A program made the translations under genes and the position numbers. From Kiritimatiellia bacterium (lineage in GTDB: Bacteria; Verrucomicrobiota; Kiritimatiellia; RFP12; UBA1067): a stretch of 64,000 nt of DNA. Positions within the stretch are counted from its first letter, which is position 1. Every line of letters begins with the position of its first letter. The DNA is taken from positions 11,618 to 75,617 of the forward strand of contig JAKSOZ010000005.1 in NCBI GenBank assembly GCA_024405265.1, read 5' to 3'. The notes beneath the pieces are model-generated. The model worked only from the letters and a program-made list of their open reading frames with translations. It was not told the DNA's origin and ran no database searches. Shown here one piece after another: positions 1 to 64,000 of the stretch.

Positions 1-1706
1 ATTTTAACGTGGTTAACACCCTTTTTCAAATGGATCTTGGCAGGTTCGCGATACCAATAATCTTCGTCGACGAGCGGCATCTCCTTCGGATTACCTCCGA
101 CTCCGGGATGAGTCCATTTCGGAGGTTCGATTTTCACGCCATTCAACTCTACGGTAGCCCCATGCTTATTCCATTGTCCGATCTTGGGCGTAGGAGCATC
201 GCGACTACGCCCGTCGGAACGTGAAAAGCCGGTCATCCCGATCCACGCTCCACAATCGATTTCCTTCGGAGAACGAATCCAAGTCTCAAGTACGACCTCG
301 CCGTTTCCGTTCTTCACGTAATTTCCGCTCGGATACCAGAAGTGCTGAGGATAAACGGTAGCCTGAGGGATATCCTTGGCAATAACCTCGCCGGTCTTAG
401 AGTCAGTCATCGTCCAACGCATCGAAGTCTGAGCTACATAAGGGAAAGGATGATTCAGATTCTTGAGCACACGATCGCGCTGCGCGATCACGCGTCTTTC
501 GATATCACGAGCTCTGGCATAACGCGAATCATCGGGACGCGGCAATCTACCATAGAGATCCGGCTCGTCGCTACAATCGTTCCAGAAACTGTCAGAGAGC
601 ATCGTAACCGCCGGATAAACGAAATTCATTCTCGCGACGTCCTCGGTATCCGCGATATTATCATCATGCCACACGCACATAATCGCGCCGAGCTTTTCTT
701 CCGGGCTTCCCCAACGGCAAGGCTTTTGATACGCGGCTACCGAGAGGATCGCTTCGGCATCGACGTGATTCACGTAAAAGAGATTTTGGGAATCAATGTA
801 CGGGCACTTATCACCGCGAGGATCGACCGCGCCGCGCCAGAGGTGCTTGATACTCTGCCCGGGAAGTCTAAGCCCCGGCGACCAGCCCATCAAAGCTCGT
901 CCGTTATCGGTCACTTTCTTCGCCCAATAATCGAGATGACTCTGAGGGACCTGCTCTCCCGGTTCACGAGCCTCGTCGGTTCCGAGATGAATGATCGGGA
1001 GCTCTTCCTTCGTCAAAAGCGAACACGCCTCGTCGATCAGCTCTCCTAAAACGATCTTCGCCTCTTCCGTAGCAAGCGAATTGAAACCGGTCGCGCGGCG
1101 AAACGCGAGCGTATGACCGGGCATATCGAGTTCAAGAATCACGGTTACGCCGCGCTTCTTCGCGTAGCGCACTGTCTCAACAAATTCTTTCTGTGTATAG
1201 AACTTTCCGACCTGTCGACCGAAAGCTTTCGCGCTTTGAAGCTCCGGATGCTTCTTCGATTCGAGTCGCCAGCCATAATCATCGGCGATATGCCAATGAA
1301 AGACATTGTATTTGTATTTCGCGAGATGATCGATCAAATCGCGAATCGATTCGACCGATTGATAATTACGTCCGCAATCGAGCAAAACGCCGCGGTACTT
1401 GAACTTCGGCCAATCGTGGATTACCGCGTCGGGTAGCTTCTTACCCTCGGCAAGTTTATTGAGCTGCCAAAACGTCGCTTTCGCATAGCGGCGCCCTTCC
1501 TCGTCGCCCTCAACGCTCGGCTTGCCGTTCTTGATCTTGAGAATATATTCGCCCGGGCGATTCTCCGATCGAATTTCCGCATTGCCGCGCACGACCTCTA
1601 CCGGTCGCGGCAACAAAAGCCCATATACTTCAAAAGGAGCCGCCTTCTCCTGCGCCCCCGCGCAGAACGCGAGAAGAGCGAAAAAGAAGGCGGTCATGAG
1701 CTTCAT
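1..1706 (-). CDS. Glycoside hydrolase family 20 beta-N-acetylhexosaminidase (3' end runs off the window)
   Basis: Not in the ORF track because there is no stop in the window. Manual translation from ATG at 1706: signal peptide MKLMTAFFFALLAFCAGA, then GH20 motifs DWPKFKYRGVLLDCGRNY, FHWHIADDYGWRLE, ELDMPGH and catalytic HLGTDE (~972-989). The same frame reads as coding in the segments checked down to base 1. Confidence 0.9.
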   Translation of the reverse strand, partial: MKLMTAFFFALLAFCAGAQEKAAPFEVYGLLLPRPVEVVRGNAEIRSENRPGEYILKIKNGKPSVEGDEEGRRYAKATFWQLNKLAEGKKLPDAVIHDWPKFKYRGVLLDCGRNYQSVESIRDLIDHLAKYKYNVFHWHIADDYGWRLESKKHPELQSAKAFGRQVGKFYTQKEFVETVRYAKKRGVTVILELDMPGHTLAFRRATGFNSLATEEAKIVLGELIDEACSLLTKEELPIIHLGTDEAREPGEQVPQSHLDYWAKKVTDNGRALMGWSPGLRLPGQSIKHLWRGAVDPRGDKCPYIDSQNLFYVNHVDAEAILSVAAYQKPCRWGSPEEKLGAIMCVWHDDNIADTEDVARMNFVYPAVTMLSDSFWNDCSDEPDLYGRLPRPDDSRYARARDIERRVIAQRDRVLKNLNHPFPYVAQTSMRWTMTDSKTGEVIAKDIPQATVYPQHFWYPSGNYVKNGNGEVVLETWIRSPKEIDCGAWIGMTGFSRSDGRSRDAPTPKIGQWNKHGATVELNGVKIEPPKWTHPGVGGNPKEMPLVDEDYWYREPAKIHLKKGVNHVK

Positions 1707-1723
1707 TTTAAAGCTCGTTCGGC

Positions 1724-2620
1724 TCACTTGACGCCGATCTTCTTGATGCGCTTCATGATGTCGGCCTTACCCTCATCGGAGATCGGCTTGTTCGGAACGC
1801 GAACGTCACCGAGATCGAGGCCCCACATCTTGCACATGACCTTGCCGCCCGCGACACCACCGTACTGAACGAGGATGTCGACGATATCGCAAACGCGCTT
1901 CATCTGCTTGTCGGCGCCCTTGATATCACCCTTCTTGATGCAGTCCCAAGCCTTGTAATAGATGCCCGCGGCATAGTTGTAGGTCGAGCCGATAGCGGAC
2001 TGAGCGCCATGAGCGATAGCGCCCGCGAACCACTCGTCGATACCCCAGGTGATATCATACTTACCGCCGAGGCAACGGAGGCAGCGCTGATACATGTAGA
2101 GGTCGGGATAATTGAACTTGATACCGGCGAGGTTCTTGATCTTGCCGTCAGCGGCGAGAAGGAACTTCTCCATATCGAACGTGACGCCCGACATTCCCGT
2201 GTGGTAATAGTAGAAAGGAAGCTTCTGCGAGGTCTTGAGCGCTTCGTTGAGGTAGGTGATGAGCGCATCGATCGAGCCCGGCTTGAAGAAGTTCGGAGGA
2301 ACGATCGAAGTCGCGTCCATACCGATCTTCTGAACGTAAGCACCGAGTTCCTGAACGTCGGGAAGCGCCAAGGCTCCGATATGAGCGATCAAATAGAGCT
2401 TGCCCTTCGCGTGCTTGACCCACTCATCGAAGACGGCCTTACGTTCGGCGATCGAGCAGCAAATACCTTCACCCGTCGTACCCGAAATGTAAACGCCGGT
2501 GACCTTCTGCTTGATAAGCATTTCGGCCTGATCCTTGATGATGGCGGTATTGACGCTGCCGTCAGGATTGAAACCCGTGTGAGCGGCGGCGATGAGACCC
2601 TGGAGCTTTTTGATCTTCAT
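1724..2620 (-). CDS. nanA: N-acetylneuraminate lyase (DHDPS/NAL family)
   Basis: GVYISGTTGEG motif, YYY, Schiff-base Lys in GIKFN, GAQSAIGSTYN; directly upstream of a GH20 gene. Confidence 0.85.
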   Translation of the reverse strand: MKIKKLQGLIAAAHTGFNPDGSVNTAIIKDQAEMLIKQKVTGVYISGTTGEGICCSIAERKAVFDEWVKHAKGKLYLIAHIGALALPDVQELGAYVQKIGMDATSIVPPNFFKPGSIDALITYLNEALKTSQKLPFYYYHTGMSGVTFDMEKFLLAADGKIKNLAGIKFNYPDLYMYQRCLRCLGGKYDITWGIDEWFAGAIAHGAQSAIGSTYNYAAGIYYKAWDCIKKGDIKGADKQMKRVCDIVDILVQYGGVAGGKVMCKMWGLDLGDVRVPNKPISDEGKADIMKRIKKIGVK

Positions 2621-2640
2621 TTGTTTAGTTTTCCTTGTTA

Positions 2641-2712
2641 TTTTTTAGGTGTAGGATGTAGGCGTAGGTGTACGATGGATTTCTTCACCTTCACCTTGAC
2701 CTTAACCTCATT
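2641..2712. repeat. Convergent hexamer-repeat tract (AGGTGT/GTAGG-type repeats facing TCACCT/TGACCT-type repeats)
   Basis: taggtgtaggatgtaggcgtaggtgta ... ttcaccttcaccttgaccttaacct in the panD-nanA intergenic region. Confidence 0.6.
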
Positions 2713-2720
2713 ACAAGAAT

Positions 2721-2729
2721 ATTATACCA
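2721..2729 (-). promoter_or_regulatory. Extended -10 promoter (TGGTATAAT) for nanA-GH20
   Basis: attatacca on the + strand; the same motif recurs before many genes in the window. Confidence 0.6.
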
Positions 2730-2738
2730 CTTCCCGCT

Positions 2739-3065
2739 TTAGAAGTGAAGCACTTTCGGCGAAAAACCTTTTGCCTCGTCTTCGCTCATTTGGGCGAAAG
2801 CCATGACGATGAGTCGGTCTCCGACCTTACCCTGATGAGCAGCCGCGCCGTTCAGGCAGCAGACATGACTGCCGCGCTTACCTTCGATAGCATACGTTTC
2901 GAAACGATTGCCGTTTTCGACATCGGCGCAAAGAATCTTCTCATAAGGAAGAATCCCGACCGCTTCCATATCATCCGGATCGAGCGAGAGGCTTCCTTCA
3001 TAATCGAGGCAAGCCTCCGTGATTTTGATTCGATGAAGCTTAGCTTTAAGAATCGTGAGTGTCAT
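2739..3065 (-). CDS. panD: Aspartate 1-decarboxylase
   Basis: LKAKLHR, YEGS self-cleavage site, NGNRFETYAI, CLNGAAAH. Confidence 0.95.
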   Translation of the reverse strand: MTLTILKAKLHRIKITEACLDYEGSLSLDPDDMEAVGILPYEKILCADVENGNRFETYAIEGKRGSHVCCLNGAAAHQGKVGDRLIVMAFAQMSEDEAKGFSPKVLHF

Positions 3066-3106
3066 TTCTTCACCTTCACCTTTTCTCTACACCTACACCT
3101 AAACCT

Positions 3107-4192
3107 TCAATCAACGCCTAACATTTCGGCGACCTTCTCGGCCGTGATATTCACCTTTTTCATCTTCGCGTTGCCGGGAGCTTCATACATGATATCGGTC
3201 ATGAGTTTCTCCATTTCGGCACGAAGCCCACGCGCGCCGGTCTTGCGCTTCAAAGCCTTCTTGGCGAGAGCGCGCAAAGCCTCGGGTTCGAACGTAAGCT
3301 CGACATCGTCCATCTTAAGCAGTTTCTGATACTGCTTCACGAGCGAGTTCTTCGGCTCCGTCAAAACGCGAACGAGGTCGTCTTCACTCAAATCCTTCAT
3401 CGTCGAGATAACGGGAAGTCGACCGGTGAATTCGGGGATAAGACCGAACTTGACGAGATCTTCGGGGCGAACATCCGCAAAGGGATCGGACTCTTTCGAT
3501 TCCTCCTTTTGCGAGACGACCGCGCCGAAGCCAATCTGATTCGAGTCCTTGCGCGCGGCAACGATTTTATCGAGACCGACGAACGCGCCTCCGCAAATGA
3601 AAAGAATATTGGAAGTATCGACTTCGATATATTCCTGATCGGGATGCTTGCGACCACCCTTCGGCGGAATACGGCAGACGGTTCCTTCGATAATTTTAAG
3701 CAGCGCCTGCTGAACGCCTTCGCCCGACACGTCGCGCGTGATCGAAACATTGTCGGTCTTCGAGGCGATTTTATCGATTTCGTCGATATAGATGATGCCG
3801 CACTTCGCGAGCTCTACGTTCTCACCCGCGTTCTGAAGAAGATAACGGACGAGATTCTCGACGTCTTCGCCGACGTAACCCGCTTGAGTCAAAACCGTCG
3901 CGTCGCCGATAGCGAACGGGACGCCTAAGATTTTCGCGAGCGTACGAGCGAGAAGCGTCTTGCCGGTACCCGTAGGACCGATAAGAAGGATATTCGACTT
4001 TTCGATTTCGACGCCGTCATCTTCGTTGAAAAACTTCGATTCAAGGCGACGATAGTGATTGTGAACCGCGACCGAAAGAACCTTCTTGACCTCATCATGC
4101 CCGATCACGTACTGATCGAGATAGGCCTTGATTTCTTTCGGGGTCGGAGTCTTGAAGCCGGCTTCTTCGGCGGAAGGAGTTCTCTTCTTCAC
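3107..4192 (-). CDS. clpX: ATP-dependent Clp protease ATP-binding subunit ClpX (no N-terminal zinc-binding domain)
   Basis: [55 protein letters not shown]. Start placed at GTG 4192 because of the GTGA overlap with the clpP stop. Confidence 0.95.
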
Positions 4193-4773
4193 GAAAGAAC
4201 CTCGTCGACGATTCCCCACTCCTTCGCCTCTTCGGCGCTCATGAAGTGGTCACGATCGGTATCCTTGATGACATCAGCCATCTTCTTACCGGAGTGCTTC
4301 GAGAGAATCTCATTAAGCTTCTCTTTAAGGCGAAGGATTTCGCGAGCGGTGATTTCGATATCGCTCGCCTTACCTTCGGCGCCACCCCAAGGCTGGTGAA
4401 TCATAATACGGGCATTAGGAAGCGAATAGCGCTTACCCTTAGAACCCGCAGCCAAAAGAACCGCGCCCATCGAAGCCGCCTGACCGATGCAATACGTCGC
4501 GATCGGGCACTTCACGAACTGCATCGTGTCGTAGATGGCGAGGCCCGCCGTAACGCTTCCGCCCGGCGAATTGACGTAGACGGAAATCTCCTTCTTCGGA
4601 TCCTGAGACTGGAGGAAGAGAAGCTGAGCGCAAATCGCGTTAGCCATATCGTCATTCACCTCTCCGGAAATGAAGACGATGCGGTCGAGGAGTAATCGCG
4701 AGTAGATATCGTAAGTTCTCTCGCCCTTCCCGGTCTGCTCGACCACATAAGGAATCATGTAAGATTTTTCCAT
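4189..4773 (-). CDS. clpP: ATP-dependent Clp protease proteolytic subunit
   Basis: [28 protein letters not shown] (catalytic Ser), MIHQP, DTDRD. Confidence 0.97.
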
Positions 4774-4832
4774 AACCACCTGATTTCTTGACCTCGACCT
4801 TGATTCTTGACCTAGGCCTCGATCACGAGGCC

Positions 4833-6023
4833 TTAGGCCTTGGCATTGGCGAGAACGAGCTCGATAACCTTCTTGCCGCGCTCTTCATCCTTCGCCTCGA
4901 TCTTTTCTTCGGTGGCGATGGCGTCGATGATGTACCAAAGGCGAACCTGACGAGTGGCGATTTCTTCAGCGTCCTTCAAAATCTGCTCACGATTCTTCTC
5001 GAAGTAATCGGCGCCGAGGCCCGAGTACTGAGCGCGCTGAGCGAATTCGTTAAGGTAGCCGTCCATAGCGCGCGAAACCTGCGAGCCGGGGACATCGAAA
5101 TCAGCCTTCTTAAGGAGCGCTTCGACCGCTTCATTCTCGCGGCGGACCTGCTCGCGCTGAACGGCGCTCTTTTCGAGCTGTTCACGAACGGTCTTCGTAA
5201 GCGCGTCGAACGACTCGGCTTTCATCTTCTCGACGAGCTCGGCGTCGGTAGGAAGAATGCGGTGACGGATCGCGGCAACCTTAACCGTATATTCGGCCTT
5301 CTCACCCTTGAGACCCTCGGGAGCGTTCTCCTTGTCGAACTTGACGGTAACGCCGGTCTTTTCTTCGCCGATCTTCATGCCCTTGACGGCGTCGAGAATT
5401 TCGGGGATAAAGCGACCTTCTTCGACCGAAGTCCAGAAGCCCTTACCCTCGGCGATGACCTTGGCGTCGGGAGCGATTTCGAGGATCGTCTTCTTACCGA
5501 CGACGCCGGAATAATCGATCTGAACGAAATCGCCTTCCGCAGCGACCGAGCCGTCTTCGGCCTTCGCGTCTTCGTACTTCGCGAAGCCGACCGAGAGGCG
5601 CTTCAAGTGATCGGCAACGGCGGCATCATCGATCGTGGCGTTCGCTTCGGCGATCTTGAGACCCTTGTAAGAAGGAAGCTTGAATTTCGGCTTGACGTCG
5701 ACGATAGCGACGAAGCTACCGCCTTCGGTCGTGAATTCGACGTCCTTAACGTCAACGAGCGAAACCTCTTCAATACCCGCTTCCTTAACGGCCGGAGCAT
5801 AGTTCTTCTGGAACATGGCACGAGTCGTTTCTTCCTTGATACCGGAAGCGTAGTTCTTACGGATAAGGTCGATCGGAGCCTTGCCGGGGCGGAAACCGGG
5901 GATATGCGCTTCACGGATGAATGCCTTTTCGACGTCTTTGATAACGGCCTTCATTTCGTCACCATCAAGCTTAACGGTAAGCTGGACCTGGCACTTCTCC
6001 AAAGCTTTGAGTTCAGTCTTCAT
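4833..6023 (-). CDS. tig: Trigger factor
   Basis: [10 protein letters not shown] signature, GDFVQIDY PPIase start; tig-clpP-clpX order. Confidence 0.93.
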
Positions 6024-6060
6024 TTATCTTCTCCTTAATGATTGAAAATCGTGAGCGGGT

Positions 6061-6093
6061 ATTATATCATATTTCCCCGATTTATGGCAATTG
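6061..6093 (-). promoter_or_regulatory. Sigma70-type promoter for tig-clpP-clpX (TTGCCA-18 nt-TATAAT with extended TG)
   Basis: Minus strand reads ttgcca taaatcggggaaatatga tataat, ~38 nt before the tig ATG. Confidence 0.65.
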
Positions 6094-6096
6094 CGA

Positions 6097-7143
6097 TTAT
6101 AAAGCTTGAATATCGTAGCTATTCGACTCAGACGCTTCATAAGCCGAGAGGACCAGCGTCCAAGTATCCTTCGTGCCCTGAACCTTCTCAAGTTCAAGTT
6201 CTACGCGTTGTCCGGCGATTTCGTCGGTCGCGCGATCGAAACCGAAAATGAAAGTATCTTTCTTCCCCGTTAGCTTTCGGCCTTGCTCGCGGCGAACTTT
6301 ACCGTAACGACTATCAAGGACTTCCATAACCGTCGCGAATTCCTTTTTCGCTGCGGTCTTACCTTCAATCTCAGAGCGAGTCTCGACGCCGATTATCTTG
6401 CCGCCCTTCGCTATGACGAGATAGGTCGAGAAATTACGAAACGGCTGAGCGGGCTTGAAAGAGCGATAAGGCTCTTCCTCTGCTATAGTATCGATCGACG
6501 AGAGTTCAGCGCCGAGATTGATTCCGAGGAAACTTTCAAGCGGTTCCCTCAAAATGAAGTAATTACCGTCTTTATTGTACGTCTTCTCGCAGACCGCGCA
6601 GGCGAGTCGCCCGTCTTTCGACGGCGTGAATATCTCTTGGTGCTCAACACATATATGCTTTACGCAGGCGAGTTCGAATTCGCCCTTCGTGTTTTCGACG
6701 ATTCTGATTTTATCGCGGCTTTGGACATTGCAGGCCTTACAGGTCGCATGTCCACGCAAGATCGTCGATTCGAGCCTACAGATAGTACATTTATCTTCCT
6801 TGTCGCTTACGACGCGCTCATGCTTCGAGCAGTAATGCGAGGCGCAGTAATAAGTGCCGCGCACATTACGAGTACCATCGCGACTACCGCAAACCACGCA
6901 TTCATCTTTACTTAGAGACTTACTGACGTTCGAGCGTTGAGCGGATTTACTCGCGTCGGCTCCGGTTTTAAGCCTCGACTTATAAAGAATCTGGGTCTTC
7001 GTCGGCCCGCACGAGTTTTTCTTTTGATTAGAAGGCGCCTGGGCTACAACAGGCTTGCACTTACCCGCATAAGGGCACTTCGCTTCGGCGATTCCGAGCG
7101 AGAGCGCGGCGAAAACGAAGGTTAATAAAAGTCTTTTCATCAT
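6097..7143 (-). CDS. Hypothetical exported protein with tandem Cys/His-rich (zinc-finger-like) repeats
   Basis: Signal peptide MMKRLLLTFVFAALSLGIAEA; two CxxC...CxxHxCxxH...CxxC units; ATGA overlap with the upstream gene stop. Confidence 0.75.
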   Translation of the reverse strand: MMKRLLLTFVFAALSLGIAEAKCPYAGKCKPVVAQAPSNQKKNSCGPTKTQILYKSRLKTGADASKSAQRSNVSKSLSKDECVVCGSRDGTRNVRGTYYCASHYCSKHERVVSDKEDKCTICRLESTILRGHATCKACNVQSRDKIRIVENTKGEFELACVKHICVEHQEIFTPSKDGRLACAVCEKTYNKDGNYFILREPLESFLGINLGAELSSIDTIAEEEPYRSFKPAQPFRNFSTYLVIAKGGKIIGVETRSEIEGKTAAKKEFATVMEVLDSRYGKVRREQGRKLTGKKDTFIFGFDRATDEIAGQRVELELEKVQGTKDTWTLVLSAYEASESNSYDIQAL

Positions 7144-10100
7144 TCTCCTATCTCGATAAACGCGCGGAAGAACTTGAAGCCACTCTTATTATCATCAGTA
7201 ACTTCAGTCCAAGATCCCTCTTCGGCAAGTTCCGCCTTACCCTTAAGTACGGGAGTGATATTGTAGTCTCCGCTCTCGATCTCAGCAACAGGACCTTCGG
7301 CCGTCATCGTAATCGTGACCTTGAAGTTCTTCTTCGCCGCCTCAATCGCCTCTTCATTCGGCGCGCAGTTAAGCGCGAAGGCGACAAGGTTGATCGCCTC
7401 GCCGGGCTTCGTCGACGAACTATACGTTTTCGCCCATTCAACGATTTTCTTAGGCTCGACCTTAAGCTCCACAAGCATGGCACCCTGTTCGGCTCCAACG
7501 AGCTCCGCAACCGTCGTAGTTTCCGTTACCACAACCTCTTCCCAAGTCGTTGCGCCGGAAGGAGTTACAATCGACGACTCAACGGTATTAACGAACATAC
7601 CGCTGATTTCATCGGCGAGCTTACCTGTAGACGGCTTCACTTCGTCGCCGCCTTCGGTAATTTCACCTGTGAAGCCTGGCATCGTAGCTATGAGCGTGAA
7701 TGTTTTGGCGTGTTTCTTATTCAAATTGACAGTGGCGGTGGTCGTCCTACGAACGTTTTCATCGTCGACAATGCCGGTCATAACCAAATACTTACTCGAA
7801 GACGACAAGCCGGTTTTAACCAAACATTTCGCCGTCGAACCATCATCGGGACCATGAACGGTTGAAAGTCCGCCAACGGCAACCACTGTCGCACCCTCGT
7901 TGATGTAGAGCTTATGCGCGATGCCGTTGTCGACGGCCGTCGGATCTTCGCTCGGGTCAACATCAAGCGCCTCATGTTCCGTTGAGGTTGTGAACGCAAA
8001 GACATATCCACCCGAGATCGTCATATCACCATTGGAATCAATCGCATCACCGGCCGTGGACATCGCATAGACAATGCCTCCGGAGATGTTAATATGATTT
8101 GCCGCGCTGAAGCAATCATCAGCAGCAGTCAAATTTAAAACACCGCCCTTAACGAGAATCGTATCGTCGGAGCTGAAGATTTCCGAACCTTCTCCGGATG
8201 CAGTGGCGACAACCGTTCCACCATTGATTTCAATCTCCTTTTTGCTCTTGAAAACATTGGCCTTTGTGCCGCCTTCAGTGGCAGTCGTAACAGTCACCTT
8301 GCCGCAGTTCTTCGTGAGCTTGATCTTGCCATCGGTATTCATGAAGCGCGGAGCCGTTCCTCCAAGCGTGACGGTAACATCCGTGCCACCGAGTTTCGCG
8401 TCATTCGTCCCCTTACCGAGTTTGAACGCGGCGGAACTTTCTCCACCGGCGATTGTCGTCGTAAAGGTTCCTCCATTAAGTTCAACGGCGTAAATTCCGT
8501 TCCCTAACGCGTCTTTCGTCGCCGTATTACAGTAGAAACCGAATACCTGATTCTCGGATGAGAGATTGACGACAACATTGCCGCCATTTTGAATATACGG
8601 CTTGGTAAGCGTGACAGCAGCCGTTCCCGCTTCGCCGTTCGCGTAGTCAATCGTGAGCGTGCCATCGCCCTCAATCGTGAGCGTGCCGGTCGTTGTCATC
8701 GTCGAGAGCGTATTCTCACCCTTCAAGGTCAACGTGACATCCCCGTCGATCTTCACGCCGCCGTTGAAATTGGCACCGTTGAGTGTATAGACACCGGCCT
8801 CAAAGGTTTGAAGGTCGTCGAAATCGCCCGTGATATCCCCTTCAGCCGGGGGATCAATAGGCTCGACCGGAGGCGGCTCGGGTGCGACATAACCGGGGGC
8901 TTCCGAAAGTTCGGCCGCAACCCAAGTGTCATCAGCATAAATATGCTTGGCGAACTTATCTACCGCCTTAACACCGATGGCGGACTGCGAAAGCATCTCA
9001 CGATAATAAATCTGCACCCCGGTAGAATCGGTCATGGTAATACGCAAATCACCGTCCGTAATCTTGGACCATGTACCGCCGAACTTAGCTTCCTTATCCG
9101 CCATAGCAATGCGGAGATAATCGCCACCGGCAATCGACACTCCCTCGGCAAGCGTAATCGCACACTTCGAAGCGCTATCCGCATCCGCAGTCTTGCAGAT
9201 ATTGATCGCCGCACCACCCACGTCAAGAGCTTCCGTTCCGATATTTTCGAAGATGATGAATTCACCGATGCCATCATTATCAGTAAGCGGCGCACCGCAG
9301 AAGCCGTAGAGCTTGAGATACTTCTCCTGCGCGCTCGGCTCAGGCGGCGCGATAACCGTCTCTTCGCCGGCCTTGAGCGTAATAACTTCCGTTTCGACCG
9401 CCTCGCCATTGCCGACAACAATCTGGTTAGTGATGAGCCCAAGCTCATTCATCTTCGCGATAGTTGCGCGGCGATCCGCGGAAACGTACACTTCCGCGGG
9501 ATTCTCTTCGGATCCTTCATCAATGACCGTACCCGCAGGAAGCGTCATTGAAACGGGACCCGAAAGCGCCCAACCCGACATATCGACAGCCTCCGCGTTC
9601 GTATTCTTAATTACGAGTGCCGCGATATCTTCACGATACTCAGCCGTGAAGCCACTCTTCAAATCGGCGATCGAGGACTGCGCTTCGGGAATGCCGGCGG
9701 CGAGATTGGTGCCGTAGCCGACGCCCTTTTCCGTATTGCTGATCGAGTGCGTGACGTAAAGGTGCTGACGACGAGGAACGATATAGTCATCCCAAATTTC
9801 CTTAATACCCGCCTGCATCGACTCGGGCCACGGCTTATCGCCACCCCAAACATCGATATTGCCGATGGAACTGTCGTGCGGCCATCTTGTCCGATCGAGA
9901 ACCGCATCCTTCTCCATCAGCGCGGCGATTTCGCGAATCTTCTTCATAAGAGAAATCTGCGAATTCGTCTCGTTCTCCTCACCCGTCGTATCGGGAGCAC
10001 CGAGTTCCTGATCCATGAGCGTCCGCAGACGGCGCAGATAAAGTCGACGGAACTTCGCGTTCTGCCACACGGCCTCCATACCGTCATTACCGCTATTGCA

Positions 10101-13100
10101 GGTTGTCGAATAAGCCGTGCTCTTGTAACAGCGCACGCGATTGCCACCGTAGAACGGGTGAGACTTAAACCAATCCTGATTCGCCATCAGACCATAGCCG
10201 GAGCCGACGTCGTTATGATACCACTGGCCAAGCGAAAGGTTGAAGTCATACCCGAGCGGCATCCACGTATCCGTACCGCGCACGCCTTCCTTCATCTCGG
10301 CGTTATCATAGTAAATCGAGATGTTCGCCCAAACGTCGTCCATTTCCTGGGTGATACGCGCCGAAGCGAGATAGTTAAGCCACGCCGGAAGATTGAACTT
10401 CTCGACGACGAACTTGGTCAGGGTCGGATTGTCGAGGCCTTCCGTAGACACACCGTTCAGATCATTCTTAACCTGCTGCGCGGCAACGATCTTCGAACGG
10501 AATTGATTCTGCAGCACCGAGACATTGCTTTCGTCGCCATCATCCGGCGTCTTCTTCTCGATTCCGCCTGCAGTCGTTCCCGAACCGCTCTTGAGCGTAC
10601 CGACGTTCTTATAACCATAGCCGTACTTGTCGAGCTTATGGAAGTCTTCGATAAGCTCATCCGTAAAACGCTCGGAATGGAACGCCATTTGGAAGAACTT
10701 ACCGTTGAGATTACACCTGACCGGGAAATCGAACGGAACTTTATTCCCCATCTTCGTCCACAGCCAGAAACTCATCATCTGTCGCATGTATGACGGATCC
10801 GCCGGTTCTCCGATCAGGGAACTCTTACGAACTTCCTCACGCATTTCACCCGCAACAGGATCCCACATCGTCAACGGATGCGCCTTCGAGAAACGAAGAC
10901 CGTGAGACTTCTTATTGAAGTGCGCCGATGTATTGCCGCGCAAATCGATACGAACATAATCATAGTAATTCGACGTCGAGCTGTCGTAAATCGCGATACG
11001 GGCATTGTACGGCACCTTCGAAAGGTCCTGCTTCGGTGCGTCGACATCCATCTGCTGAAGCGAGACGGAATCGGCAAACATATGCCACGTCGCAAGCGAT
11101 TCGCTGTTCAGCTCTCCGGGTTCGACAATCGTCCCGTACCACTCGTAACCGTCATCCTTATTAAGGTGACTCGGGCTCGTAAACGTGACGTTTGACTTGT
11201 CGGTCACCTCGAACTTCCACTGAATGAGATGTCCCGCGCCGATCGTATCGAACGCCTCGTGCGGGATTACGGCCGTGTAAAGGTCGCCCTGATCCGCATT
11301 ATCCGTCGTCTTTTCGAGCGAAACTTCACGACGCGTCAATGTCTTGTCATCAAGATCGGTGCGATAAAGAAGCGTGATACTTGTAATCGCGTCTTCATCG
11401 CGGAATCCCGCAATCGCCGTCGGCGACATCACGGGATTAAGCGGGAAGACAATCTCGTAATCCTCGCCGATCTTGGCGGGAGCAACAGGTCCGAACTCAT
11501 TCGTGCTCGTATGCTTCTTCTTGCTCGAAATCTCATAAAGCGGCCCAACCGTCGGACCGAGCGTTACCAAATCGCCCGTCGCATTCGCCGATCCAGGCGT
11601 CGGATATTGCGTCATGTAGCGCTTAAGCGTTTCGCCTTCGACCGCCTTTTCGACGATAATCGAGTGACCTTCCGGGAAGTCGATCGGAATGACGACCGTA
11701 TCAATCGGAGTCTCCGCACCACCCTTAACATAGTAAAGACGCACGAACGGGGACTTCTTCGGATTGACCTTGTCACCCCAAATCATCATGTCATATTCAT
11801 CAAAATACTTCGGCTTGCCGTCGAAGGTGCCGTGCTGCCAAGCACTGTCCTTGGCACTGATGCTATTCGAATAACGCTCAGAAGTATAAAAGACGTATTT
11901 GGCATGCGGCGCGATAAGCGTGGACGGGAACGCACCCGCGTCAATCTTCGTCGCCTTGCCGCGATTGACGCGCGTAAAAGCGTAATCGGCAAGATCAACC
12001 CACTTATCCGACATATTCTCAAGTTCGACCCAGCCGGATTCAAGTCCGTTCTTATCATACCGCGCGAGCGACGCGGGATAAAGCGTCGAGGCGGGCTTAT
12101 CGACCGGCTTGGGCATAATCTCCGAAATGCGCAGCGCGGCAAAATCGGCAATGGAAAGACGAGTCGTGTAAGTTCCATCCTCTTCATTCTTTACGACTTC
12201 GATCGCCACAGTCGCCGGATCGAAAATCGTCTCTCCCTCGCGCTTAAACACGCCGTCCTCGAAGATAATCGTCTCATCGAGAATCGTCACAACTCCGCCA
12301 TTCGAAGCCACGACAAAGGCCTCTCGCAAGTCCCAATACGGAATCAAACCGACAGTGGCGATCGGATCGCCGAACGAATAAACCGTCCACCCGTCGGCAG
12401 TTACGGACCCTATCTGTCGCGTTTCACCTTCGGCCGGAATGACTTTCGCCGCATCGAGTCCGCTATTTTCGCGAACCTTCAAAACGCCGTCCTTGAAGAT
12501 GATCGAGCCGCCGAACGAGGCAAACGAACCGTCGAGAACAAGAGTTCCCTTGCCGTACTTGGCAAGCTTGCAATCATTTGCCTCGGTCGAGAACGCACCG
12601 ATCATTTCCAAGGTCGAACCCGCTTCCACGCAGACGGCATACCCTTTCGTCGCATTGGACGCCAAGCGGAAGCCCGCGTCATTCGTATACGTCACCGTCG
12701 TCGCGGAAGTAGTCGGAGAGGGAACGTAAATCTGCGGATTTTCTTCGCTTGTGCCGCCATTGAAACGAACACTGTTCGCCGAATAACTTGTCTCAATCGT
12801 TGCGCCCGGCTCAAGATAAAAGCGTCCTTGATAAAAGAATGTGTTTGTAGCGTACTGAAGAAGTTTGAGTTCTCCACCGGCATTGACGCGGATGACATTC
12901 CCCTTCGTCGCCGTTGAATTATTGTTCCAGCCCGTGACATCACGAGCGGTGAAATTAAGCGTCGCGCCATCCTTCACGAGAATCGACGGATTCGTATCCG
13001 TACCCGAAAGATCGAAATTCATCGTCTGCACCGTGCCGGCCCAAATCAAGTTATGCGTACCGGACTCGATGACATAGCGCGAAGCCTGTGCCGCTTTATT

Positions 13101-15323
13101 CTCACCGAAATCAAGCGTCGCGCCGTTCTCGCTCGAGCTCTTAAGCGTCACGAGCCACGATTCTTTCTTAAGCGTCGCAATATCACCTGAGGGCATTTCA
13201 TACGCCGCCTTCGTCGTATCGATTGTCCAAGTATGCGCCGCATCGTCCTTTTCGACAACGACATCGGGATCGACTTTCACAACGACGCCTGTGGACGAAA
13301 CCTGAACACCGAGCGGAAGTGCTTCGCCGTTCACCGTCACCTTAATCGCCATATCGGCGAGATTGTTGTCGTCATCTACAACGAAGATCTGATCGCCGAT
13401 CTGCGGCTCGGAGGGAAGATCGATTGCCAATGTTCCCTTAATCGACTTCTTAAGGTAAAGTTTACCCTGCTCAAGGCGGATAACTCCACCTTCGATAATT
13501 GTCGTATTGCAGAGAAGGAAATAGGTATCGGCACTTTCCATCTTAACGATGAGATTACCCCCCGTCAAATCAAGCGTCGTCGCAGCCCAACCCGGCCCCA
13601 AGAGACCGAATTGGCGACCAGAAACAGTGGTCGTTTCCGCGACCGTCAATCGCGTCGTCTGACGACTTCCGTTGCTGATCGCATCACCCGTATTGGTTAT
13701 TTCGCCTTCGCTCGTAATAAAATAACAAGCATCTTTCGTCTTCGCAAGGTCAAGAATCGCCCCTTTCTCAACGAAGATCTCCGCAAGGCTCGAGACATCA
13801 GAAAGATTGTTCGGACCGAATCCGCGATTCGCATTGCTGTCGGTGATCGTCTGCCGAGCCGTACCCGAAAGAACGGTAAGCCCGCCCGTAAACGTGTTTC
13901 TCGCATCAAAAATCATCGAATGATTCACACCCGGATCGGCGGTCACGCGTCCCGCGCCGGAAATCACCTGCGAAATCGTATAATCATCATTGGGCTTCAG
14001 GACGAGATTCGCCTTCTCGCCCACCGTAACCGATTCCGTAATCGCAATATTCGGACAATAAACCTCGCCCTCGCACGAGGACAAATCGAGCGCTCCGACC
14101 GAAGTCACCGCCGGATACGCCGCCGAAAGCGACGCGATTTCCGTCGCCGAAAGCGCCTTACTGTAACCGACCATCTCTTTCACGACGAGCCCGTCGGCGC
14201 GCACGCGTCCATCCGGATTGCCTCCATAAGTCGAGCCGATCTGAATTTTGCCGGCGGCCATTAAGTTAAAATAAGGGTACCAACTACCTGTCGTCTGCGT
14301 GTAGAGCGTGCCGTCAACCGCAAGTGTGGCCGTCTGAGAAGCCATCGAAAGCGTCAACAAATGATAACCCTTCACCGTTGGGCCAACTATTGAATTATAC
14401 AGATATGTCCGATTCTGCTGAAGGACGACAATTCGTCTCTCGGAGTCGAGCGCGAGCGTCAAATGACAACCCGTATTCTCGCCGACACAGAAAAGTACGG
14501 CATGCTGTCCGGAATCAGGCGTCTCAATCATATCCGTCGAACCATACAACGAAATCGCGAAATCTCCCCATTGTCCAAGATTGTCGCGATACGGATGCCA
14601 CTTGTTGCTCGCATCAGTATTGTAAACGACATACGCCGATTCAGCACCCTTCGCGCCGATTACGGTGCGCGGCTTACCGGTCGTGTCTTCACCCTTCCAA
14701 CTCGTGAACCATCCGCTCGGATTCGTGCCGGGCGTCCAGGAGAAGTCAGGTGTCTGCGCGGAATGAGCCGCGTTATACGTAGCAACGAGCGCGGCGATAC
14801 CCTCTGTTGATGTCGCGCCGTTATAAATGGCTATATCGCTCACACAGGACGAGAAATCAAAGCGCGTACCCATCGTCGCACTGGTACCAGTCGCACGAAG
14901 GTCGTCCGCACGAAACGTTATTGTTCCGTTAGCATCATAAGCAGTCACGCCTTCATTGTTCGGTCCATAGACGCAAACAACCAATCCTTCGCTACCAAGC
15001 TCCGTCGTATTAATCGTGCCTCCAGTCCAATTCGCATCTTGCCACCAACCTTTTAAGACACCGCTATTTGAACACAATCCAACAATTCCCGTATAGCGCG
15101 TCTGATTCGACTGCGACCATGAAACGAGACGATCCGTACCCGACTGCGGCAAGTTCGCATACTTAAAGATAATCGTCGCACCGTCGGAGACAGACCACCC
15201 CTCGCTTCGCGTGTAGGTCGTACTGTCTTCGCTAATCGTATAGTCGTCGACCAAGTCCGCAGCGAAAGTGAACGAAGACACAAGCATTGCGACACACAAT
15301 GCAAAAACTGAACGGATCTTCAT
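7140..15323 (-). CDS. Giant secreted multidomain protein (LamG-like, autotransporter-passenger-like repeats, lamin-tail domains, CotH kinase, Cthe_2159-like carbohydrate-binding beta-helix)
   Basis: Start at ATG 15323 (SD aaggag, signal peptide MKIRSVFALCVAML). CotH-like motifs DLRGNTSAHFNKKSHGLRF, DPSYMRQ, MDDVWAN, WMPLGYDFNLSLG; LTD-like LRISEIMP...WVELEN and LVIKNTNAEAVDMSGWAL; Cthe_2159-like VTLTLKGENTL, GDAIDSNGDMTISGGYVFA. Confidence 0.85.
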   Translation of the reverse strand: MKIRSVFALCVAMLVSSFTFAADLVDDYTISEDSTTYTRSEGWSVSDGATIIFKYANLPQSGTDRLVSWSQSNQTRYTGIVGLCSNSGVLKGWWQDANWTGGTINTTELGSEGLVVCVYGPNNEGVTAYDANGTITFRADDLRATGTSATMGTRFDFSSCVSDIAIYNGATSTEGIAALVATYNAAHSAQTPDFSWTPGTNPSGWFTSWKGEDTTGKPRTVIGAKGAESAYVVYNTDASNKWHPYRDNLGQWGDFAISLYGSTDMIETPDSGQHAVLFCVGENTGCHLTLALDSERRIVVLQQNRTYLYNSIVGPTVKGYHLLTLSMASQTATLAVDGTLYTQTTGSWYPYFNLMAAGKIQIGSTYGGNPDGRVRADGLVVKEMVGYSKALSATEIASLSAAYPAVTSVGALDLSSCEGEVYCPNIAITESVTVGEKANLVLKPNDDYTISQVISGAGRVTADPGVNHSMIFDARNTFTGGLTVLSGTARQTITDSNANRGFGPNNLSDVSSLAEIFVEKGAILDLAKTKDACYFITSEGEITNTGDAISNGSRQTTRLTVAETTTVSGRQFGLLGPGWAATTLDLTGGNLIVKMESADTYFLLCNTTIIEGGVIRLEQGKLYLKKSIKGTLAIDLPSEPQIGDQIFVVDDDNNLADMAIKVTVNGEALPLGVQVSSTGVVVKVDPDVVVEKDDAAHTWTIDTTKAAYEMPSGDIATLKKESWLVTLKSSSENGATLDFGENKAAQASRYVIESGTHNLIWAGTVQTMNFDLSGTDTNPSILVKDGATLNFTARDVTGWNNNSTATKGNVIRVNAGGELKLLQYATNTFFYQGRFYLEPGATIETSYSANSVRFNGGTSEENPQIYVPSPTTSATTVTYTNDAGFRLASNATKGYAVCVEAGSTLEMIGAFSTEANDCKLAKYGKGTLVLDGSFASFGGSIIFKDGVLKVRENSGLDAAKVIPAEGETRQIGSVTADGWTVYSFGDPIATVGLIPYWDLREAFVVASNGGVVTILDETIIFEDGVFKREGETIFDPATVAIEVVKNEEDGTYTTRLSIADFAALRISEIMPKPVDKPASTLYPASLARYDKNGLESGWVELENMSDKWVDLADYAFTRVNRGKATKIDAGAFPSTLIAPHAKYVFYTSERYSNSISAKDSAWQHGTFDGKPKYFDEYDMMIWGDKVNPKKSPFVRLYYVKGGAETPIDTVVIPIDFPEGHSIIVEKAVEGETLKRYMTQYPTPGSANATGDLVTLGPTVGPLYEISSKKKHTSTNEFGPVAPAKIGEDYEIVFPLNPVMSPTAIAGFRDEDAITSITLLYRTDLDDKTLTRREVSLEKTTDNADQGDLYTAVIPHEAFDTIGAGHLIQWKFEVTDKSNVTFTSPSHLNKDDGYEWYGTIVEPGELNSESLATWHMFADSVSLQQMDVDAPKQDLSKVPYNARIAIYDSSTSNYYDYVRIDLRGNTSAHFNKKSHGLRFSKAHPLTMWDPVAGEMREEVRKSSLIGEPADPSYMRQMMSFWLWTKMGNKVPFDFPVRCNLNGKFFQMAFHSERFTDELIEDFHKLDKYGYGYKNVGTLKSGSGTTAGGIEKKTPDDGDESNVSVLQNQFRSKIVAAQQVKNDLNGVSTEGLDNPTLTKFVVEKFNLPAWLNYLASARITQEMDDVWANISIYYDNAEMKEGVRGTDTWMPLGYDFNLSLGQWYHNDVGSGYGLMANQDWFKSHPFYGGNRVRCYKSTAYSTTCNSGNDGMEAVWQNAKFRRLYLRRLRTLMDQELGAPDTTGEENETNSQISLMKKIREIAALMEKDAVLDRTRWPHDSSIGNIDVWGGDKPWPESMQAGIKEIWDDYIVPRRQHLYVTHSISNTEKGVGYGTNLAAGIPEAQSSIADLKSGFTAEYREDIAALVIKNTNAEAVDMSGWALSGPVSMTLPAGTVIDEGSEENPAEVYVSADRRATIAKMNELGLITNQIVVGNGEAVETEVITLKAGEETVIAPPEPSAQEKYLKLYGFCGAPLTDNDGIGEFIIFENIGTEALDVGGAAINICKTADADSASKCAITLAEGVSIAGGDYLRIAMADKEAKFGGTWSKITDGDLRITMTDSTGVQIYYREMLSQSAIGVKAVDKFAKHIYADDTWVAAELSEAPGYVAPEPPPVEPIDPPAEGDITGDFDDLQTFEAGVYTLNGANFNGGVKIDGDVTLTLKGENTLSTMTTTGTLTIEGDGTLTIDYANGEAGTAAVTLTKPYIQNGGNVVVNLSSENQVFGFYCNTATKDALGNGIYAVELNGGTFTTTIAGGESSAAFKLGKGTNDAKLGGTDVTVTLGGTAPRFMNTDGKIKLTKNCGKVTVTTATEGGTKANVFKSKKEIEINGGTVVATASGEGSEIFSSDDTILVKGGVLNLTAADDCFSAANHINISGGIVYAMSTAGDAIDSNGDMTISGGYVFAFTTSTEHEALDVDPSEDPTAVDNGIAHKLYINEGATVVAVGGLSTVHGPDDGSTAKCLVKTGLSSSSKYLVMTGIVDDENVRRTTTATVNLNKKHAKTFTLIATMPGFTGEITEGGDEVKPSTGKLADEISGMFVNTVESSIVTPSGATTWEEVVVTETTTVAELVGAEQGAMLVELKVEPKKIVEWAKTYSSSTKPGEAINLVAFALNCAPNEEAIEAAKKNFKVTITMTAEGPVAEIESGDYNITPVLKGKAELAEEGSWTEVTDDNKSGFKFFRAFIEIGE

Positions 15324-15370
15324 AGAAGATTCTCCTTCTTTTGTGGTATGTTGTTTTCTCAACAGCAACC

Positions 15371-15379
15371 ATTATACCA
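15371..15379 (-). promoter_or_regulatory. Extended -10 promoter (TGGTATAAT) for the giant CotH protein
   Basis: attatacca 47 nt upstream of the ATG. Confidence 0.6.
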
Positions 15380-15587
15380 AAATCCCCACCCTCTCGTCAT
15401 CATCCTTTTACGCAAGCAAAGAAACGAACTGATCGTTGAGCGCGTTTCTTCGAGCGTCATTTTTCCGCCTCTTAGAAAGAATCGGCGATTCCAGGCTAGA
15501 TCGGGCACAACTCTAGGGCGCTAATTTCCGGGGACTGTCCCCATTGCTCTAAACCGGGAACTGTCCCCGTTCCCTCACCTCCTCTTC

Positions 15588-16523
15588 TCATGCCGCTACC
15601 TCCGCGTGCCCATGCGACGAAAACGCCCAACCTCCGACTTGTTTCGGGCGGCATCTCCGTCCATAAAGCGCCGCGCTGAACTCAATCGCGCTCGCCCTCA
15701 CAAACTCCTTCCCGCCTAATATCTTACCTAAGCCTACCTGCGGCACTCTTTTCGTCACATCCACCCCCGATTCTTCCCCCTGTTTTCGGGGACTGTCCCC
15801 ATTTCCATCAGCGCTTCCGATTATCAAGCTTGACGTATAGTTTCTGCATTTAACGGCAAACGCTTCTCCTCTCGCAGCTCCGCCTGCCGAGCTCCAAGGA
15901 TATTCTTCCGGTGTTGCTACCATCTCGGCGCGAACCGGGTTATACTCGATATATTTGCGACAATTATTGAAATAATGCTCGTTTTCCACGATAGTAGACT
16001 TAAAACGCCCTCCCCAGATCGAACCTGAGTATTCTACGAGCTTCTTAAAGCGAATATTGAAAACTTCCTTAAAAGTTTTAACGAACTGACTTAAATCTTG
16101 CATTCTCACGCGATATCTGTCAATCTCCGCTTCAGCCTCGCGCTTCTGTTTGCTCTTACGAAGCATTTTGATGTAACCTGCTATTTCTTTAGCCCTCTTC
16201 TCTCCTTTAAGCACGCCTAGCCTTCGCATCACTTCTTCTTCCGCTATTTTCCACTTGAATTTCTCGGGGACTGTCCCCAAATTCTTTGCGATTTCCACAA
16301 GGGCGGTTTCGATGGTCGGGACCTCTACAGTCAAGTGAAAGTAATCGTCCATAATGACATACGAGCAGATCTTGACCCCGCTGAATTCGGCCGAGATGCG
16401 AAGCGAATCAACCATTATTCGCTTGATTCGCGGATCTTTCAATAGAAAGCGCTTCCCGGCGATACGAGACATAACATGATAGAACGCATCGTTTTCGCTC
16501 TTTACTCTTCTGGTTCTTGCCAT
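15588..16523 (-). mobile_element. Y1 HUH transposase, REP-associated tyrosine transposase (RAYT)-like
   Basis: FYHVMSR, YVIMDDYFHL (HUH position), IWGGRFKS, YIEYNPVRAEMV..PEEYPWSS; flanked by short palindromes. Confidence 0.85.
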
Positions 16524-16565
16524 AATATTTACCCTCCTTCATTGATAGTTATGCAAGGTATGTAA

Positions 16566-16752
16566 ATATTATCTCATATTCCGAAAAATCAAGTGTCACA
16601 TTTGCGTCACAAAATTGTGACGCAAAAATCCGCTACCTTTTGAGGACGATATGCCTTATACCCCGATAAGCATTGGCTGAAGTCGCGATTCGCGAGAGTT
16701 TACCGAATCTAATAATTCGTCTGAGTAAAATCTTTTTTTGTGACGATGAGGT
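16566..16752 (-). promoter_or_regulatory. 187-bp non-coding module, copy 1 (extended -10 TGAGATAAT plus GTCAC/GTGAC hairpin) upstream of the transposase
   Basis: Ungapped match to 61663-61849 (31 mismatches by hand count, ~83%); 12-bp inverted repeat TTTGCGTCACAA-AA-TTGTGACGCAAA. Confidence 0.85.
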
Positions 16753-16853
16753 TTTGACGGGAGTTTCTGCTTGAATCTCATGGGGACAGGCCCCGGAGAC
16801 TGACTGGGGACAGACCCCGAATATTTCTATATCTCTCCGAGAGTTAAATCAAA

Positions 16854-16887
16854 TCCTTACTAGCATTTAGAATATTACTAGTAAGGA
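16854..16887. terminator. 10-bp inverted repeat, possible bidirectional terminator or operator
   Basis: TCCTTACTAG-14 nt-CTAGTAAGGA with T-rich flanks on both strands; the stem is AT-rich, so weak. Confidence 0.3.
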
Positions 16888-17032
16888 ACTTTTCTTGGGG
16901 CAGGAGCTGATAAAATACTCAACCGAGAGGGCGAATATGCTCACCCACATGAAGTTCGGCGGTATTCCGCGTGTTCTACTCACATATTCTAACACTTGCG
17001 CAGGTTAAATCCGCATAGAATCAGTCCTTAAA

Positions 17033-17434
17033 TTATTTCAAATATCTTTCATCAAACTCATTCGCATTACTTATTCTATTCCCAAGCTTAACAACTTTTT
17101 CTCCTATGTCATGCAATTCTTTTAATCGGTTCCTAATTTTAGGCCAATCGATTTCTGCAAAAGCATGCCGTCTCTCCCCTCCACAATTGGTAACACCGAC
17201 ATATATGAGAAAGCACGGATCCAATCTATCACCAACTGCATAATTGTGCGCAGCCTCGATTGTCTTTATAATACCACCCGTCAATTTCCCAATCTTCCCA
17301 AAACACCTCAATAACAAAAGCGTCTTGTTTATCACTATATCTACTATCATTCGGGAAATCACGCACTTCCAAAGGCACATAACGCCCTCCCCAGTCATAC
17401 AAATGAGGGATATAATATCCCTTTTGGTACCCAT
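17033..17434 (-). CDS. AT-rich hypothetical protein or gene remnant
   Basis: Open frame from ATG 17434, lower GC than flanks, extended -10 (TGGTACAAT) at 17580-17588. No recognisable motif, and a competing frame also looks protein-like. Confidence 0.25.
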   Translation of the reverse strand: MGTKRDIISLICMTGEGVMCLWKCVISRMIVDIVINKTLLLLRCFGKIGKLTGGIIKTIEAAHNYAVGDRLDPCFLIYVGVTNCGGERRHAFAEIDWPKIRNRLKELHDIGEKVVKLGNRISNANEFDERYLK

Positions 17435-17649
17435 AGCCTTCCTGCCATGAGTTTCTAGTGAACTTATTATCTTAAGATTTCCTACGTTTCTCTCGACGAT
17501 CGCTCTGCAGCACTGCAAATTGTTTCCGCGGCATTTCACCGCGCATCCGGCAGAATGTCTCCCCCGCCGAACGTCTGGCATTGTACCATATTCCCGCTGG
17601 AGCTGGAAGCGGAAAGCTTAAAAATCTGCCGCGTTTGACCAACTTGTTT

Positions 17650-17800
17650 AGGGGTATACCCCTCTCTTGTCTAAGGGTATAACCCCCTCGCTTGAGAGGG
17701 TTATACCCCAAGAGCCTTTAGGGTTATACCCTCTAACTCGAGAGGGGTATACCCTCTAACGAGTATCTCTCGCTCTTCCCGTGAATTAAGGGTTATACTC
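17650..17800. repeat. 23-bp-period array of palindromic AGGG(G/T)TATACCC motifs
   Basis: Units start at 17650, 17673, 17697, 17720, 17743 and 17789 (spacings 23, 24, 23, 23, 46). Confidence 0.85.
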
Positions 17801-18225
17801 GAATAGAGGGAGTTGTAACGGATAGGCGTAGGAAGAACCTATGATTCTCCATTCAGGAGAAGCGCTAAAGGAGCGAGCAATAGACGCACCGAAGAAGTAG
17901 GTGAGGCTAGTGACGCAAGATTGAGTGTTGAGCTGAGCTTTTAGCGAGGATTTCGGTTCGGGGATTTCGCGTTCGAGAACAAGTAGGCCGAGGAGGAGTA
18001 TCCGCCGACGACGGCATACGAAGTTATCGGGCGCGAAAGCAACGAGAGAAAGACTCGGGAAAAGCGGGAGCGAGACCGAAAGCGAAGCGGCAGCTCGCCG
18101 AATTCGACCAGGGTGCCATGCGCGGCCAAATTCGCCGACACAAGGTAAAGGCAAAAGTAGGTATAATCGCACGGGAATCGTGAAACGATTTACTTTGGTG
18201 CGAGTTGCCGCGTTCGGCAAGAATA

Positions 18226-18234
18226 TGATACAAT
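18226..18234 (+). promoter_or_regulatory. Extended -10 promoter (TGATACAAT), leaderless configuration
   Basis: -10 ends 7 nt before ATG 18242; no SD sequence. Confidence 0.65.
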
Positions 18235-18241
18235 ACTCGCC

Positions 18242-19660
18242 ATGTCGGTAATTTTAGCTTCTGAACGTAAATCTTTCAAAGCGCGAGTCATGCTCGCGAT
18301 CATCTATTCGGCGCTCACGCTCGGCGCGGTGACGATGATCTATCCTTTCGCGGTAATGCTCGCCGCCTCCGGCTCCAGCGGCTACGATTATCAGCGCCAC
18401 TCCCCTTTCATAACCGGTCTTACCGACCGTTCCGACCGTTTCATGCGCTCAATCAGCTCATACTTCCGCGCGTTCCCACGCGCGCTTTATCCTGACGCGC
18501 CGGAATCTTGGACGACTTGGGTGAATGTCGCGAAGGATCGAGAAGGAATAACGACTTTCGCCGCTAGAGAACTCGCCGCGTTCGATAATTCCGAGTCGAG
18601 AACCGCCGCGCGAGAATACTTGAAGAGCCTTTCGAATCGCGACATAAATGAACTCGGTTGCAATTACGATGCGAGAGACGTAGCCAGATTCTTGAAGGCG
18701 AAATATTCATCGATCGATAAGCTCAATCAAACCTGGCCGGTACCATATCGTTCGTTCTTCGATGTTTCCTTCTCAGCGGAACTTAAAGCGAATCAGCGGC
18801 GTCTACCCTCAAACGGAGACAAGGCCGAATCTTGGAGAGAATTCAAAGCGTGGTATTTAAAGCGAGCGATCGCGAGCGATGATTTCGTATCGCGTACGCT
18901 TCCTGTCGAGCTCGAAAAAGAGCGTGAGGAGATTCGCCGCGCTTTGGCAGTGCAATTTCTAGAGCATGGATGGCGCGATTTCGTACACAGTCTCTTCGCA
19001 AATTATCGTATGGTCTTCGATTTTCTCTTCTTTCGAGGACGCGCTTTCGTCAATACGATCATTCTCGTAGTCCTCTCGGTTCTTTCTTCGCTTACCGTGA
19101 ACCCGCTCGCCGCCTATGCTTTAAGTCGCTTCAATCTAAAGGCGACGGAAAGCATCATTCTATTTCTTTTGGCGACGATGGCGTTCCCCGCGGCAGTTAC
19201 GGCGATTCCGGGATTCTTGCTGATTCGTGATCTCGGAATGCTCAATACTTTCGCCGCGCTTATCCTCCCCACAATCGCGAGCGGTATGTCGATTTTCATC
19301 TTGAAGGGATTCTTCGACGCCTTGCCGCGTGAGCTTTACGAAGCCGCCTCCATCGACGGTGCAAGCGAATGGACGGTATTCACGCGAATCACGCTGCCGA
19401 TGACGACGCCGATTTTAGCGGTAAATGCCTTGAATTCGTTCATTCACGCATATTCGTCGTGGGAGTGGGCGTTTCTCGTTTGCCAAAAGGAATCTCACTG
19501 GACGCTGGCGGTTTGGATGTACCAAATGTCGCAAACCTTCGCGCATCAGCCGTGGTGCGTGATGGCAGGATTCGTAGTCGTTTCGATTCCTACCGCTGTC
19601 GTCTTTCTGGTTTGTCAGAAAGTGATTCTAAAGGGAATCGTACTTCCCTCAATGAAGTGA
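18242..19660 (+). CDS. Carbohydrate ABC transporter permease (MalG-like) with large periplasmic insertion
   Basis: EAA motif ELYEAASIDGASEWTVFTRITLPMTTP; AAYALSRF; N-terminal TM helix followed by a ~200-aa soluble insertion. Confidence 0.9.
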   Translation: MSVILASERKSFKARVMLAIIYSALTLGAVTMIYPFAVMLAASGSSGYDYQRHSPFITGLTDRSDRFMRSISSYFRAFPRALYPDAPESWTTWVNVAKDREGITTFAARELAAFDNSESRTAAREYLKSLSNRDINELGCNYDARDVARFLKAKYSSIDKLNQTWPVPYRSFFDVSFSAELKANQRRLPSNGDKAESWREFKAWYLKRAIASDDFVSRTLPVELEKEREEIRRALAVQFLEHGWRDFVHSLFANYRMVFDFLFFRGRAFVNTIILVVLSVLSSLTVNPLAAYALSRFNLKATESIILFLLATMAFPAAVTAIPGFLLIRDLGMLNTFAALILPTIASGMSIFILKGFFDALPRELYEAASIDGASEWTVFTRITLPMTTPILAVNALNSFIHAYSSWEWAFLVCQKESHWTLAVWMYQMSQTFAHQPWCVMAGFVVVSIPTAVVFLVCQKVILKGIVLPSMK

Positions 19661-20560
19661 TTCGGCGTTCGACTGAATCGCAGCGGTAAGAACGTACTTT
19701 TCGCCCGGCTGAAGCGACTGACCTTCAGGCCAGTTGGAGACGGGTTCGACGCAGACGAACTTCGACCAGTCATCACTTTCAAAGTCCTTCATCGTCGCAC
19801 CCTCTCCGGGATTCCAAATAACGAGCTTCGTATTGCCGCTCGAAACGAGCGCGATACCCCTTTTGAGCTTGTTATCGAGGATGGCGAATTCATGCTTAAG
19901 ATCGGCCAAAGGGAGACGGAAGATATGGTCGGTCGCATGATCCATAACGAGATCGTGAGTCTGGTGGTCATTAGGATTTCCGTCGACACCATTGAAGAAA
20001 TCGAGCCCGCTAGTACCCGCTATCGTCGCATTATCACGATGAGAAACGCGGAAGTAAGGATGGAAACCGCAGGAGAAATCGAAGGGAGTTTCGTCCTTAT
20101 TGGTCGTCGTGAGCTTAAGATTTAGCTTCATCGAGACGGAAACCTTGAACTCGAGATCGAACTTGTGAGGCCACATCTTCATCGTCTCTTCATTCGACTT
20201 AAGCCCCAAGGTGATTTCGGTCATATCTTCCGAGTATTCCGTTCCCCGCACATCGAAGACGAGAAGCTTCGCGAAACCATGCTGAGGAAGATCCTTCGAG
20301 AACTTGTTGCCGAACTGAGGCCAGCAAACGGGAATGCCGCCATGAAAGCTTTCGCCGCGATTATAGTCACGCTTCGCAGGGCGGAAGATTACGGGGAAGT
20401 GTCCGGTCGGGCGATAAGAAAGCACATTGCCACCGAGAAGCGCGATTTCCGCCGCGCCATACTTGTTGGCAATCACGACTTCGGGATAACCCGCGAAACC
20501 TTCGTGGAAAACGATGCGACCGGGAGCGCCGAAGCGCGCGTTGAGCTGATCGATAGTCAT
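19649..20560 (-). CDS. D-hexose-6-phosphate mutarotase (aldose 1-epimerase family, YeaD-like)
   Basis: GGIPVCWPQFG, QHGFA, FHPYF, FVCVEP. Confidence 0.88.
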   Translation of the reverse strand: MTIDQLNARFGAPGRIVFHEGFAGYPEVVIANKYGAAEIALLGGNVLSYRPTGHFPVIFRPAKRDYNRGESFHGGIPVCWPQFGNKFSKDLPQHGFAKLLVFDVRGTEYSEDMTEITLGLKSNEETMKMWPHKFDLEFKVSVSMKLNLKLTTTNKDETPFDFSCGFHPYFRVSHRDNATIAGTSGLDFFNGVDGNPNDHQTHDLVMDHATDHIFRLPLADLKHEFAILDNKLKRGIALVSSGNTKLVIWNPGEGATMKDFESDDWSKFVCVEPVSNWPEGQSLQPGEKYVLTAAIQSNAESLH

Positions 20561-21729
20561 AGTGCTTTCCTTAATATGAGACCTTTAAGATATTGCCCTT
20601 CGGGGAAGGAAATCGAAACGGGATGATCGTCGGCCTGGAGCGTGCGAGCGAGAATCCTGAAACTCGCTTTGGCGTCTGCGGCCGCTTCGGAAACGACTTT
20701 ATCGAAGAGATCCGATGTCATAGCGCTCGAGCAAGAGAACGTCGCCAAAATCCCGCCGGGCTTAAGAAGCTTCATCGCAAGAAGATTGATATCTTTGTAA
20801 CCTCGCGCGGCCTTCATGACTTGGGACTTCGACTCGGCGAACTTCGGAGGATCGAGAACGATAGTATCGAAGCTCTTCCCCTGATCGCGGCAAGCGCGAA
20901 GGAACTTGAAGACATCCGCTTCTTCGAACGTCATCTTCTCTTCGGGGCACGCGTTAAGCGCCATGATTTCACGACCACGCTTCAAAGCTTCGGCGGAGAC
21001 ATCGACTTGAAGAACATGCGTTACCGCCGCGTTTTTCGCCGCGTAATGCCCGAACCCTCCCGTATAGGAAAAGCAATTGAGCACTTTCCCGAAAGCGTAT
21101 TCACCTACCGCCTTACGCGCAGCACGTTGATCGAGATAATAGCCGGTCTTGTGACCCTTGCGAACATCGATAAGGAACTTGACGCCGCTTTCCTCGATTT
21201 CAATCGTTTCAGGTGGTTCGCTACCGGCAAGAAAAGCAAAACCGCCGACCTCGAGCCCTTCTTTCGCGCGAACTTCGACGTCGCTACGCTCGGAAACGCT
21301 CTTCGCGCCTGATTCCATTAAGGTCTCGACGATAAGCGCTTGGGTGTCCGCGGCAAATTTGCTCGTAAGCTGGAGAACGACGTGTCCCGCATAAGCGTCG
21401 GCTACGAGACCGGGAAGATCGTCATTCTCGGCATTGATAAGGCGACGCGCTTGGGAGGATGAGAAATCATACTTTCGCGAGGAAACCGCCTCAAGAATCT
21501 TCGCCTTAAGATAGTCGCGAGTCGGCTCCGCCTTAAAGGAAACTATGCGAACGCGAATTTGGGACGAGGGGCTATTAAAGCCGAAGCCGAGGCGCTCCCC
21601 ATTAAAGGAAACAACCTCGACCATTTCGGGCTTGGACGACTCGGAAGTTTTAATCGCTCCCGAGAAGATCCAAGGATGACGGCGCAAGACGGAATGCTCG
21701 CGCCCCTTCTGAAGAACTACCTTCTTCAC
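20557..21729 (-). CDS. rlmI: 23S rRNA m5C1962 methyltransferase RlmI-like (class I SAM, PUA domain)
   Basis: RHPWIFSG, GHKTGYYLDQR, VLNCFSYTGGF, IVLDPPKFA; GTG start overlaps the iorA stop (GTGA). Confidence 0.85.
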   Translation of the reverse strand: MKKVVLQKGREHSVLRRHPWIFSGAIKTSESSKPEMVEVVSFNGERLGFGFNSPSSQIRVRIVSFKAEPTRDYLKAKILEAVSSRKYDFSSSQARRLINAENDDLPGLVADAYAGHVVLQLTSKFAADTQALIVETLMESGAKSVSERSDVEVRAKEGLEVGGFAFLAGSEPPETIEIEESGVKFLIDVRKGHKTGYYLDQRAARKAVGEYAFGKVLNCFSYTGGFGHYAAKNAAVTHVLQVDVSAEALKRGREIMALNACPEEKMTFEEADVFKFLRACRDQGKSFDTIVLDPPKFAESKSQVMKAARGYKDINLLAMKLLKPGGILATFSCSSAMTSDLFDKVVSEAAADAKASFRILARTLQADDHPVSISFPEGQYLKGLILRKAL

Positions 21730-23489
21730 CGGATACGCTTGATCGCGCCGAACTTGCAGACCTGGGAGCACTGCTTGCAACCCGCACAAAGAGTCGGATC
21801 GATCTTCATCTTAAAGAAGCCGGGACGAACCTCTTCGCCACGCGTAATCGCGGGGCAACCGAGCTTGAAGCAAGCTCCACAAGCTTTGCACTTCTCGGAG
21901 TCGGTCTCACAAAGCCCTTCCTTCGTAAGCTTCGCGGCGATACGGCAAGGAGCGTAAGCGACAATCAAAGCGCCTTCGTCATTGTCCATCGCATCGGCAA
22001 GCACCTTCTCGAGTTCGGAGAGATCATCGGCGGAAACCTTGACGACCTTCTTATAGCCGCAGGCCTTCGCGATATCCATAATGTCGGTAACGGGAGCCTC
22101 ATCGCCCTGCAAAGTCTTGCCCGAGCCGGGATTATCCTGATGACCGGTCATGCCCGTAATGCGATTATCGAGAACGACGGTCGTAACGGGAGTGCCGTTA
22201 TAATGAGCGGAGAGGATACCGGTAATACCCGAGTGGAAGAACGTCGAGTCGCCGAGAACCGCGCAGATACGCCCCGTCTTACCCGCCTTCTTCATGCCCG
22301 CAGCATTGCCGATCGAAGCGCCCATACAAATCGTCGAATCCATCGCATTAAGGGGAGGAAACGCGCCGAGAGTATAGCAACCGATATCGCCGGTTACAGT
22401 AGCTTTAAGTTTCGAGAGCGTGTAGAAAACGCCGCGATGACCGCAGCCCGCGCAAAGAACCGGCGGACGAGTCGGGAGCGTCGGATCGGTTGTCGCCGCC
22501 TTCGCTTCGGGGACGTCGCCGATAAGTTCGTGGCGAAGATTCTGGAGGCGGTCGGCATTAAGCTCGAAGATATTGAGCTCGGTCGTATGAGGAGTCACCT
22601 TAAGCCCCATCGCCTTGATCTGATCTTCGAGGAAAGGATCGAGCTCTTCGACGACGACGAGCTTCTCGACCGAATCGGCAAATTTCTTGACGAGCGCCTT
22701 CGGCATCGGGTTCGTCCAACCGAGCTTCAAAATCGAGTACTCGGGGAAGATTTCCTTAACGTACTGATAGGCGACGGCGGAAGTGACAAAACCGAATTCC
22801 TTCTTGCCCTCGATGATCTTATTCAGAGGCGACTCGTTCGATTCCGCTTCCATTGCCGCAGTACGCTTTTCGGCGTTAAGACGATGACCACGCGCGAACA
22901 TCGGAACGGGGATCGTCTTCTTGATGTTCTTGACGTAGGGAATCACTTCATGGGGAGCGGGATTAAAATCGCCGAGATCGACCAAGGAGGAAGAGTGAGA
23001 CGTGCGCGTTGTAAGACGGATAATGACCGGTACTTCGTACTTTTCCGAAAGTTCGAAGGCCTTGATCGTCATGTCATACGCTTCCTGACTGTCGGCGGGC
23101 TCAAGAAGAAGCGCACGCGCGAACTTGGCGAGATTGCGGTTATCTTGCTCGTTCTGAGAAGAGTGCATTCCCGGGTCGTCGGCGGAAATGATGACCATAC
23201 CGCCCGTAGCGCCGACATAGGTGAACGTCATCAAAGGATCCATCGCGACATTTAAGCCCACATGCTTCATCGTAGTCATCGCACGCGCACCCGCCATCGA
23301 AGCACCGATAGCCGTTTCCATCGCGACCTTCTCATTAACCGCCCACTCGCACTTCACGGTAGCCTTGAACTTCGCGAGGTTCTCGAGAATTTCGGTAGAG
23401 GGAGTACCGGGATAAGCGGAAGCGACGATACAACCGGCCTGCGCGGCACCATGCGCTACAGCCTCATTGGCACTAAGGAATTTCTTCAT
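21726..23489 (-). CDS. iorA: Indolepyruvate:ferredoxin oxidoreductase alpha subunit
   Basis: SAYPGTPSTEI, MKHVGLNVAMD, SSQNEQDNR, RPPVLCAGCGHR, GDIGCYTLG, C-terminal 2x ferredoxin CxxCxxCxxxCP. Confidence 0.92.
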   Translation of the reverse strand: MKKFLSANEAVAHGAAQAGCIVASAYPGTPSTEILENLAKFKATVKCEWAVNEKVAMETAIGASMAGARAMTTMKHVGLNVAMDPLMTFTYVGATGGMVIISADDPGMHSSQNEQDNRNLAKFARALLLEPADSQEAYDMTIKAFELSEKYEVPVIIRLTTRTSHSSSLVDLGDFNPAPHEVIPYVKNIKKTIPVPMFARGHRLNAEKRTAAMEAESNESPLNKIIEGKKEFGFVTSAVAYQYVKEIFPEYSILKLGWTNPMPKALVKKFADSVEKLVVVEELDPFLEDQIKAMGLKVTPHTTELNIFELNADRLQNLRHELIGDVPEAKAATTDPTLPTRPPVLCAGCGHRGVFYTLSKLKATVTGDIGCYTLGAFPPLNAMDSTICMGASIGNAAGMKKAGKTGRICAVLGDSTFFHSGITGILSAHYNGTPVTTVVLDNRITGMTGHQDNPGSGKTLQGDEAPVTDIMDIAKACGYKKVVKVSADDLSELEKVLADAMDNDEGALIVAYAPCRIAAKLTKEGLCETDSEKCKACGACFKLGCPAITRGEEVRPGFFKMKIDPTLCAGCKQCSQVCKFGAIKRIR

Positions 23490-23515
23490 TCGACTTTCTC
23501 CAATTAAATTCCGAT

Positions 23516-23589
23516 TGGTTGTCCGGGGTGGATTCGAACCACCTCGAAAGGTATCAAAAACCTCTATGCTGCCATTACATCACCGGACA
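23516..23589 (-). tRNA. tRNA-Gln(TTG)
   Basis: Cloverleaf: acceptor TGTCCGG/CCGGACA, anticodon arm GAGGT-TT TTG AT-ACCTT, T-arm GGTGG-TTCGAAT-CCACC, encoded CCA. Confidence 0.93.
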
Positions 23590-24398
23590 ATAGTGTGAAC
23601 GCATTCGGACCGATAGCCCGCTTTGTTCATCAGCGCCGCAATTTCCTGTCCGCGGCACTCATTAGGGACAAGGCCGAAGACAGTCGACCCGCTGCCGCTC
23701 ATGAGAACTCCCTCGGCTCCGGCCGCTTTCAAAGCTTTCATCGTCTTCACGATTTCAGGATGAAGCGCCTTAGCCGGACTTTCAAGATCGTTCATCAAGG
23801 CCGAAGCCAATTTAGCGATCTCTCCGCTCTCAAGCGATTTCTTGATATTATACAATATTTCCCTGTCTTCGCGCAAGGACGGTTTGCAAGCAGAGTAAAC
23901 TTCTTTCGTGGAGCAAAACACTCCCGGGTTCGCCAAAACCATATAAAGCGGAGGTTTTTCATCAAATTCGACAAGTCTCGTCACGATTTCGCCGCGCCCT
24001 TCCATCAAGACGAATCCACCTAAAACGAGCGAAGGAATATCGGAGCCGATCTTCGCGCCAAGCGCGGCGAGTTCTTCGCGCGTTTTGCCGAGAGCGTAAA
24101 GCTCGTTCAAACCCAGTAGAACCGCCGCCGCATCAGCAGAGCCTCCGCCCAAGCCTCCGCCTACAGGAATCATTTTCTTGACCGAAATCTTCGCACCGAC
24201 TTGAAGCAAGTTCGCCGCCTTTACACAAAGGTCGTCCGGGTACCCGGTATCACTGGTCGTCTCGTTCGCTTTCTCAAGCGTGATTTCATCGTGGAGTGAA
24301 ATCATGGCGACAATCGAGCGGAGGGCATGATAGCCATCCGCTCGTTTACCCAACACTTCAAGCGTCAGGTTTACTTTCGCATACGCGTTAATCTTCAA
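23580..24398 (-). CDS. ispE: 4-diphosphocytidyl-2-C-methyl-D-erythritol kinase
   Basis: AYAKVNLTLEV, KMIPVGGGLGGGSADAAA, GSDIP, MSGSGSTVF; TTG start overlapping the upstream stop; ispE-tRNA-Gln adjacency. Confidence 0.92.
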   Translation of the reverse strand: MKINAYAKVNLTLEVLGKRADGYHALRSIVAMISLHDEITLEKANETTSDTGYPDDLCVKAANLLQVGAKISVKKMIPVGGGLGGGSADAAAVLLGLNELYALGKTREELAALGAKIGSDIPSLVLGGFVLMEGRGEIVTRLVEFDEKPPLYMVLANPGVFCSTKEVYSACKPSLREDREILYNIKKSLESGEIAKLASALMNDLESPAKALHPEIVKTMKALKAAGAEGVLMSGSGSTVFGLVPNECRGQEIAALMNKAGYRSECVHTIVR

Positions 24399-25464
24399 TT
24401 TCGAGATCTTCGTCGTCGATATCACCGTCGGTTTCGTCCGCGCCACCGAAGCCGCCATTCATCATCGCCATCATGAACACGGTGTTGGCGGCGCCGGAGA
24501 TTGCCTTGATTTCATCGGCGGAAATTCGATAGTGAACCGCTAAGGTATCATCGGAAACGCGCTTCACCGCGCCACCGATACCGGCCTTGCCCTCAGCAGG
24601 AAGTTGCATGAGTATCATCGACGCAGTGGTCTTCATGTCAGGATCTTCGATCGCCGATATAACGGCAGGCGCGAGCGTCTTCACAAGGCTGTAAATCGAA
24701 ACGAAACTGACGGCCAAGACATCTTCTTCCATATACTCTGGAAGCGTCGCCGCGAAACGATTTTTCGCATTCATCGACGGCTTAAAGCCCTTGAACGCGA
24801 GCGCGAGATTAGCGCCGTTATACTTCTCCATGAACTTCTTGGAGAAATCCTCGGCCTTCTTTTGCCAATCCATCTCGTCTTTCTGCTCACTGAGCGCTTT
24901 AAGCTTCTCTATCTCATTCTTGACATCGATCGTAATCGTCTTCGAGCACTCAACGCCACCTTGCGAAAACGCAAGCGCGTTCTCATCGATCGTGTTCACT
25001 TGAGCGAGCTTGAAGGCCTTCATTTCATTGATCTTAGCAAGAACTTCGCCTCCCACCTTAATCGTTCCTTTCGCTTCCAAGCCGAGCTTGGTAACGGAAT
25101 AAACGACCTCCGTCTCGCCGATGGAACCGACATAGTCCGCGCTGTTTTCGCTCTTCTCGAAAAGCTTATCGAAAAACTCGGGCATGACTTTAACGCGCAT
25201 CAACGCGCCGCTCTTCAAAGTCGAGTCAACGACAAAACCCGCTTTCTCAGGATTGAACTGCAAGGCCTGCGCACCCAAGAATCCCCCGACGAGAGGATTA
25301 CCGGTTATAGACCCTAGCGTCATGGCCGCCATCTGAAGCTCAGGCTTTTCAGCAACAGAGACCTTTACATACTTCGCAAAATCAAGGTCTTCGCAAGTGT
25401 TCTGAGCCTTGGCAAACAGCGTCGCGGTAACCGCGAACGCAAGAATCAACGTTTTACGAATCAT
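24388..25464 (-). CDS. Hypothetical exported protein with acidic C-terminal tail
   Basis: Signal peptide MIRKTLILAFAVTATLFAKA; coupled (ATGA) to the upstream aminotransferase; codon usage like its neighbours. Confidence 0.75.
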   Translation of the reverse strand: MIRKTLILAFAVTATLFAKAQNTCEDLDFAKYVKVSVAEKPELQMAAMTLGSITGNPLVGGFLGAQALQFNPEKAGFVVDSTLKSGALMRVKVMPEFFDKLFEKSENSADYVGSIGETEVVYSVTKLGLEAKGTIKVGGEVLAKINEMKAFKLAQVNTIDENALAFSQGGVECSKTITIDVKNEIEKLKALSEQKDEMDWQKKAEDFSKKFMEKYNGANLALAFKGFKPSMNAKNRFAATLPEYMEEDVLAVSFVSIYSLVKTLAPAVISAIEDPDMKTTASMILMQLPAEGKAGIGGAVKRVSDDTLAVHYRISADEIKAISGAANTVFMMAMMNGGFGGADETDGDIDDEDLEIED

Positions 25465-26735
25465 TTCCGGAGGTCCTTTATGGCGTAATAAACATTAGTG
25501 AAAAGCGTTTCAAGCTTCGCTTTCGGAACGGTCGAGAACGCGAGACGAATGAGCCCCGAAAGCATGATCGTTCCTGTCGAATACTTCTCGATCAAGTGCT
25601 TACGGACCTTCTCGGCGTCGACCTTAACGGGCTTCACGCACATGAAGTAACCCGAGTTGAACGGCATTGCCTCGAAGGCTTCCTTAAATTCGGGATGCGT
25701 AGCGAAAATACGGCGAATCTCAAGATAGCGCGATTTCAAAACTTCGTACTTCTCGGCCTTCTGTTTGTCATAATCGGGGTCGGCAAAAGCGGCAATCGCG
25801 AGATGCTGACCAAGCGAGGACGCGTTCGAAATCGCAGAACGGACATTACCCGCAGCCTTAGCTTCAAGCGCCTTGAGTTGGGCCTCAGTAGCACCCTTGA
25901 AAGCGAACGAGATGAAGCCGACGCGAAGGCCCCAGACGTAATCTTCTTTCGTCGTACCGTCGAGCTTAACGGCAAGAACGTTCTTATGAAGATCGGAAAA
26001 CTCCGCAAAGAGCGATTCGCCGTGAATACCCTCTTCGTAAACGAGTCCAAAGTAAGCGTCATCGCAAATGACGACGATCTTCTTTCCCTTCGACGCGGCG
26101 GCTTTAACGGCGGAAACGATTTTCTTGGCGTCCTCAACAGTCGCGGTGTAACCGGTCGGATTATTCGGGAAATTCAGGATAAGAATCTTTTTCTCACCGT
26201 CTTTAAGAAGCGCTTCTTTCATCGCCGCAGCATCGAAAGCGCCCTTCTTGAAGGTGTTGAAGTGCTCGACCTTACAACCGACGGCTTCTTTGAAAACGAG
26301 TTCATAGTTATCCCAGAAGAGATCGGGGGTAACGAGCGTATCTTTCTTGTTAGCGAAAAGTTCAGCGCAGATACGAATGCCATGAGTAAGCGCGTTCGTG
26401 ACGACCGGATTCGAGAAAGTCTTACCTTTAAGCGAAGGATTCTTCTTCACTTCCATCGCCTTCCACTGCTCGCGGAGCTTGGGAAGACCGAACGAACCCG
26501 CATAAAGGAAAGCCTTCTTATCAAGATTCAAGTTCTTCTTGAACGAATCCATCACCAACGGAGAGCCATCCTCCTCGAAAGCCATTCCGATCGTAGCGTT
26601 GATATCGCAAGTCTTCGCTTCCGCGCCCTGACCCAAAATGCCGCCATAGGGGAAATACATGCGCTTACCTGCGTCCGAAAGGAAATCCGCCGCGCTACCT
26701 AGAGTTTCGTTCAAACCGATTGCAAGTTTATTCAT
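25461..26735 (-). CDS. PLP-dependent aminotransferase class I/II
   Basis: NFPNNPTGY, DDAYFGL, KLDGTTKE (PLP Lys), WGLRVGF. Confidence 0.9.
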   Translation of the reverse strand: MNKLAIGLNETLGSAADFLSDAGKRMYFPYGGILGQGAEAKTCDINATIGMAFEEDGSPLVMDSFKKNLNLDKKAFLYAGSFGLPKLREQWKAMEVKKNPSLKGKTFSNPVVTNALTHGIRICAELFANKKDTLVTPDLFWDNYELVFKEAVGCKVEHFNTFKKGAFDAAAMKEALLKDGEKKILILNFPNNPTGYTATVEDAKKIVSAVKAAASKGKKIVVICDDAYFGLVYEEGIHGESLFAEFSDLHKNVLAVKLDGTTKEDYVWGLRVGFISFAFKGATEAQLKALEAKAAGNVRSAISNASSLGQHLAIAAFADPDYDKQKAEKYEVLKSRYLEIRRIFATHPEFKEAFEAMPFNSGYFMCVKPVKVDAEKVRKHLIEKYSTGTIMLSGLIRLAFSTVPKAKLETLFTNVYYAIKDLRK

Positions 26736-27775
26736 TGTTTCTTATCGACCTTGGATTTGAAAATAAAACGTTTTTGAAGCTTGTAGCTCAAGAAAAAGAG
26801 TACCGACTCGACCACGATTTTGATAAGCGTAATCGAAACGCCGCGAAAATCGATCGCAGCAGCCATCGATTGAGTAAAAGCATAACTGAACGCTCCCATT
26901 AAGAGAACGAGCATCCAATATTGGACGAAACTGCGTTTCACGCGTCCCTTGGTCTTGAAAACGACAAGCCGATTGTAAAGATAGTTGAAGTTAGAGCTGA
27001 CTAAGCGAGCGATGATAAGCGAAATAAGCGTATACTCTTTTCTCACCATCCCCGTGCCGTCAAGGATTCCGATCGCCACGGCAAAAGCGACGTTATCGAG
27101 AACGAAACTCGCTACCGAAGAAACGCAAAACTGGATAAGCGAGCGATAAATCCGAATCGTATCGAGAAGCGGATTGAAGTGGCTCGTCGCGTTACCTTCG
27201 ATATAGATCGTTTCGATACCGACTTGAACGGGGCGAGAGAGATGATGCTTACAATCGGCAAGCATCGCCATCTCGTATTCATAGCGATCTCCGGGGATCG
27301 CGGCGACACGGGGAAGAAGCTCTTTAGGAATGCCGCGAAGTCCTGTTTGAGTATCGCGGATCATGAGCCCCGTCATAAAGAAAAAGACCCAACGCGTCCA
27401 AGTATTACCGAAAAGGCTTCTGAACGGAACCTTACCGGAGAACTCTCGCACGCCAAGCACCAGACCCTCTCGCTGAAATTTGAGAGCGTCAGCGACTTTC
27501 GCGATATCGTCCGGGGTATGCTGACCGTCCGCATCGGCAGTAATCACATCATCATTCTTGATATGATTAAAGCCGGTCTTCAAGGCAGCACCCTTGCCAC
27601 GATTTTGCTCATGTACTAAAAGCGCGTCCACCTTGGAACGCGCTTCGACGAAAATATCCTTTCCGACAGTGGAACCATCATCCACGAGCACAATATGCTC
27701 GAAGCGCCCTTGAAGCTCATCAAGAAGCTTCAAGAGCTTTTCGTCAGGATTGTAAGCCGGGATGAGGATCGTCAA
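26732..27775 (-). CDS. Bifunctional glycosyltransferase family 2 / GtrA-like flippase
   Basis: LIPAYNPD, VDDGS, NRGKGAALKTG, TADADGQH, DTQTGLR, then four TM helices (SSNFNYLYNRLVVF). Confidence 0.9.
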   Translation of the reverse strand: MTILIPAYNPDEKLLKLLDELQGRFEHIVLVDDGSTVGKDIFVEARSKVDALLVHEQNRGKGAALKTGFNHIKNDDVITADADGQHTPDDIAKVADALKFQREGLVLGVREFSGKVPFRSLFGNTWTRWVFFFMTGLMIRDTQTGLRGIPKELLPRVAAIPGDRYEYEMAMLADCKHHLSRPVQVGIETIYIEGNATSHFNPLLDTIRIYRSLIQFCVSSVASFVLDNVAFAVAIGILDGTGMVRKEYTLISLIIARLVSSNFNYLYNRLVVFKTKGRVKRSFVQYWMLVLLMGAFSYAFTQSMAAAIDFRGVSITLIKIVVESVLFFLSYKLQKRFIFKSKVDKKQ

Positions 27776-27792
27776 GTTCGGAATCCTTCCTC

Positions 27793-28641
27793 TTAAAGTC
27801 CGAGGCTCGCATTAACCTGAAGCTTCTCGCGAAGCTGCTTAAGCTGATAGTAGTCGGACTTATGAGAGAACAAATCGCGGCAGATATCCTGAGAAAGATA
27901 TTCCATGCGAGTAGCACGAATACCCTGAATCAACTCTTCGGCGGAGGAGCTACGCTGCTGAAGCTCAGGAAGCTTTTCGAGAAGCTTAAGCGCCGCCCCC
28001 TTATCCACGACGACGTTAGTGTACTTGTCGCCGAAGAAGATCATACTCCCGCGGCGAAGTTTAAGATCGATATCCGCACGGCGGGAATTGATCGTAGCAA
28101 CCATGGACTTGGTCTTTTCATTCGGAACAAATTCGCCGTCGAAAGTATAGGTTATCTTAACCGTAGGTTTCTTTGCCTTCTTCTTGGCTACTTTCTTGGC
28201 AGGCGCCGCGGACGATTTCTTGGCCTTAGGTTCGTCATCGAAAAGGTCATCCAACGAACCGAAGTCGTCATCATCTCCGAAGAGATCATCACCTCCGAAA
28301 TCGTCTCCGGAATCCTCTTCTTCGGCCGAATCTTCGCTCGCGCCGCCTCCGACTTCGGACTTGTTGGCCTTCGCTCCGGCCTGAGTTTTGACGAATTCGT
28401 TCCACGGAACGACCTGACCGCTCACGAAGTTGCCGTTGATGCGGATGCCCGTGCCCCAGCGATCGACTTTGTAAGGAGCGGGGATATACTGACCGTTGAT
28501 AAACACGATACCCGTACGAATTTCCTTACCCTTCGTAACTTTAAGATGCTTCGCCGAAGCGTTCGGTATCTTCTCGAACGCAAACGTTTCGAAAGACAAC
28601 GCTGCGATAATCATCATTACGATAATCTTGATCAGTTTCAT
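27793..28641 (-). CDS. Hypothetical exported protein with acidic/Lys-rich linker
   Basis: SD gaggag before ATG 28641; signal-like MKLIKIIVMMIIAALSFETFA; DDLFGDDD low-complexity linker. Confidence 0.75.
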   Translation of the reverse strand: MKLIKIIVMMIIAALSFETFAFEKIPNASAKHLKVTKGKEIRTGIVFINGQYIPAPYKVDRWGTGIRINGNFVSGQVVPWNEFVKTQAGAKANKSEVGGGASEDSAEEEDSGDDFGGDDLFGDDDDFGSLDDLFDDEPKAKKSSAAPAKKVAKKKAKKPTVKITYTFDGEFVPNEKTKSMVATINSRRADIDLKLRRGSMIFFGDKYTNVVVDKGAALKLLEKLPELQQRSSSAEELIQGIRATRMEYLSQDICRDLFSHKSDYYQLKQLREKLQVNASLGL

Positions 28642-28664
28642 CGCTACTCTCCTCTCGGTCTTAA

Positions 28665-28785
28665 AAGATCCCACATTGCCGTAGCACAGAATCCCCGGAA
28701 CCCGGTATTGTCAGTTAGAGCCGAAGCTCCTATAATAATGTCGGTCGAAGAAATGTCTGCTCAATCCGCGTGCAACACAGGACCC
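28665..28785 (-). ncRNA. ssrS: Probable 6S RNA (short form)
   Basis: Long closing stem GGTCCTGTGTTGC/GCAATGTGGGATC, internal TTCGACCGACATTATTATAGGAGC resembling the 6S central-bubble 5' strand, apical GAGC-TTCG-GCTC hairpin; starts 10 nt after the pheT stop. Recognised by eye, no covariance model run. Confidence 0.6.
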
Positions 28786-28794
28786 ACGCTCTTT

Positions 28795-31251
28795 TCAGCC
28801 CTCTCTTACTTCGATTCCGTCAGTCGCCTTGAGGGCATCCACGACCTGGCGGAAGGACTTGCCGACTTCATCATCGGTCAGAGTCTTGGTGGAGTCACGG
28901 AACTCGAGCGCATAAGCGACCGCGCGCTTATCGGATCCGAGATCCTTTGACTTGAAGACGTCGAAGATTTCGACCTTCGTCAAAATCTTACCGGCGTTCT
29001 TCTTAATCACATTGACAATCATTTCGTTCGTAACCGAACGGGTAACGACCATCGCGATGTCGCGAGAAACGGACGGGAACTGAGGAACGGCCGAGACCTT
29101 TCCGACTTCGTTCGTTTTCTTCAAGAGCATCTTAAGCTCCATCTCGCAAAGCGCCATCTGAGTCGTCAAACGATAGGGATGGCGAAGCTTCGCCGACAAA
29201 GCGCCCATAACGCCGATTACCTTGCCGTTAAGTTTAACGCTAAGCGAAGCGCCGGGAGCGAACGCCGGGTGTTCTCCCGGTATGAACTCGACGCGACCGG
29301 CATGTGCGCGAGCGACGAGCTCTTCGACCGCGCCTTTAAGCCAAAGAACCGCTTCTTCCTCGGATACGCCGGCGCGCTTGCGCAAAGCCTCTCGACCGAC
29401 AGGACCGACGAACCCCAAGGAGAGCATCTCCTTCTCCACGGGACGAGTACCGTCTTCTCCGCCCAAGGCGAAGACCTTGCCGATTTCGAAGAGCATCGCC
29501 GAATCAAGCTGATGCGAAGCGTTTCGGCCCAAGGACCCCATCATTTGCGGAAGAAGGCTATCACGCATGACTCCATACTCCGCCGAAACGGGATCAGGAA
29601 TCACGAGACGCGACTTCTTGGTCGTTTCGCGATTATCGAAATCGTTAAGTTCCTTCTCGGAAAGGAACGAATAGTGCATCGCTTCGGTAAAGCCGAGCGC
29701 GAGGCAAAGCTCACGAATTTTGCCCTTCGCGCGGAAAGGCTGATCCGACAAGGTCGAGATCGAAGGTGCCGAAGGCATCGTGTCGGGAATATTATCGAGC
29801 CCATAAACACGAGCGATTTCTTCGACGAGATCCGCTTCAAGCGAAAGATCGTACCGCCAGGAAGGAATTCCGAAAGCGACCTCGGTTTCCGCAGCGTACG
29901 GGCCGGCCTTACGCGCGACAAGCCCGAGCGAAACGAGAATGTGGACCATCGCATCGTTCCCGACGGGGATACCGATAAGTTTACGCGCACGTTCGAAATT
30001 CAATACGACGTCGGCATTCAAAGGACGTTCGCGGTTATCGACATCAATGACGCCCTTCGCGATCTTAGCATTGCCGTACTTCTGCAAAAGATGCATCGCA
30101 CGGCGCGAAGCGGAATCGGCAAGGTCCTTATCGACACCACGGATATAACGATAGCTCGATTCGGAAGCGAGTCCGAGCTTGGTCGCCGTGTACTTCGTCG
30201 ACGTGGTTTCGAAAAGTGCGCTCTCAAGCATGACGGTCGTGGTACCGGGCGCGATACCGGAATCTTCACCGCCCATAATACCCGCAACCGCGTTAGGACG
30301 ATTGGAGTCGCAAATCATCAGCATCGAAGGATCGAGCTTACGAGTGACGCCATCCAAGGTCATCATCTCCTCGCCCTCCTTCGCATCGCGAACGACGATC
30401 GTACGATCCGCGAGCTTCGTATGATCGAACGCGTGGAGAGGCTGGCCCATTTCGAGCATGACATAGTTCGTCACGTCGACCGCAAGCCCCAAAGAACGAA
30501 CGCCGCAGAGTTCAAGTCGCTTCGCCATAAGCTTCGGGCTAGGAGCGTCAGCGGTCATCGAGGTGACGACACGCGCCGTGTAACGCGGGCACTTGGTCGG
30601 ATTCTCGACGACGACCTTCACCTCGGAATTGACATCGATATCTTCTTCGACGAAATCGAGCTCGGGCTTCTTGAGCTCACGGCCGAGAATCGCCGCGTAT
30701 TCACGGGCGATACCGATAACCGACAAGGCATCGGGGCGGTTCCAAGTGATCTCGATATCGAAAACGGTTTCAGGCTTATCCTCGCCGGATGCGATATCTC
30801 GAACGAGCGCACCGACAGGAACCTCGGCGCCGTATTCGATGATACCATCGTGATCGTCACCCAAGTGAAGCTCACGATTCGAGCAGCACATACCGTTGGA
30901 CTCGACGCCGCGGAGCTTGCCCTTCTTGATCTTGAACTCGCCCTCGGGAATGAGCGCGCCGATTTTCGCGAAGGCGGTTTTGATTCCCTTGCGCATATTC
31001 GGGGCGCCGCAAACGACCTGATAAACTTCCTTACCGTCCGTAACTTTACAAACGTGAAGGTGGTCGGAATTCGGATGAGCCTCGCATTCAAGAACTTCGA
31101 CGACGACAATCAAATCGGAGAGCTGAATTCCGCCTACGGTCTCAATCGACTCGACCTGGAGACCCGCGCGAGTAAGCTTCTCGGCGAGTTCTTTAGGGTC
31201 GATATCGTCAACCTTTACGTATTCATTCAGCCAGCTGATCGGTAACTTCAT
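28795..31251 (-). CDS. pheT: Phenylalanine--tRNA ligase beta subunit
   Basis: MKLPISWLNEYV, HPNSDHLHVC, VVCGAPN, ITWNRPDALS, DLVEEIARVYG, QFPSVSRDIA. Confidence 0.97.
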   Translation of the reverse strand: MKLPISWLNEYVKVDDIDPKELAEKLTRAGLQVESIETVGGIQLSDLIVVVEVLECEAHPNSDHLHVCKVTDGKEVYQVVCGAPNMRKGIKTAFAKIGALIPEGEFKIKKGKLRGVESNGMCCSNRELHLGDDHDGIIEYGAEVPVGALVRDIASGEDKPETVFDIEITWNRPDALSVIGIAREYAAILGRELKKPELDFVEEDIDVNSEVKVVVENPTKCPRYTARVVTSMTADAPSPKLMAKRLELCGVRSLGLAVDVTNYVMLEMGQPLHAFDHTKLADRTIVVRDAKEGEEMMTLDGVTRKLDPSMLMICDSNRPNAVAGIMGGEDSGIAPGTTTVMLESALFETTSTKYTATKLGLASESSYRYIRGVDKDLADSASRRAMHLLQKYGNAKIAKGVIDVDNRERPLNADVVLNFERARKLIGIPVGNDAMVHILVSLGLVARKAGPYAAETEVAFGIPSWRYDLSLEADLVEEIARVYGLDNIPDTMPSAPSISTLSDQPFRAKGKIRELCLALGFTEAMHYSFLSEKELNDFDNRETTKKSRLVIPDPVSAEYGVMRDSLLPQMMGSLGRNASHQLDSAMLFEIGKVFALGGEDGTRPVEKEMLSLGFVGPVGREALRKRAGVSEEEAVLWLKGAVEELVARAHAGRVEFIPGEHPAFAPGASLSVKLNGKVIGVMGALSAKLRHPYRLTTQMALCEMELKMLLKKTNEVGKVSAVPQFPSVSRDIAMVVTRSVTNEMIVNVIKKNAGKILTKVEIFDVFKSKDLGSDKRAVAYALEFRDSTKTLTDDEVGKSFRQVVDALKATDGIEVREG

Positions 31252-32614
31252 TCTTCACCTCTTCTTGAGCCTCTACTTTAGGCTCTTCTACAATCTTGGT
31301 CTCTTCCGCTTTGTGCTCTTCGGTCGAAGTCGGATTCGGCTTAGCCGATTTACGCTTTTTCCACTGAGGACCATACTTAGGATACTTTTCAACCGCCGAG
31401 TAAACGCCGTTAGTGAACGCGATCACATGGCCCGTCGAAACCAGCCAGTCGAGATGCTTCTTGACGTCGCCTTCAGCGGCAAGTTCATTCATGTCGCAGC
31501 ACGGATGCTCGGCAACGAAAGTCGCGACCTTCGCGAGCTCGGGAATCGCATGCTCGGTATCGAACGGCTTAAGCTCAAGATTGATCACGAACTCGGGGCC
31601 CTTCGCATCATTCGCGCGGAAGAATTTCATTTTGCGATGATGGAACGCGCCGCGAAGCGCGAAGCACATGTTGTAAGGCGCGCGACGTTCTTTCTCAATC
31701 GCGTCCTTAACCGCCCAAACGAGAGGCTTGACGGGGCTCTTCATCGCCGCGGAAGCCGTGATCATCAAATGTTTCGGCTTATCGAGAAGCGACGAAAGAA
31801 TCGTACGTTTGAACTCGATTTCGGCCTGCTCGCGAGTAAGCGGCGTAGCTTCTTCGGACGCGCCCTTAAGAGTATATACCGTGCGCTTCACCGCACTCTG
31901 ACGCCAAGCTTCGATCGACTCGGCATCGCGCACCATTTCGATATGAGAACGATACTCCGACTCGCTCATGTTCGGGAAACGCGTACGGATCATCTCTTTG
32001 ACGTTAGCGCCGAATTCATGAATATTCGGCGGGCCCAAAAAGACACCGGTAAGACCGCACTTCGCGACGCAACTGAAATTACCTTTAGGAGGCTCGACTT
32101 CGATCTCTTTCGCTGCATAATAATCAACGAGATGCGAAGATACGATATGATCGACAACCTCTTCTTCGGAAAGCGCGGCGAATGAGCAAGCCTTGCACTG
32201 ATGGAACGTCTCCTTCGTCGTGACCTTCAGAAGAATCGACTCGGGATTATCCAAGAAGAAGTAAGCGAGATCTTTGAGCTTATAAGCGTGAGTATCCTGC
32301 TGAAGCTTACGGATAATCGTGCCGAGAGCCTTGGTCTCGGGAAGTATCTTCACTTCCGCATCCAGAGGCCGAGGCTTTTCGCGCACTTCGCCGAAATTGC
32401 GACGAGAAGAAGCGCCCTTCTCGAAAGGCCTCTTGAACGGCTTTTTATCACCGAAAGGCTTCTTCTCTCCAAACGGCTTACGCGGACGATCGTCATGACG
32501 ATCTTCGCGAACTTTGCCGACGCTGATACCCGCGTCTTTCTTCGCCCAATCCGGCGTGAAAGACATCGACCCCAACGACGCGAGGTCCAACATATTATTT
32601 TCTTCTGTGCTCAT
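31223..32614 (-). CDS. Conserved hypothetical protein with C2H2-like motif
   Basis: CKAC-x12-H-x4-H; KCGLTGVFLGPPNIHEF; own extended -10 at 32624-32632. Confidence 0.75.
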   Translation of the reverse strand: MSTEENNMLDLASLGSMSFTPDWAKKDAGISVGKVREDRHDDRPRKPFGEKKPFGDKKPFKRPFEKGASSRRNFGEVREKPRPLDAEVKILPETKALGTIIRKLQQDTHAYKLKDLAYFFLDNPESILLKVTTKETFHQCKACSFAALSEEEVVDHIVSSHLVDYYAAKEIEVEPPKGNFSCVAKCGLTGVFLGPPNIHEFGANVKEMIRTRFPNMSESEYRSHIEMVRDAESIEAWRQSAVKRTVYTLKGASEEATPLTREQAEIEFKRTILSSLLDKPKHLMITASAAMKSPVKPLVWAVKDAIEKERRAPYNMCFALRGAFHHRKMKFFRANDAKGPEFVINLELKPFDTEHAIPELAKVATFVAEHPCCDMNELAAEGDVKKHLDWLVSTGHVIAFTNGVYSAVEKYPKYGPQWKKRKSAKPNPTSTEEHKAEETKIVEEPKVEAQEEVKNEVTDQLAE

Positions 32615-33555
32615 TGCGATATAATTATATCATATATCTCACGTAAAGTGCGAACCAAATTGAGTTTTGCGCGCAAAGCCGCTGCCCCCGGTCGACCGTT
32701 GAAATAACGGAACAGATGAGTGTGCATTTTAACGCTCGCGTACCCATCTACCGAAGGAATATGATCTAAAGGATATTTATCAACTAACTTTTCGCGAAAT
32801 TCAAGCAAATATCTCAGATGACGACGACAGATATCTTTCGCATCAAGCTCGAATAAAAGCTCGCTTTCTTCATTTTTCAAGCGCGAAAAAATCGCCGGAT
32901 CATTAAGCGCGGCGCGGCCGACCATAATCGCCGCGACTCCCGTCTTGGCCATTTCCGAAGCCGTGCGAGCGTCAACGACGCTACCGTTGCCCACGATCGG
33001 CACCTTGGCTTTTTCGACGACTTCGCGCAAAAGTTCGAGATCGGTAGCGCCTCCGTGCATTTGACTCGTGAACCGAGCATGCACGATAAGCGAAGACACC
33101 CCGGCACTTTCCGCCGCGTTCAAAAGCTCGAAGATCCTCGGCTTATCGGGGCGAGGACCGAGACGCGTTTTAAGCGAAACAGGCGTCGACGTATTCTCTT
33201 TCATCGCTTTCAAGAGCCGATATACCTTCTCAGGGTCTTCAATCAATTTAGCACCCGCGCCCTCCCGCGTCACTTTCGTCATCGGGCACCCGGCGTTAAG
33301 ATTAAGCTCTACGAAACCCTCCGGCACTTCTCGCGCGGCAAAAGCCAGATCGCGCTCGTTCGAGCCGAAAAGTTGGCAAGCTACCGGTCCTTCTCCTTCG
33401 AGCTTCTCCATCAAGTGCCTCGTCGGTCTGTTGCCGTGCGCCAATCCCGCCGCGCTCACCATCTCCGTATACGTCAAATCCGCGCCGCCTTCGAAACAGA
33501 GCTTGCGAAACGGAGCGTCGCTAAAACCGGCGAGAGGTGCTAAATAAAACTTCAT
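32611..33555 (-). CDS. dusB: tRNA-dihydrouridine synthase (DusB-like)
   Basis: LAPLAGFSDAPFR, LNLNAGCP, VHAR, VGNG, MVGRAAL. Confidence 0.85.
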   Translation of the reverse strand: MKFYLAPLAGFSDAPFRKLCFEGGADLTYTEMVSAAGLAHGNRPTRHLMEKLEGEGPVACQLFGSNERDLAFAAREVPEGFVELNLNAGCPMTKVTREGAGAKLIEDPEKVYRLLKAMKENTSTPVSLKTRLGPRPDKPRIFELLNAAESAGVSSLIVHARFTSQMHGGATDLELLREVVEKAKVPIVGNGSVVDARTASEMAKTGVAAIMVGRAALNDPAIFSRLKNEESELLFELDAKDICRRHLRYLLEFREKLVDKYPLDHIPSVDGYASVKMHTHLFRYFNGRPGAAALRAKLNLVRTLREIYDIIISQ

Positions 33556-35096
33556 TCGGACTTGGGCTCAGCGAGCGGCGTCAAGAACGGATCGGAATAT
33601 TCGGCCGTAGGATCCACTACCGCAAAAGAAACGAAACTCGGAGCGCCGTATTCAGACGATTTGGTTTTCCCGAATACCGCGATATCTACTCGCTCATTGA
33701 CTTTCAACTTCGAGCGCTTGACTCTGATGCGCGCCGTATTGCTCATCAATTTTTCTATCTTTACCGCGCCCGAGTCCCCGTGCACCTGACGAAATTCGTA
33801 TTTGTCCGCGCCGTAAGCTTTGATATCGAAAACCCGCTCTTCGTCCGAGGATCGAAGAATGAACGAATAAGCGAAAGGTTCGGCGAAAAGAAGCTCGGGC
33901 CAAACCGAACGCTCGATGACCGGAGCGGCGGTTACCTGAAGCGCGACGAGCGGAGGAATCTCCGCGATAGTAAGCGACGAAGCCGCGCGCTTAAGCGCCT
34001 CAATATCGAGTCCGTTCGCAGGGAACGCGGTCGGATGAGCCTTGGGCGAGAGATAATCCTCCTCATTCTCGACGCCGATGAGATTCTTGCGGATCAAAGT
34101 CTGTATCGTCGGAGATAGGAGTCCTCGTTTTACAATCTCCGATTTGACTTCGCTCCTAAGCGACCGACTTACCTCCAACGCGGCACGAAGATAATATTGA
34201 TCGGAATAACTACGACCGGCCGTTATAAGGCAATAAGGCGTGATCGCCGGGAACACATCCCCTAGCGTACCGATCGGAGGCGTATCGGCATGAGACGGGA
34301 AAACCCAAAACTGATTAGTCAAGTACGCCTTTCTCATCACCTTCAGTTTACCGGCTTCAGTCGTCATCATCGCGCGCGGCAAGCTTCGCCAATAGGCGTT
34401 GCCGAGATATGCTCTCGACGCATTACCGAAAAGCGGATACGGAAAAAGCATATTGGGAATATCAAGATCCAATCTCCGCTCACGACCTTCTTGATCGAGA
34501 GTCACGCGCGTAAGCCCGGGAAAATCTTCGACTTTCAACATCGAATGCATCCCGTCTCGATTCATGTACAAGTCTCCGGTATTCCCCAGCGACGCGCCTC
34601 TCACGAGCTCCAAAGAGGCTCGGAACGCGCCGACATCGAAATCCCAGAGAAGATTCTGCTCTCCCAAGGCTATCGTTCGCCCGAAGATACCGTTTGCCGG
34701 CACATTGGCATTCGGTCCGAGCATGATCGGACGCGACTTCATCTCCTTCGCGTACTCGACAAGCTCCTTGAAACGCTTGACGTTCTTAAGGCGCTTCAAA
34801 TCATTGTCATCAGCTATAGCGTCACTATCCCTGAAGCCAAGATCGATGGCCGTCTCAAGCTCGTCCAAAGCCGGGGCGACTTCCTTCGCGTAAGCCAGCG
34901 AACAAGCGAGATTGTAATGCCAGGTAGGATCATCGGGCAAAAGCTCAACACCCTTCCGACAAGTTTCGGTCATCGTCTCGACATCGCCCTCTTTAAGCGC
35001 GACGATGAACTGCGCACGCAGCGCCTCATGTCGCGGTTGACGCGCGGGATAATCCCAAATCGAGAGTACCGCTAAAACTATCGCGAGAACGTTCAT
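33552..35096 (-). CDS. TPR-containing hypothetical protein
   Basis: PDDPTWHYNLACSLAY...ALDELETAIDLGF TPR-like unit; TGATG coupling to the upstream gene. Confidence 0.75.
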   Translation of the reverse strand: MNVLAIVLAVLSIWDYPARQPRHEALRAQFIVALKEGDVETMTETCRKGVELLPDDPTWHYNLACSLAYAKEVAPALDELETAIDLGFRDSDAIADDNDLKRLKNVKRFKELVEYAKEMKSRPIMLGPNANVPANGIFGRTIALGEQNLLWDFDVGAFRASLELVRGASLGNTGDLYMNRDGMHSMLKVEDFPGLTRVTLDQEGRERRLDLDIPNMLFPYPLFGNASRAYLGNAYWRSLPRAMMTTEAGKLKVMRKAYLTNQFWVFPSHADTPPIGTLGDVFPAITPYCLITAGRSYSDQYYLRAALEVSRSLRSEVKSEIVKRGLLSPTIQTLIRKNLIGVENEEDYLSPKAHPTAFPANGLDIEALKRAASSLTIAEIPPLVALQVTAAPVIERSVWPELLFAEPFAYSFILRSSDEERVFDIKAYGADKYEFRQVHGDSGAVKIEKLMSNTARIRVKRSKLKVNERVDIAVFGKTKSSEYGAPSFVSFAVVDPTAEYSDPFLTPLAEPKSE

Positions 35097-36361
35097 CAGT
35101 GATTGATCTTCATCCAAGAAGGAAGCTTGACGAGTTTCGCTTCACGGCTTTGATTAGTGGCCATAGAATCGATGGTTCCGATCGAAGGCGACTCCAGCGA
35201 AGCGAGGCGCGCGAGCATCGTTTGCTGACGAATGGCGCTCGCCTGACGCATCTTTTCGCTCTTCTCGCGTTCGACCATGAGATCTTGTTCCGTACGTTGA
35301 AGCTTCGCGCGCAGCGCTTCCGTTTCCTGACGAAGCTGAGTGACGTCCTTCATATTCTCCGAAAGACGAGCTTCTTCGACTCGTTTGATTCTAAGCTCTT
35401 CCTCGAGCTCACGAATCTTAACGATATTATCCATATTGACCTTCTCCTGCTCTCGCTTAAGAAGGTCCAATTCCTTACGTAGCTGAATGGTGCGGGGATC
35501 TTCCGGACGCTGAACCAAAGCGCGGCGAGTCATTTCTTCGATATTTCCGCCGGACTTTTTAAGAATCATCCTTCTCCGTTCCATAAGTCGATCGGCGCGC
35601 TCTTGATAACGGCGTTTGAACTCGTCGAATTCCTTCTTCTCGAGTTCGATCAGATCCTGAAGTTCCCGATTCTCGTCCGTCATGATTCCGAATACGGCCG
35701 CTTGAATATCCGCGACTTCACTAGCCGCAGCCGGCAGACGACGGAGTTCGTCTTCAAGATGAACGACCTGCTCCTTCAAAAGACGATTTTCGTTCTCAAG
35801 TTCCTTGATTCGCGCCTCATCGACGACGACCTTCTCAACAGGAACCTCGACTATTCTATCAACCGGCACTTCTACGACTTTTTCCACGATTCGATCGACC
35901 GGAACCTCAACTATCTTTTCGATGACCTGCGTGACCGAAGGTTTCAGCGGTTCTTTGATTTCTTCCGCTTCCGTCGGCGCGACGTCTTCAAGGGCGCCCT
36001 CTTCCGGCTTCTCAGGTTCCACCGCTTCGGCCTTCGGCTCTTCGATCTCGAAAGGCGGACGAACTTCGACGATGGTCGTCGTTTTCGGAAGTCGACCTGA
36101 AGCGAGCAGCGACTCCGCAGCTACTTTATTGAACGGCCCACGCGGGTTTCCATCGCCGATATCGATCGAAAAGCGCATATCGAGCATGGGCACCTCTTCA
36201 ACCTTACGCCAAATGAGATTGTCATCCGAGACTTCCTGCCCGGGCTGAATCCGTCCCATTTCCGCCCACTCGACGAGCTTCTTCGCGTCAACGGGACCGA
36301 AAGTTTCGTTCTGCGTTCTCAAATACCATGTCGATTGTTCGTTCATATTCTCTCCGATCAT
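35096..36361 (-). CDS. GYF_2 (DUF4339)-like tandem domain protein with VPV repeats and long coiled coil
   Basis: WYLRTQNETFGPV..KLVEWAEMGRI; second GPF unit; EKIVEVPVDRIVEKVVEVPVDRIVEVPVEKVV; heptad-rich C-terminal half. Confidence 0.75.
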   Translation of the reverse strand: MIGENMNEQSTWYLRTQNETFGPVDAKKLVEWAEMGRIQPGQEVSDDNLIWRKVEEVPMLDMRFSIDIGDGNPRGPFNKVAAESLLASGRLPKTTTIVEVRPPFEIEEPKAEAVEPEKPEEGALEDVAPTEAEEIKEPLKPSVTQVIEKIVEVPVDRIVEKVVEVPVDRIVEVPVEKVVVDEARIKELENENRLLKEQVVHLEDELRRLPAAASEVADIQAAVFGIMTDENRELQDLIELEKKEFDEFKRRYQERADRLMERRRMILKKSGGNIEEMTRRALVQRPEDPRTIQLRKELDLLKREQEKVNMDNIVKIRELEEELRIKRVEEARLSENMKDVTQLRQETEALRAKLQRTEQDLMVEREKSEKMRQASAIRQQTMLARLASLESPSIGTIDSMATNQSREAKLVKLPSWMKINH

Positions 36362-36840
36362 TTGAAATTAACCGTTACGCCCATGCGCTTCGCACGTGCC
36401 ATTTCGTTTTTAAGCGCCGCCTCGAGCGCGGCGAGTTTGCGAGGATCGGTCTTATCGAACAGACCGGGACGGTTCCCCGTCTTCGTCGGAGATACCGCTT
36501 CAGGCATCTTCCGATAAGCTCCGCGCAACACTATCGCGCCACCTTCTTGAGTACCGTCATAAAGGCGATATATTCTCGCCGTAGGCGGAACGACTTTTTG
36601 TTCGATCAACTTGGAAACCACGCCATGATTGAACGGTCCGAAGAGACGTCCGAGTTCGGTCTCGACGATCCACTTCATCTCCAACTCTTTCATGAGCGGA
36701 GCCGGGGTCCATTTCAAACGATCACGAGAAAGCAAACTCGTAGGCTCTATACGACCTTCTTGAGCCCACCGAATCAGCTTCGGCGGCTCCGCCGGGCCAT
36801 ACACCTTCCCGTCATCTGTCTTAACGTACCACTCAATCAT
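36358..36840 (-). CDS. GYF_2 (DUF4339)-like tandem domain protein
   Basis: WYVKTDDGKVYGP...KLIRWAQEGRI and WIVETELGRLFGPF; extended -10 at 36851-36859. Confidence 0.7.
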   Translation of the reverse strand: MIEWYVKTDDGKVYGPAEPPKLIRWAQEGRIEPTSLLSRDRLKWTPAPLMKELEMKWIVETELGRLFGPFNHGVVSKLIEQKVVPPTARIYRLYDGTQEGGAIVLRGAYRKMPEAVSPTKTGNRPGLFDKTDPRKLAALEAALKNEMARAKRMGVTVNFK

Positions 36841-36851
36841 TCGTTTTATTA

Positions 36852-38144
36852 TTATACCAAATTACGGAAAAAGCGCGCAAGGCGAGCGATTAAAGCCTCT
36901 TCGCAACGCTCCGATAGCGGTTGCGCGCGATGATAAACTTCATCGGTATATACCGCCACTCGCTTCGCGGCCATCAACACCGCTTCGAAATATCGTTTAT
37001 CGAAAGGCTTTTTCAATTCCGGGTACGCTATTTCATGTTCCTTAAGAAGCGCCTTTCTCACCAACATCAGCGATGTCGGAATCATCGAACGCTTTTCTGC
37101 TTGCAACTTGTCTTTAAGTTCCGCGCCGTTCCAGACCCCGGGGTAGGCCAACTCCAAATGATCCGATGATGAATCTCCGTCGAATATCACGAGATCAAGT
37201 CTATCCTCAACGGCGCGGCGAATCAGCTTCTCCATCGCACCCTCTACGATGCTGTCGTTCTCCGAACCCATAAAGTGAACATAGGCGTCCCTTTCTTCAT
37301 CGGTCAAAGGCTTGGCATCTTGATGATATTCGCGCCAAAGATATGACATCGCCCCATCCGGCGACTTCCACGGCTTATCCTTGCTCGAATAATGAATGAT
37401 GGCCGAATCGGCATAAATATCACGGATCGAAGCGTAATCGGTCTTGAAAAGACGATTGATATCTTCCAGTTGCCACTTTCCATCCGCACGCCAAAGGCTA
37501 ACGGGCATGAAATTCCATCTTATCGGCAAGTACTTGAGATGGCCGTCGAAAACGACGTTGAAGACGTTTTGATCCATCAAGTTCGAATCCGAAAGCGCTC
37601 TCTTCGTCTCAATCAACTTATCCTTAAGCCCGAGTTCACGCATCAGCTTCAAATCAAGCAGCATCACTCCGCTATTGATGTACCGCTTCACGAGCTTAAC
37701 GTATTTATGACGATAATATATCTGACCGCTATCGGGAACCGCGGCAGCGTAAGCGCCTCCTAGCTCGGTTGCGTATAATTCGCTTAAATCTTCACGGCAG
37801 ATCAAGTCTCCGTCGATATACAAAAGTTTATCGATTCTCGGAAAGATTTCCGCCAAAAGGAATTTGAAGAGCGCCGAAATCGATGCCACGCATATCGCCT
37901 TTTCGTCAAAGACATGAAGGCCTGAGAAAATCGAGGGATCGCATTCCACTACATCGAGCTCGACTTTTTCGCTGCCAAGTCCAAGGAAAGCTCGTTTGGA
38001 CTCTTCTTTCAACGCCGAGGCCACGATATGAACGACATATTCGCTATCAGGCTTCTTGGACTTGATAAGCGAGCGAATCGCCGTCGAAGTCGGCATCACA
38101 TAATTATCATCGCTGATAAGGCAAATATGGACTTTCTCACGCAT
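36852..38144 (-). CDS. Glycosyltransferase family 8 with C-terminal GT2-like segment
   Basis: KLLYIDGDLI (DxD), YINSGVMLLDL, DQNVFN, IIHYSSKDKPW. Confidence 0.88.
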   Translation of the reverse strand: MREKVHICLISDDNYVMPTSTAIRSLIKSKKPDSEYVVHIVASALKEESKRAFLGLGSEKVELDVVECDPSIFSGLHVFDEKAICVASISALFKFLLAEIFPRIDKLLYIDGDLICREDLSELYATELGGAYAAAVPDSGQIYYRHKYVKLVKRYINSGVMLLDLKLMRELGLKDKLIETKRALSDSNLMDQNVFNVVFDGHLKYLPIRWNFMPVSLWRADGKWQLEDINRLFKTDYASIRDIYADSAIIHYSSKDKPWKSPDGAMSYLWREYHQDAKPLTDEERDAYVHFMGSENDSIVEGAMEKLIRRAVEDRLDLVIFDGDSSSDHLELAYPGVWNGAELKDKLQAEKRSMIPTSLMLVRKALLKEHEIAYPELKKPFDKRYFEAVLMAAKRVAVYTDEVYHRAQPLSERCEEALIARLARFFRNLV

Positions 38145-40113
38145 CACTTCTATTCGTCAGTTCTTCCAACTCGGTAGTAGCCTCTTCCCAGTCCGCCGTG
38201 TAACGATCGATTTCGAACTGAAGCGTTCTTACTTCGCGATTCAACTCCGCGAAATCGGTAGTGGGAGTAGGGTTGAACAGTTCCGCGGAGACCTCTTCAA
38301 GCTTCGCCTCCAACTCGGAAATCTTCTTCTCGGCCGTATCGATTCGCTTCTTAAGCTCTTTCGTCTTCGGCGCCAGCTTGGCTCTCTCGGCAGCACGTTG
38401 TTGGCGAAGCTCCTTGGAAGTTAGCTTCGGCACTGCCGAAGCATCACAATCAACATTAATGGCAGCTTTATTACCGGAACCTTCCACCCTTGAACCTTGA
38501 CCTTTTGCCTCTTCTCTCTCCGCCTTCTTCTCCTGATAATAGTCGTATCCGCCAGGATACTGACGAATTCCCTCATGTGTGATTTCAAGAATACTCGTCG
38601 CTACCGCGCGAACGAAATCGATATCGTGCGAGACGAGGAGAATCGTACCGGAGTATTTCTGAAGCGCATCTTGAAGAAGCCGACGTCCATCGAGATCGAG
38701 GTGAGTGGTCGGTTCGTCCAAAAGGAGAAAGTTCGGCGCCGAAAGAAAAAGACGCAAGAACGCGAGGCGAATCTTTTCGCCGCCCGAGAGGACGCCCGCG
38801 GGCTTTTCGATGTCGTTTTCGTCGAAACCGAACGCGCCGAGCTGATTGCGGAAATTCTTTTCGTTCATCCCCGGAGGAATCGCGTTTTTGGCATTGCGAT
38901 AAACGGAGACATCCGGCGGAATCGTTTCGGCGAATTCCTGCGAGAGATAGCCCGGGATGACGTTATGCCCGATAATCGCCTTACCTGAAGTCGGAGTACG
39001 AGTACCCGCGATAATGCGCATCAACGTCGTCTTACCGAGACCGTTGTAGCCGATCAAAGCGACCTTTTCGCCGCGCTCGATCTTGAAGCCGATATCCTTC
39101 AACACCTGCTTCACGCCGTCATACGAAAAGCCGAGCTCTTCGCAGCGGAACATTTCGATTCCACTTGGCGGCGGCTCGGCGAGGCGAAGCTTACCCGACT
39201 GAGTATAGCGCTTAGGCAATACGATTCGCTCTTCGTCGATTTTATCGATAAGCTTTTGGCGCGACTGGGCCTGAGCTGCCTTCGTCGCCTGAGCACGGAA
39301 ACGATCGACGAAGCGCTGGAGCTGTTCGCGATGATGATCCTGATTTTCTTTCGCCGCGAGGAGATGCTGATATCTGACCTCACGCTCGTTCAAATACCAA
39401 TCGAGTCCGCCTTCGTAGCGCGTCGCCGTTCCCGCGTCGACTTCGACGATAAGCGAAGTAAGCGTACGAAGAAGATAGCGGTCGTGAGAAATGAGCATCA
39501 GCGTCCCGTCATAAAGCTTAAGGAACTTCTGAAGCCAATCGACGGCGGGAAGATCGAGGTAGTTCGAAGGTTCGTCGAGCAAAAGAAGATCAGGCTTTGA
39601 AGCGAGGACTCGCGAAAGCTCCGCTCTCATTCTCCACCCGCCCGAGAAGCTTTTGAAAGGCTTCGAGAACTCTTCAGTCGTAAAGCCGAGGCCTCCCAAA
39701 GCGACCTTTACTCGCGTTTCGATATCATAGCCACCCAAATGCTCGAACTTCGTCTGGAGCTCACCGTATTTATCGAGCACTCCCGGTTCGTCCAAACGCG
39801 ATTCTAGCTCTTTCATCTCTTCTTCGATTTCGCTTAAACCCGGAACGCCGCGGAGCGAATATTCGAGAAGCGTTTCCTCAGGGGTATCAGGCTCAGGATT
39901 CTGGCGCGTGAAGCCGATACGAGGATTTCCTTCGATAATAAGTTCGCCCTTATCGGTCGACATTTCTCCGAGGACGATCTTGAAGAGCGTCGACTTCCCC
40001 GAACCATTCGGCCCGACGACGCCGATTCTATCACCCTTGTTGACGCGGAACGTAACGTCCGTCAAGACATCCTGATGACCGTAATGAACCGATATTCCCT
40101 TAAAGTCGAGCAT
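38137..40113 (-). CDS. ABC-F family ATP-binding protein
   Basis: Two ABC cassettes (GPNGSGKST, FSGGWRMR, LLLDEPSN; GYNGLGKTT, LSGGEK, LLLDEPTTH), no TM domains, C-terminal coiled coil. Confidence 0.93.
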   Translation of the reverse strand: MLDFKGISVHYGHQDVLTDVTFRVNKGDRIGVVGPNGSGKSTLFKIVLGEMSTDKGELIIEGNPRIGFTRQNPEPDTPEETLLEYSLRGVPGLSEIEEEMKELESRLDEPGVLDKYGELQTKFEHLGGYDIETRVKVALGGLGFTTEEFSKPFKSFSGGWRMRAELSRVLASKPDLLLLDEPSNYLDLPAVDWLQKFLKLYDGTLMLISHDRYLLRTLTSLIVEVDAGTATRYEGGLDWYLNEREVRYQHLLAAKENQDHHREQLQRFVDRFRAQATKAAQAQSRQKLIDKIDEERIVLPKRYTQSGKLRLAEPPPSGIEMFRCEELGFSYDGVKQVLKDIGFKIERGEKVALIGYNGLGKTTLMRIIAGTRTPTSGKAIIGHNVIPGYLSQEFAETIPPDVSVYRNAKNAIPPGMNEKNFRNQLGAFGFDENDIEKPAGVLSGGEKIRLAFLRLFLSAPNFLLLDEPTTHLDLDGRRLLQDALQKYSGTILLVSHDIDFVRAVATSILEITHEGIRQYPGGYDYYQEKKAEREEAKGQGSRVEGSGNKAAINVDCDASAVPKLTSKELRQQRAAERAKLAPKTKELKKRIDTAEKKISELEAKLEEVSAELFNPTPTTDFAELNREVRTLQFEIDRYTADWEEATTELEELTNRSDA

Positions 40114-40835
40114 TAGCCTATAATCTCCAATTCCACGTCCTTAAGTCCGGCCTCCTCAAGGGCTTCTTTCATGCACTTTTCGGCAAGATGCGGCGCGTTG
40201 CATTCTCCCGAAAGATGCGCGAGGAAAAGCTTTTTAAGCTTCCCCTTTTCGCAATAAGTCTTAACGAGCTCCGCCGCTTGATCATTCGAAAGATGTCCGT
40301 GATTTCCGGAGATACGATCTTTCAGTTCGCGCGGTCTTCCGCTCGTATGGAGCATAACGGAATCATGATTCGACTCCAAGGTCGCATAATCCGCTTTACT
40401 CAATTTTTCTCCGATCGAGGCAATCGGATAGCCGATATCCGTTCCATGAAAATACGTTTCCCCTCCCGCCTTGATAAGGTAGCCGACAGGATCCGCGGCG
40501 TCATGCGGAATCGGGAAAGGTGAAATCTCGAACGGACCTATCTCAAAACTTTGATCGTTTTCAAACGAGACGAACTTCTCGGAATCGGCTCCGGTCGCGA
40601 CTTGTGTGGCCTCGGCAGTCATCTGATTCGCATAGACCGTAACATCTCGTTGATTAAGGAGCACTTTAAGCCCCGAGATATGATCGGAATGGTTATGCGT
40701 TATCAAAACCGAATCGAAAGCGTAGTCTTTCACTTTCTTATAGCACACTCCACAATCAATCAAAATCGACGTACCCTCGTGCTCGACGAGGTACGCGTTA
40801 CCTTTGGAGGAGCTGGCTATCGGTTTTATTGTCAA
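40113..40835 (-). CDS. MBL-fold metallo-hydrolase (YycJ/PhnP-like)
   Basis: ASSSKGN, ILIDCG, THNHSDH, IPHDAADP, LESNHD, GHLSN, LAHLS. Confidence 0.88.
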   Translation of the reverse strand: MTIKPIASSSKGNAYLVEHEGTSILIDCGVCYKKVKDYAFDSVLITHNHSDHISGLKVLLNQRDVTVYANQMTAEATQVATGADSEKFVSFENDQSFEIGPFEISPFPIPHDAADPVGYLIKAGGETYFHGTDIGYPIASIGEKLSKADYATLESNHDSVMLHTSGRPRELKDRISGNHGHLSNDQAAELVKTYCEKGKLKKLFLAHLSGECNAPHLAEKCMKEALEEAGLKDVELEIIG

Positions 40836-42142
40836 CGTTCGAAAGCGCGGTGCGCGATGTCCTTACGATAAAAACAGGTGTCGAACGAAATCTTCGAAAC
40901 TCGCGAATAGGCGTTATCGACCGCTTCGCGCAAGGTTTTCCCAAGCCCCGTGACGCTAAGAACTCGCCCTCCGGAAGTTATGACTTTATCACCGTCTTGT
41001 TTAGTACCGCAGTGGAAGACGATTCCTTCCCCTACACCTACACCTTCACCTACACCTTCAATCACCTTCCCCTTCTCATAAGAGCCGGGGTATCCACCCG
41101 AAGCGAGAATCACTGTCGCGGCGCACTCTTCTTTAACGACGATATCTTCGTCTTTGAGGCATCCGGTCGCGGCATGAAAAAGCGCCGCGGCGAAGTTGCC
41201 GCCGAGACGAGGAAGCACCGCTTCGGTCTCCGGATCGCCGAAACGCGCATTGAACTCGACGACGTTGATGTCCGAGCCCGACTTCGCCGCAGGACCATGC
41301 GGATAAGAATTATCGTTATTGACCATTAACCCGGCGTACAAAATGCCGCGATAAGTGATGCCGCGTTTCTTTAGCTCGCGAACGACGGGAAGAATGATCT
41401 TCTCCTTGATCATCGGAAGCTTGTCGGAAGTGATGACCGGAGCGGGAGAATACGCGCCCATGCCGCCGGTATTCGGACCCTTGTCACCATCGAAAACTCG
41501 CTTGTGATCCTGAGAGCTCGGCAGGAGAACCGCGTTCTCACCATCGACCATCGCGAGAATCGAGCACTCTTCACCATGAAGAAACTCTTCGATCAAAACT
41601 TCCGCTCCTGCCGCGCCGAATTTGTTAGCTACGAGCATATCGTCTATCGCTTCTTCCGCCTGAGCTAAGGTTTCAGCGACGATAACGCCCTTACCTGCCG
41701 CGAGGCCGTCGGCCTTGATGACGACGGGAAGTCCATACTCGGGAAGCGCGGCCTTGGCCTCAGCAGCGTCGGTAAAGGTCTTCGCCATGCCGGTCGGAAC
41801 TCCTGCCGCGTCCATGATTTCTTTCGCGAAACGCTTCGAGCCTTCCATGCGTGCTCCGTCCTGAACGGGGCCGAAAGCGGGAATGCCGAGCTTTTCCAAT
41901 TCATCGACGAGGCCCTTGACGAGCGGAGCTTCGGGGCCGACGACCACGAGGTCGGGCTTATTTTCTTTCGCCCACTCGCAAACGCCTTGAACGTCCTCCG
42001 CGCCGACCTTAAGGTTCGTCGCTATCGAAGTCGTTCCCGCGTTACCGGGCGCGCAAAAGAGTTCGTGCTTTTCCTCGTCTTTCGAAAGTCTCCACGTAAT
42101 CGCATGTTCACGACCGCCCGAGCCGACGACCAAAATCTTCAT
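40832..42142 (-). CDS. purD: Phosphoribosylamine--glycine ligase
   Basis: VVGSGGREHA, VVGPEAPL, KADGLAAGKGV, DGDKGPNTGGMGAYSP, EFNARFGDPETE. Confidence 0.97.
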   Translation of the reverse strand: MKILVVGSGGREHAITWRLSKDEEKHELFCAPGNAGTTSIATNLKVGAEDVQGVCEWAKENKPDLVVVGPEAPLVKGLVDELEKLGIPAFGPVQDGARMEGSKRFAKEIMDAAGVPTGMAKTFTDAAEAKAALPEYGLPVVIKADGLAAGKGVIVAETLAQAEEAIDDMLVANKFGAAGAEVLIEEFLHGEECSILAMVDGENAVLLPSSQDHKRVFDGDKGPNTGGMGAYSPAPVITSDKLPMIKEKIILPVVRELKKRGITYRGILYAGLMVNNDNSYPHGPAAKSGSDINVVEFNARFGDPETEAVLPRLGGNFAAALFHAATGCLKDEDIVVKEECAATVILASGGYPGSYEKGKVIEGVGEGVGVGEGIVFHCGTKQDGDKVITSGGRVLSVTGLGKTLREAVDNAYSRVSKISFDTCFYRKDIAHRAFER

Positions 42143-42152
42143 TGTTTTCTCC

Positions 42153-42683
42153 TTACTGTTTCGGGACGAGAAGCTTCTGCCCCACGCGCAAATTGTTGTT
42201 CTTAAGGTTGTTCATCTCTTTAAGCTTCGGGACGCTCGTGCCGAAAGCCTTGGCGATCAAATAAAGCGAATCGCCGCTCTGCACTTCGTATTCCTGACAA
42301 GGCCCGGAATAAGTCTCGACTTTCTTCGAACTTTTGGCCTCACTCTTCGTCTGCGCGGCAGCTTGCGCCTGCAGAACGGGTTTGAGCCTGTCGGTTATAT
42401 CTTTGACGATTTCTTGACGCTGATTGGCCAATTCTCGGCGCAGTTCCTGAATGGATGCTTTGATCGCGTCGATTTCCTGACGCGTCGTATTATCCTGTCC
42501 CTTCGATTCAAGGCGCTGAACTCTCGCCGACAGATCATCTACATTATTGTTGATCACATCAAGCTGCGCCGCGACGCGTCCCACTTCCGCCATCGCCTGA
42601 TTCTGCATAAAAGCATTCTGCCCCGCCGCAATAGCGAACGTAGACATTAACGTCAACCCCATCATTAAGCTGAATTTATTCAT
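42153..42683 (-). CDS. Exported coiled-coil protein with C-terminal LysM domain
   Basis: SD aaggag before ATG 42683; signal peptide; YEVQSGDSLYLIAKAFG...LRVGQKLLVP. Confidence 0.85.
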   Translation of the reverse strand: MNKFSLMMGLTLMSTFAIAAGQNAFMQNQAMAEVGRVAAQLDVINNNVDDLSARVQRLESKGQDNTTRQEIDAIKASIQELRRELANQRQEIVKDITDRLKPVLQAQAAAQTKSEAKSSKKVETYSGPCQEYEVQSGDSLYLIAKAFGTSVPKLKEMNNLKNNNLRVGQKLLVPKQ

Positions 42684-42691
42684 GTTACTCC

Positions 42692-42838
42692 TTAAAACAA
42701 ATAGAACCATAGCCACAATATCGAAAAGATCGCCACCTTGATCAGGAAACGCCCTTGACGGTACTCGCGCTCATCTTGATCGACGCTTCGACCGAACTGA
42801 CGCGAACCTCCACCCGCGATATAATGGAAAAGTCGCAT
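42692..42838 (-). CDS. Small putative membrane protein (48 aa)
   Basis: MRLFHYIAGGGSRQFGRS...FLIKVAIFSILWLWFYLF; single C-terminal hydrophobic helix, fills the gap between two LysM genes. Confidence 0.45.
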   Translation of the reverse strand: MRLFHYIAGGGSRQFGRSVDQDEREYRQGRFLIKVAIFSILWLWFYLF

Positions 42839-42928
42839 ACCCGGGAAAGCGTCGAGTTTCCACGGCACCTTTCGCCGCGTATACGGGTGCGACTCGCGCA
42901 AAACCGAGGTATGAATCGAGCTCATCGT

Positions 42929-43945
42929 TTACGGCAAAACAATCGTCTGACCGACTTTCACGCGACCATCAGTGGAAATCGTCGCCTTGTTCGCTTCACG
43001 AATAAGCTGCCAAGCGGAAGATTTGCCATAGAACTTGATCGCGATCTTATAGAGCGTATCGCCGTCTTGAACGACATAAGTCTCCGGCTTCTCGATCGGC
43101 GCGCGCGACGACTTGCCGAATATACCGGCAGCGTCTTCGTCCTTCGACTTTGCGACCTTAGGCGTCGCGACCGGAGTCTCGACCTTAATCGGCGGAGCTT
43201 CTTCACTCGCTCCCGCGTCATCCTCGCGAATCGCGTTGATGTCTTCGGACAAATCTGTACGTTCCTCCGCTTCTTCTTCACGAAGTTCCTCGATTTCGCT
43301 CTTGACCTCCTCGCGATTATCGTTAAGTCCGTCGTCGAATTCATTCATAAGCGCGTTTTTGTCGAGCTTGACGATTTCACGCTCTTTTTCTTCTTCTCCA
43401 AACGACTTGATATGCTTTTTAAGGCGCTCGTTCTCGGCGGTCAGGTTCGCCATATTGCGACGGAGCTCGGAGAGTTCCTTTTGATTGGCGTTGTTGATCT
43501 CGCTTACGCGCTTGAATTCGCTCTCGAGTCGCTGATACTCTTCGGCAATCGCCGCGCTGGAAACGATACCGTACTTTTTCGCCAGCGCCTTCGCCATGTC
43601 CTTTTCACAGAGCGCGAGGCGCTCTACCGCCAACTTTGCCTTGTCGCTCGAAGGCTCCTGCAGCAGGTACTCCGAATAATTGCAATAAGCTGCGGGATAA
43701 TCTTTCACATGATCCTGCTGAAGGCAAGCGAGCTGGAATCGCGCGGACGAATTAAGCGGAGCGCGCTTCACGACCTTCAAAAGCCCATCAACCGCGGCAT
43801 CAAGACGCCCGGTCTTATACTCGGCCATCGCCGCTTGGTAACCGGCGTCGCTGCGCTCTTTTTCGAATTCGCGACGTTCGGCGTAATCACACGCCGTCAG
43901 CGTCATCATCATCGACAGCGCCATCATCATCTTCAAGTTCTTCAT
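42929..43945 (-). CDS. Lipoprotein with TPR-like, coiled-coil and C-terminal LysM domains
   Basis: Lipobox LTA-C after MKNLKMMMALSMMM; ARFQLACLQQD TPR-like; YVVQDGDTLYKIAIKFYG...VKVGQTIVLP. Start choice is uncertain. Confidence 0.8.
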   Translation of the reverse strand: MKNLKMMMALSMMMTLTACDYAERREFEKERSDAGYQAAMAEYKTGRLDAAVDGLLKVVKRAPLNSSARFQLACLQQDHVKDYPAAYCNYSEYLLQEPSSDKAKLAVERLALCEKDMAKALAKKYGIVSSAAIAEEYQRLESEFKRVSEINNANQKELSELRRNMANLTAENERLKKHIKSFGEEEKEREIVKLDKNALMNEFDDGLNDNREEVKSEIEELREEEAEERTDLSEDINAIREDDAGASEEAPPIKVETPVATPKVAKSKDEDAAGIFGKSSRAPIEKPETYVVQDGDTLYKIAIKFYGKSSAWQLIREANKATISTDGRVKVGQTIVLP

Positions 43946-44825
43946 CTTCATCCTCCTCATCTTCTTCATCAAATTCATCCGGGGTATCGTCAATAAAGAA
44001 ATCGTCATCGTCTTCGGACTCGTTATTCGACTCGTCCGTAGTCGAAGTCTCAAGTCCAAGTTCAAGTTCGGTATCTTCTTTCACCTCTTCACCTTCAACT
44101 TGAACTTCTCCTTCAACTTTTTGCTCCTCGACCTTCGTCTCAGCCGCCTCTGCGGCTTCCGCCGCGGCCTTCTCGAGCTCGGTCTTCTTCTCGACCTTCT
44201 TATAGCTCTCGGCTTTCAGTCGAGGATTCGAGCGCTGCAGCGTAGGATCGAGTTTGTTAAGTTCCTGCAGGCTCGAAAGTCCGAAGTGCTCGAGAAAGAT
44301 CGGTGTCGTACCATACAAAAAAGGATGTCCGGGCAATTCCGACTTGCCGACCAATCGAATCAATTGCAAATCGACAAGCGTCTTGATGTTCGCCGAAACG
44401 TCGACACCGCGAATCTCTTCGATTTCGCCCTTGGTAATCGGCTGACGATAAGCGATAATCGCGAGCGTTTCCAACGAAGCTCTGCCCAAACGGCTCGGAC
44501 GGTCGAGTTTGAGCATCGCGCGAACATAGCGCCCCGTTGAAGGGATCGTCTGCATGCGATAGGTTCCTCCGGTGCAAACGAGCTCGTATCCGATACCTGC
44601 GACCTTAAGCGCTTTTTCGAGGCCTCTTAGCGCCTCCGAGATTTCTTTCGACGTGCAGGACTTATAAACGTCCATAATCTCTTTGTTCTCGCCTTCTTCC
44701 GCTTCTACCGCCCTCACCGCGTTACGAAGCTCTTGCTGCGTGAGGGGGCTTTCGCTCGCGAAAAGAAGCGCGCCGACGATTTCCTGCAAGCTTCGAGGCA
44801 ACGGTATTTTCACTTCATCACTCAT
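43887..44825 (-). CDS. scpB: Segregation and condensation protein B
   Basis: IVGALLFAS, SLETLAIIAYRQPITKGEIEEIRGV, YGTTPIFLEHFGL; long acidic tail. Confidence 0.95.
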   Translation of the reverse strand: MSDEVKIPLPRSLQEIVGALLFASESPLTQQELRNAVRAVEAEEGENKEIMDVYKSCTSKEISEALRGLEKALKVAGIGYELVCTGGTYRMQTIPSTGRYVRAMLKLDRPSRLGRASLETLAIIAYRQPITKGEIEEIRGVDVSANIKTLVDLQLIRLVGKSELPGHPFLYGTTPIFLEHFGLSSLQELNKLDPTLQRSNPRLKAESYKKVEKKTELEKAAAEAAEAAETKVEEQKVEGEVQVEGEEVKEDTELELGLETSTTDESNNESEDDDDFFIDDTPDEFDEEDEEDEDEELEDDDGAVDDDDADGV

Positions 44826-45621
44826 AATCATCCGGCCTTTCCAGGGGCTTATCTTCAGGTTCTTCCTTCGAAGCGAGAACTGTAATTTCATGAAACGCCG
44901 CGTTCTGATAAACGATAACGCGGTGTTGCCTCAAAAGTTCCAGAAGCGCCAAAAACGTGACGATAATTTCACCTTTCGGCGCATTCTCCACATCGAAAAG
45001 CGAAAGGAACGAGACCTGTCCTTCGCTACGCGCGCGATTCAAAACGTAATCCATCTTCTCCGGAACGGAAAAGCGAATACCCTTAAGTTCCTCGTGCGGC
45101 ATTTCGGCGGCGCGCGCGACGACGTCTTGAAACGCGCTCAAAAGGTCGTAAATATCGAGGTGAGCGAGCGCGCCCCGCGCATCCGCCGCGGTCTTCTCGA
45201 ATTTGGGTCGCCCGCCTCCGTATTCGAAGCGATTCTGAACCATCGCCTCCCTGCGTTCGAGCTGAAGCGCGGCGTCTTTGAACTTCTTGTATTCGATAAG
45301 CTGACGAACGAGATCCAATCTGGGGTCGACCCATTCCTCCTCTCCGTTCGACGCCGACGCGCGTCTATCGACCGGCAGGAGCATTCGCGATTTGATAACC
45401 ATGAGCGTCGCCGCCATAACCACGAACTCACCGGCGATATCAAGATTAAGCTCGCGCGCAGCCTTGATGAACTTCATATATTCGGTCGTGATATGCTCGA
45501 TCGGGATATCATAAATATCAAGCTCCTCACGACGAATCAAATAGAGCAATAAATCAAGCGGCCCTTCAAACACGTCAAGGGTCACCTTATATTCATCGGC
45601 GAATAGCAGCTCTTGTGACAT
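44818..45621 (-). CDS. scpA: Segregation and condensation protein A (kleisin)
   Basis: FEGPLDLLLYLIRREELDIYDIPI, GEFVVMAATL, IIVTFLALLEL; extended -10 at 45633-45641. Confidence 0.95.
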   Translation of the reverse strand: MSQELLFADEYKVTLDVFEGPLDLLLYLIRREELDIYDIPIEHITTEYMKFIKAARELNLDIAGEFVVMAATLMVIKSRMLLPVDRRASASNGEEEWVDPRLDLVRQLIEYKKFKDAALQLERREAMVQNRFEYGGGRPKFEKTAADARGALAHLDIYDLLSAFQDVVARAAEMPHEELKGIRFSVPEKMDYVLNRARSEGQVSFLSLFDVENAPKGEIIVTFLALLELLRQHRVIVYQNAAFHEITVLASKEEPEDKPLERPDDYE

Positions 45622-45646
45622 TTTAGATGAATATTATACCAAATTT

Positions 45647-47113
45647 TCACTTCATTGTCATTGTCGATGCCGCTCTCAGAACCTCTCGCGCAATCAGCTC
45701 GGAAACTCCTGCCACTGAAGCTATCTCCTCGACTGAAGCTTTCGCTAGATATCTGATCGACTTGAATGTCTTGAGCAACTTAAGCTTCTTTGCTTCTCCG
45801 ATCCCCGGTATCTCATCAAGAACAGACTCTTTTATCGTCTTTTCTCTCAAAGAACGGTGATAAGTAATCGCGAAACGATGCGCCTCATCCCTTAGGCGCG
45901 TAATCACGAATAGTCCCTGCGAGTCGCGAGGCAAAAGAATCGATTCTCGTCCGTCATCCAACACGATTTCCTCTTGGCGCTTGGCGAGGCCAACGGTCGG
46001 AATATCGTTTATACCGAGTTCCGCGAAAACGGCCCTGGCGGCACGAAGTTGCGTGATGCCGCCGTCGCAAATATACAAATCGGCCCTTGGCGAGCTCGAC
46101 AACAACGTCGACTCGCTGCCGTAGCGTCTTCTTACGACTTCTGCCATCGCTCTCGGATCATCAGCTCCCTCGAAACTTTTGATTTTGAAGTGACGATAAA
46201 ATCTCCCGTCCGGCAAACCATCACGCGCAACCACTAGCGAAGCGACGTTGTAAGTTCCGAATAAGTTCGAGATATCCACGCACTCAATGATACGCGGGGG
46301 TTTCTTGAGCCCGATCGCTTCAGCGAGCTCTTTAATCCCTAAAAGAGCTTCCTCTTCCTTCATGTGAGGAGATTTCCTCACGAAATGCGCTTTCGTCATC
46401 TCTTTCAGCGCGGCAATCGTGTCGCGATATTCCGCAGCTCTTTCAAAGTCGGACTTCTCGGCGGCCTCGCGCATTTTCCCCTTGAGCTCTTCGAATATCG
46501 CAGGGCGCTCGCCTCTTAAGAACGCCGCGGCCTCGTTAAATCGTTCTCGATACTCTTCCTTCGTGACCTTTTTAAGACACGGAGCACTACAGGTGCGAAT
46601 CACATCAGCGAGACAATGCTTATGATCTTCTTTTGAAGGGCAAATCGCGTCGCATTCACGAATACCGAAACGCTTCTCGACGAAGTCTTTCGCCGCGCGA
46701 ACGATCGGGCTCGACGGAAAAGGCCCGAAATACATTGCTCCATCTTCACGTACGATTCTCACGCAAGAGAATCGCGGATATTCTGCGCTAGGGTCGGCTC
46801 TAAGCGCCAAATAGCGCTTATCGTCGCGCATCAAAATATTGAAATGAGGCTTGTACTTCTTGATCAACGAAGCCTCGGTAAGTAGCGACTCCGCCTCGTT
46901 CTTAACCGTCATCCATTCGAAATCGTAGATCGTCTCGACCATCGAGCGAACCTTCGGAGGATGCTTATTGACGGCTCGAAAATAACTCGAGACGCGACGT
47001 TTCAAGTTCTTGGCCTTACCCACATAAATGATTTGACCCCGCCTGTCACGCATAAGGTAACAGCCGGGGTTCGTGGGTACGGTTTTAAGCCGCTCTCGGA
47101 TAAGCTCGGTCAC
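45647..47113 (-). CDS. uvrC: Excinuclease ABC subunit C
   Basis: PTNPGCYLM, IYVGKAKNLKRRVSSYF (GIY-YIG), IECVDISN, DGGITQ, LRDEAHRFA, HhH IPGIGE. Confidence 0.95.
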   Translation of the reverse strand: MTELIRERLKTVPTNPGCYLMRDRRGQIIYVGKAKNLKRRVSSYFRAVNKHPPKVRSMVETIYDFEWMTVKNEAESLLTEASLIKKYKPHFNILMRDDKRYLALRADPSAEYPRFSCVRIVREDGAMYFGPFPSSPIVRAAKDFVEKRFGIRECDAICPSKEDHKHCLADVIRTCSAPCLKKVTKEEYRERFNEAAAFLRGERPAIFEELKGKMREAAEKSDFERAAEYRDTIAALKEMTKAHFVRKSPHMKEEEALLGIKELAEAIGLKKPPRIIECVDISNLFGTYNVASLVVARDGLPDGRFYRHFKIKSFEGADDPRAMAEVVRRRYGSESTLLSSSPRADLYICDGGITQLRAARAVFAELGINDIPTVGLAKRQEEIVLDDGRESILLPRDSQGLFVITRLRDEAHRFAITYHRSLREKTIKESVLDEIPGIGEAKKLKLLKTFKSIRYLAKASVEEIASVAGVSELIAREVLRAASTMTMK

Positions 47114-47302
47114 TTAGGCCTTGGCCTCTTCACCTTCACCTTTCCCCTTCACCTCTTCATCCTTCTCGCCTTCTTTAAGGCCCTTCATGAATTCACCCTT
47201 CGCCTTTCCGAGACTACGAGCGAGTTCAGGGATCTTCTTGGCACCGAAAAGAACGGCGACGACCAAAACGACGATTACAACCTGCCAAAGTCCAGGTCTC
47301 AT
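47114..47302 (-). CDS. tatA: Twin-arginine translocase TatA/TatE
   Basis: TM helix, then LFGAKKIPELARSLGKAKGEF. Confidence 0.9.
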   Translation of the reverse strand: MRPGLWQVVIVVLVVAVLFGAKKIPELARSLGKAKGEFMKGLKEGEKDEEVKGKGEGEEAKA

Positions 47303-47313
47303 GATTACCTCCT

Positions 47314-47745
47314 TCAGTTACAAACGGGCGTGACGCCCTTCTTGAGGATGATATTGCCGTACTTCGCGGTTTCTCCGGTAAGCACGACAGCGAAAGCTTT
47401 TTTCGCGCGCTCATAGAACGCGTATCGTTCCATGCGAACGATCTCTCCGTCGAATTTAAGCGCCGCGCGATACTTCTTTTCTACCTCCGGGTCGAGCGTA
47501 TCGCCGGGGACCGCTTCCATCATGATGACCGGCGGAGCGTAGCTATCAAGCTCAAACAGCGGAATCATACCGGCCATAAGCTTATCAGCCGCGAGACCAT
47601 CCGCACGAAGAACGTAGTTACAATCCTTCCCGAAGTAGTGAGCCGGGAAATGAGCATCGGAGATAACGATCTCATCGCCATGACCCATTTCGGACATAAC
47701 CTTCAATAAATCAGGAGAAATGACCGGCGAAATACCTTTTAACAT
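47314..47745 (-). CDS. fucU: L-fucose mutarotase (RbsD/FucU family)
   Basis: [53 protein letters not shown]. Confidence 0.9.
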
Positions 47746-47767
47746 AGCTCACTCCTTTATTAGAAGA

Positions 47768-48763
47768 TTAAAGATAAGGATACGTCATCAAAAGCCCACC
47801 GTAGGTAAGGCCTGCGCCGAAGCCAACGAACGAGATCTTCATACCGGGCTTCACGGAGCCGTCCTTAACCGCGGCGTCGAGCGCGATCGGAATCGAAGCG
47901 CCCGAAGTGTTGCCGGTCGTTTCGATGTTCGAATAGAACTTCTCAAGCGGATATCCGAGACGCTTCGCGGAAGAATCGAGAATGCGCATATTCGCCTGGT
48001 GCGGAACGATAAGATCGATGTCGCTCACCTGAATACCGGCTTCCTTGCAGAGCTCTTCGATGACCATCGGGACGGTCTTGATCGCGAACTGGAAGACGCC
48101 GCGGCCGTTCATGAAGAGCCACTCGTTCTTCGCGGGAGCACCGATAACGACAGGATCGTGAGTACCGCCCTTGCGGCCCATCATTTCCGCGCCCGAACCG
48201 TCGGAGCGGAGATAAGAATAAGTCTTCGCGCCTTCACCTTCGCCCTCGGGAGCCTGCCCGACGACAACCGCGCCCGCGCCATCACCGAAGAGGATGCAAG
48301 TGCCGCGGTCGGTCCAGTCACAAATACGCGAGAGGCATTCGGCGCCGATAACGAGCGCTTTCTTGTCAGGATGAAGAGTCAAGTATCCGCGCGCCTGTTC
48401 GAGACCGAACACGAAACCGGAGCAAGCCGCCATCAAATCGAACGCATAGGCATTTTTGCAACCAAGAGCATCTTGCACGATGCACGCAGTCGAAGGAAGT
48501 GCATGATATTCGGGAGAAACCGTCGCTACAATAACGAGCGCAATATCCAGAGGATCGACCCCGGCGGACTCGAGCGCAGCCTTTCCGGCTTTAGTCGCCA
48601 TCGACGCGGTAGCATCGGTTCCTTCGGCGATATGACGCGAGTGAATGCCCGAGTGCGAATAAATCCATTCATCGTTGGTGTCGAGATTATACACCTTGGA
48701 GAGGTCGTCATTCGTCACGACCTTTTCGGGCAAGTAGCTGCCGGTACCAAGAATCTTCAGCAT
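47768..48763 (-). CDS. fabH: 3-oxoacyl-ACP synthase III
   Basis: GTGSYLP, AACSGF (catalytic Cys), LFGDGAGA, PHQAN, GNTSGAS; internal promoter TGGTATAAT at 48800-48808. Confidence 0.93.
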   Translation of the reverse strand: MLKILGTGSYLPEKVVTNDDLSKVYNLDTNDEWIYSHSGIHSRHIAEGTDATASMATKAGKAALESAGVDPLDIALVIVATVSPEYHALPSTACIVQDALGCKNAYAFDLMAACSGFVFGLEQARGYLTLHPDKKALVIGAECLSRICDWTDRGTCILFGDGAGAVVVGQAPEGEGEGAKTYSYLRSDGSGAEMMGRKGGTHDPVVIGAPAKNEWLFMNGRGVFQFAIKTVPMVIEELCKEAGIQVSDIDLIVPHQANMRILDSSAKRLGYPLEKFYSNIETTGNTSGASIPIALDAAVKDGSVKPGMKISFVGFGAGLTYGGLLMTYPYL

Positions 48764-50058
48764 GTAAGTTTCTCCTCTTCTACGAAATCGTATTGTGACA
48801 TTATACCATTTTTGCCACAGACTGTAAAGCGTTCAAGAAATTCCTCAAAAGGACGATTCTTCGCCGATTTGACGAAATCGATCGAGGGAACGAAACCGCA
48901 TTTGCGACAAATATGATCCATCGCTGCATATTCGAGAGTCCGCCCCATCGCGCGGCAACTCATTACGAAATCGGTAATCGCCCTTCTCGTCAAATCGACG
49001 ACGGCATAAAGGACCAAGCCCTGAAGACCGAACTTATCGGCAGCGCGGAAAACGAAGACCTTGCGCGAGGCATCCGTAAGCAGCGCAGCGAACTCTTCGC
49101 GCGTCCGACGAATCGTCGTCGCATTGAACTGATTCGTCTTACCGGCCATCTGGGCGAGACGATCAAGATCGCGCTCCGCGGCAAAAGAGGCGGAAACTTT
49201 AAGCTTCAAGCTCTTCAGATAATCGTTCGAGTCCTTATATTGGGCGAGCTCTTCGGAGGCCTTGCGCAACGCGGCGTAGCTTTTCGCACGAAGCGCATCC
49301 TCTTCGGTTTTTCCCATCTCGGAAAAGAAATACTCTTCGAGGCGGCGAAGGAACGCCTTGGGTTTCTCCATATCTTCCGGGAACGGGACAACCGTCACCT
49401 CGGGCAAATGGGCCGCCATCTGGGCGCGCTCGTGAGGATTATCATCGACGAAGACTACCGAATCAAGCCCAAGGTTGAGCGCGCGGCAAGCTTCGATCAA
49501 GTTCCCCGCCTTCGGCGCCCAATTCTGACGCGCTACGGCAAAGTCGCTTTTTTGAAGCGGCATATCCGCGCGAAAATCGAAAGGATCGTTTTTCGTGAGG
49601 AGTACGAGCGTCACGCCCTTCGCTTTGAGTTTAAGAACGCCTTCTTGAAATTCGCGGTAAGGAACGAGTTTTTCTTCGCCATCCTCGGAGAGAATCCCCT
49701 TCCAAAGCGTATTGTCGGCATCAAGCGCGAGAATCTTTTTAGGCGCGGCAAGACGAAGAAACTCGAATTCTTCCAAAAGTGCCGCGATGCCTTTCAAGGA
49801 ATACGGCATCGAAGCGAGGACTTTCATGCGCTCATCGAATGCGCCTTCGACTTCTTTTTCAAGCGCCGCGTCATACTTCGTCACATCGAAAACGAAGTCG
49901 GCTTTGTTCAAGGGAGATTCTTGATTTAAGAGTTCCTGCCTCCAAGCTCCGAAGCCGGGCGCGACTACGGTCTCATACCCCGCCTTCTCGAAATAAGGCG
50001 CGATAAGTTCGACGGCGACATCTCCGACGAGCGCGACGCTAGTTTTTCTCGGCTGCAT
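48757..50058 (-). CDS. HAD-IIIC / FkbH-like protein
   Basis: LALDADNTLWKGILSEDG, FVDDNPHER, RLAQMAGKTNQFN, DFVMSCRAMGR. Confidence 0.85.
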   Translation of the reverse strand: MQPRKTSVALVGDVAVELIAPYFEKAGYETVVAPGFGAWRQELLNQESPLNKADFVFDVTKYDAALEKEVEGAFDERMKVLASMPYSLKGIAALLEEFEFLRLAAPKKILALDADNTLWKGILSEDGEEKLVPYREFQEGVLKLKAKGVTLVLLTKNDPFDFRADMPLQKSDFAVARQNWAPKAGNLIEACRALNLGLDSVVFVDDNPHERAQMAAHLPEVTVVPFPEDMEKPKAFLRRLEEYFFSEMGKTEEDALRAKSYAALRKASEELAQYKDSNDYLKSLKLKVSASFAAERDLDRLAQMAGKTNQFNATTIRRTREEFAALLTDASRKVFVFRAADKFGLQGLVLYAVVDLTRRAITDFVMSCRAMGRTLEYAAMDHICRKCGFVPSIDFVKSAKNRPFEEFLERFTVCGKNGIMSQYDFVEEEKLTC

Positions 50059-51556
50059 TCTTCCAGAACTTCATCGATTTGTTAAGCCCGCGCCCTTCGA
50101 GATAATTCATCATCGCGAGATTCAAGGCCTTGCCGATCAAATCCCAATCAGGCGCGCCCTCTTCGATAAACGCGAGCTCGTTCTTGCAGAATTTGCCGCG
50201 ATGAGGGAGGACCTTCAAACCGAATTTCTCGGCGCCCTTCGCAATCGGGCTATGGACGGTCAAGGCGAAGCGGTGCCAAAACGCGCTTTGAATCAAATCT
50301 TCCTTAATTAAGCCGCGTACGAAATCAAGCGCCCCGAAAGCTTCCTTTTCGGTTTCGGTCGGGAAGCCGTACATGAGATACGCATGGACCATAATCCCAG
50401 CATCATGAAACGCTTTCATCGCCGCGCGGGAAGACTCGAGAGTGATGCCCTTATTCATGAGCTTGAGGAGGCGGTCATTCGCACATTCGAGCCCCGCAGT
50501 TACCGCGATACAACCCGCATCGGCCATAAGCTGACAAAGTTCGGGAGTAAAGCTCTTATCGAAGCGGACATTTCCCCACCACTCGGTTTTGTAACCGCGC
50601 CTTAATATCTCCTTGCAAACGCCGCGGATAACGGCGGGAGGCATCGCTTCATCGACGAAATGAATTCCGCCTCCGACTTTTTCCATCGCATCGACGATTT
50701 CCTTCGGATCGGTCATCGTGAAGCATTTGATGTAAGGAAGCGAGACGTCACAAAACGCGCACTTATGCCAGTAACAGCCGCGCGCCATGATGAGCTTGCG
50801 CCAGCGACCGACCGACCAGAGACGATGCATCGGATTTATCGTTTCAACGACATCGAAATATTCGTCCCAATCAATTCCCTCGTAGCTCGGCGCAACGAAG
50901 AGCGGAACTTCCACGCCTTTGACGAACTTATCGTACCCTTCATCGTACATGAACTCGTCGAAGTACTTGAAAGGACGTTCATCTTTCAAATCGCGAAGCT
51001 CGGTCGAAACGAAACCGCCGCCTAAAAGCATCTTCACTTTCGGATAATGCTTTTTAACGTACGCGGCGATTTTGAAAGCGGCGACAAGCGTCCCGGGGAA
51101 AGGACAAGAAACGCCGATAATCGTAGGGCGAGTTTCCTTAATCGCCTCTTCGAGATGAAACTCGAGGGGCTCATCAAGAACGCCGCGCTTTTTTATGAGC
51201 TTCTCCACGGCGCCGAAATCTTTCGCGCTCGCGCTGATTCGCTCGGCATAACGCGAAAATCCGAAGCTCTTATCGACATTATCACGAATCCAGATCGCAA
51301 GCTCGTCGATAAATTCGCTCGGGGCGATTTTCGCTTCGTCGGGAGCATTCCCGGATAAGAGCTCAAGAATCTCCTCGGCCTCATCGCCTCCATAGCTTAA
51401 AAGGATGTCACGAACGACCTTAATCGAAAGGTCGCGCTGAAAAACCTTGTAGCCGAGACGCGAAAGAAAGCCCGTTAAATGCATTGTTGCCGGATACGGC
51501 GTGTTCGTTTGCACGAACGGCGGAGTAACCAGCAACAATCTATCGCGTTTGGTCAC
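50039..51556 (-). CDS. B12-binding domain radical SAM protein
   Basis: LVTPPFVQTNTPYPAT, RGCYWHKCAFC (CxxxCxxC), FVDEA, HAYLMYGFP. Confidence 0.88.
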   Translation of the reverse strand: MTKRDRLLLVTPPFVQTNTPYPATMHLTGFLSRLGYKVFQRDLSIKVVRDILLSYGGDEAEEILELLSGNAPDEAKIAPSEFIDELAIWIRDNVDKSFGFSRYAERISASAKDFGAVEKLIKKRGVLDEPLEFHLEEAIKETRPTIIGVSCPFPGTLVAAFKIAAYVKKHYPKVKMLLGGGFVSTELRDLKDERPFKYFDEFMYDEGYDKFVKGVEVPLFVAPSYEGIDWDEYFDVVETINPMHRLWSVGRWRKLIMARGCYWHKCAFCDVSLPYIKCFTMTDPKEIVDAMEKVGGGIHFVDEAMPPAVIRGVCKEILRRGYKTEWWGNVRFDKSFTPELCQLMADAGCIAVTAGLECANDRLLKLMNKGITLESSRAAMKAFHDAGIMVHAYLMYGFPTETEKEAFGALDFVRGLIKEDLIQSAFWHRFALTVHSPIAKGAEKFGLKVLPHRGKFCKNELAFIEEGAPDWDLIGKALNLAMMNYLEGRGLNKSMKFWKNAAEKN

Positions 51557-51565
51557 GCGGATAAT

Positions 51566-53137
51566 TTAGAATTCGAGCTTCTCGTACATCATCGCCAAAA
51601 GTTCGGCGTAGGACATACGCGACTGAGTCATCGAATCGCGCTCACGAACGGTGAAAGTGCCGTCCTGAGTCGACTGCTCGTCGACCGTGATGCACCAAGG
51701 CGTACCCGCCTCGTCCTGACGACGATAACGGCGGCCGATGGCACCCGCAGTATCCCACATCACGTTGAACTTCTTCGAGAGCTTCGTGAAGATCTCGCGA
51801 GCGAGCTTCATCTGGGCCTCGTCTTTCTTGATGAGCGGGAAAATCGCGGCCTTGATCGGGGCGACCTTCGGCGAGAAGTGAAGAACCGTACGAACGTCGG
51901 GCTTCGCGGGATCTTCGGAGAGATTCTGCTCTTCGTAGCCCTCGCAGAGAAGCGCGAGCATAAGGCGGTCGACACCGGCAGAGGGCTCGATCACGTGCGG
52001 AACATACTTACCTTCAAAGAGCGCGAGACAGAACTTCTCGGCTTCGATAGGATCTTTGCCGCGGGAGACCCAGTCGGCCTGAGTCTTTTCGATGAAGGCC
52101 TTGCGAGCGGCTTCATCCATTTTCTTCGCGGCCTGCTTAAGCGGGTCGTCGAAGACCATCTGGGATTCGCCCGAGTGCTTCTGATGTTGAGAGAGGTCGA
52201 AGTCGGAACGCGCGGCGATGCCTTCGAGCTCCTGACGACCGAACGGGAAATCGTATTCGATATCGACGCACGCGCGGGCGTAGTGAGCGAGCTCGTCGGG
52301 CTTTTGCCAATATTCGACGAAGTGCTCGGTAGGAAGGCCGACGGCGTTGAGGAATTTCTTACGCTGTTCGACCCAGTACTTGTGCCAAACTTCCCAGCCC
52401 CAATCATCCTGAACGGGACCGTTCAAATCGGGATTGTCGGCGAGAGTCACGACGTGGCCATGAAGAATCTCAACGGCCTCGTCAGGGCGAATGAAGAACT
52501 CGAGTTCCATCTGCTCGAATTCACGCGAGCGGAAGGTGTAGTTACGCGGGGTAACCTCATTGCGGAAGCTCTTACCCATCTGAGCGATACCGAACGGAAC
52601 CGTCTGACGCGAAGTCGCGAGAACGTTCTGGAACTGGGCGAAGATCGCCTGAGCGGTCTCAGGACGGAGGTAAGCCGTGTTCGAGGGATCGTCGATCGGG
52701 CCGACAACCGTCTTGAACATAAGGTTAAAGGGCTTCGGCTCGGTCATCTCACCGCCGCAATAAGGGCAAGAAAGCGTCCCTTCGGGATTGTGAGGAACGG
52801 GCTTCTTTTTCTGTTCGGCGAGGATGTCTTCGATCTGGTCGGCACGCATCAACTTCTTGCATTCCTTGCACATCGTCATCGGATCGGCGAAAGTGTCGAG
52901 ATGGCCCGACGCCTTCCAGATTTTCGGGTGCATGATGATCGTCGCGTCGAGACCCGCGACATCTTCACGGCCACGAACCGTGAACTGCCACCAAGCCTGC
53001 TTGACGTTCGCCTTAAGCTCGCTACCTAAAGGACCGTAGTCCCAAAAGCCCGGCATACCGCCGTATATTTCGCTCGAATGATAAATGAAACCGCGGCGCT
53101 TGCAAAGCGCGGAAAGTGCATCCAATGAACTAGCCAT
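51566..53137 (-). CDS. glyQS: Glycine--tRNA ligase (homodimeric alpha2 type)
   Basis: LCKRRGFIY, YLRPETAQ, GKSFRNE, REFEQME, ELEGIAARSDFDL, HVIEPSAGVDR, IGRRYRRQDEAGTP. Confidence 0.96.
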   Translation of the reverse strand: MASSLDALSALCKRRGFIYHSSEIYGGMPGFWDYGPLGSELKANVKQAWWQFTVRGREDVAGLDATIIMHPKIWKASGHLDTFADPMTMCKECKKLMRADQIEDILAEQKKKPVPHNPEGTLSCPYCGGEMTEPKPFNLMFKTVVGPIDDPSNTAYLRPETAQAIFAQFQNVLATSRQTVPFGIAQMGKSFRNEVTPRNYTFRSREFEQMELEFFIRPDEAVEILHGHVVTLADNPDLNGPVQDDWGWEVWHKYWVEQRKKFLNAVGLPTEHFVEYWQKPDELAHYARACVDIEYDFPFGRQELEGIAARSDFDLSQHQKHSGESQMVFDDPLKQAAKKMDEAARKAFIEKTQADWVSRGKDPIEAEKFCLALFEGKYVPHVIEPSAGVDRLMLALLCEGYEEQNLSEDPAKPDVRTVLHFSPKVAPIKAAIFPLIKKDEAQMKLAREIFTKLSKKFNVMWDTAGAIGRRYRRQDEAGTPWCITVDEQSTQDGTFTVRERDSMTQSRMSYAELLAMMYEKLEF

Positions 53138-53152
53138 TTTGTTTTCTACTCC

Positions 53153-53578
53153 TTAAAATTCGTTTTGCTTTTCGAGAAGCTCGATCGCGTAGCGAACGAG
53201 CTCCACGCAGGGGCGCTTCTTGTAATAAGTCTCGGTACGCGCTTCGGGCGCGCCGCCCTTCGTCGCTCCAACCCCTTCCAAAAGAACGCGGCAAACTATC
53301 GAGCCGTTTTCCCGTTGAAATTCCTCGCAGAACTTCTGGACATAAGGATAGACAACCGCCTTATCCTCTCCGTACTTAAGCCCGAGAACAATCGAAGCGC
53401 CCGTAACCGTACCGCAAACTTCACGCATCCGGCCAACGCCACCTCCAAGCCCGCAGGAAACTTTCGCCGCGAGCTCGGGAGTAAGGCCGAAATCCGCCGC
53501 GAAAGCCCCGACCACAGCCTGAGCGCAGTTAAGTCCCGACTTGAAGAGCTCTACGCCTTTATCGCTACGCGCGGACAT
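53153..53578 (-). CDS. C_GCAxxG_C_C family redox protein
   Basis: NCAQAV, GLGGGVG..REVCGTVTGA, VCRVLL, RPC. Confidence 0.85.
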   Translation of the reverse strand: MSARSDKGVELFKSGLNCAQAVVGAFAADFGLTPELAAKVSCGLGGGVGRMREVCGTVTGASIVLGLKYGEDKAVVYPYVQKFCEEFQRENGSIVCRVLLEGVGATKGGAPEARTETYYKKRPCVELVRYAIELLEKQNEF

Positions 53579-54597
53579 CAGCCGACCTTCGCCTTAAGTT
53601 CCTTGACGTCGGCTTTGAGCTTCGCGACCATCTTAGGAAGAAGCGTACGAGCGCCGAAGTCCTTCATCGACTCGGCAGGAGCGCCGAGGACGTACTTGAC
53701 CGAGCCGTCGAGCGACTGAGGAACTCCGGCCTGAGGACCGACTTGAACACCATCGGCGATCTTGATGTGGCCCGAGATACCGGCCTGAGCCCAAATAAGG
53801 CAGCCCTTACCGATCTGAGTCGAGCCCGCGACGCCGGCTTGAGCGATAATGCCCGAATAACCCGCGACTTTGACGTTATGTCCGATCTGAACGAGGTTAT
53901 CGATCTTCGTCTGAGGGCCGATGTAAGTGCGGCCGATACGCGCGCGGTCGATAGTCGTATTCGAGCCGATTTCGACGTTGTCGCCGAGTTCGACGATACC
54001 GAGCTGAGGAATCTTCTCAATCTTGATGCCGGTAAGGCCGATCGAAGTGTTGTAGCCGTAGCCGTCTCCGTCGAGACGAACGCCGCAGTGGAGGATGCAC
54101 TTCTTACCGATAATCGTGCCTTCACGAAGCGTGACCTGCGGATAAATATGGGACTCATCGCCGACGCGGCAGTTTTCACCGATAAAGACCTGGGCTTCGA
54201 TAACCGAATCGTCGCCGATTTCCGCACCCTTTTCGATTACGGTAAAAGCTCCGACATGAACGCGCTTACCGAGCTTGACGCTCGGGTCGATGACGGCCGT
54301 CGGGTGAATTCCCGGTTCACGCTTAGGAGCTGGCGGCGCGAAAATCTCCGCCGCCTTCATGCAAGCTTCATTCGGCTCTTTAACGCGGATAATCGAGCAA
54401 GGAGCGCCCTGATCCCAGTCCTTGGGAAGAAGAACGGCTGAAGCCTGAGTTTCCTGAACGAGTTTGACGTGCTTCGGGTCCTTGCAGAAACTGAGGTCAC
54501 CCTTACGAGCTTCTTCGAGGCCGCCGCAAGCGACGATGTCGACGTCCTTACCCTCAAGCGTGCCGCCGAGGATTTTCGCGAGTTCACTTGCTTTCAT
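53578..54597 (-). CDS. lpxD: UDP-3-O-acyl-glucosamine N-acyltransferase
   Basis: GIHPTAVID, hexapeptide repeats, DGYGY, IPQLG.V, GSNTTIDR, KIDNLVQIGHNV; bamA-skp-lpxD order. Confidence 0.95.
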   Translation of the reverse strand: MKASELAKILGGTLEGKDVDIVACGGLEEARKGDLSFCKDPKHVKLVQETQASAVLLPKDWDQGAPCSIIRVKEPNEACMKAAEIFAPPAPKREPGIHPTAVIDPSVKLGKRVHVGAFTVIEKGAEIGDDSVIEAQVFIGENCRVGDESHIYPQVTLREGTIIGKKCILHCGVRLDGDGYGYNTSIGLTGIKIEKIPQLGIVELGDNVEIGSNTTIDRARIGRTYIGPQTKIDNLVQIGHNVKVAGYSGIIAQAGVAGSTQIGKGCLIWAQAGISGHIKIADGVQVGPQAGVPQSLDGSVKYVLGAPAESMKDFGARTLLPKMVAKLKADVKELKAKVG

Positions 54598-55150
54598 TTT
54601 CAACTCCCTTCGCTTCCTTAGGATTGACGCCCATATCTTTAAGGATTCCATTCGTGCAATCGAGCGAACCCTTCGAATAAGGAACGGCGGTCTGATCGAT
54701 GATAAGGTCGTAACCGTTTGCCTTCGCGTACTTGGCGATCTTCTTCTTAAGATCGTCGCTCGTCGCCTTCAGGAGATTCGACTCGAGATTCGCCATGTCC
54801 TGACGCGCCCTCATCGCCTCCGAACGATAACGCTGTTCGATACCGATGAGCTTCTGCTGGATCTCCATAAGCTGGCTCTCGACTTCCTTCTTCTTAGCGT
54901 CGGCGATCATCGGATTCTGAAGCTGCTCGGCGATTTTACGACCTTCGGCCTGAAGCTTCTCACCCTCCGACTTGATCGCGTCGAGCTTCTTTTCGATATC
55001 CTTGTCGGAATTCTCCAAAAGCGCCTTATTGGTTTCGTACGAGGGATGATTACGAACGAGCTTGAGCATGTCGACCGTACCGATCTTCATTTCCGCCGCG
55101 TTCACGGCAATCGTCGAAGCCAAAGCGACCAAGAACATCAATTTCTTCAT
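54584..55150 (-). CDS. skp: OmpH/Skp periplasmic chaperone
   Basis: Signal peptide, KIGTVDM, coiled coil, GYDLIID; lies between bamA and lpxD. Confidence 0.9.
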   Translation of the reverse strand: MKKLMFLVALASTIAVNAAEMKIGTVDMLKLVRNHPSYETNKALLENSDKDIEKKLDAIKSEGEKLQAEGRKIAEQLQNPMIADAKKKEVESQLMEIQQKLIGIEQRYRSEAMRARQDMANLESNLLKATSDDLKKKIAKYAKANGYDLIIDQTAVPYSKGSLDCTNGILKDMGVNPKEAKGVENESK

Positions 55151-55200
55151 AAGTTTTATTCCTTCACTTATCGTTTATCACTTATACTTTATCACTCATC

Positions 55201-57549
55201 TTAGAAATCATACCCGACGGAGAACGAGAACGCTTCTTTCTTGGCGTGATCGGGCTTCTCGATCGGAGTCGCGAGATCGAGACGAATCGGGAACATCGGG
55301 ATATCGAGGCGAAGTCCCGCGCCGACGGTCCAAGCGAACGTATCGGAGAAATCGAGATCGAACGTATCTTCGCCGACCGAGCCCAAATCCGAGAAGACCG
55401 CGAAGCGGAGCATCTTGACGATCGGAATCGTATATTCGACGTTCATGCAGAATAGCGTCTGACCGCCCCACGGCACGACATCCGAGCGAGTATTGCCGAT
55501 CGCGAACGGAGATACGTGACGATATTCGATACCACGAATCGACTTGGGACCGCCGAGGAACATACGATTGTAAATCGGAACTTCGTCGGTAATCGCGTCG
55601 ATAGTTTCGGCGCGGAAGTTGACCATAAGGACGTGATGATAACGTTCCCAAGTCGTGAAGTAATTGCGATGATTGAAGCCGAGCCTCCAGTATTCGTTAT
55701 CGCCGCCGGTCGCGAGATCGGCGAAGATGCGCGTACGCGAGCCCTTCGAAGGCATGCGATAGTTGTCGCGCGTATCATGACTCCAGAAAATACCGATCAC
55801 CGGCTCGAACGCGTCGCCGTACTTGCGATTTTCCTCTACCAGCGAAACTTCCTTACCCTTATACGTCCAAGTCCCGTAATCGATATCATCGAACTCGATG
55901 AACTCGCCCGAAAGCTTGAAGCCGAGACGACCGAAAGGATCCCAAGTCGGCCAGAACTTGACCGGATACGAAAGCGCGACCGACGCGCCCGAACGAATAA
56001 GATCGTATTCGTCATACCAGCGCATTCTGCGATAGCCTTCGACGTCGAGCTGGAGAAGTCGATCGAAGAGGTGAGGTTCGGTCACGCCGACTTCCGCGGT
56101 CTGATATCTCGGGCCCCAGGCGACGTAAACGCGCCCCTTCTGACCGGCGCCGCGGAACATTTTCGAAGGCGCGAAGAGGTCGAAATTGGACTGAGAAACT
56201 TCCGCCGAGACATAGACCGAGTCGACCGAGGAAGCGCCGACGCCGACCATGAACGAGCCGGTATTCTTCTCTTCCACTTCGTAAACGAGATTCTTGTATA
56301 TCGCGCCGTTTTCATCGGTACCACGCCCGGTATCTTCAAGATAATAACGAACTCGTGAGAAATAGTCCAAATTCTCAAGTCGTTTCTGGCTTCTCTCGGC
56401 GCGATCTTCAAGCATACGATCGCCGGGGCCGAGCGCGATTTCACGACGGATTACCTTATCCTTCGTGAAGTCGTTGCCGCGGATAATGATATCCTCGATG
56501 ACGACGGGATGACCTTCGGTGACCTTGAAAACGATATCGAGCGTATTGTCCACTCCGGTCGGGATTCGCTTCACGTCGACCTTCGATTCCGCAAGTCCGA
56601 GGTCACCCGAACCGACGGTAACCATTACTCGATGCGCGGCATCTTCAAGCGTCTTCTCGGACGCGGCCTCTCCTTCCATCGGGAGCGACGATTTGGCGCG
56701 AACATCCTCTTCGCTATACTTGGTAAGGCCGACGATGGACATCTTACCGATCTTGTAGCACGGTCCTTCTACGACATTGAAAACAAGATTCATCTTACCG
56801 GCATCGTCTTCAAGATTTTCTTCCGTCGGACCGGTAACGGCAACGTCGAGATAGCCGTGATCACGATAAACTTTCGCGACCTTCTCGCAGCAGCGTGCGC
56901 GTTCGTCGTCGGTAATGGGCGCGTCCGTGAACCAACCGATCGGGTTCCACCAAGGGAAATCTTCGATCGCTTCATGAAGCTCGCTCTCTTCGACGCCCTC
57001 GACGCCGTCGAATACGTAAGAAGCTACCTTGCGCTTTTCGCCTTCGTCGACCACGAACGTGATTGTCGCGTTATTGCCGCTCGTGACTTCAACTAGCGGC
57101 ATGACCTTCGCGTGCCCATAGTACTTCTTTTGATAAGCCTTGCGAACCTTCTGAGCCGCTTCCGCGAGGTCGCCTTCGCCGTAAAGATAGCCGTCCTTAA
57201 GTTCGGAAGCCTTCGCGATCTTCGATTCGCTCAAACCTTCGGCGCCCTTTATGACCATTGGAGAGACGAAACGAACCTTGCGCTTAACGAAAAACGTGAC
57301 CTCAATCGAATCGTTCACTTCTTCGATTTCCGCGTTAATCGCCTCGAATTCTCCGGAATCCTTCAAAGAATTGACGTCGCGCGTAAGCGTAACGTCGCTA
57401 TAAGGCTGACCAACTTTGGTCTGAACTCGGGCGACAACGCTACTGACATCGCCGCCGAAACCATCGAGCGCCTTTACGCGCACCTCAGACACATCCGCCG
57501 CCGAAGCGACCATGCTCATCAAAAATACTAATGCGAAGATTTGTTTCAT
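55201..57549 (-). CDS. bamA: Outer membrane protein assembly factor BamA
   Basis: Signal peptide from ATG 57549, POTRA repeats (GNDFTKDKVIRRE), VEEKNTGS, FLGGPKSIRG, C-terminal FSFSVGYDF; extended -10 at 57557-57565. Confidence 0.95.
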   Translation of the reverse strand: MKQIFALVFLMSMVASAADVSEVRVKALDGFGGDVSSVVARVQTKVGQPYSDVTLTRDVNSLKDSGEFEAINAEIEEVNDSIEVTFFVKRKVRFVSPMVIKGAEGLSESKIAKASELKDGYLYGEGDLAEAAQKVRKAYQKKYYGHAKVMPLVEVTSGNNATITFVVDEGEKRKVASYVFDGVEGVEESELHEAIEDFPWWNPIGWFTDAPITDDERARCCEKVAKVYRDHGYLDVAVTGPTEENLEDDAGKMNLVFNVVEGPCYKIGKMSIVGLTKYSEEDVRAKSSLPMEGEAASEKTLEDAAHRVMVTVGSGDLGLAESKVDVKRIPTGVDNTLDIVFKVTEGHPVVIEDIIIRGNDFTKDKVIRREIALGPGDRMLEDRAERSQKRLENLDYFSRVRYYLEDTGRGTDENGAIYKNLVYEVEEKNTGSFMVGVGASSVDSVYVSAEVSQSNFDLFAPSKMFRGAGQKGRVYVAWGPRYQTAEVGVTEPHLFDRLLQLDVEGYRRMRWYDEYDLIRSGASVALSYPVKFWPTWDPFGRLGFKLSGEFIEFDDIDYGTWTYKGKEVSLVEENRKYGDAFEPVIGIFWSHDTRDNYRMPSKGSRTRIFADLATGGDNEYWRLGFNHRNYFTTWERYHHVLMVNFRAETIDAITDEVPIYNRMFLGGPKSIRGIEYRHVSPFAIGNTRSDVVPWGGQTLFCMNVEYTIPIVKMLRFAVFSDLGSVGEDTFDLDFSDTFAWTVGAGLRLDIPMFPIRLDLATPIEKPDHAKKEAFSFSVGYDF

Positions 57550-57562
57550 GAATGTTATTTTA

Positions 57563-58666
57563 TCATATTTTCTCGCCGCTTTCCACCGCAAAAAAGTTCT
57601 TGAGCGCCGCCAGAGCCACCTCTCTATCGAGTTCATCCGGCGCCATCTCTTCACCTATCGCTTTCGGAAGCACGAAAGATTTCTTACCGTTCGAAAGTTG
57701 CCACGCGTCGACGCCGGTGAGGATGGCATCGATTTGATTCATCAAATGACGGGAATGGAATAGGCCATCGAGAGAGCCCATCTCATTAAGCACCTTCTCG
57801 ACACGCGCGCGATCTTCCGCGCTTACCAAGGCGCGGCACTCCGAGATACGCAAATCCACCAAAACGCCGATAGCGAGCGAATATCCTCGCGGTAATTTAT
57901 AACCGCTGATTGCCTCGAGCCTAAGCGCCGCCCATTCGCCGAGCGAAGTCCCTCCGTTCGACAGACGGAGCGCGACCACCTCGCGGATAATCATCTCCAT
58001 AACTTTAAGATCTCTGGCCTTGAACGCTTCCGCGTTCGCCTCCAGTTTCTCCAAAAGCCCCGCGCTTTTGGCAACCGCGATTTGAATCGCCGCGCTAGCG
58101 CTTCCGCGCCAAACTCCGTCCAAAACCGTCTTCGAGAAGTCAGGTTGAATAAGAATCGCCGCGGTTTTCGACGATATCCGCAGCGCGTCCTTAACCCCCA
58201 ACAGATCCACTCTCCCATCACTCGCGAACGCCGCGTCCATCATCGCCGCCGGAGTCGTCGGCACTTTGATTATCGGAATTCCGCCGCGGACCTGCGAGGC
58301 CGCATAACTCGCCACGTCCAAAAGCGCACCTCCACCAATGGCGATGACGAAATCGTCCGCTCCGATTTGAGCCTCCAAAAAGGCCTTGATCATCAGATTC
58401 GCGGATTGAAGATTGTCGGCTTTGATCTTTTCCCCGCCAGAAATCATTACCGGAGCGGAAACCAATTTAATCGAATGACGATTGAAATATCGACCGATTT
58501 TAGAGCCGATACCTTCCGTCTGATGGACGAAGTTGGCATCCGCGACGATGACCACTCTCGGTTCTTCGTTCGACGTCAACGAGCGTAAGACATCGTTCAG
58601 AACATCATTCTCGCCGAACAAATCTTCGACGATCTCAACGCGACAAGGACAACAACTCTTCTGCAT
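57563..58666 (-). CDS. 3-dehydroquinate synthase-fold protein lacking the metal-binding residues
   Basis: GGEKIK, AIGGGALLD, VPTT and D are retained; the GHxxGHAxE and HGEA motifs are replaced by GEWAALRLE and RGYS. Confidence 0.75.
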   Translation of the reverse strand: MQKSCCPCRVEIVEDLFGENDVLNDVLRSLTSNEEPRVVIVADANFVHQTEGIGSKIGRYFNRHSIKLVSAPVMISGGEKIKADNLQSANLMIKAFLEAQIGADDFVIAIGGGALLDVASYAASQVRGGIPIIKVPTTPAAMMDAAFASDGRVDLLGVKDALRISSKTAAILIQPDFSKTVLDGVWRGSASAAIQIAVAKSAGLLEKLEANAEAFKARDLKVMEMIIREVVALRLSNGGTSLGEWAALRLEAISGYKLPRGYSLAIGVLVDLRISECRALVSAEDRARVEKVLNEMGSLDGLFHSRHLMNQIDAILTGVDAWQLSNGKKSFVLPKAIGEEMAPDELDREVALAALKNFFAVESGEKI

Positions 58667-60212
58667 GTTTTCTAACTACGCTCCCCATTCCACCCAACAT
58701 TCGGGTAATCTCTTTAACGCGGTTTTCACCGCTGACTTCCGAAATTCTCGACTTCGTGCGCCCACCTTCGACGCTCTTCGAGACCACGAAATGCTTCTCG
58801 CCGAAGACCGCGCTTTGAGGCAAGTGCGTAATCGTTATCACTTGGTGATGACGCGCGACCGATCGAAGCTTCTCCCCGACCACACGACCGACTTCTCCGC
58901 CGATATTGGCGTCAATCTCGTCGAAGACCAACGTTCCGACGCCATCATGTTCGGCTAGCGTCGCCTTAAGCGCCAACATCACGCGCGCGGTTTCGCCGGA
59001 CGACGCGATATCCGCTAGCGGTCGCGCCGCTTCTCCGGGATTCGGTTCGAACATATATATGACCTCGTCCGCGCCATGAGCCTGCGGATCGATCGCCTTG
59101 AGTTCGATGGAGAAACTCGCCTTCAAGAACCCGAGATCATGTAGCGCTGTCGTAACGGCGGAGCCGAGCTTCTTCGCAGCTTTCGCGCGCGCCTTGGTAA
59201 GCGAGGAAGCTTCCTTAGCCAATTTCGCCTTGGCTTCGACGATTTTCTCCCTTAACTCCTCGATTTTCTCGCCCTTATTCTCTATTCGCTCAAGCCGCTG
59301 GCGCTTCGCTTCGGCTTTTTCGATCAATTCCGCGACGCTGGCGGCGTTATATTTGCGCTTAAGCTTGTTGACGAGCGTAAGACGATGGTCGAGCTCTTCG
59401 AGACTTTCCTCGCCAGATTCGATCTTGCTCGCCGAATCCACTACCGCGCGCGAAAGCTCCTGCAATTCGATCGAGAGCTCCTCCGCTTTATTGATCCACG
59501 CTTCCGCTTCCGGGAAATGCTTGATAATCGCGCGCATCTGACGTTGGGCCTCGAAAAGCGAATCTCCTGCGCCTCTATCTCCGCCGAGAGCCTCGGTTAT
59601 CGAACGCGAAGCTTCAATAATTTCTCCCGCGTGAGCGGCGGCGGCATGACGCTCGGCGAGCGTCTCGTCGTCTTCGGTAAGTTCCGCGGCGTTAAGTTCA
59701 CTCGTTTGATAACGAAGCAAATCGAGCTCGTCTTCGCCTCCGTCGGATTCGAGCTCCGCCAATTCGGCATTAAGCTTCTGAAGCGCATCGTAGGCGGCGC
59801 CATATTCCTTTGTCTGAATCTCGCCATAAGAATCAAGACTCTTACGCTGAAAAGCCTCTTCCAAAATCGACTGGTTCGAGTGCGCGCCGTGAATATCGAC
59901 GAGCTTTTGCGCTAGAGCTTTGATATCCGCCATCGAAGCGGCCTCGTCATTGATCCAAGCTTTCGATCTACCATTAGAAGAAATAACGCGTCTGATCACG
60001 TATTCTCCGAAATCCGCCTCGATTTCGGCTTCTTTTTCTCCGTCGCGCACGACCGAGGAATCGGCTTTAGCTCCGGCGATAAGCGAAAGCGCACCCATAA
60101 AGACGCTTTTTCCGGCGCCTGTTTCGCCGGTTATAACGTTCAAACCGACGGAAAACTCCGCTTCGGACCTCTCGACGATAGCGAGATTGGAAACGCAAAG
60201 ACGACTGAGCAT
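58635..60212 (-). CDS. recN: DNA repair protein RecN
   Basis: MLSRLCVSNLAIV, ITGETGAGKS, ASSGETARVML, FDEIDANIGG, ITHLPQSA. Confidence 0.95.
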   Translation of the reverse strand: MLSRLCVSNLAIVERSEAEFSVGLNVITGETGAGKSVFMGALSLIAGAKADSSVVRDGEKEAEIEADFGEYVIRRVISSNGRSKAWINDEAASMADIKALAQKLVDIHGAHSNQSILEEAFQRKSLDSYGEIQTKEYGAAYDALQKLNAELAELESDGGEDELDLLRYQTSELNAAELTEDDETLAERHAAAAHAGEIIEASRSITEALGGDRGAGDSLFEAQRQMRAIIKHFPEAEAWINKAEELSIELQELSRAVVDSASKIESGEESLEELDHRLTLVNKLKRKYNAASVAELIEKAEAKRQRLERIENKGEKIEELREKIVEAKAKLAKEASSLTKARAKAAKKLGSAVTTALHDLGFLKASFSIELKAIDPQAHGADEVIYMFEPNPGEAARPLADIASSGETARVMLALKATLAEHDGVGTLVFDEIDANIGGEVGRVVGEKLRSVARHHQVITITHLPQSAVFGEKHFVVSKSVEGGRTKSRISEVSGENRVKEITRMLGGMGSVVRKHAEELLSLSR

Positions 60213-60217
60213 AAAAC

Positions 60218-60291
60218 TGGAGCGGGCGAAGGGAATCGAACCCTCGTGTGAAGCTTGGGAAGCTCCTATTCTGCCACTGAATTACGCCCGC
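60218..60291 (-). tRNA. tRNA-Gly(CCC)
   Basis: GCGGGCG acceptor, anticodon loop TT CCC AA, GGTTCGATTCC, encoded CCA. Confidence 0.96.
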
Positions 60292-60324
60292 GAGATAAAA
60301 TTACGAATTGCCGAGGTGAAAGTT

Positions 60325-60418
<94 letters not shown>

Positions 60419-60435
60419 ATGCACAGAATGAGAGT

Positions 60436-60465
60436 ATTATATCAAATCCCCCTCGCGAAAGTCAA
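60436..60465 (-). promoter_or_regulatory. Sigma70 promoter for tRNA-Ser/tRNA-Gly(/recN): TTGACT-18 nt-TATAAT
   Basis: Near-consensus -35 and extended -10 (TGATATAAT), 17 nt upstream of tRNA-Ser. Confidence 0.8.
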
Positions 60466-60491
60466 TGGGGGAAAAGGATTATTTTGAATCA

Positions 60492-60536
60492 CTTCCGGGG
60501 GACGGCAGCGTTTAGCTGTTGCGACGCGGAGGTGCT
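60492..60536. repeat. Circularly permuted copy of the 46-bp unit at 61865-61926
   Basis: CTTCCGGGGGACGGCAGCG and TAGCTGTTGCGACGCGGAGGTGCT occur at both sites in swapped order. Confidence 0.8.
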
Positions 60537-60747
60537 GAGGCAGCTGGGTTCGGTCTCGTCTCATCGGTCTTTTTACGGCTCTACGTAGAAGACAAGAGAG
60601 CGAGGTAAGAGCCTACCATGCCTCGGCACCTATCATTCGCTGCTTACAACAGCTCTCATTCGCCTAAAAAACCTCGTTCCTCACTCACCCACTCCTCATC
60701 CCCTCCGCTCTATACACATCCATGCGAAGCGGCTACTCACCACATCG

Positions 60748-61629
60748 CTAAAGCAGGCCGAGAATCGCCGAAGCGGGGAGTTCCATTTTCATGAGCGCGA
60801 AAAGCGCCGCGCCGGCGTCCTTGAGCGACGCGCCGACGTGCCAGACGGTATCGTCGATAATAAGAAAGCGGTCGTGCGACTTCTTATATCCCTTCAACTC
60901 AAGCGGCTTGGTCGGAAATTCGCGCTCGTAGTTTGCTAGCGCCGGCGCGAGACGCGGACTATTGGGCGAAAGCGTATAAACGAGGCAAGCGACGTTTTCG
61001 CCGCGATTGCCGAGGAGCAAAAGCGTTCGCTCGTCGATGTAATTATCGATCAGGACGATGCGCTTTTTAGCTGTCTTGACGATTCGCGTCAGTTCGACCT
61101 GGGCGTCCAGCATTTGCCCGTCGACGAACACCTTCTCCTTCGGCGGGAGCGACGAGCGGATAAAGTAGTCGACGTCTTTGCGAAGCTCGCTTAGCTTGGA
61201 ATCATGCTCCGCCAAGCGTCGGTCCATACGATTCTCAAGATATACAAGCCGATTATCTATCGTTCCGCAGCCTTGCATCCAATATTGTTGGATGATTTTA
61301 TTCGCCCATCTTCTAAATTGAATGCCGAGTTTAGAATTCACTCTAAATCCAACAGATATGATTCCTTCCAAGTTGTACATTCTCACTTTTCGAGAAACAT
61401 ATCGCGAGCCCTCTTTCCGAACTACCGAGAAATCCTCGGCAGTTGAATCTTCATCCAGCTCACCATCAGAAAAGATATTCCTTAAATGAAGACCAACGTT
61501 ATCTGCACTACAACCAAACAATATTGACATCTGTTTTTGCGATAGCCACACTGTCTGACCCGACACGCGAACCTCTATCCGCATGGTTTCATCCGGCTGA
61601 TAGACGACGATTTCGTTTCCCTCTTTCAT
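60748..61629 (-). CDS. RhuM-family (virulence RhuM-like) DNA-binding protein with C-terminal PLD-like domain
   Basis: EIVVYQP..VWLSQKQMSILF, IFSDGEL, YNLEGIISVGFRVNS..GIQFRRWA; C-terminal LIDNYID and HDRFLIIDD..GASLKD; SD aggagg before ATG 61629. Confidence 0.85.
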   Translation of the reverse strand: MKEGNEIVVYQPDETMRIEVRVSGQTVWLSQKQMSILFGCSADNVGLHLRNIFSDGELDEDSTAEDFSVVRKEGSRYVSRKVRMYNLEGIISVGFRVNSKLGIQFRRWANKIIQQYWMQGCGTIDNRLVYLENRMDRRLAEHDSKLSELRKDVDYFIRSSLPPKEKVFVDGQMLDAQVELTRIVKTAKKRIVLIDNYIDERTLLLLGNRGENVACLVYTLSPNSPRLAPALANYEREFPTKPLELKGYKKSHDRFLIIDDTVWHVGASLKDAGAALFALMKMELPASAILGLL

Positions 61630-61662
61630 ATGTATACCTCCTGTTGTTAAAAGCGTATACAT

Positions 61663-61849
61663 ATATTATCTCATATTTCGGAAAATCAAGTGTCACATTT
61701 GCGTCACATTTTTGTGACGCAAAAATCCGCTGCTTTTTGAGATCGACCTCGACTTCACCCCGATAAACATTGGGCGAAGTCGCGATTCGCGAAAGTTCAC
61801 TCAGGTTAACTATTCGTCTGACAAAAATCTTTTTTTGTGACGATGAGGT
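61663..61849 (-). promoter_or_regulatory. 187-bp non-coding module, copy 2, upstream of the RhuM-like gene
   Basis: Ungapped ~83% match to 16566-16752; hairpin TTTGCGTCACA-TTTT-TGTGACGCAAA; TGAGATAAT extended -10. Confidence 0.85.
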
Positions 61850-61864
61850 GCCTCCGTGGGACGA

Positions 61865-62101
61865 AGCGGTGAGTAGCTGTTGCGACGCGGAGGTGCTTCC
61901 GGGGGACGGCAGCGGTGAGTAGCTGTACTCGCTGAATCGTTTCACGATTCCCGGCAATGAAAGCAAGGTCGACATCGATTTCGCTACCTTTCATTTTCGC
62001 TTCTTAGCAAGCCTTACCCGCTTCGCTTGGCGAAAAAACGATAGTCGAAATCGGGTCGTTGCATGCTTTCCTTGCCGTCACTGTGTAGGCTACTCACCGC
62101 T
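61865..62101. repeat. Non-coding element bounded by 13-bp inverted repeats AGCGGTGAGTAGC (MITE/REP-like)
   Basis: AGCGGTGAGTAGC at 61865 and 61911 (+), inverted at 62089-62101; partial inverted copy at 60732-60741. Confidence 0.55.
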
Positions 62102-62184
62102 CCGTTCCCCTCCAGCCTGAACCGCCTTCGGCGGGGCGAATTCAAGCGCCGAGTCAATTGTATGGCACTTTCACCATACTTTTG

Positions 62185-63402
62185 TCAACCATCTGCAATA
62201 GAAAACTTATCGCGTCCTCGATCTAACAGCACCCAATATATCAAGCGAATAAGCGCAGGAGCATTAAGATGTGAAATTTCGCCCGAGAAATTCGTATAGA
62301 TGTATCCGGAACCAGACGGATCTTCTTTGTTATATTGCTCCATCAGCTTATTATATAGTTCGAGCTCTTTCTTGCTCCAATAGCTAGACGCATCCAATTT
62401 ATCGTGCGCCACAATCTTCAACCTAATGAATGCACGCCCCTCTTTCCTCGGCTCGCCGAGTTCTTTGACCTCTAGAGAAATCCGCTCATCATCGACTAGC
62501 TGCGAAAGGATACAGGCCTCAAATCTGGGCAAGTACCCAATACGGGCATTAAAGGTATCGTCCCAAACCGCAATTGCATTCTTGTCATACTGATTATCCG
62601 GCTCTCGCCGAAGGGAAAATCGATCTGTCGTCGAATAATTGACTTTGCTGTAATTGAGTCCGACGACCCAAATCCCGATCGTGCCTACATCCCAAGGTTC
62701 GCACCATGGTAAGTCCGCTTTAAAATCGGCGAGATTATCCTTGCGAATCCCCTTCGACGCTTCCAATTCCGCCAGTTCTTTCTCATAATGAGCAATATCC
62801 CGGATACCGCAGGCCCGACGTCTACGCGCATTTTTGCAACGTGCGAGAGAAAGCAGCCCTCTTAACATCTTAATCGCGCTCAAATCATATGATTCACGAT
62901 CATAAAAAAGATCATACTTCTCATTATAGCGTTCTATCGTCCAATGAACAAGATGCTGCGAAACATGACAGCGTTCATAACAAAATCCGTCGCATCGCGC
63001 ATCACCGCAACTACAGCCGAAAGCCGGGCACCCATCCGCAGGATTTTCATTCCCATAACCTATTGCCGTAAGGTATCGAACATCCGTGTATTTGAGCGTG
63101 GCTATCACCCCATCAATATACGCGGTTGCCAGTATAGGCTCATAATCATCCGTCCCATTGACGCGAAAAGTATAATTATCCTCTTTCCACTTGCGATTAC
63201 CTTTACGGCGCAAGCGAATGAATGGCCTATCACGAATAATTAAAGGGTCGTGTCGCCAATCATAGTCTTTATATTTAGCCGGCACCAAGTCAGGGTATCG
63301 CTCTCCCAATTCAACCCATTCCAAAGGAGAAAACTCATCTAGATGACGTTCAACGAACGCCCTTCCTCCGGCATTAACTAATTTTCCCCACAAGTCGAAC
63401 AT
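62185..63402 (-). CDS. HIRAN domain-containing protein
   Basis: C-terminal VVGLNY...SLRREPDNQYDKNAIAV...IGYLPR HIRAN motif; lower GC; uncharacterised N-terminus with a Cys cluster. Confidence 0.8.
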   Translation of the reverse strand: MFDLWGKLVNAGGRAFVERHLDEFSPLEWVELGERYPDLVPAKYKDYDWRHDPLIIRDRPFIRLRRKGNRKWKEDNYTFRVNGTDDYEPILATAYIDGVIATLKYTDVRYLTAIGYGNENPADGCPAFGCSCGDARCDGFCYERCHVSQHLVHWTIERYNEKYDLFYDRESYDLSAIKMLRGLLSLARCKNARRRRACGIRDIAHYEKELAELEASKGIRKDNLADFKADLPWCEPWDVGTIGIWVVGLNYSKVNYSTTDRFSLRREPDNQYDKNAIAVWDDTFNARIGYLPRFEACILSQLVDDERISLEVKELGEPRKEGRAFIRLKIVAHDKLDASSYWSKKELELYNKLMEQYNKEDPSGSGYIYTNFSGEISHLNAPALIRLIYWVLLDRGRDKFSIADG

Positions 63403-63415
63403 ATGTATTTACCAA

Positions 63416-63496
63416 TATGTCTATGCTTAGGCGACCACCGCCATGTTTGAGAACAGGGTTGGTCATCCACAGCATAGACATAAGTATATTATATCA
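63416..63496 (-). promoter_or_regulatory. Extended -10 (TGATATAAT, 63488-63496) followed by a 67-nt hairpin leader
   Basis: 12-bp perfect inverted repeat TATGTCTATGCT (63416-63427) / AGCATAGACATA (63471-63482) with further internal pairing. Confidence 0.6.
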
Positions 63497-63544
63497 GATT
63501 CTCGGCTATAATGCGAGTATCCCTTGCCAAATTACGTTACAAGT

Positions 63545-64000
63545 CTACTTATTCCCCTTTGCGCGGTTGTGGGTTTTGCAGAGCATTTGGCAATTCGAGA
63601 TATCGGTCGCACCGCCCTTCGACCAGGCGGTTACGTGGTCGGCGTCCATTTCATTGAATTTATAGATTCTGGTGCGATTTGCTGCGGGCCCGATGGCGCA
63701 GAGAGGGCAATTTGAGTGGCCATGCTCCTCCGCCTCTTTCGTTTGCCGCGCGTAAACCGGCTTCGTTTCCTTCGGCTCAAAGACGCGAAGCTCGAGTAAT
63801 CGCGGCTCGGTTTCTCCGCCCAAGATATATTCGAAGATTCCGCGGCGATTCTTGACGAATTCGTCGGCATAGAGCTCTTTCACTCTCGTCCAGACTTCCT
63901 CGGGTACGTAACCATTATTATGGTAAGCTTCGTAGAGTCGTCCCCACTCGAGTCCGCACATCTCGTCTTCCGTCCCATTAAATACGCCGTCCACCCAATC
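63545..64000 (-). CDS. HNH endonuclease family protein (probably DUF262/GmrSD-type; 5' part outside the window)
   Basis: CPLC...MDADHVTAWSKGGATDISNCQMLCKTHNRAKGNK; GLEWGRLY and GIFEYILGG resemble DUF262-HNH proteins. Confidence 0.85.
   Translation of the reverse strand, partial: DWVDGVFNGTEDEMCGLEWGRLYEAYHNNGYVPEEVWTRVKELYADEFVKNRRGIFEYILGGETEPRLLELRVFEPKETKPVYARQTKEAEEHGHSNCPLCAIGPAANRTRIYKFNEMDADHVTAWSKGGATDISNCQMLCKTHNRAKGNK

Follow-up and report, generated by a model that had tools for sequence, protein, structure and literature searches.

A 13-bp palindromic repeat in and around a Y1 HUH transposase gene family of the Kiritimatiellae

A Y1 HUH transposase gene of the RAYT/TIRYT-like kind, found in an uncultured gut-type member of the Kiritimatiellae, is flanked by copies of a 13-bp palindrome and carries two perfect copies in frame within its own coding sequence. 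The palindrome layout is real and is conserved across orthologues and paralogues of the gene family. The locus is likely a unit of the TIRtron/REPtron type, i.e. a single-strand DNA nuclease/transposase of the RAYT/TIRYT kind (Y1 HUH) together with its cognate short repeat.

Results

Palindromes at the locus

The DNA analysed is a 64-kb stretch, termed here the window, from a metagenome-assembled genome (MAG) of 1.7 Mb that consists of 56 contigs and is 77% complete. All genomes compared are also incomplete MAGs. A pattern search with GGGGACWGTCCCC, allowing up to two mismatches, shows six sites in the window, and all are within positions 15530–16818. The mean number expected by chance is 0.57, and none of 100 dinucleotide shuffles reaches six. 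Three of the sites are perfect (15530, 15788 and 16266) and the other three display one mismatch each (15556, 16782 and 16806). The first-pass annotation had listed the six 13-mers, their arrangement, the in-frame readings LGTVP and GDSP and the shared flanks, and this observation was correct in every detail.

Two of the sites form a downstream doublet at positions 15530–15568, 20–46 nt past the stop codon of the gene; the copy at 15530–15542 is perfect and the one at 15556–15568 has one mismatch. In single-stranded DNA the two copies pair as a single hairpin with a delta G = −11.5 kcal/mol (z = −3.1). Both in-gene copies are perfect. Site 1 (16266–16278), which reads GGGGACAGTCCCC on the sense strand, is situated after the HUH strand and encodes (L)GTVP at amino acid positions 82–86 in frame 2. 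Site 2 (15788–15800) encodes GDSP at positions 242–245 in frame 0 and falls in a hypervariable linker before the C-terminal domain. An upstream doublet at 16782–16818 consists of copies at 16782–16794 and 16806–16818, each with one mismatch, 259–295 nt 5′ of the ATG.

An extended form, TTTYC-GGGGACTGTCCCC-ATT, is present on the plus strand in four copies, the two downstream and the two in-gene ones. The TTTYC-core-ATT flanks of the three perfect copies span positions 15525–15545, 15783–15803 and 16261–16281. The upstream pair is inverted with respect to the other four copies, and 18-nt arms at 15527–15544 and 16780–16797 are 94% complementary, which is a terminal-inverted-repeat arrangement.

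A dispersed non-coding module of 195 bp (16558–16752, minus strand) lies between the upstream doublet and the gene and contains a 26-bp palindrome, TTTGCGTCACAA-aa-TTGTGACGCAAA (16601–16626). Three further copies of the module are found in the genome; thus it is probably a portable promoter/leader, separate from the 13-mer repeat family. An Rfam scan of positions 14500–18500 gave only a meaningless weak miRNA match.

The transposase gene and its protein

The open reading frame at 15588–16523 on the minus strand is the only long one in positions 15200–17200. It has an AAGGAGG ribosome-binding site just 5′ of the ATG and encodes a protein of 311 aa. The Pfam Y1_Tnp domain is found at amino acid positions 13–70 with a score of 28.9 bits (cut-off 23). 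The NCBIfam model REP_Tyr_transpos (NF047646) gives 66 bits (E-value = 3.3e-18), which is under the curated equivalog cut-off of 80. The protein is related to the NF047646 REP-associated tyrosine transposase but is no equivalog of it. A total of 135 homologues were found; the named ones are all from Kiritimatiellae, some of them annotated as "REP element-mobilizing transposase RayT".

An alignment of 18 homologues shows the conserved motifs D[DN]HFH (the HUH strand), W-x-x-RF, Y[IV]E[LYM]NPVRA, WSS and, at the C-terminal end, F[SA]SHG[HW]. The catalytic tyrosine motif YIEYNP (15936–15953, minus strand; positions 191–196) carries the class-2 signature Y---NP (PMC6006769), and its Y, N and P are invariant across the 18 homologues. 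An AlphaFold model built on the same alignment has a mean pLDDT of 82.6. Among solved structures it best matches 4ER8, the E. coli TnpA_REP in complex with a REP hairpin; the ISDra2 and IS608 transposases come next. Fold and Y---NP signature are both those of class 2 TnpA-Y1, the RAYT/TnpA_REP superfamily. The RAYT-like identity proposed in the first-pass annotation is thus borne out by the Y1_Tnp domain, the sub-cut-off REP_Tyr_transpos hit, the YIEYNP motif and the structural match to 4ER8. The spacing from HUH to Y is approximately 108–128 aa, and Pfam detects no DnaA_C-like HTH domain in the C-terminus.

The HUH motif of the window copy reads Y-F-H (TAC TTT CAC; 16335–16343, minus strand), as does that of a relative with 98% identity, P0001. 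The other 16 of the 18 aligned homologues display H-[FLI]-H, with H-F-H in 14 of them, so that an intact H-u-H is a property of the family that is lacking in the window copy. Both histidines of HUH enzymes hold the metal ion. Because Y-F-H here replaces H-u-H, the window copy is probably catalytically impaired, a weak or dead nuclease as predicted from its sequence.

The window gene is single-copy in its genome. The sole clear paralogue found by tblastn is C2, with 28% identity, a length of 330 aa and an HTH-like segment at its end. C2 has no 13-mer nearby and is flanked instead by its own 57-nt palindromic inverted repeats.

The 13-mer as a dispersed repeat

The 1.7-Mb MAG contains 24 perfect and 23 one-mismatch copies of the 13-mer, whereas base composition predicts 0.07 perfect copies. 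When the 47 sites are oriented on the central A, they give the consensus AAAAY-GGGGACAG[T/A]CCCC-RAAWTT. Doublets are common, with successive copies 21–26 bp apart; units are also found singly, triplets are present in genome G019, and several copies are situated near contig ends. In 24 other genomes of the same genus there are 0–66 perfect 13-mers per genome, and in 16 genomes from other families of the same order 0–3, while a reversed-pattern control gives 0–1 per genome. The REP-like repeat of the earlier annotation, for which it had proposed a genome-wide count, is therefore present genome-wide and tied to the Y1 gene family. No published account of this 13-mer in bacteria was found in a literature search.

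The repeat core, GGGGAC-W-GTCCCC, consists of two overlapping inverted 8-mers, GGGGACAG and CTGTCCCC. Isolated 8-mer half-sites show no enrichment in the window's genome, and thus the full palindrome is the repeated unit. The 13-mer contains no stop codon in any of the six frames and always encodes Gly-x-x-Pro. A single 13-nt palindrome folds weakly (a 5-bp stem), unlike classical REP hairpins. Since the downstream doublet folds as one hairpin, doublets may be the real substrates, by analogy with REPINs.

Association with the gene family and shared layout

From the genome-wide density, 0.035 sites are expected in 1.3 kb where six are found at this locus, and the enrichment at Y1 genes is approximately 170-fold. 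This, with the conserved layout, is the opposite of an absence of enrichment near RAYT genes, which had been named as evidence against the first-pass reading. The 13-mer is found at 11 of 12 same-genus homologue loci (L002–L010, L013, L017, L018) and on all four contigs with close orthologues, which share 60–87% identity (L021–L024).

These loci share a layout. At least one copy, often a doublet or triplet, is situated 5′ of the gene at −30 to −300. Site 1 follows the HUH strand at about amino acid position 80, and site 2 is in the linker before the C-terminal domain at about positions 190–250. One copy or a doublet is then found 18–140 nt past the stop codon. The orthologue contigs show no synteny with the giant gene that neighbours the transposase gene.

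Within the genus, family and motif co-occur (16/4 versus 1/4, Fisher p = 0.023). The protein and the motif are linked by association, from which we infer that the family may bind and cut the 13-mer. Two genomes have the motif and no family member or orthologue. G022 (82% complete) has 58 perfect copies, and a search there for a cognate Y1 gene found no member of the family, only a short RAYT of the classical kind, whose GC-rich REPs are unrelated. G009, an incomplete assembly, has 12 copies without an orthologue of the window gene; an empty site was sought there, but synteny is broken across contigs and gives no boundaries for the unit. At the family members L012, L015, L016 and L019, which are outside the genus, and at L010, which is in the genus and lacks the 13-mer, the flanks show no convincing inverted repeats of GGGGWSAS type.

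Conservation of the in-gene copies as DNA

A perfect-13-mer peptide signature is carried at site 2 by 55 of 120 homologues, and it is found in all three frames, as GD[SC]P, GTVP and GLSP. The residue after GD[SC]P always has a codon that starts with C, which completes the 13-mer. Close orthologues as well as L002 and L003 read GDSP at the linker site, and L004–L007 and L009 read G[ST]VP. Because homologues differ in the frame in which they read the linker site, with all three frames in use, it is the DNA that is conserved and not the peptide. A codon alignment of five orthologues shows the same codon in only 42 of 164 amino-acid-identical columns, and GGG GAC AGT CCC is kept nonetheless.

At site 1, GTVP is found in 28 of 120 homologues. 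The insert at this site is restricted to the close clade P0001–P0008, where some members have two units with a 7-codon period, e.g. LGTVPGKILGTVPGK. The homologue alignment, which the first-pass annotation had called for, thus places site 1 in a clade-specific insert and site 2 in a hypervariable linker read in three frames, and it sustains the view of the in-gene copies as DNA elements. A conserved protein segment whose DNA palindrome is lost, named there as contrary evidence, is not what is seen in L008 and L010: these have lost the palindrome and the peptide is gone as well.

In L023 one 21-bp unit, GGGGACAGTCCCCgcgaagca (gcggagca at site 1), stands at both in-gene sites and again 3′ of the gene. 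The presence of the same unit at three places points to copying of units between neighbouring sites. The model places both in-gene sites in loops of low confidence, with a pLDDT of 60 for the block at 83–94 and of 59–64 for positions 236–254.

The same units in other genes

At least 16 of the 47 sites are inside real coding sequences. A HAD-type phosphatase reads HYF[GDSPQNQKGDCPH]FDHIVG, and ten homologues (L028–L037) are nine residues shorter at this position; in the HAD phosphatase of G009 the spacer is shorter and a further doublet lies at another place in the gene. An alpha-N-acetylglucosaminidase-like gene (NAGLU) carries GKMGTVPNNNMGSVPG, an 11-residue insertion compared with the 75%-identical G009 orthologue, and BioD ends in LGTVPNSLGTVPRIF. 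The HAD and NAGLU doublets are in-frame insertions relative to orthologues, with lengths that differ between G000 and its closest relative G009. The insertion into the transposase itself had been singled out in the earlier annotation; with the same units in frame in HAD, NAGLU and BioD, the transposase gene is no special target.

Single sites are also found in the coding sequences of bioB, folK, a hydrogenase-like gene and a membrane protein. These show no change in length relative to G009, and thus there has been no simple insertion at these places since the species split. The four sites are old or have arisen without simple insertion, and are poorly explained by the main model.

An internal copy at the boundary of a copied segment

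Genome G016 contains two orphan copies of approximately 310 bp, each a nearly identical match to the 3′ portion of the intact G008 gene. The similarity starts 7 nt 5′ of the internal palindrome (gggattc|GGGGACAGTCCCC), continues through the C-terminal domain and the stop codon, and ends 5 nt past the downstream half-site (CTGTCCCC|ggttt). The orphan copies have unrelated flanking sequences, and one of them is joined in frame to another open reading frame. These two are the only orphan modules among 41 genomes. As judged from the alignment, the internal site is shown to act as the boundary of a copied segment. With its boundaries at a palindrome and a half-site, the moved unit therefore has the ends GGGGACAG...CTGTCCCC, and the 13-mer is both ends overlapping by three bases.

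Eight orphan N-terminal fragments (query aa 1–70) in relatives, which resembled breaks at site 1, were checked; each is truncated by a contig end and is therefore an assembly artefact. A supposed gene remnant at C54:43218–43574 matches through motif-coded peptides only and has no homology to the gene.

Discussion

Proposed origin of the layout and alternatives

In the preferred explanation, a dimeric enzyme of the active family members would recognise the repeat ends on single-stranded DNA, then cut and rejoin beside them, and by this means repeats would be scattered round the chromosome. Copies that land in frame in protein surface loops would be tolerated because the 13-mer is stop-free in every frame and always gives Gly-x-x-Pro. 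Two such copies would have been retained in the enzyme's own gene, at the insert that follows the HUH strand and at the linker that precedes the C-terminal domain. What keeps the in-gene copies perfect may be ongoing copying from one neighbouring site to another, and not selection on the peptide, and these copies could also serve as element ends.

An alternative that we regard as possible but unlikely is that the in-gene palindromes are selected cis-elements, working parts that serve either as an operator of the gene itself, where the dimer would repress or roadblock transcription, or as alternative element ends. Perfect 13-mers persist at the same two places while synonymous sites of the orthologues are largely randomised, and among paralogues they persist in three frames; a permissive hot spot with recurrent re-insertion or gene conversion predicts equal persistence, however. 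The segment from the internal site to the half-site was copied twice in G016 and once fused in frame, which is what an alternative end would produce, but two orphan modules are all that 41 genomes yield. The linker position moreover shifts by several residues, and L008 and L010 have no site. If the palindromes are such working parts, a C-terminal cassette consisting of palindrome, approximately 75 codons, stop codon and half-site would be cut out, copied and fused in frame elsewhere, a bacterial analogue of transposon-driven domain shuffling. The Y-F-H protein may also survive as a pure sequence-specific DNA binder with distributed chromosomal sites. Self-targeting, autoregulation and domestication, put forward in the first-pass annotation, would be possible consequences, and the Y-F-H of the window copy is the single pertinent hint.

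Less probable still, and in our estimate improbable, is a non-mobile site for a host DNA-binding protein (matS/NBS/SBS/parS-like, or the operator of a regulator) with the Y1 gene a secondary presence. A perfect 6-1-6 palindrome in tens of copies per genome has the look of such a site, several copies in coding sequences are orthologous between G000 and G009 without length change, and many copies are just 3′ of promoter-like modules. A host site does not account for tandem doublets and triplets of variable spacing, in-frame indel differences between close relatives, copied segments sharply bounded at the motif or the concentration at Y1 genes (approximately 170-fold) with a conserved layout, and the motif fits the published consensus of TIRYT terminal repeats. 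The remaining alternative, in which GTVP and GDSP are protein motifs that the family conserves and the palindromic DNA is incidental, we hold to be very improbable. A G-T-V-P-E-like peptide does commonly follow the HUH strand in many homologues. Three frames are used at the linker site, however, GD[SC]P is always followed by a C-starting codon, the exact 13-mer is kept at synonymous positions, and chance gives 0.07 perfect 13-mers per genome. An incidental palindrome is already contradicted by the three-frame and codon-alignment results.

Comparison with known systems

RAYT-like genes flanked by terminal inverted repeats were described as TIRtrons, encoding TIRYTs, by Di Nocera, De Gregorio & Rocco (2013; PMC3733652). 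Many TIRYT repeats share GGGGWSAS, some are self-complementary, and some are moderately abundant families found in dimers or clusters; REPs inside genes were described as well (PMC3733652). Quentin et al. (2018; PMC6006769) place TIRYTs in TnpA-Y1 subclass 2.1 and report no REP-like sequences near subclass 2.1 genes. The first-pass annotation had taken REPs inside the gene as a departure from the norm. There is precedent for this, since in-frame REP insertions are known in tnpA_REP genes of subclass 2.4 (Bertels RAYT group 4) and in some members of subclass 2.8, and REP insertions in unrelated genes have also been published (PMC6006769). The in-gene repeat phenomenon is thus already published in another branch of the superfamily.

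The locus shares with TIRtrons a RAYT-like Y1 HUH gene with flanking inverted repeats and no GTAG tag in the flank consensus. The core GGGGACAG fits GGGGWSAS at 47 of 47 sites when these are oriented on the central A and a single mismatch is allowed, and CTGTCCCC forms the right end of the 310-bp segment that was copied. The repeat is also a dispersed, moderately abundant family, with 47 copies in 1.7 Mb and many doublets. The signatures [DN]HFH, W[GES], Y[IV]E[LYM]NP and WSS are similar to those of subclasses 2.1 and 2.3, a likeness by signature motifs only. In contrast to known TIRtrons, the repeat here is cut down to a 13-bp perfect palindrome of two overlapping ends, in-frame copies are found at two conserved in-gene places, no DnaA_C-like HTH is detected, and the host belongs to the Kiritimatiellae, unsampled in those studies. 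The HUH-to-Y distance is longer than in subclass 2.1 and nearer that of subclass 2.3. Subclass 2.4 differs in its signatures NH[IFV]H, WQ and YIxNNP and in its long or "double-foot" GTAG-type REP hairpins, and the gene described here has in addition a second internal site, shared family-wide, in the linker that leads to the C-terminal domain.

The E. coli REPtron (TnpA_REP, REP/BIME, 4ER8) has the same Y1 HUH fold, with repeats that flank the gene and scatter over the chromosome. The Kiritimatiellae repeat differs in having no GTAG guide tetranucleotide and no long imperfect hairpin, and in numbering tens of copies and not hundreds, about one third of them inside genes; the protein, which has a helical insert and a C-terminal domain, is nearly double the length. 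Classical REPs (subclasses 2.2 and 2.5) are 20–40-nt imperfect hairpins with a 5′ GTAG-type tetranucleotide and hundreds of extragenic copies, a description that the 13-mer does not fit. Elements of IS200/IS605 carry Y---Q and are found as multiple near-identical whole-element copies, whereas this gene carries Y---NP and is single-copy, and it is therefore placed outside that group. Rickettsia palindromic elements (RPE) and intragenic REPs are likewise short palindromic selfish DNA present in frame in genes and tolerated in loops, but RPE are 100–150 bp and have no known dedicated transposase, while the units here are 21–26 bp and have a candidate Y1 enzyme.

What is new here is the branch (signatures nearest 2.1/2.3, in Kiritimatiellae), the minimal 13-bp repeat and the second family-wide site in the linker, together with the three-frame evidence and the use of an internal copy as an end. 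The comparative evidence for DNA-level conservation of in-gene repeats is unusually clean. Natural pairs of H-F-H and Y-F-H orthologues, with a 13-bp target, provide test material for what TIRYT/RAYT enzymes do with their repeats. REPs inside a RAYT gene are thereby known from a second superfamily branch as well, in a gut/rumen phylum that has been little studied, and a short dispersed repeat is now linked to TIRYT-type Y1 enzymes, which had been reported without REP-like partners (PMC6006769).

Repeat modules around the transposase gene

A non-coding module of 195 bp (16558-16752) lies between the upstream 13-mer doublet and the start of the transposase gene (15588-16523, minus strand). Three further copies with 81-84% identity are found in the same 1.7-Mb genome (G000), one in the window at 61655-61849 and the others at C9:564-758 and C36:10596-10789. 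The module contains a perfect 12+12 palindrome, TTTGCGTCACAA-aa-TTGTGACGCAAA, at 16601-16626 as well as an additional TTTTGTGACG box at 16736-16745. By appearance, the 195-bp module resembles a portable promoter/operator cassette.

The 1.4-kb gap separating the transposase gene from the next gene is a mosaic made up of three or more additional families of dispersed repeats. Within the gap these repeats occupy positions 17517-17809 and 17839-18137 and are present in 5-15 copies each; one family is also found in the closest relative, G009, in approximately 17 copies. Another short palindrome, GGGTATACCC / GGGTTATACCC, is present in about 5-6 copies clustered at 17640-17800 with a spacing of 20-35 bp. 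A weak Rfam miRNA match inside this cluster was dismissed as meaningless.

A promoter-like module of approximately 45 bp, TTCGCCGACACAAGGTAAAGGCAAAAGTAGGTATAAT, at 18122-18168 shortly precedes an ABC-permease gene whose ATG lies at 18242. The G000 genome carries more than 20 copies; many of them either have a 13-mer palindrome 10-20 bp away or sit where a contig ends. Upstream of uvrB (contig C27) the order is TTCGCCGACACAAGGTAAAGGCAAAAGTAGGTATAAT module, 13-mer, start codon.

On its other side, the transposase gene adjoins a gene on the same strand for a 2742 aa repeat-rich secreted surface protein (7140-15368). No homologue of this protein was found beside orthologous transposase genes on other contigs.

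A fusion and other Y1 or RAYT-like genes

In the relative G016 (C32:20740-21140), the transposase's copied C-terminal module is joined in frame behind an unrelated open reading frame that begins with a signal-peptide-like sequence. The resulting chimeric frame is about 135 aa long.

A genome of the same genus, G022, has 58 copies of the 13-mer, yet no member of the window-type transposase family was detected in its assembly. A short classical RAYT-like open reading frame is present on its contig C207 with GC-rich REP hairpins, which translate as repeated GRAELVSAASVADATSASLP and extend in frame into the adjoining TetR-like and surface-protein open reading frames.

G000 itself carries a second Y1 gene (C2:35300-36370; positions 525-1666 of the fetched locus L065), whose 330 aa product displays ENHFH and YIHLNP and has an HTH-like C-terminal end. 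Inverted repeats of 57 nt, themselves self-complementary (ATGTGTCAAAATTA...TAATTTTGACACAT), closely bracket the gene at either end. Gene and repeats together are a separate TIRtron, with a repeat that differs from the 13-mer.

Follow-up and report, generated by a model that had tools for sequence, protein, structure and literature searches.

Pho-box promoters and OmpR sites, in which short boxes recur once per helical turn and replace the -35 element, represent the classic layout of promoters controlled by response regulators of the OmpR/PhoB family, and this mechanism class—a promoter array bound by a response regulator—is well known. Shared promoter elements also characterize the regulons of competence, like the ComE direct repeats and the ComX cin-box of streptococci, the ComK boxes of Bacillus and the CRP-S/Sxy sites of gamma-proteobacteria. 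We know of no demonstration of competence in Kiritimatiellae, and the literature that we searched yielded nothing on the regulation of recombination or DNA uptake in PVC-group gut bacteria such as these. The nearest published parallel that we found comes from cyanobacteria: the expression of competence genes of Synechococcus depends on RpaA, a regulator of the OmpR family (10.1101/822627).

The 187-bp module described here resembles the pho-box promoters of PhoB and the F1-F3/C1-C3 sites of OmpR in E. coli by its boxes set at 11 bp, by an array that replaces the -35 element next to a good -10 box, by the sharing of this array between several operons and by its likely reader, a winged-helix response regulator of the OmpR/PhoB family. 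It differs from them in that an inverted pair is combined with direct repeats, the targets are recombination and uptake genes together with a RAYT-like gene, the box differs between species of the same genus, the operator lies within a module of 187 bp conserved as a whole, and the regulator is an orphan. As in the competence regulons a single cis element would tie genes of the comM, comEC and recA type; none of the regulators or motifs of these regulons, however, matches in our case, and comEC of the genome under study has no module. With the REP/RAYT systems (REPtrons), the ends of IS200/IS605 elements and the PATEs, it has in common a RAYT-like Y1 gene accompanied by GGGGWCWGNCCCC hairpins, beside one of the copies (copy A), and an inverted repeat able to form a hairpin within the module. 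By contrast, the module is not the REP and exists in four copies, whereas REP families have many; it has no paired second end, is found only at promoters and contains what appears to be a complete promoter.

Results

A 187-bp module precedes four unrelated genes

The window, i.e. the whole stretch of 64,000 nucleotides that was analysed, belongs to contig C45 of a metagenome-assembled genome of Kiritimatiellae (G000: 1.7 Mb, 56 contigs, about 77% complete), whose relatives originate from rumen and gut samples. Positions 16566-16752 and 61663-61849 of the window align without any gap and with exactly 31 mismatches over 187 positions, the number already counted by hand in the first-pass annotation, which corresponds to 83.4% identity (blastn E = 2.5e-53). 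The similarity of the pair stops directly after TGAGATAATAT, an extended -10 box read on the minus strand; that it stops there, upstream of two different genes, had been noticed before and is seen in both copies. In both cases the gene downstream lies on the minus strand, and the module, read in reverse complement, begins with (A/G)CTCATCGTCACAAAAAAAG and finishes with ATATGAGATAATAT.

Searched genome-wide, the module is present in four copies. Copy A (C45:28183-28369, i.e. 16566-16752 of the window, minus strand) reads 5' to 3' toward the RAYT-like gene, and copy B (C45:73280-73466, i.e. 61663-61849 of the window, minus strand) is upstream of the RhuM-like gene. Copy C (C9:564-750) is identical to copy B and is followed by the gene of a 93-aa zinc-ribbon protein, then by recA; copy D (C36:10602-10788) is upstream of comM, itself followed by a 163-aa ORF and yraN. 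The orientation relative to the downstream gene is the same in all cases, toward the gene, and the last element of all four copies is an extended -10 box close to the consensus, some 45 nt ahead of the start codon. Similarity among the copies starts and stops abruptly at constant places on both sides; beyond the 3' end of the module come a 5' leader specific to each gene, the ribosome-binding site and, about 45 nt on, the start codon. Copy D occupies the entire gap from the stop codon of the upstream gene to the comM leader. Depending on the copy, the frames of the small ORFs found within the module are open or closed, so that we treated it as non-coding.

The identity between independent copies is 81-90%. 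For B and C, whose modules are identical, 97% identity extends over 516 bp, module included, and the corresponding stretch upstream of copy B (61850-62170), 97% identical to the one upstream of copy C on C9, carries REP-like units of about 46 bp. This common stretch extends past the module and is the mark of a duplication or conversion of recent date, which shows that fresh copying over 0.5 kb does happen in this genome. In the recovered contigs no further copy of the operator was found beyond the four loci, be it degenerate, partial or intragenic, and none of the module copies is within a gene or reversed, all four being promoter-proximal. Pairwise blastn comparisons of 3-4 kb on either side revealed no second block common to the four loci, the matches consisting only of the module, tRNA genes and dispersed repeats.

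The gene downstream of copy A (15588-16523, minus strand) encodes a RAYT-like Y1 (IS200-like) protein of 311 aa, which matches Pfam Y1_Tnp (E = 1.3e-6) and reaches 66 bits with the NCBIfam model REP_Tyr_transpos, below the cut-off of 80; a phmmer search against solved structures gave no match. An 18-aa insert is present in this gene, and the HUH motif of the protein is YFH—the first His is lost—whereas homologues have HFH; the Tyr region YIEYNPVRA is kept. Downstream of copy B is found a RhuM-family protein (60748-61629, minus strand; Pfam Virulence_RhuM, E = 1.2e-18), of 293 aa when counted from an ATG behind an AGGAGG ribosome-binding site, and the N-terminus of which resembles by eye a helix-turn-helix. 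In the operon of copy C, the zinc ribbon of the 93-aa protein preceding recA is of the topoisomerase type. The operon of copy D starts with comM (YifB family, TIGR00368, 590 bits), whose product serves natural transformation as its branch-migration helicase (10.1101/147660). We looked for the control element before comM, recA and comEC of this genome: no module precedes comEC, the gene of the DNA import channel (PMC12455585), which there follows a dinG-like gene.

Conserved boxes and variable spacers

Among the three independent copies (A, B and D), 41 of the 187 columns are variable and these are clustered (runs test p < 5e-5), one 15-bp window containing 10 of them (p = 0.01). The alternation of conserved blocks and diverging spacers, initially described for the first two copies, is therefore borne out. 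Invariant or nearly invariant are the first 26 bp (a CGTCACA box and an A7 tract), CAGACGAAT, TTTCGCGAATCGCG, CCAATGxTTATCGGG and the last 75 bp; changes are found in two segments of about 15 bp, in the four-base loop of an inverted repeat and in the spacer directly before the -10 box.

Within the module, the last 75 bp read GCGTCACA-N4-TGTGACGC-AAA-TGTGACAC-TTGATTTT-N7-ATATGAGATAATAT. They contain three times the same 8-bp box, TGTGAC(G/A)C, first inverted, then twice direct, the starts being separated by 12 and 11 bp; the 11-bp period of TGTGACGC-AAA-TGTGACAC and the inverted copy 12 bp upstream are present in all four modules. Counted from the -10 hexamer and with the coordinates of copy A (all on the minus strand), the inverted box P1 (GCGTCACA, 16616-16623) lies at -62 to -55, the direct box P2 (TGTGACGC, 16604-16611) at -50 to -43, and the direct box P3 (TGTGACAC, 16593-16600), which starts 11 bp downstream of P2, at about -39 to -32, that is to say at the -35 position. 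P1 and P2 are the left and right arms of an 8-N4-8 inverted repeat (16604-16623) whose loop is ATTT or AAAA: as had been pointed out, the arms of this hairpin are intact between A and B and three of the four loop bases differ. The extended -10 box TGAGATAAT (16568-16576, minus strand), within AAATATGAGATAATAT, fits the dominant promoter consensus of the genome.

The other 112 bp of the module hold further conserved blocks, namely CAGACGAAT, CCAATGxTTATCGGG, an invariant palindrome TCGCGA-N-TCGCGA (16683-16695, about -122 to -134) included in TTTCGCGAATCGCG, and the distal box CGTCACA (16739-16745, minus strand, about -180) which, followed by the A7 tract, forms the 5' end of the module within the invariant 26-bp block. 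This distal part is without counterpart in relatives. The sub-features of copy B are at the coordinates of copy A plus 45097 (-10 box 61665-61673, P3 61690-61697, P2 61701-61708, P1 61713-61720, palindrome 61780-61792, distal box 61836-61842).

The motif TGNTATAAT is observed 290 times in the genome for 38 expected, and TATGNTATAAT 125 times for 2.1 expected, which is an enrichment of about 60-fold. Upstream of these sites the consensus is GAAATA, plus a TTG 19-21 nt before the TG. The -10 part of the module is near-perfect with respect to this consensus; the TTG is missing, and box P3 is in its place. A standard sigma-70 scan called no -35/-10 pair in the module, because P3 stands where the TTG should be. 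Quite probably, the module is a regulated promoter common to these genes, and the proposal of a portable regulated promoter made in the first-pass annotation is broadly supported by the four copies before unrelated genes and their consensus -10 box. As each of the four operons would be driven by one copy, they would form one regulon, of the DNA-recombination/DNA-uptake type. The idea of a co-regulated set thus stands as far as the shared promoter is concerned; its description as mainly accessory and defence genes does not, the set consisting of comM, recA and the RAYT-like gene, which the RhuM-like gene joins only occasionally.

Arrays of the same design in related genomes

No match to the whole module was found by a blastn-type search in 40 relatives, nor by exact-pattern scans of genome and metagenome contig collections, and a loose pattern search through 319 genomes of the order gave only matches at chance level or differently built, which were not counted as homologues. 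The module is thus private, as a sequence, to the species of this genome, no homologue having come out of the searches in relatives, in the order and in the contig collections. Among the loose-pattern matches are a site upstream of a rubredoxin gene (G104) and a composite repeat array at at least six loci (G140).

The design of the module, on the other hand, is found in the genus. About 15 of the 25 homologues of the RAYT-like gene have an upstream array directly before an extended -10 box, with a spacing of 10-12 bp; it often consists of an inverted pair, then of direct repeats, and its boxes vary with the lineage (TCTTAAG, CGTAACA, GGACA, CG(T/C)AAGG, ATTCA). comM, too, is preceded by such an array in the majority of the 24 relatives looked at, here again with lineage-specific boxes. 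As a rule the arrays of relatives are composed of 3-6 boxes spaced by 10-12 bp, and the boxes preceding comM, comEC and RAYT-like genes are proper to each lineage, e.g. CTTAAGG, CGTAAGG, GGACAC or GTAACA. In G010 the sequence upstream of comM, TTGTATTACAAAAATGTAATACAAATGTAACACTTTATTTTT, fits the proximal 60 bp of our module position for position, boxes excepted.

The array is also shared between genes of one genome. CTTAAG arrays precede comM in G248, G270 and G188, a ComEC-type gene (Pfam Competence, E = 5e-45) in G244, G248 and G270, a RhuM-like gene and a four-helix-bundle gene in G188, and extra RAYT-like copies carry them too. Besides G244, G248 and G270, comEC has an array in G227, G019 and G004. 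One box is common to comM and the RAYT-like gene in G008, to comM, comEC and the RAYT-like gene in G004 and G227, and to comM and comEC in G019; all RAYT-like paralogues within one genome have a single box type. Within G188 the copies, together with their spacers, are nearly the same over about 85 bp and have sharp edges, which suggests that the 187-bp module would be a longer version of a genus-wide habit.

We nevertheless observe some exceptions. A single box is common to comEC and the RAYT-like genes in both G003 and G239, where that of comM is a different one; the comEC gene of G245 and that of G188 each have a two-box repeat of their own. Because the boxes of comM, comEC or RAYT-like genes differ in these four genomes, two related regulators, or more than one regulator, may be involved in some of them. 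In G010 the box of the RAYT-like gene is CTTAAG versus TGTAAYAC for comM, in a bin that is 65% complete, made of 330 contigs and possibly mixed.

A candidate regulator

The gene of an OmpR-family response regulator ends directly upstream of the array and comM, on the same strand, in G227, G270 and G321; this vicinity concerns only three of about 26 genomes. The orthologue in the genome studied (C10:33765-34418) is an orphan located between a lolD-like gene and a tRNA, with no kinase gene beside it. By its matches the protein would belong to the OmpR/PhoB family: its strong receiver domain matches Response_reg with E = 1.2e-32, and it aligns over its full length to the NCBIfam PhoB model with E = 1e-37. 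The winged-helix domain is weak and shortened, its score for Trans_reg_C being 20.4 bits versus a Pfam cut-off of 26.2, about 10 residues being missing before the recognition helix. We did not find the array upstream of the regulator genes themselves.

When the orthologues are aligned, the recognition helix changes along with the box, a correlation partly confounded by shared ancestry. The box CTTAAGG goes with the helix LY[VA]H[VI]SNL, CTTAAGA with VYVHVWNL, CGTAAGG with LYTHVCRL, CTGATGA with LYQHISNL and GGACAC with IRKSISVL; to the boxes TGTGAC, TGTAAC and CGTAAC correspond the helices LRTRIYRL, VRTLVCRL and LRTHMSRL, so that [TC]GT[GA]AC boxes are associated with a pattern [LV]RT... In G011 both the box and the core of the helix are common with regulators otherwise only 39-44% identical, while G010 and G004, at an overall identity similar to that of this comparison, have other boxes and helix identities of 0.29-0.35. 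The synteny in G227, G270 and G321 and the co-variation of helix and box designate the C10 regulator as the putative cognate protein and, on balance, we lean toward the view that it reads the boxes.

Discussion

A probable regulated promoter of uptake and recombination genes

Altogether we consider it rather probable that the module is a response-regulator-controlled promoter of a DNA-uptake/recombination regulon, whose copies are kept alike by copying or gene conversion. The module would be a complete regulated promoter, the 3' 75 bp providing the extended -10 box and a three-box operator at the -35 position, and its four copies would drive the comM operon (with the ORF and yraN), the zinc-ribbon gene and recA, the RAYT-like Y1 gene and the RhuM-like gene. 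The most likely reader would be the C10 response regulator, whose dimers, some head-to-tail and some head-to-head, would all sit on one face of the DNA. As the last box replaces the -35 element, the regulator would probably recruit RNA polymerase, like PhoB at pho boxes; repression by occlusion might also occur. Activation seems the more likely direction of control because the array is upstream of, and over, the -35 position.

At the scale of the genus, the architecture and the targets (comM, comEC, RAYT-like genes) are kept, and the box and the recognition helix are rewritten in each lineage. Spacers are alike within a genome yet differ freely between species. Since the copies of one genome are near-identical, spacers included, we propose that its promoters are made alike by copy-and-paste or gene conversion, i.e. 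by concerted evolution. Such a process would explain the constant and sharp boundaries, the identity within genomes, the turnover between species and the fact that a box change reaches all targets. The homogenising mechanism is what we infer from these patterns, in the same way as the identity of the regulator and the direction of control.

Other possible readings of the module

The main live alternative, which we regard as unlikely but worth keeping in mind, accepts the boxes as real operators and attributes them to another reader: the RAYT-like protein, a domesticated HUH enzyme that would control itself and its partners, the RhuM-like protein or some other regulator. It draws on the fact that RAYT-like genes are, besides comM, the most constant carriers of the array, that the RAYT-like box of G003 and G239 fits comEC and not comM, and that the response regulator genes are without arrays of their own. 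Y1 HUH enzymes, however, generally recognise single-stranded hairpins and not duplex repeats phased at 11 bp; the RAYT-like paralogues of a given genome all have the same type of box, and among about 15 genomes no more than 2 have RhuM-like genes in the regulon. Moreover, phased direct repeats in place of the -35 element correspond to the textbook arrangement for regulators of the OmpR/PhoB family, and it is the helix of the response regulator that tracks the box. A more distant possibility, to which we give little credit, would be to see in the module a non-autonomous mobile element of small size, with an outward promoter (MITE, PATE or left end of the IS200/IS605 type) moved by the RAYT-like enzyme. 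The sharp boundaries, the 8-N4-8 hairpin, the adjacency of one copy to the RAYT-like gene among REP hairpins, the 516 bp common to B and C, with their identical modules, a 5-bp terminal inverted repeat CTCAT/ATGAG and the good folding predicted for the single strand (z = -4.85) are what one could expect from such an element. Yet there are only four copies, in one orientation and at promoter distance from a start codon, none being intragenic or reversed; the loci have no second end in common, no target duplication was seen in the flanks inspected and long terminal repeats are absent; none of the 50 pairs of the consensus fold shows a compensatory change, and the HUH motif of the RAYT-like protein has become YFH. 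The orthologous promoters of other genomes, which have the same design with another sequence, would not be explained by the insertion of a single element. In the more precise case of a MITE, the module does not fit: the terminal inverted repeat has only 5 bp when about 10 bp or more is required, and inspection of the flanks showed no target-site duplication. The end of an HUH cassette with swapped cargo, put forward in the first-pass annotation, is not supported, for the same reasons (no second end, a 5-bp terminal repeat, no target duplication seen, no copy outside a promoter position, first His of HUH lost, analogous arrays of other sequence at the same gene positions in relatives), and the covariation analysis suggested there for the hairpin brought out no compensatory change in the consensus fold (0 of 50 pairs). 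The RAYT-like gene appears as a target of the module, not as its mover.

That the module would act as RNA, i.e. as a transcribed structured leader or a small RNA, or would be a LexA-type SOS operator, is very improbable. The predicted fold is far more stable than that of shuffled sequences (the above z of -4.85), but it is as any palindrome cluster folds, the consensus pairs do not covary (0/50), and Rfam gave no match at the gathering score or at E <= 0.1; being upstream of the predicted -10 box, the module would not even be part of the mRNA. As for LexA, recA certainly is a classic SOS gene; on the other hand no LexA was found in the recovered 77% of the genome, where the sole S24 peptidase (PF00717) is a UmuD-like protein of about 128 aa, devoid of DNA-binding domain and encoded before a Y-family polymerase. 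Hardly tenable, finally, is the idea that the copies are leftovers of segmental duplications decaying without function. The identity of only 81-90% between independent copies would suit it, and B and C show that duplications occur. But such decay had been pictured beforehand as two copies only, with mismatches spread evenly, and we found four copies with strongly clustered substitutions, a consensus -10 box at constant distance from four unrelated start codons and a similarity that stops abruptly on both sides. The response-regulator-controlled promoter thus stays our preferred reading.

A possible lock and key rewritten in each species

More tentatively, the gut Kiritimatiellae might possess one response-regulator circuit for uptake and recombination genes and RAYT-like HUH nucleases, working as a fast-diverging lock and key: each species would have rewritten the half-site and the recognition helix, and the new operator would have spread by copy-paste or gene conversion of whole modules (85-187 bp). 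If true, this would be a case of concerted evolution of a regulon, with recombination controlled in a way private to each species; the constant presence of RAYT-like genes in it would then mean that HUH nucleases associated with REPs work on single-stranded DNA arising from transformation or repair. As far as we found, neither a comM/recA/comEC/RAYT-like regulon in a PVC-group gut lineage, nor the rewriting of box and helix species by species, nor the homogenisation of whole modules is described in the literature searched.

The module offers for these bacteria a testable cis element, together with a candidate regulator and a list of targets (comM, recA, comEC in relatives, RAYT-like genes), and it ties the RAYT-like HUH nucleases, whose cellular role is debated, to the same predicted switch as ComM and RecA. 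Related genomes form a natural series, in which operator and helix change together between close species and the promoters within a genome are alike; this series could help to understand by what path a regulon switches to another code and yet stays together. The arrays are also usable for predicting the members of the regulon in MAGs.

This membership is not uniform. RhuM-like genes belong to the regulon in the 2 genomes out of about 15 mentioned above, and their homologues in 13 relatives mostly have no array; for this reason RhuM would be an occasional recruit, not a core member. For recA, no GTCAC-type motif was found upstream in about 30 relatives, where the gene is mostly behind yraN. In several of them it is directly behind comM, the ORF and yraN; in the genome studied here recA has its own copy of the module. 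The contigs C36 (comM, ORF, yraN) and C9 (copy C, zinc-ribbon gene, recA) are separate in the assembly, and at the start of C9 lies a dispersed repeat, about 170 bp long, with which many contigs end.

Sequences around the module and its genes

The 5' ends of module copies B and C, which precede the RhuM-like gene and the Zn-ribbon gene with recA respectively, are both directly met by a REP-like unit of about 46 bp (CAGCTACTCACCGCT..CGTCCC..GGA.GCACCTC; positions 61850-61940 of the window in the case of copy B). Such units are also scattered over more than ten contigs of G000, the genome that holds the window (C41, C34, C12, C4, C19, C7, C2, C38, C14, C1 and C53). A short way upstream of copy A, the copy belonging to the RAYT-like gene, lie two hairpins, GGGGACAGGCCCC and GGGGACAGACCCC (window 16780-16820), and in many relatives the RAYT-like genes are flanked by hairpins of this same family. 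About 1.1 kb upstream of copy A we also found one copy of a dispersed repeat of about 170 bp (..GCCGAACCGAAACGCTCTCAATCACTCAGCTCAACGCTCAACCTTGCGTCACTAGCC..; window 17839-17961). This repeat is present at C9:1-180 and at numerous contig ends, namely those of C54, C55, C7, C38, C14, C17, C45 and C1, and it has evidently broken the assembly.

The RAYT-like protein itself (window 15588-16523, minus strand) carries an insert of 18 amino acids, ALVEIAKNLGTVPEKFKWKIA, that its homologues lack. In place of the NHFH found in 24 homologues it has DYFH, with loss of the first of the histidines at the HUH metal site; the Tyr region is retained. Judging from its sequence, this protein may be catalytically impaired.

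The neighbourhood of the RhuM-like gene (window 60218-60418 and 62185-63994) resembles a small island. Genes for tRNA-Gly and tRNA-Ser lie to one side of it, and to the other side a HIRAN-domain protein and an HNH endonuclease are encoded.

Arrays and leaders in relatives

G140, a genome of the same family and of another genus, displays a composite array at six loci at least (L091, L098, L102, L104, L105 and L106). Four units of 22 bp, GGGTCTCAAAATTCCC.., come first; three to five copies of an 11-bp unit, ATGTGACGC(G/C)A, follow, and after them three to five copies of another 11-bp unit, ATGCGGCRCTT. The TGTGACGC box at an 11-bp period is common to this composite array and to the module of G000. 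In appearance the composite array suggests a mobile-element end or an iteron field.

Other relatives carry phased operator boxes ahead of comM and comEC. The comM leaders (L156, L162, L169, L264 and L266 among others) share, 3' of the -10 box, the motif CGCGTCTTC..GAAGGCGGAAAGG, a small hairpin that leads into the ribosome-binding site and is common to species whose operator boxes differ. At L161 (G270:C2), the ComEC-type frame behind the array meets no stop codon before it enters a sequence resembling a GalE-like epimerase, for a total of 768 amino acids; a gene fusion, a frameshift or an error of assembly may account for this run-on.

LexA and the candidate response regulator

LexA was looked for in the contigs of G000, which represent 77% of the genome, and was not found; the sole S24 peptidase that these contigs encode is UmuD-like, and the gene after it specifies a Y-family polymerase (C29:6869-8200). 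In two relatives, the recA upstream regions (L036 and L037) contain between yraN and recA the boxes GTAGAACA/TGTTCTAC, of the form TGTTC-N4-TGTTC. This arrangement resembles the LexA motif of direct repeats that has been reported in Verrucomicrobia, and LexA may therefore still be in use at recA in some Kiritimatiellae.

The orphan OmpR/PhoB-family protein proposed to read the module boxes, our candidate response regulator, is encoded at C10:33765-34418. The GTG start of its gene overlaps the stop codon of the preceding gene, which is for a lolD-like ABC ATPase; a tRNA gene and tuf come after it. In its winged-helix domain, about 10 residues that the orthologues have ahead of the recognition helix, behind the second helix, are missing.

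Follow-up and report, generated by a model that had tools for sequence, protein, structure and literature searches.

A 23-bp-phased array of palindromic boxes forms the core of a dispersed, modular intergenic repeat in a Kiritimatiellia genome and may dock a dimeric DNA-binding protein

A row of short palindromic boxes with a period of 23 bp is the core module of a species-specific, dispersed and modular intergenic repeat in the genome of a Kiritimatiellia bacterium. The reading that we favour, with somewhat less than even confidence, is that this row would provide docking sites for a dimeric DNA-binding protein in front of portable promoters of defence genes, and that the binder may be HU-like. 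Repeats scattered between genes tend to be regarded as selfish DNA; in this case, the sequences suggest a functional array acting at the level of DNA. The repeat is of a known kind, that of dispersed modular intergenic repeats, and what it adds is a concrete, testable connection with an orphan protein family.

The DNA analysed (the window, 64,000 nucleotides) is part of contig C45 of a MAG (GCA_024405265.1, here G000) which comprises 1.7 Mb in 56 contigs and is 77% complete. The closest relatives of its IorA protein, with 79-85% identity, are found in gut and rumen Kiritimatiellae MAGs. A sister species, G009, was available for comparison.

Results

Geometry and folding of the array

Six boxes of the form GGG(T)TATA(A)CCC are present at 17640-17810 of the window. 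The earlier note on this DNA had described six boxes with one slot left empty, and the sequence bears this out, the terminal box being degenerate. Taking the 11-mer GGG-N5-CCC as the box places the starts at 17652, 17675, 17698, 17721, 17744 and 17790. The spacing is thus exactly 23-23-23-23-46 bp, with linkers of 12 nt; the 23-bp period of the earlier description, which was also recovered by TRF and by a repeat search, stands, and the box starts are refined. The whole module has a fixed length of 149 bp and consists of seven 23-bp slots, of which slots 1-5 and 7 are occupied.

Box 1 (GGGTATACCCC, 17652-17662) lies inside a 12-bp perfect palindrome, GGGGTATACCCC, at 17651-17662. It is followed by box 2 (GGGTATAACCC, 17675-17685), by boxes 3 and 4, which share the sequence GGGTTATACCC (17698-17708 and 17721-17731), and by box 5 (GGGGTATACCC, 17744-17754); the overall dyad is centred on box 3. 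The empty slot 6 and its linkers (17755-17789, TCTAACGAGTATCTCTCGCTCTTCCCGTGAATTAA) keep the 46-bp phase and are ~85% conserved in the four closest copies. The degenerate box of slot 7 (GGGTTATACTC, 17790-17800) shows a ...TATACTC form that is kept in other copies. The central N5 consists in every case of TATA and one further base (GTATA, TATAC, TATAA, TTATA) or of TA-N-TA, so the constant feature of a box is a pair of G/C triplets, 8 bp apart, around a TA-rich centre. A degenerate pattern, GGGKWATAMCCC, searched with at most one mismatch, gave 10 strand-hits, every one within 17651-17755; 0.57 were expected from shuffles, none of which reached 10.

The core stems of the boxes measure only 3-4 bp, and the box arms 3-8 bp. 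Pairing of neighbouring units (2 with 3, 4 with 5) had been proposed earlier. Pairing between boxes is indeed predicted, but in the minimum-energy fold box 1 pairs with box 5 and box 2 with box 4, box 3 forming the tip (-79 kcal/mol as RNA). Folded as one long hairpin, the array reaches z-scores of -6.7 (RNA) and -6.3 (DNA). Such pairing between different boxes is an automatic consequence of the units being palindromic. An Rfam scan of positions 15000-20000 at E <= 1 returned no family; its sole match was a sub-threshold miRNA-precursor (27 bits against a gathering score of 100), which is explained by the long hairpin.

Copies of the module in the genome

By blastn, regular expressions and alignments, five full copies of the module and four box-to-box deletion derivatives were detected in the MAG, distributed over seven contigs. 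The full copies, with 5+1 boxes, are those of the window (C45), C53, C16, C38 and C2. Among the reduced copies, C45b (C45:77822) has 1+1 boxes, those at C3 and C7 have 0+1, that is the terminal box alone, and the C10 copy is truncated. Two of the nine loci, the window copy and C45b, share one 78-kb chromosomal contig, 48 kb apart. About 35 boxes are contained in the nine loci in total, and single boxes are no commoner than chance. The conserved flanks of the array read ...AAAAATCTGCCGCGTTTGACCAACTTGTTT on the left and CGAATAGCGGTCATTCACAAGGCAAAGCAAAAGGAAA on the right. All loci are intergenic and mosaic, they often break the assembly, and their modules are combined differently at junctions that recur, for instance CTGCCGCG. 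No copy showed visible terminal inverted repeats or target-site duplications, and the module boundaries vary from copy to copy.

Every deletion in the derivatives spans exactly box to box, and the surviving box at C7, GGGGTATACTC, combines parts of box 1 and of the terminal box in one chimera; both observations point to recombination or slippage between boxes. The copy-number variation for which the earlier note had looked to a genome-wide search was thereby found, in the form of a multi-copy array with unit deletions. The linkers are homologous between copies and hence inherited rather than acquired. Being multi-copy with unit deletions, the array is neither unique nor invariant, as a neutral minisatellite in the sense of that note would be.

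Outside this genome, a strict three-box IUPAC pattern had no match in 185,579 species genomes, and a blast against 40 relatives found the promoter part alone, in one species. Matches to the three-box pattern in metagenomes (5) and viral contigs (2) proved to be unrelated perfect tandem repeats and were discarded. Judged from these searches, the array family is restricted to this species.

Conservation of boxes and phase

The spacing of 23-23-23-23-46 bp is identical in five of five full copies, and their 149-nt cores align with zero gaps. In three deep pairwise comparisons, the boxes are 92-95% identical compared with 48-69% for the linkers (Fisher p = 1.5e-4, 1.8e-7 and 2.6e-5); a second comparison pointed the same way, and overall, conservation is ~93% for boxes and ~60% for linkers. 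Since gene-conversion tracts would homogenise the linkers too, selection on boxes and spacing is the simpler explanation. Selection therefore seems to act on both boxes and phase, and the array is unlikely to be a neutral minisatellite.

Surroundings of the window copy

In the window, the array is located within a 1.7-kb stretch without convincing genes. This stretch is bordered by a RAYT-like gene (15588-16523, with a weak Y1_Tnp match) and by a leaderless-looking ABC-permease gene which starts at 18242. The entire region 16558-18170 is a mosaic of dispersed repeat modules, many of them at contig ends, as revealed by blastn, regular expressions and alignments against the whole MAG. Other modules of this kind occupy the rest of the intergenic region at 17839-18168: the segment 17839-18137 occurs on at least five contigs, and 18122-18168 on ~25, mostly at contig ends. 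The G009 orthologue of the permease gene follows another gene after 38 nt, without a mosaic region; the repeat patch of the window is thus a lineage-specific insertion or rearrangement.

On its left side, the array is joined at 17620-17651 (minus strand) to the end of a promoter cassette, CGCGGCAGATTTTT (minus strand, 17633-17620) adjoining GCGTTTGACCAACTTGTTTA. In the C38 copy, the sequence joined here is the 3' end, including the stop codon, of an ORF for a 38-aa hydrophobic peptide. The cassette is directed away from the array. Its predicted promoter (17580-17616, minus strand) consists of CTTTCCGCTTCC at 17616-17605 and an extended -10 element, TGGTACAAT, at 17588-17580, 64 bp from box 1. 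Further downstream on the minus strand, a leader part (17472-17565) combines a Shine-Dalgarno-like block, GGGGGAGA (17565-17558), with a 24-codon leader ORF, MRGEMPRKQFAVLQSDRREKRRKS (17546-17472). The probable first gene behind it (17033-17398, minus strand) encodes ~121 aa without a Pfam match and is preceded by the palindrome AGGGATATTATATCCCT at 17422-17406. A minus-strand promoter ~60 bp from the array and a RAYT gene ~1.1 kb away had both been noted before; the former is confirmed as a motif, and the distance to the start of the RAYT-like gene was measured as 1.13 kb.

The array lies between divergent transcription units, upstream of the sole credible promoters, and extends from about -80 to -225 when counted from the inferred transcription start. 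A sigma-70 promoter reading from the left flank into the array was rejected by inspection, TTGACC and TATAC being just 14 nt apart, and the right flank was not convincing as an intrinsic terminator.

A portable promoter-leader cassette

Most copies of the module, the window copy among them, are fused to this promoter-leader cassette in inverted orientation. With its extended -10 element, the cassette is found upstream of unrelated genes at six or more loci of the genome. The sister species G009 carries about 25 copies with ~85% nucleotide identity, while the orthologous permeases of the two species share just 73% protein identity. A pattern search over 60 genomes of the genus gave matches in G000 and G009 only. 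From the motif and its recurrence in front of genes, the cassette is predicted to be an active promoter.

The genes behind array-bearing cassettes differ from copy to copy and are unrelated genes of defence and of the mobilome. They encode a C5 DNA methylase and an AAA_5 protein at C16, an EcoRI-type methylase and a GmrSD/HNH protein at C45b, a protein of no assigned family followed by a PLD-ResIII protein at C53, an ORF6N-PLD protein at C10, and DUF6922 and Bro-N proteins at C3; in the window, the ORF for ~121 aa takes this place. Cassettes also stand without the array, at C3, C7 and C55. The array is thus an optional module upstream, and the predicted promoter would not need it.

A wider class of arrays with a period of 22-23 bp

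A TRF scan of the whole MAG yielded 43 merged arrays with a period of 22-23 bp, belonging to at least 10 box families. In a second 23-bp family, the box TCGCC-TWA-GGCGA is repeated in eight units at C55 and in six at C23, separated by variable 10-nt linkers without G. Further families of the MAG are built on TCAGCRYGCTGA, GGGGAC-W-GWCCCC, AAGTAGCCGCTTACTT, GGCAACC-N-GGTTGCC and the non-palindromic GGGGGACGGTAATGA. G009 possesses array families of its own, GYCGCCGCTA, TTCAATATTGAA and AAGTGCTAGCACTT, and its 22-bp array of non-palindromic GYCGCCGCTA boxes adjoins the same promoter-leader cassette. All families share a geometry of about two helical turns. Palindromes such as TCAGCRYGCTGA are too short for stable hairpins. 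Because several families with the same geometry are either non-palindromic or too short for hairpins, the class is better accounted for by recognition of double-stranded DNA than by hairpin formation.

An outward promoter adjoins 7 of the 43 arrays, with 1 expected by random placement; over all arrays, this excess does not clearly surpass the one expected from their intergenic location. The link to a promoter is therefore claimed for the GGG-N5-CCC family alone.

Arrays upstream of HU-like genes

The gene directly behind the C55 array encodes a protein matching HU-DNA_bdg (PF14848) with 37 bits, and DUF4469 below the curated cut-off. Seven PF14848-like ORFs were detected in the MAG, at four loci and in pairs, and three in G009; there were none in the four other genomes of the genus examined. 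Upstream of the first HU-like gene, arrays of 22-24 bp period, built from different palindromes, are found at five of the seven loci in the two species. At C55, eight units of TCGCC-TWA-GGCGA end 34 bp before the ATG. C38 carries 2.4 units of GGGGAC-W-GWCCCC at -73 to -18 from the start codon and, further upstream, the GGG-N5-CCC array with 5+1 boxes at about -282 to -130. Four units of CTAGCTAG occupy about -180 to -90 at C23. The two G009 loci show seven units of TTCAATATTGAA at -158 to 0, with an extended -10 element embedded in the array (C9), and three units of AAGTGCTAGCACTT at -107 to -50 (C66).

This association extends beyond the genus. In 83.8 kb covering 27 PF14848 loci of other genera in the order, 14 arrays with a period of 22-23 were counted. 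Control DNA taken from these genomes had 9 arrays in 400 kb, which corresponds to a 7.4-fold enrichment around the loci (Poisson P = 1.4e-8). In six of the 27 loci the array has a consistent position at -538 to -646. The enrichment could simply reflect that both features live in accessory or mobile regions. In addition, the array families of the MAG (at least 10) outnumber the HU-like genes found in it (seven, at 77% completeness).

At C38, all elements are co-directional. An ORF for a 38-aa hydrophobic peptide, with its stop codon within the left flank (GCGTTTGACC), comes first and is followed by the GGG-N5-CCC array, the GGGGAC array and the genes for HU-like proteins of 233 aa and 419 aa. 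The order of peptide, array and HU-like gene recurs at C23 and C55, and we therefore read C38 as the home context of the GGG-N5-CCC array. The window copy would accordingly be an orphan which was joined, inverted, to a promoter-leader cassette. Of the nine GGG-N5-CCC loci, C38 alone has an HU-like gene in its vicinity, and the different GGGGAC-W-GWCCCC array is closer to that gene. Tentatively, a family may be proposed that would be defined by a phased 22-24-bp array immediately upstream of a PF14848 gene or inside its cassette. The C38 copy shows this arrangement, as do other box families at five of the seven loci, while the window copy has no HU-like gene nearby. A sequence search of the PDB with the 233-aa protein of C38 gave no match.

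Discussion

Relation to known repeat classes

A BIME-like second REP family was among the earlier proposals for the array. It holds to the extent that the array is a dispersed, modular intergenic repeat, and the likeness to REP/BIME elements and REPtrons includes short palindromic units with regular extragenic spacing in a genome that encodes RAYT-like genes. The marks of REP elements themselves were not found. REP elements carry GT[AG]G at the 5' end of an imperfect palindrome of 20-40 nt, whereas the box here, GGG-N5-CCC with (G)AGA/TCT(C) extensions, has no GTAG; there are nine loci instead of tens to hundreds of extragenic copies; and the repeat does not flank a cognate RAYT gene. A link to RAYT was rejected for this family, as tblastn detected two RAYT-like genes, with the nearest arrays at 1.13 kb and 10.5 kb, and seven loci are without one. 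Unlike REP elements, moreover, the array has a core stem of 3-4 bp, a low copy number and non-palindromic sister families.

The architecture is closest to the pneumococcal BOX element, boxA-boxB(n)-boxC (PMC3049150): conserved terminal modules enclose 5, 1 or 0 internal boxes at the nine intergenic loci. Both are dispersed, species-restricted composite repeats with variable internal tandem units and predicted folds. Both lie beside promoters, influence neighbouring genes or are suspected to do so, and change their unit number by recombination or slippage. In contrast to BOX, with its 45-bp units, freely varying unit counts and more than 100 loci, the units here are 23 bp with an 11-bp palindrome, the full form is fixed at 5+1 in exact phase with deletion derivatives only, and nine loci are present. 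The array matched no Rfam family and differs from BOX elements in unit size and composition, so its relation to streptococcal boxA, boxB and boxC is treated as analogy only.

In its geometry, the array most resembles operator and iteron arrays. Small dimeric proteins are known to occupy such arrays cooperatively, as in the met-boxes of MetJ, the omega heptads of pSM19035, ParR-parC and the RK2 iterons. Rows of 3-10 short sites in fixed helical phase, located beside a promoter and with conserved sites between free linkers, are common to these systems and to the array described here. Theirs, however, are found at one locus per replicon or at a regulon's promoters and have a known binder, whereas here a dispersed mobile module is seen and the binder is putative.

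The way of spreading, finally, resembles that of putative mobile promoters, a case of promoter reuse (PMC3575422). One predicted promoter sequence stands before non-homologous downstream genes, and the left-flank cassette has been copied in this manner within and between species; unlike in the described cases, the reused unit bears an additional, exchangeable upstream array module. By analogy, then, the closest known relatives would be BOX for architecture, operator and iteron arrays for geometry, and mobile promoters for spread.

The remaining labels given earlier fit less well. A tiny repeat-spacer RNA array finds no support, the linkers being homologous between copies; moreover, box (11 bp) and linker (12 nt) are at variance with CRISPR loci, which have repeats of ~23-55 bp, unique acquired spacers of at least 21 bp, a leader and usually cas genes.

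Alternative explanations

An array of the kind that we propose might be read by a different protein, such as a ribbon-helix-helix protein, an Xre-type or other HTH regulator, or one of the Bro-N, ORF6N or KilA-N proteins behind the cassettes. The selection on boxes and phase calls for something that reads double-stranded DNA but leaves its identity free. Ribbon-helix-helix dimers (MetJ, omega, ParR) bind arrays of short palindromes cooperatively, eight of the nine loci are without an HU-like gene nearby, and two copies have genes for Bro-N and ORF6N proteins downstream. However, no such gene recurs beside the arrays, as HU-like genes do, nor did we find a candidate with a matching expansion of paralogues, and we consider a non-HU binder unlikely. 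A somewhat smaller probability is assigned to a selfish or neutral hairpin repeat of the MITE, BIME or BOX type, spread by a RAYT-like nuclease, another transposase or recombination and devoid of a sequence-specific host function. The multi-copy, species-specific, intergenic, mosaic and assembly-breaking occurrence would suit such an element, as would the folding of the whole array into one long hairpin, the RAYT-like gene 1.1 kb away and the arrangement of flank, n units and flank shared with pneumococcal BOX (PMC3049150). Yet neutral decay predicts neither boxes far better conserved than linkers nor the lack of any indel in five diverged copies. Terminal inverted repeats, target-site duplications, fixed boundaries and the GTAG motif were likewise not found, the only two RAYT-like genes lie at the distances given above from a copy while seven loci have none, and the non-palindromic sister families cannot form hairpins. 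Still less probable, in our view, is a role at the RNA level, in which the transcribed array, as five hairpins or one long one, would serve as terminator, insulator, processing site, mRNA stabiliser or protein sponge. The strong predicted structure is in line with this, two box variants (CTC and CCT) would amount to G-U wobbles on the plus strand, and the arrays at C38, C23 and G009 C9 lie between co-directional genes, where they could be transcribed. In the window, by contrast, the array separates divergent units upstream of their only credible promoters. Strict 23-bp phasing with a phase-keeping empty slot has no obvious meaning for RNA hairpins, and the array combines short core stems with the lack of a U-tract and of any Rfam match beyond the sub-threshold one.

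Crossover sites of a site-specific recombinase, or integron-like hotspots that shuffle promoter and gene cassettes, would account for deletions that run exactly from box to box, for the one chimeric box and for modules variously combined at recurrent junctions, and the cargo genes are indeed accessory. Slippage between direct repeats, however, predicts box-to-box deletions equally well, no recombinase gene recurs nearby, and the arms of 3-8 bp are shorter than known recombinase core sites; this explanation is very improbable. As for an iteron origin or a partition centromere of a plasmid or integrated element, the earlier note's labels, five sites at a 22-23-bp phase do represent classic iteron geometry, of which RK2 oriV is an example. 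An oriV would nevertheless be expected as one array of direct repeats per replicon beside a rep gene, with an AT-rich region for unwinding, and parC, sopC or parS as one or a few sites per replicon next to parA and parB(R). What is found instead are palindromic boxes at nine chromosomal loci, two of them on one contig, with no rep or par genes among the neighbours and no matching array in the viral contigs searched. Copy number and context effectively refute this reading, to which we attach hardly any probability.

Proposed mode of action

Cooperative binding of a dimeric protein, also put forward in the earlier note, remains the best reading of the array and is partly supported, while the specific names attached to it there (iteron, centromere, REP/BIME) fit less well. 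The support is indirect and comes from selection on boxes and phase, from the non-palindromic sister arrays and from the recurrence of arrays before genes for HU-fold proteins. According to this docking model, the boxes would act on double-stranded DNA, with one symmetric (dimeric) protein on each box and about two helical turns per unit. A cooperative nucleoprotein stretch would thus form at roughly -80 to -225 upstream of the cassette promoter and would repress, activate or insulate it. More tentatively, the binder may be an HU-DNA_bdg/DUF4469 (HU-HIG-like) protein, the best candidates being the C38 pair of 233 aa and 419 aa. The window copy might then be an orphan target site which puts the promoter of a defence gene under the control of the HU-like protein of C38. 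This part of the proposal is new, is held tentatively and could be wrong.

The HU-HIG clade of the HU/IHF superfamily is rapidly diversifying, with expansions in Bacteroidota, and has been linked to biological conflict (PMC5499826; PDB 4FMR). No DNA target has been described for it, and its describers doubted sequence specificity (PMC5499826). Our candidate binders resemble this clade in the combination of PF14848 (HU-DNA_bdg) with an Ig-like DUF4469 and in being fast-diverging paralogues in accessory regions. They differ in that their genes occur in Kiritimatiellae, not Bacteroidota, and that the arrays would be the first candidate targets. A loose precedent, by analogy, may be seen in the multicopy intergenic sequences of Geobacter metallireducens (PMC2700814), which likewise form many species-specific families of tandem short boxes and were proposed as IHF/HU sites. 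Their sequences are different, however, with repeats of 7-9 nt and without a phased 22-23-bp architecture, and adjacency to HU-like genes was not reported there.

In its widest form, the proposal would be that the 22-23-bp arrays of the Kiritimatiellales are cognate targets of HU-HIG-like proteins, each of the rapidly diversifying paralogues reading a short palindrome of its own and polymerising along the corresponding array, and that orphan copies on cassettes wire in defence genes. We regard this generalisation as doubtful, though possible. If true, this would supply the HU-HIG expansion with first DNA targets and would disclose a regulatory system of a modular, plug-in type. The 22-23-bp geometry recurs in numerous box families in an order of uncultured gut bacteria, with a statistical tie to HU-HIG-like genes. 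Should the link to HU hold, it would offer a testable code of protein-DNA recognition and a route for placing newly acquired defence genes under control. Sequence-specific binding of an HU-like protein to the boxes is a tentative prediction.

Tandem arrays with a 22-23-bp period in the MAG

A search of the whole MAG (56 contigs, designated C) with TRF yielded 43 merged tandem arrays with a period of 22-23 bp, which fall into at least 10 box families. In the histogram of TRF periods for this genome, no period is as frequent as 22. In most arrays, the typical unit comprises a conserved box of 12-15 bp, often palindromic, and a variable, strand-biased linker of ~10 nt. Approximately half of the arrays are located at contig ends. 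Examples are C3:7938-8038, C4:41594-41716, C31:16701-16824, C48:19-121 and C48:548-692, C55:2785-2958, C23:76157-76285, and C45:276-338.

A recurrent gene order in this MAG consists of an ORF for a small hydrophobic peptide (38-44 aa), a phased array, and an HU-DNA_bdg/DUF4469 gene (C38:1566-2675, C23:100-1166, and C55:2054-3100); in most cases, another HU-like gene of greater length comes next. The box sequence differs between these cassettes, each having its own.

Repeats of 22-23 bp (AGCCCGCTCACTCGCGCGAGTG and AGCCCGCCCATCGCCTACCAATC) were also observed within the right-flank continuation of the GGG-N5-CCC element (C3:9822-9949, C7:234-312, C45:77969-78061, C54:59061-59183, and C33:351-443), and several contigs break in this repeat region.

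The promoter-leader cassette in a sister species

The minus-strand cassette of an extended -10 and a leader ORF that reads away from the GGG-N5-CCC array (window 17472-17633) shares ~85% nucleotide identity with its copies in G009, a sister species of the same genus (loci L005, L007, L009, and ~25 others). In contrast, the orthologous permeases of the two species show only 73% protein identity. The cassette was not found in ~60 other genomes of the genus. Taken together, this similarity and distribution suggest horizontal spread or strong constraint. In the G009 array adjoining the same promoter cassette, a non-palindromic box, G(T/C)CGCCGCTA, occurs four times in a 22-bp phase (L005 1560-1680 on G009:C74; also on G009:C27 and C34), and the three copies of this array have invariant boxes and variable linkers.

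Permease start and further palindromes of the window

At window 18221-18244, an extended -10 (TGATACAAT) precedes the ABC-permease ATG (18242) by only 7 nt, so that this gene is probably leaderless. The same layout is repeated at C3:9671, C55:2746, and C2:24948. Near the RAYT-like gene (window 16805-16819), the 13-bp palindrome GGGGAC-W-GWCCCC is present as a single unit, and elsewhere it forms 23-24-bp arrays (C38:2281-2336, C3:8339-8385, and C55 at about 56950). Between the leader ORF and a ~121-aa ORF lies the palindrome AGGGATATTATATCCCT (window 17406-17422), similar in style to the GGG-N5-CCC boxes (GGG, AT-rich centre, CCC) and missing from the other copies of the window element.

Records outside the MAG

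IorA proteins 74-84% identical to that of this Kiritimatiellae bacterium were found in four records labelled as Gemmiger sp., Clostridiales bacterium, Faecalibacterium prausnitzii, and Clostridium sp. CAG:138 (L120, L125, L138, and L146). These assemblies with Kiritimatiellae-like IorA are probably mis-binned or mislabelled. The 43.8-kb viral contig IMGVR_UViG_3300021961_000184 carries three 25-bp tandem units at about 21.0 kb, each with a perfect GGGGTATACCCC box. Their flanks are unrelated to those of the GGG-N5-CCC array, and the units may represent a phage iteron-like site.
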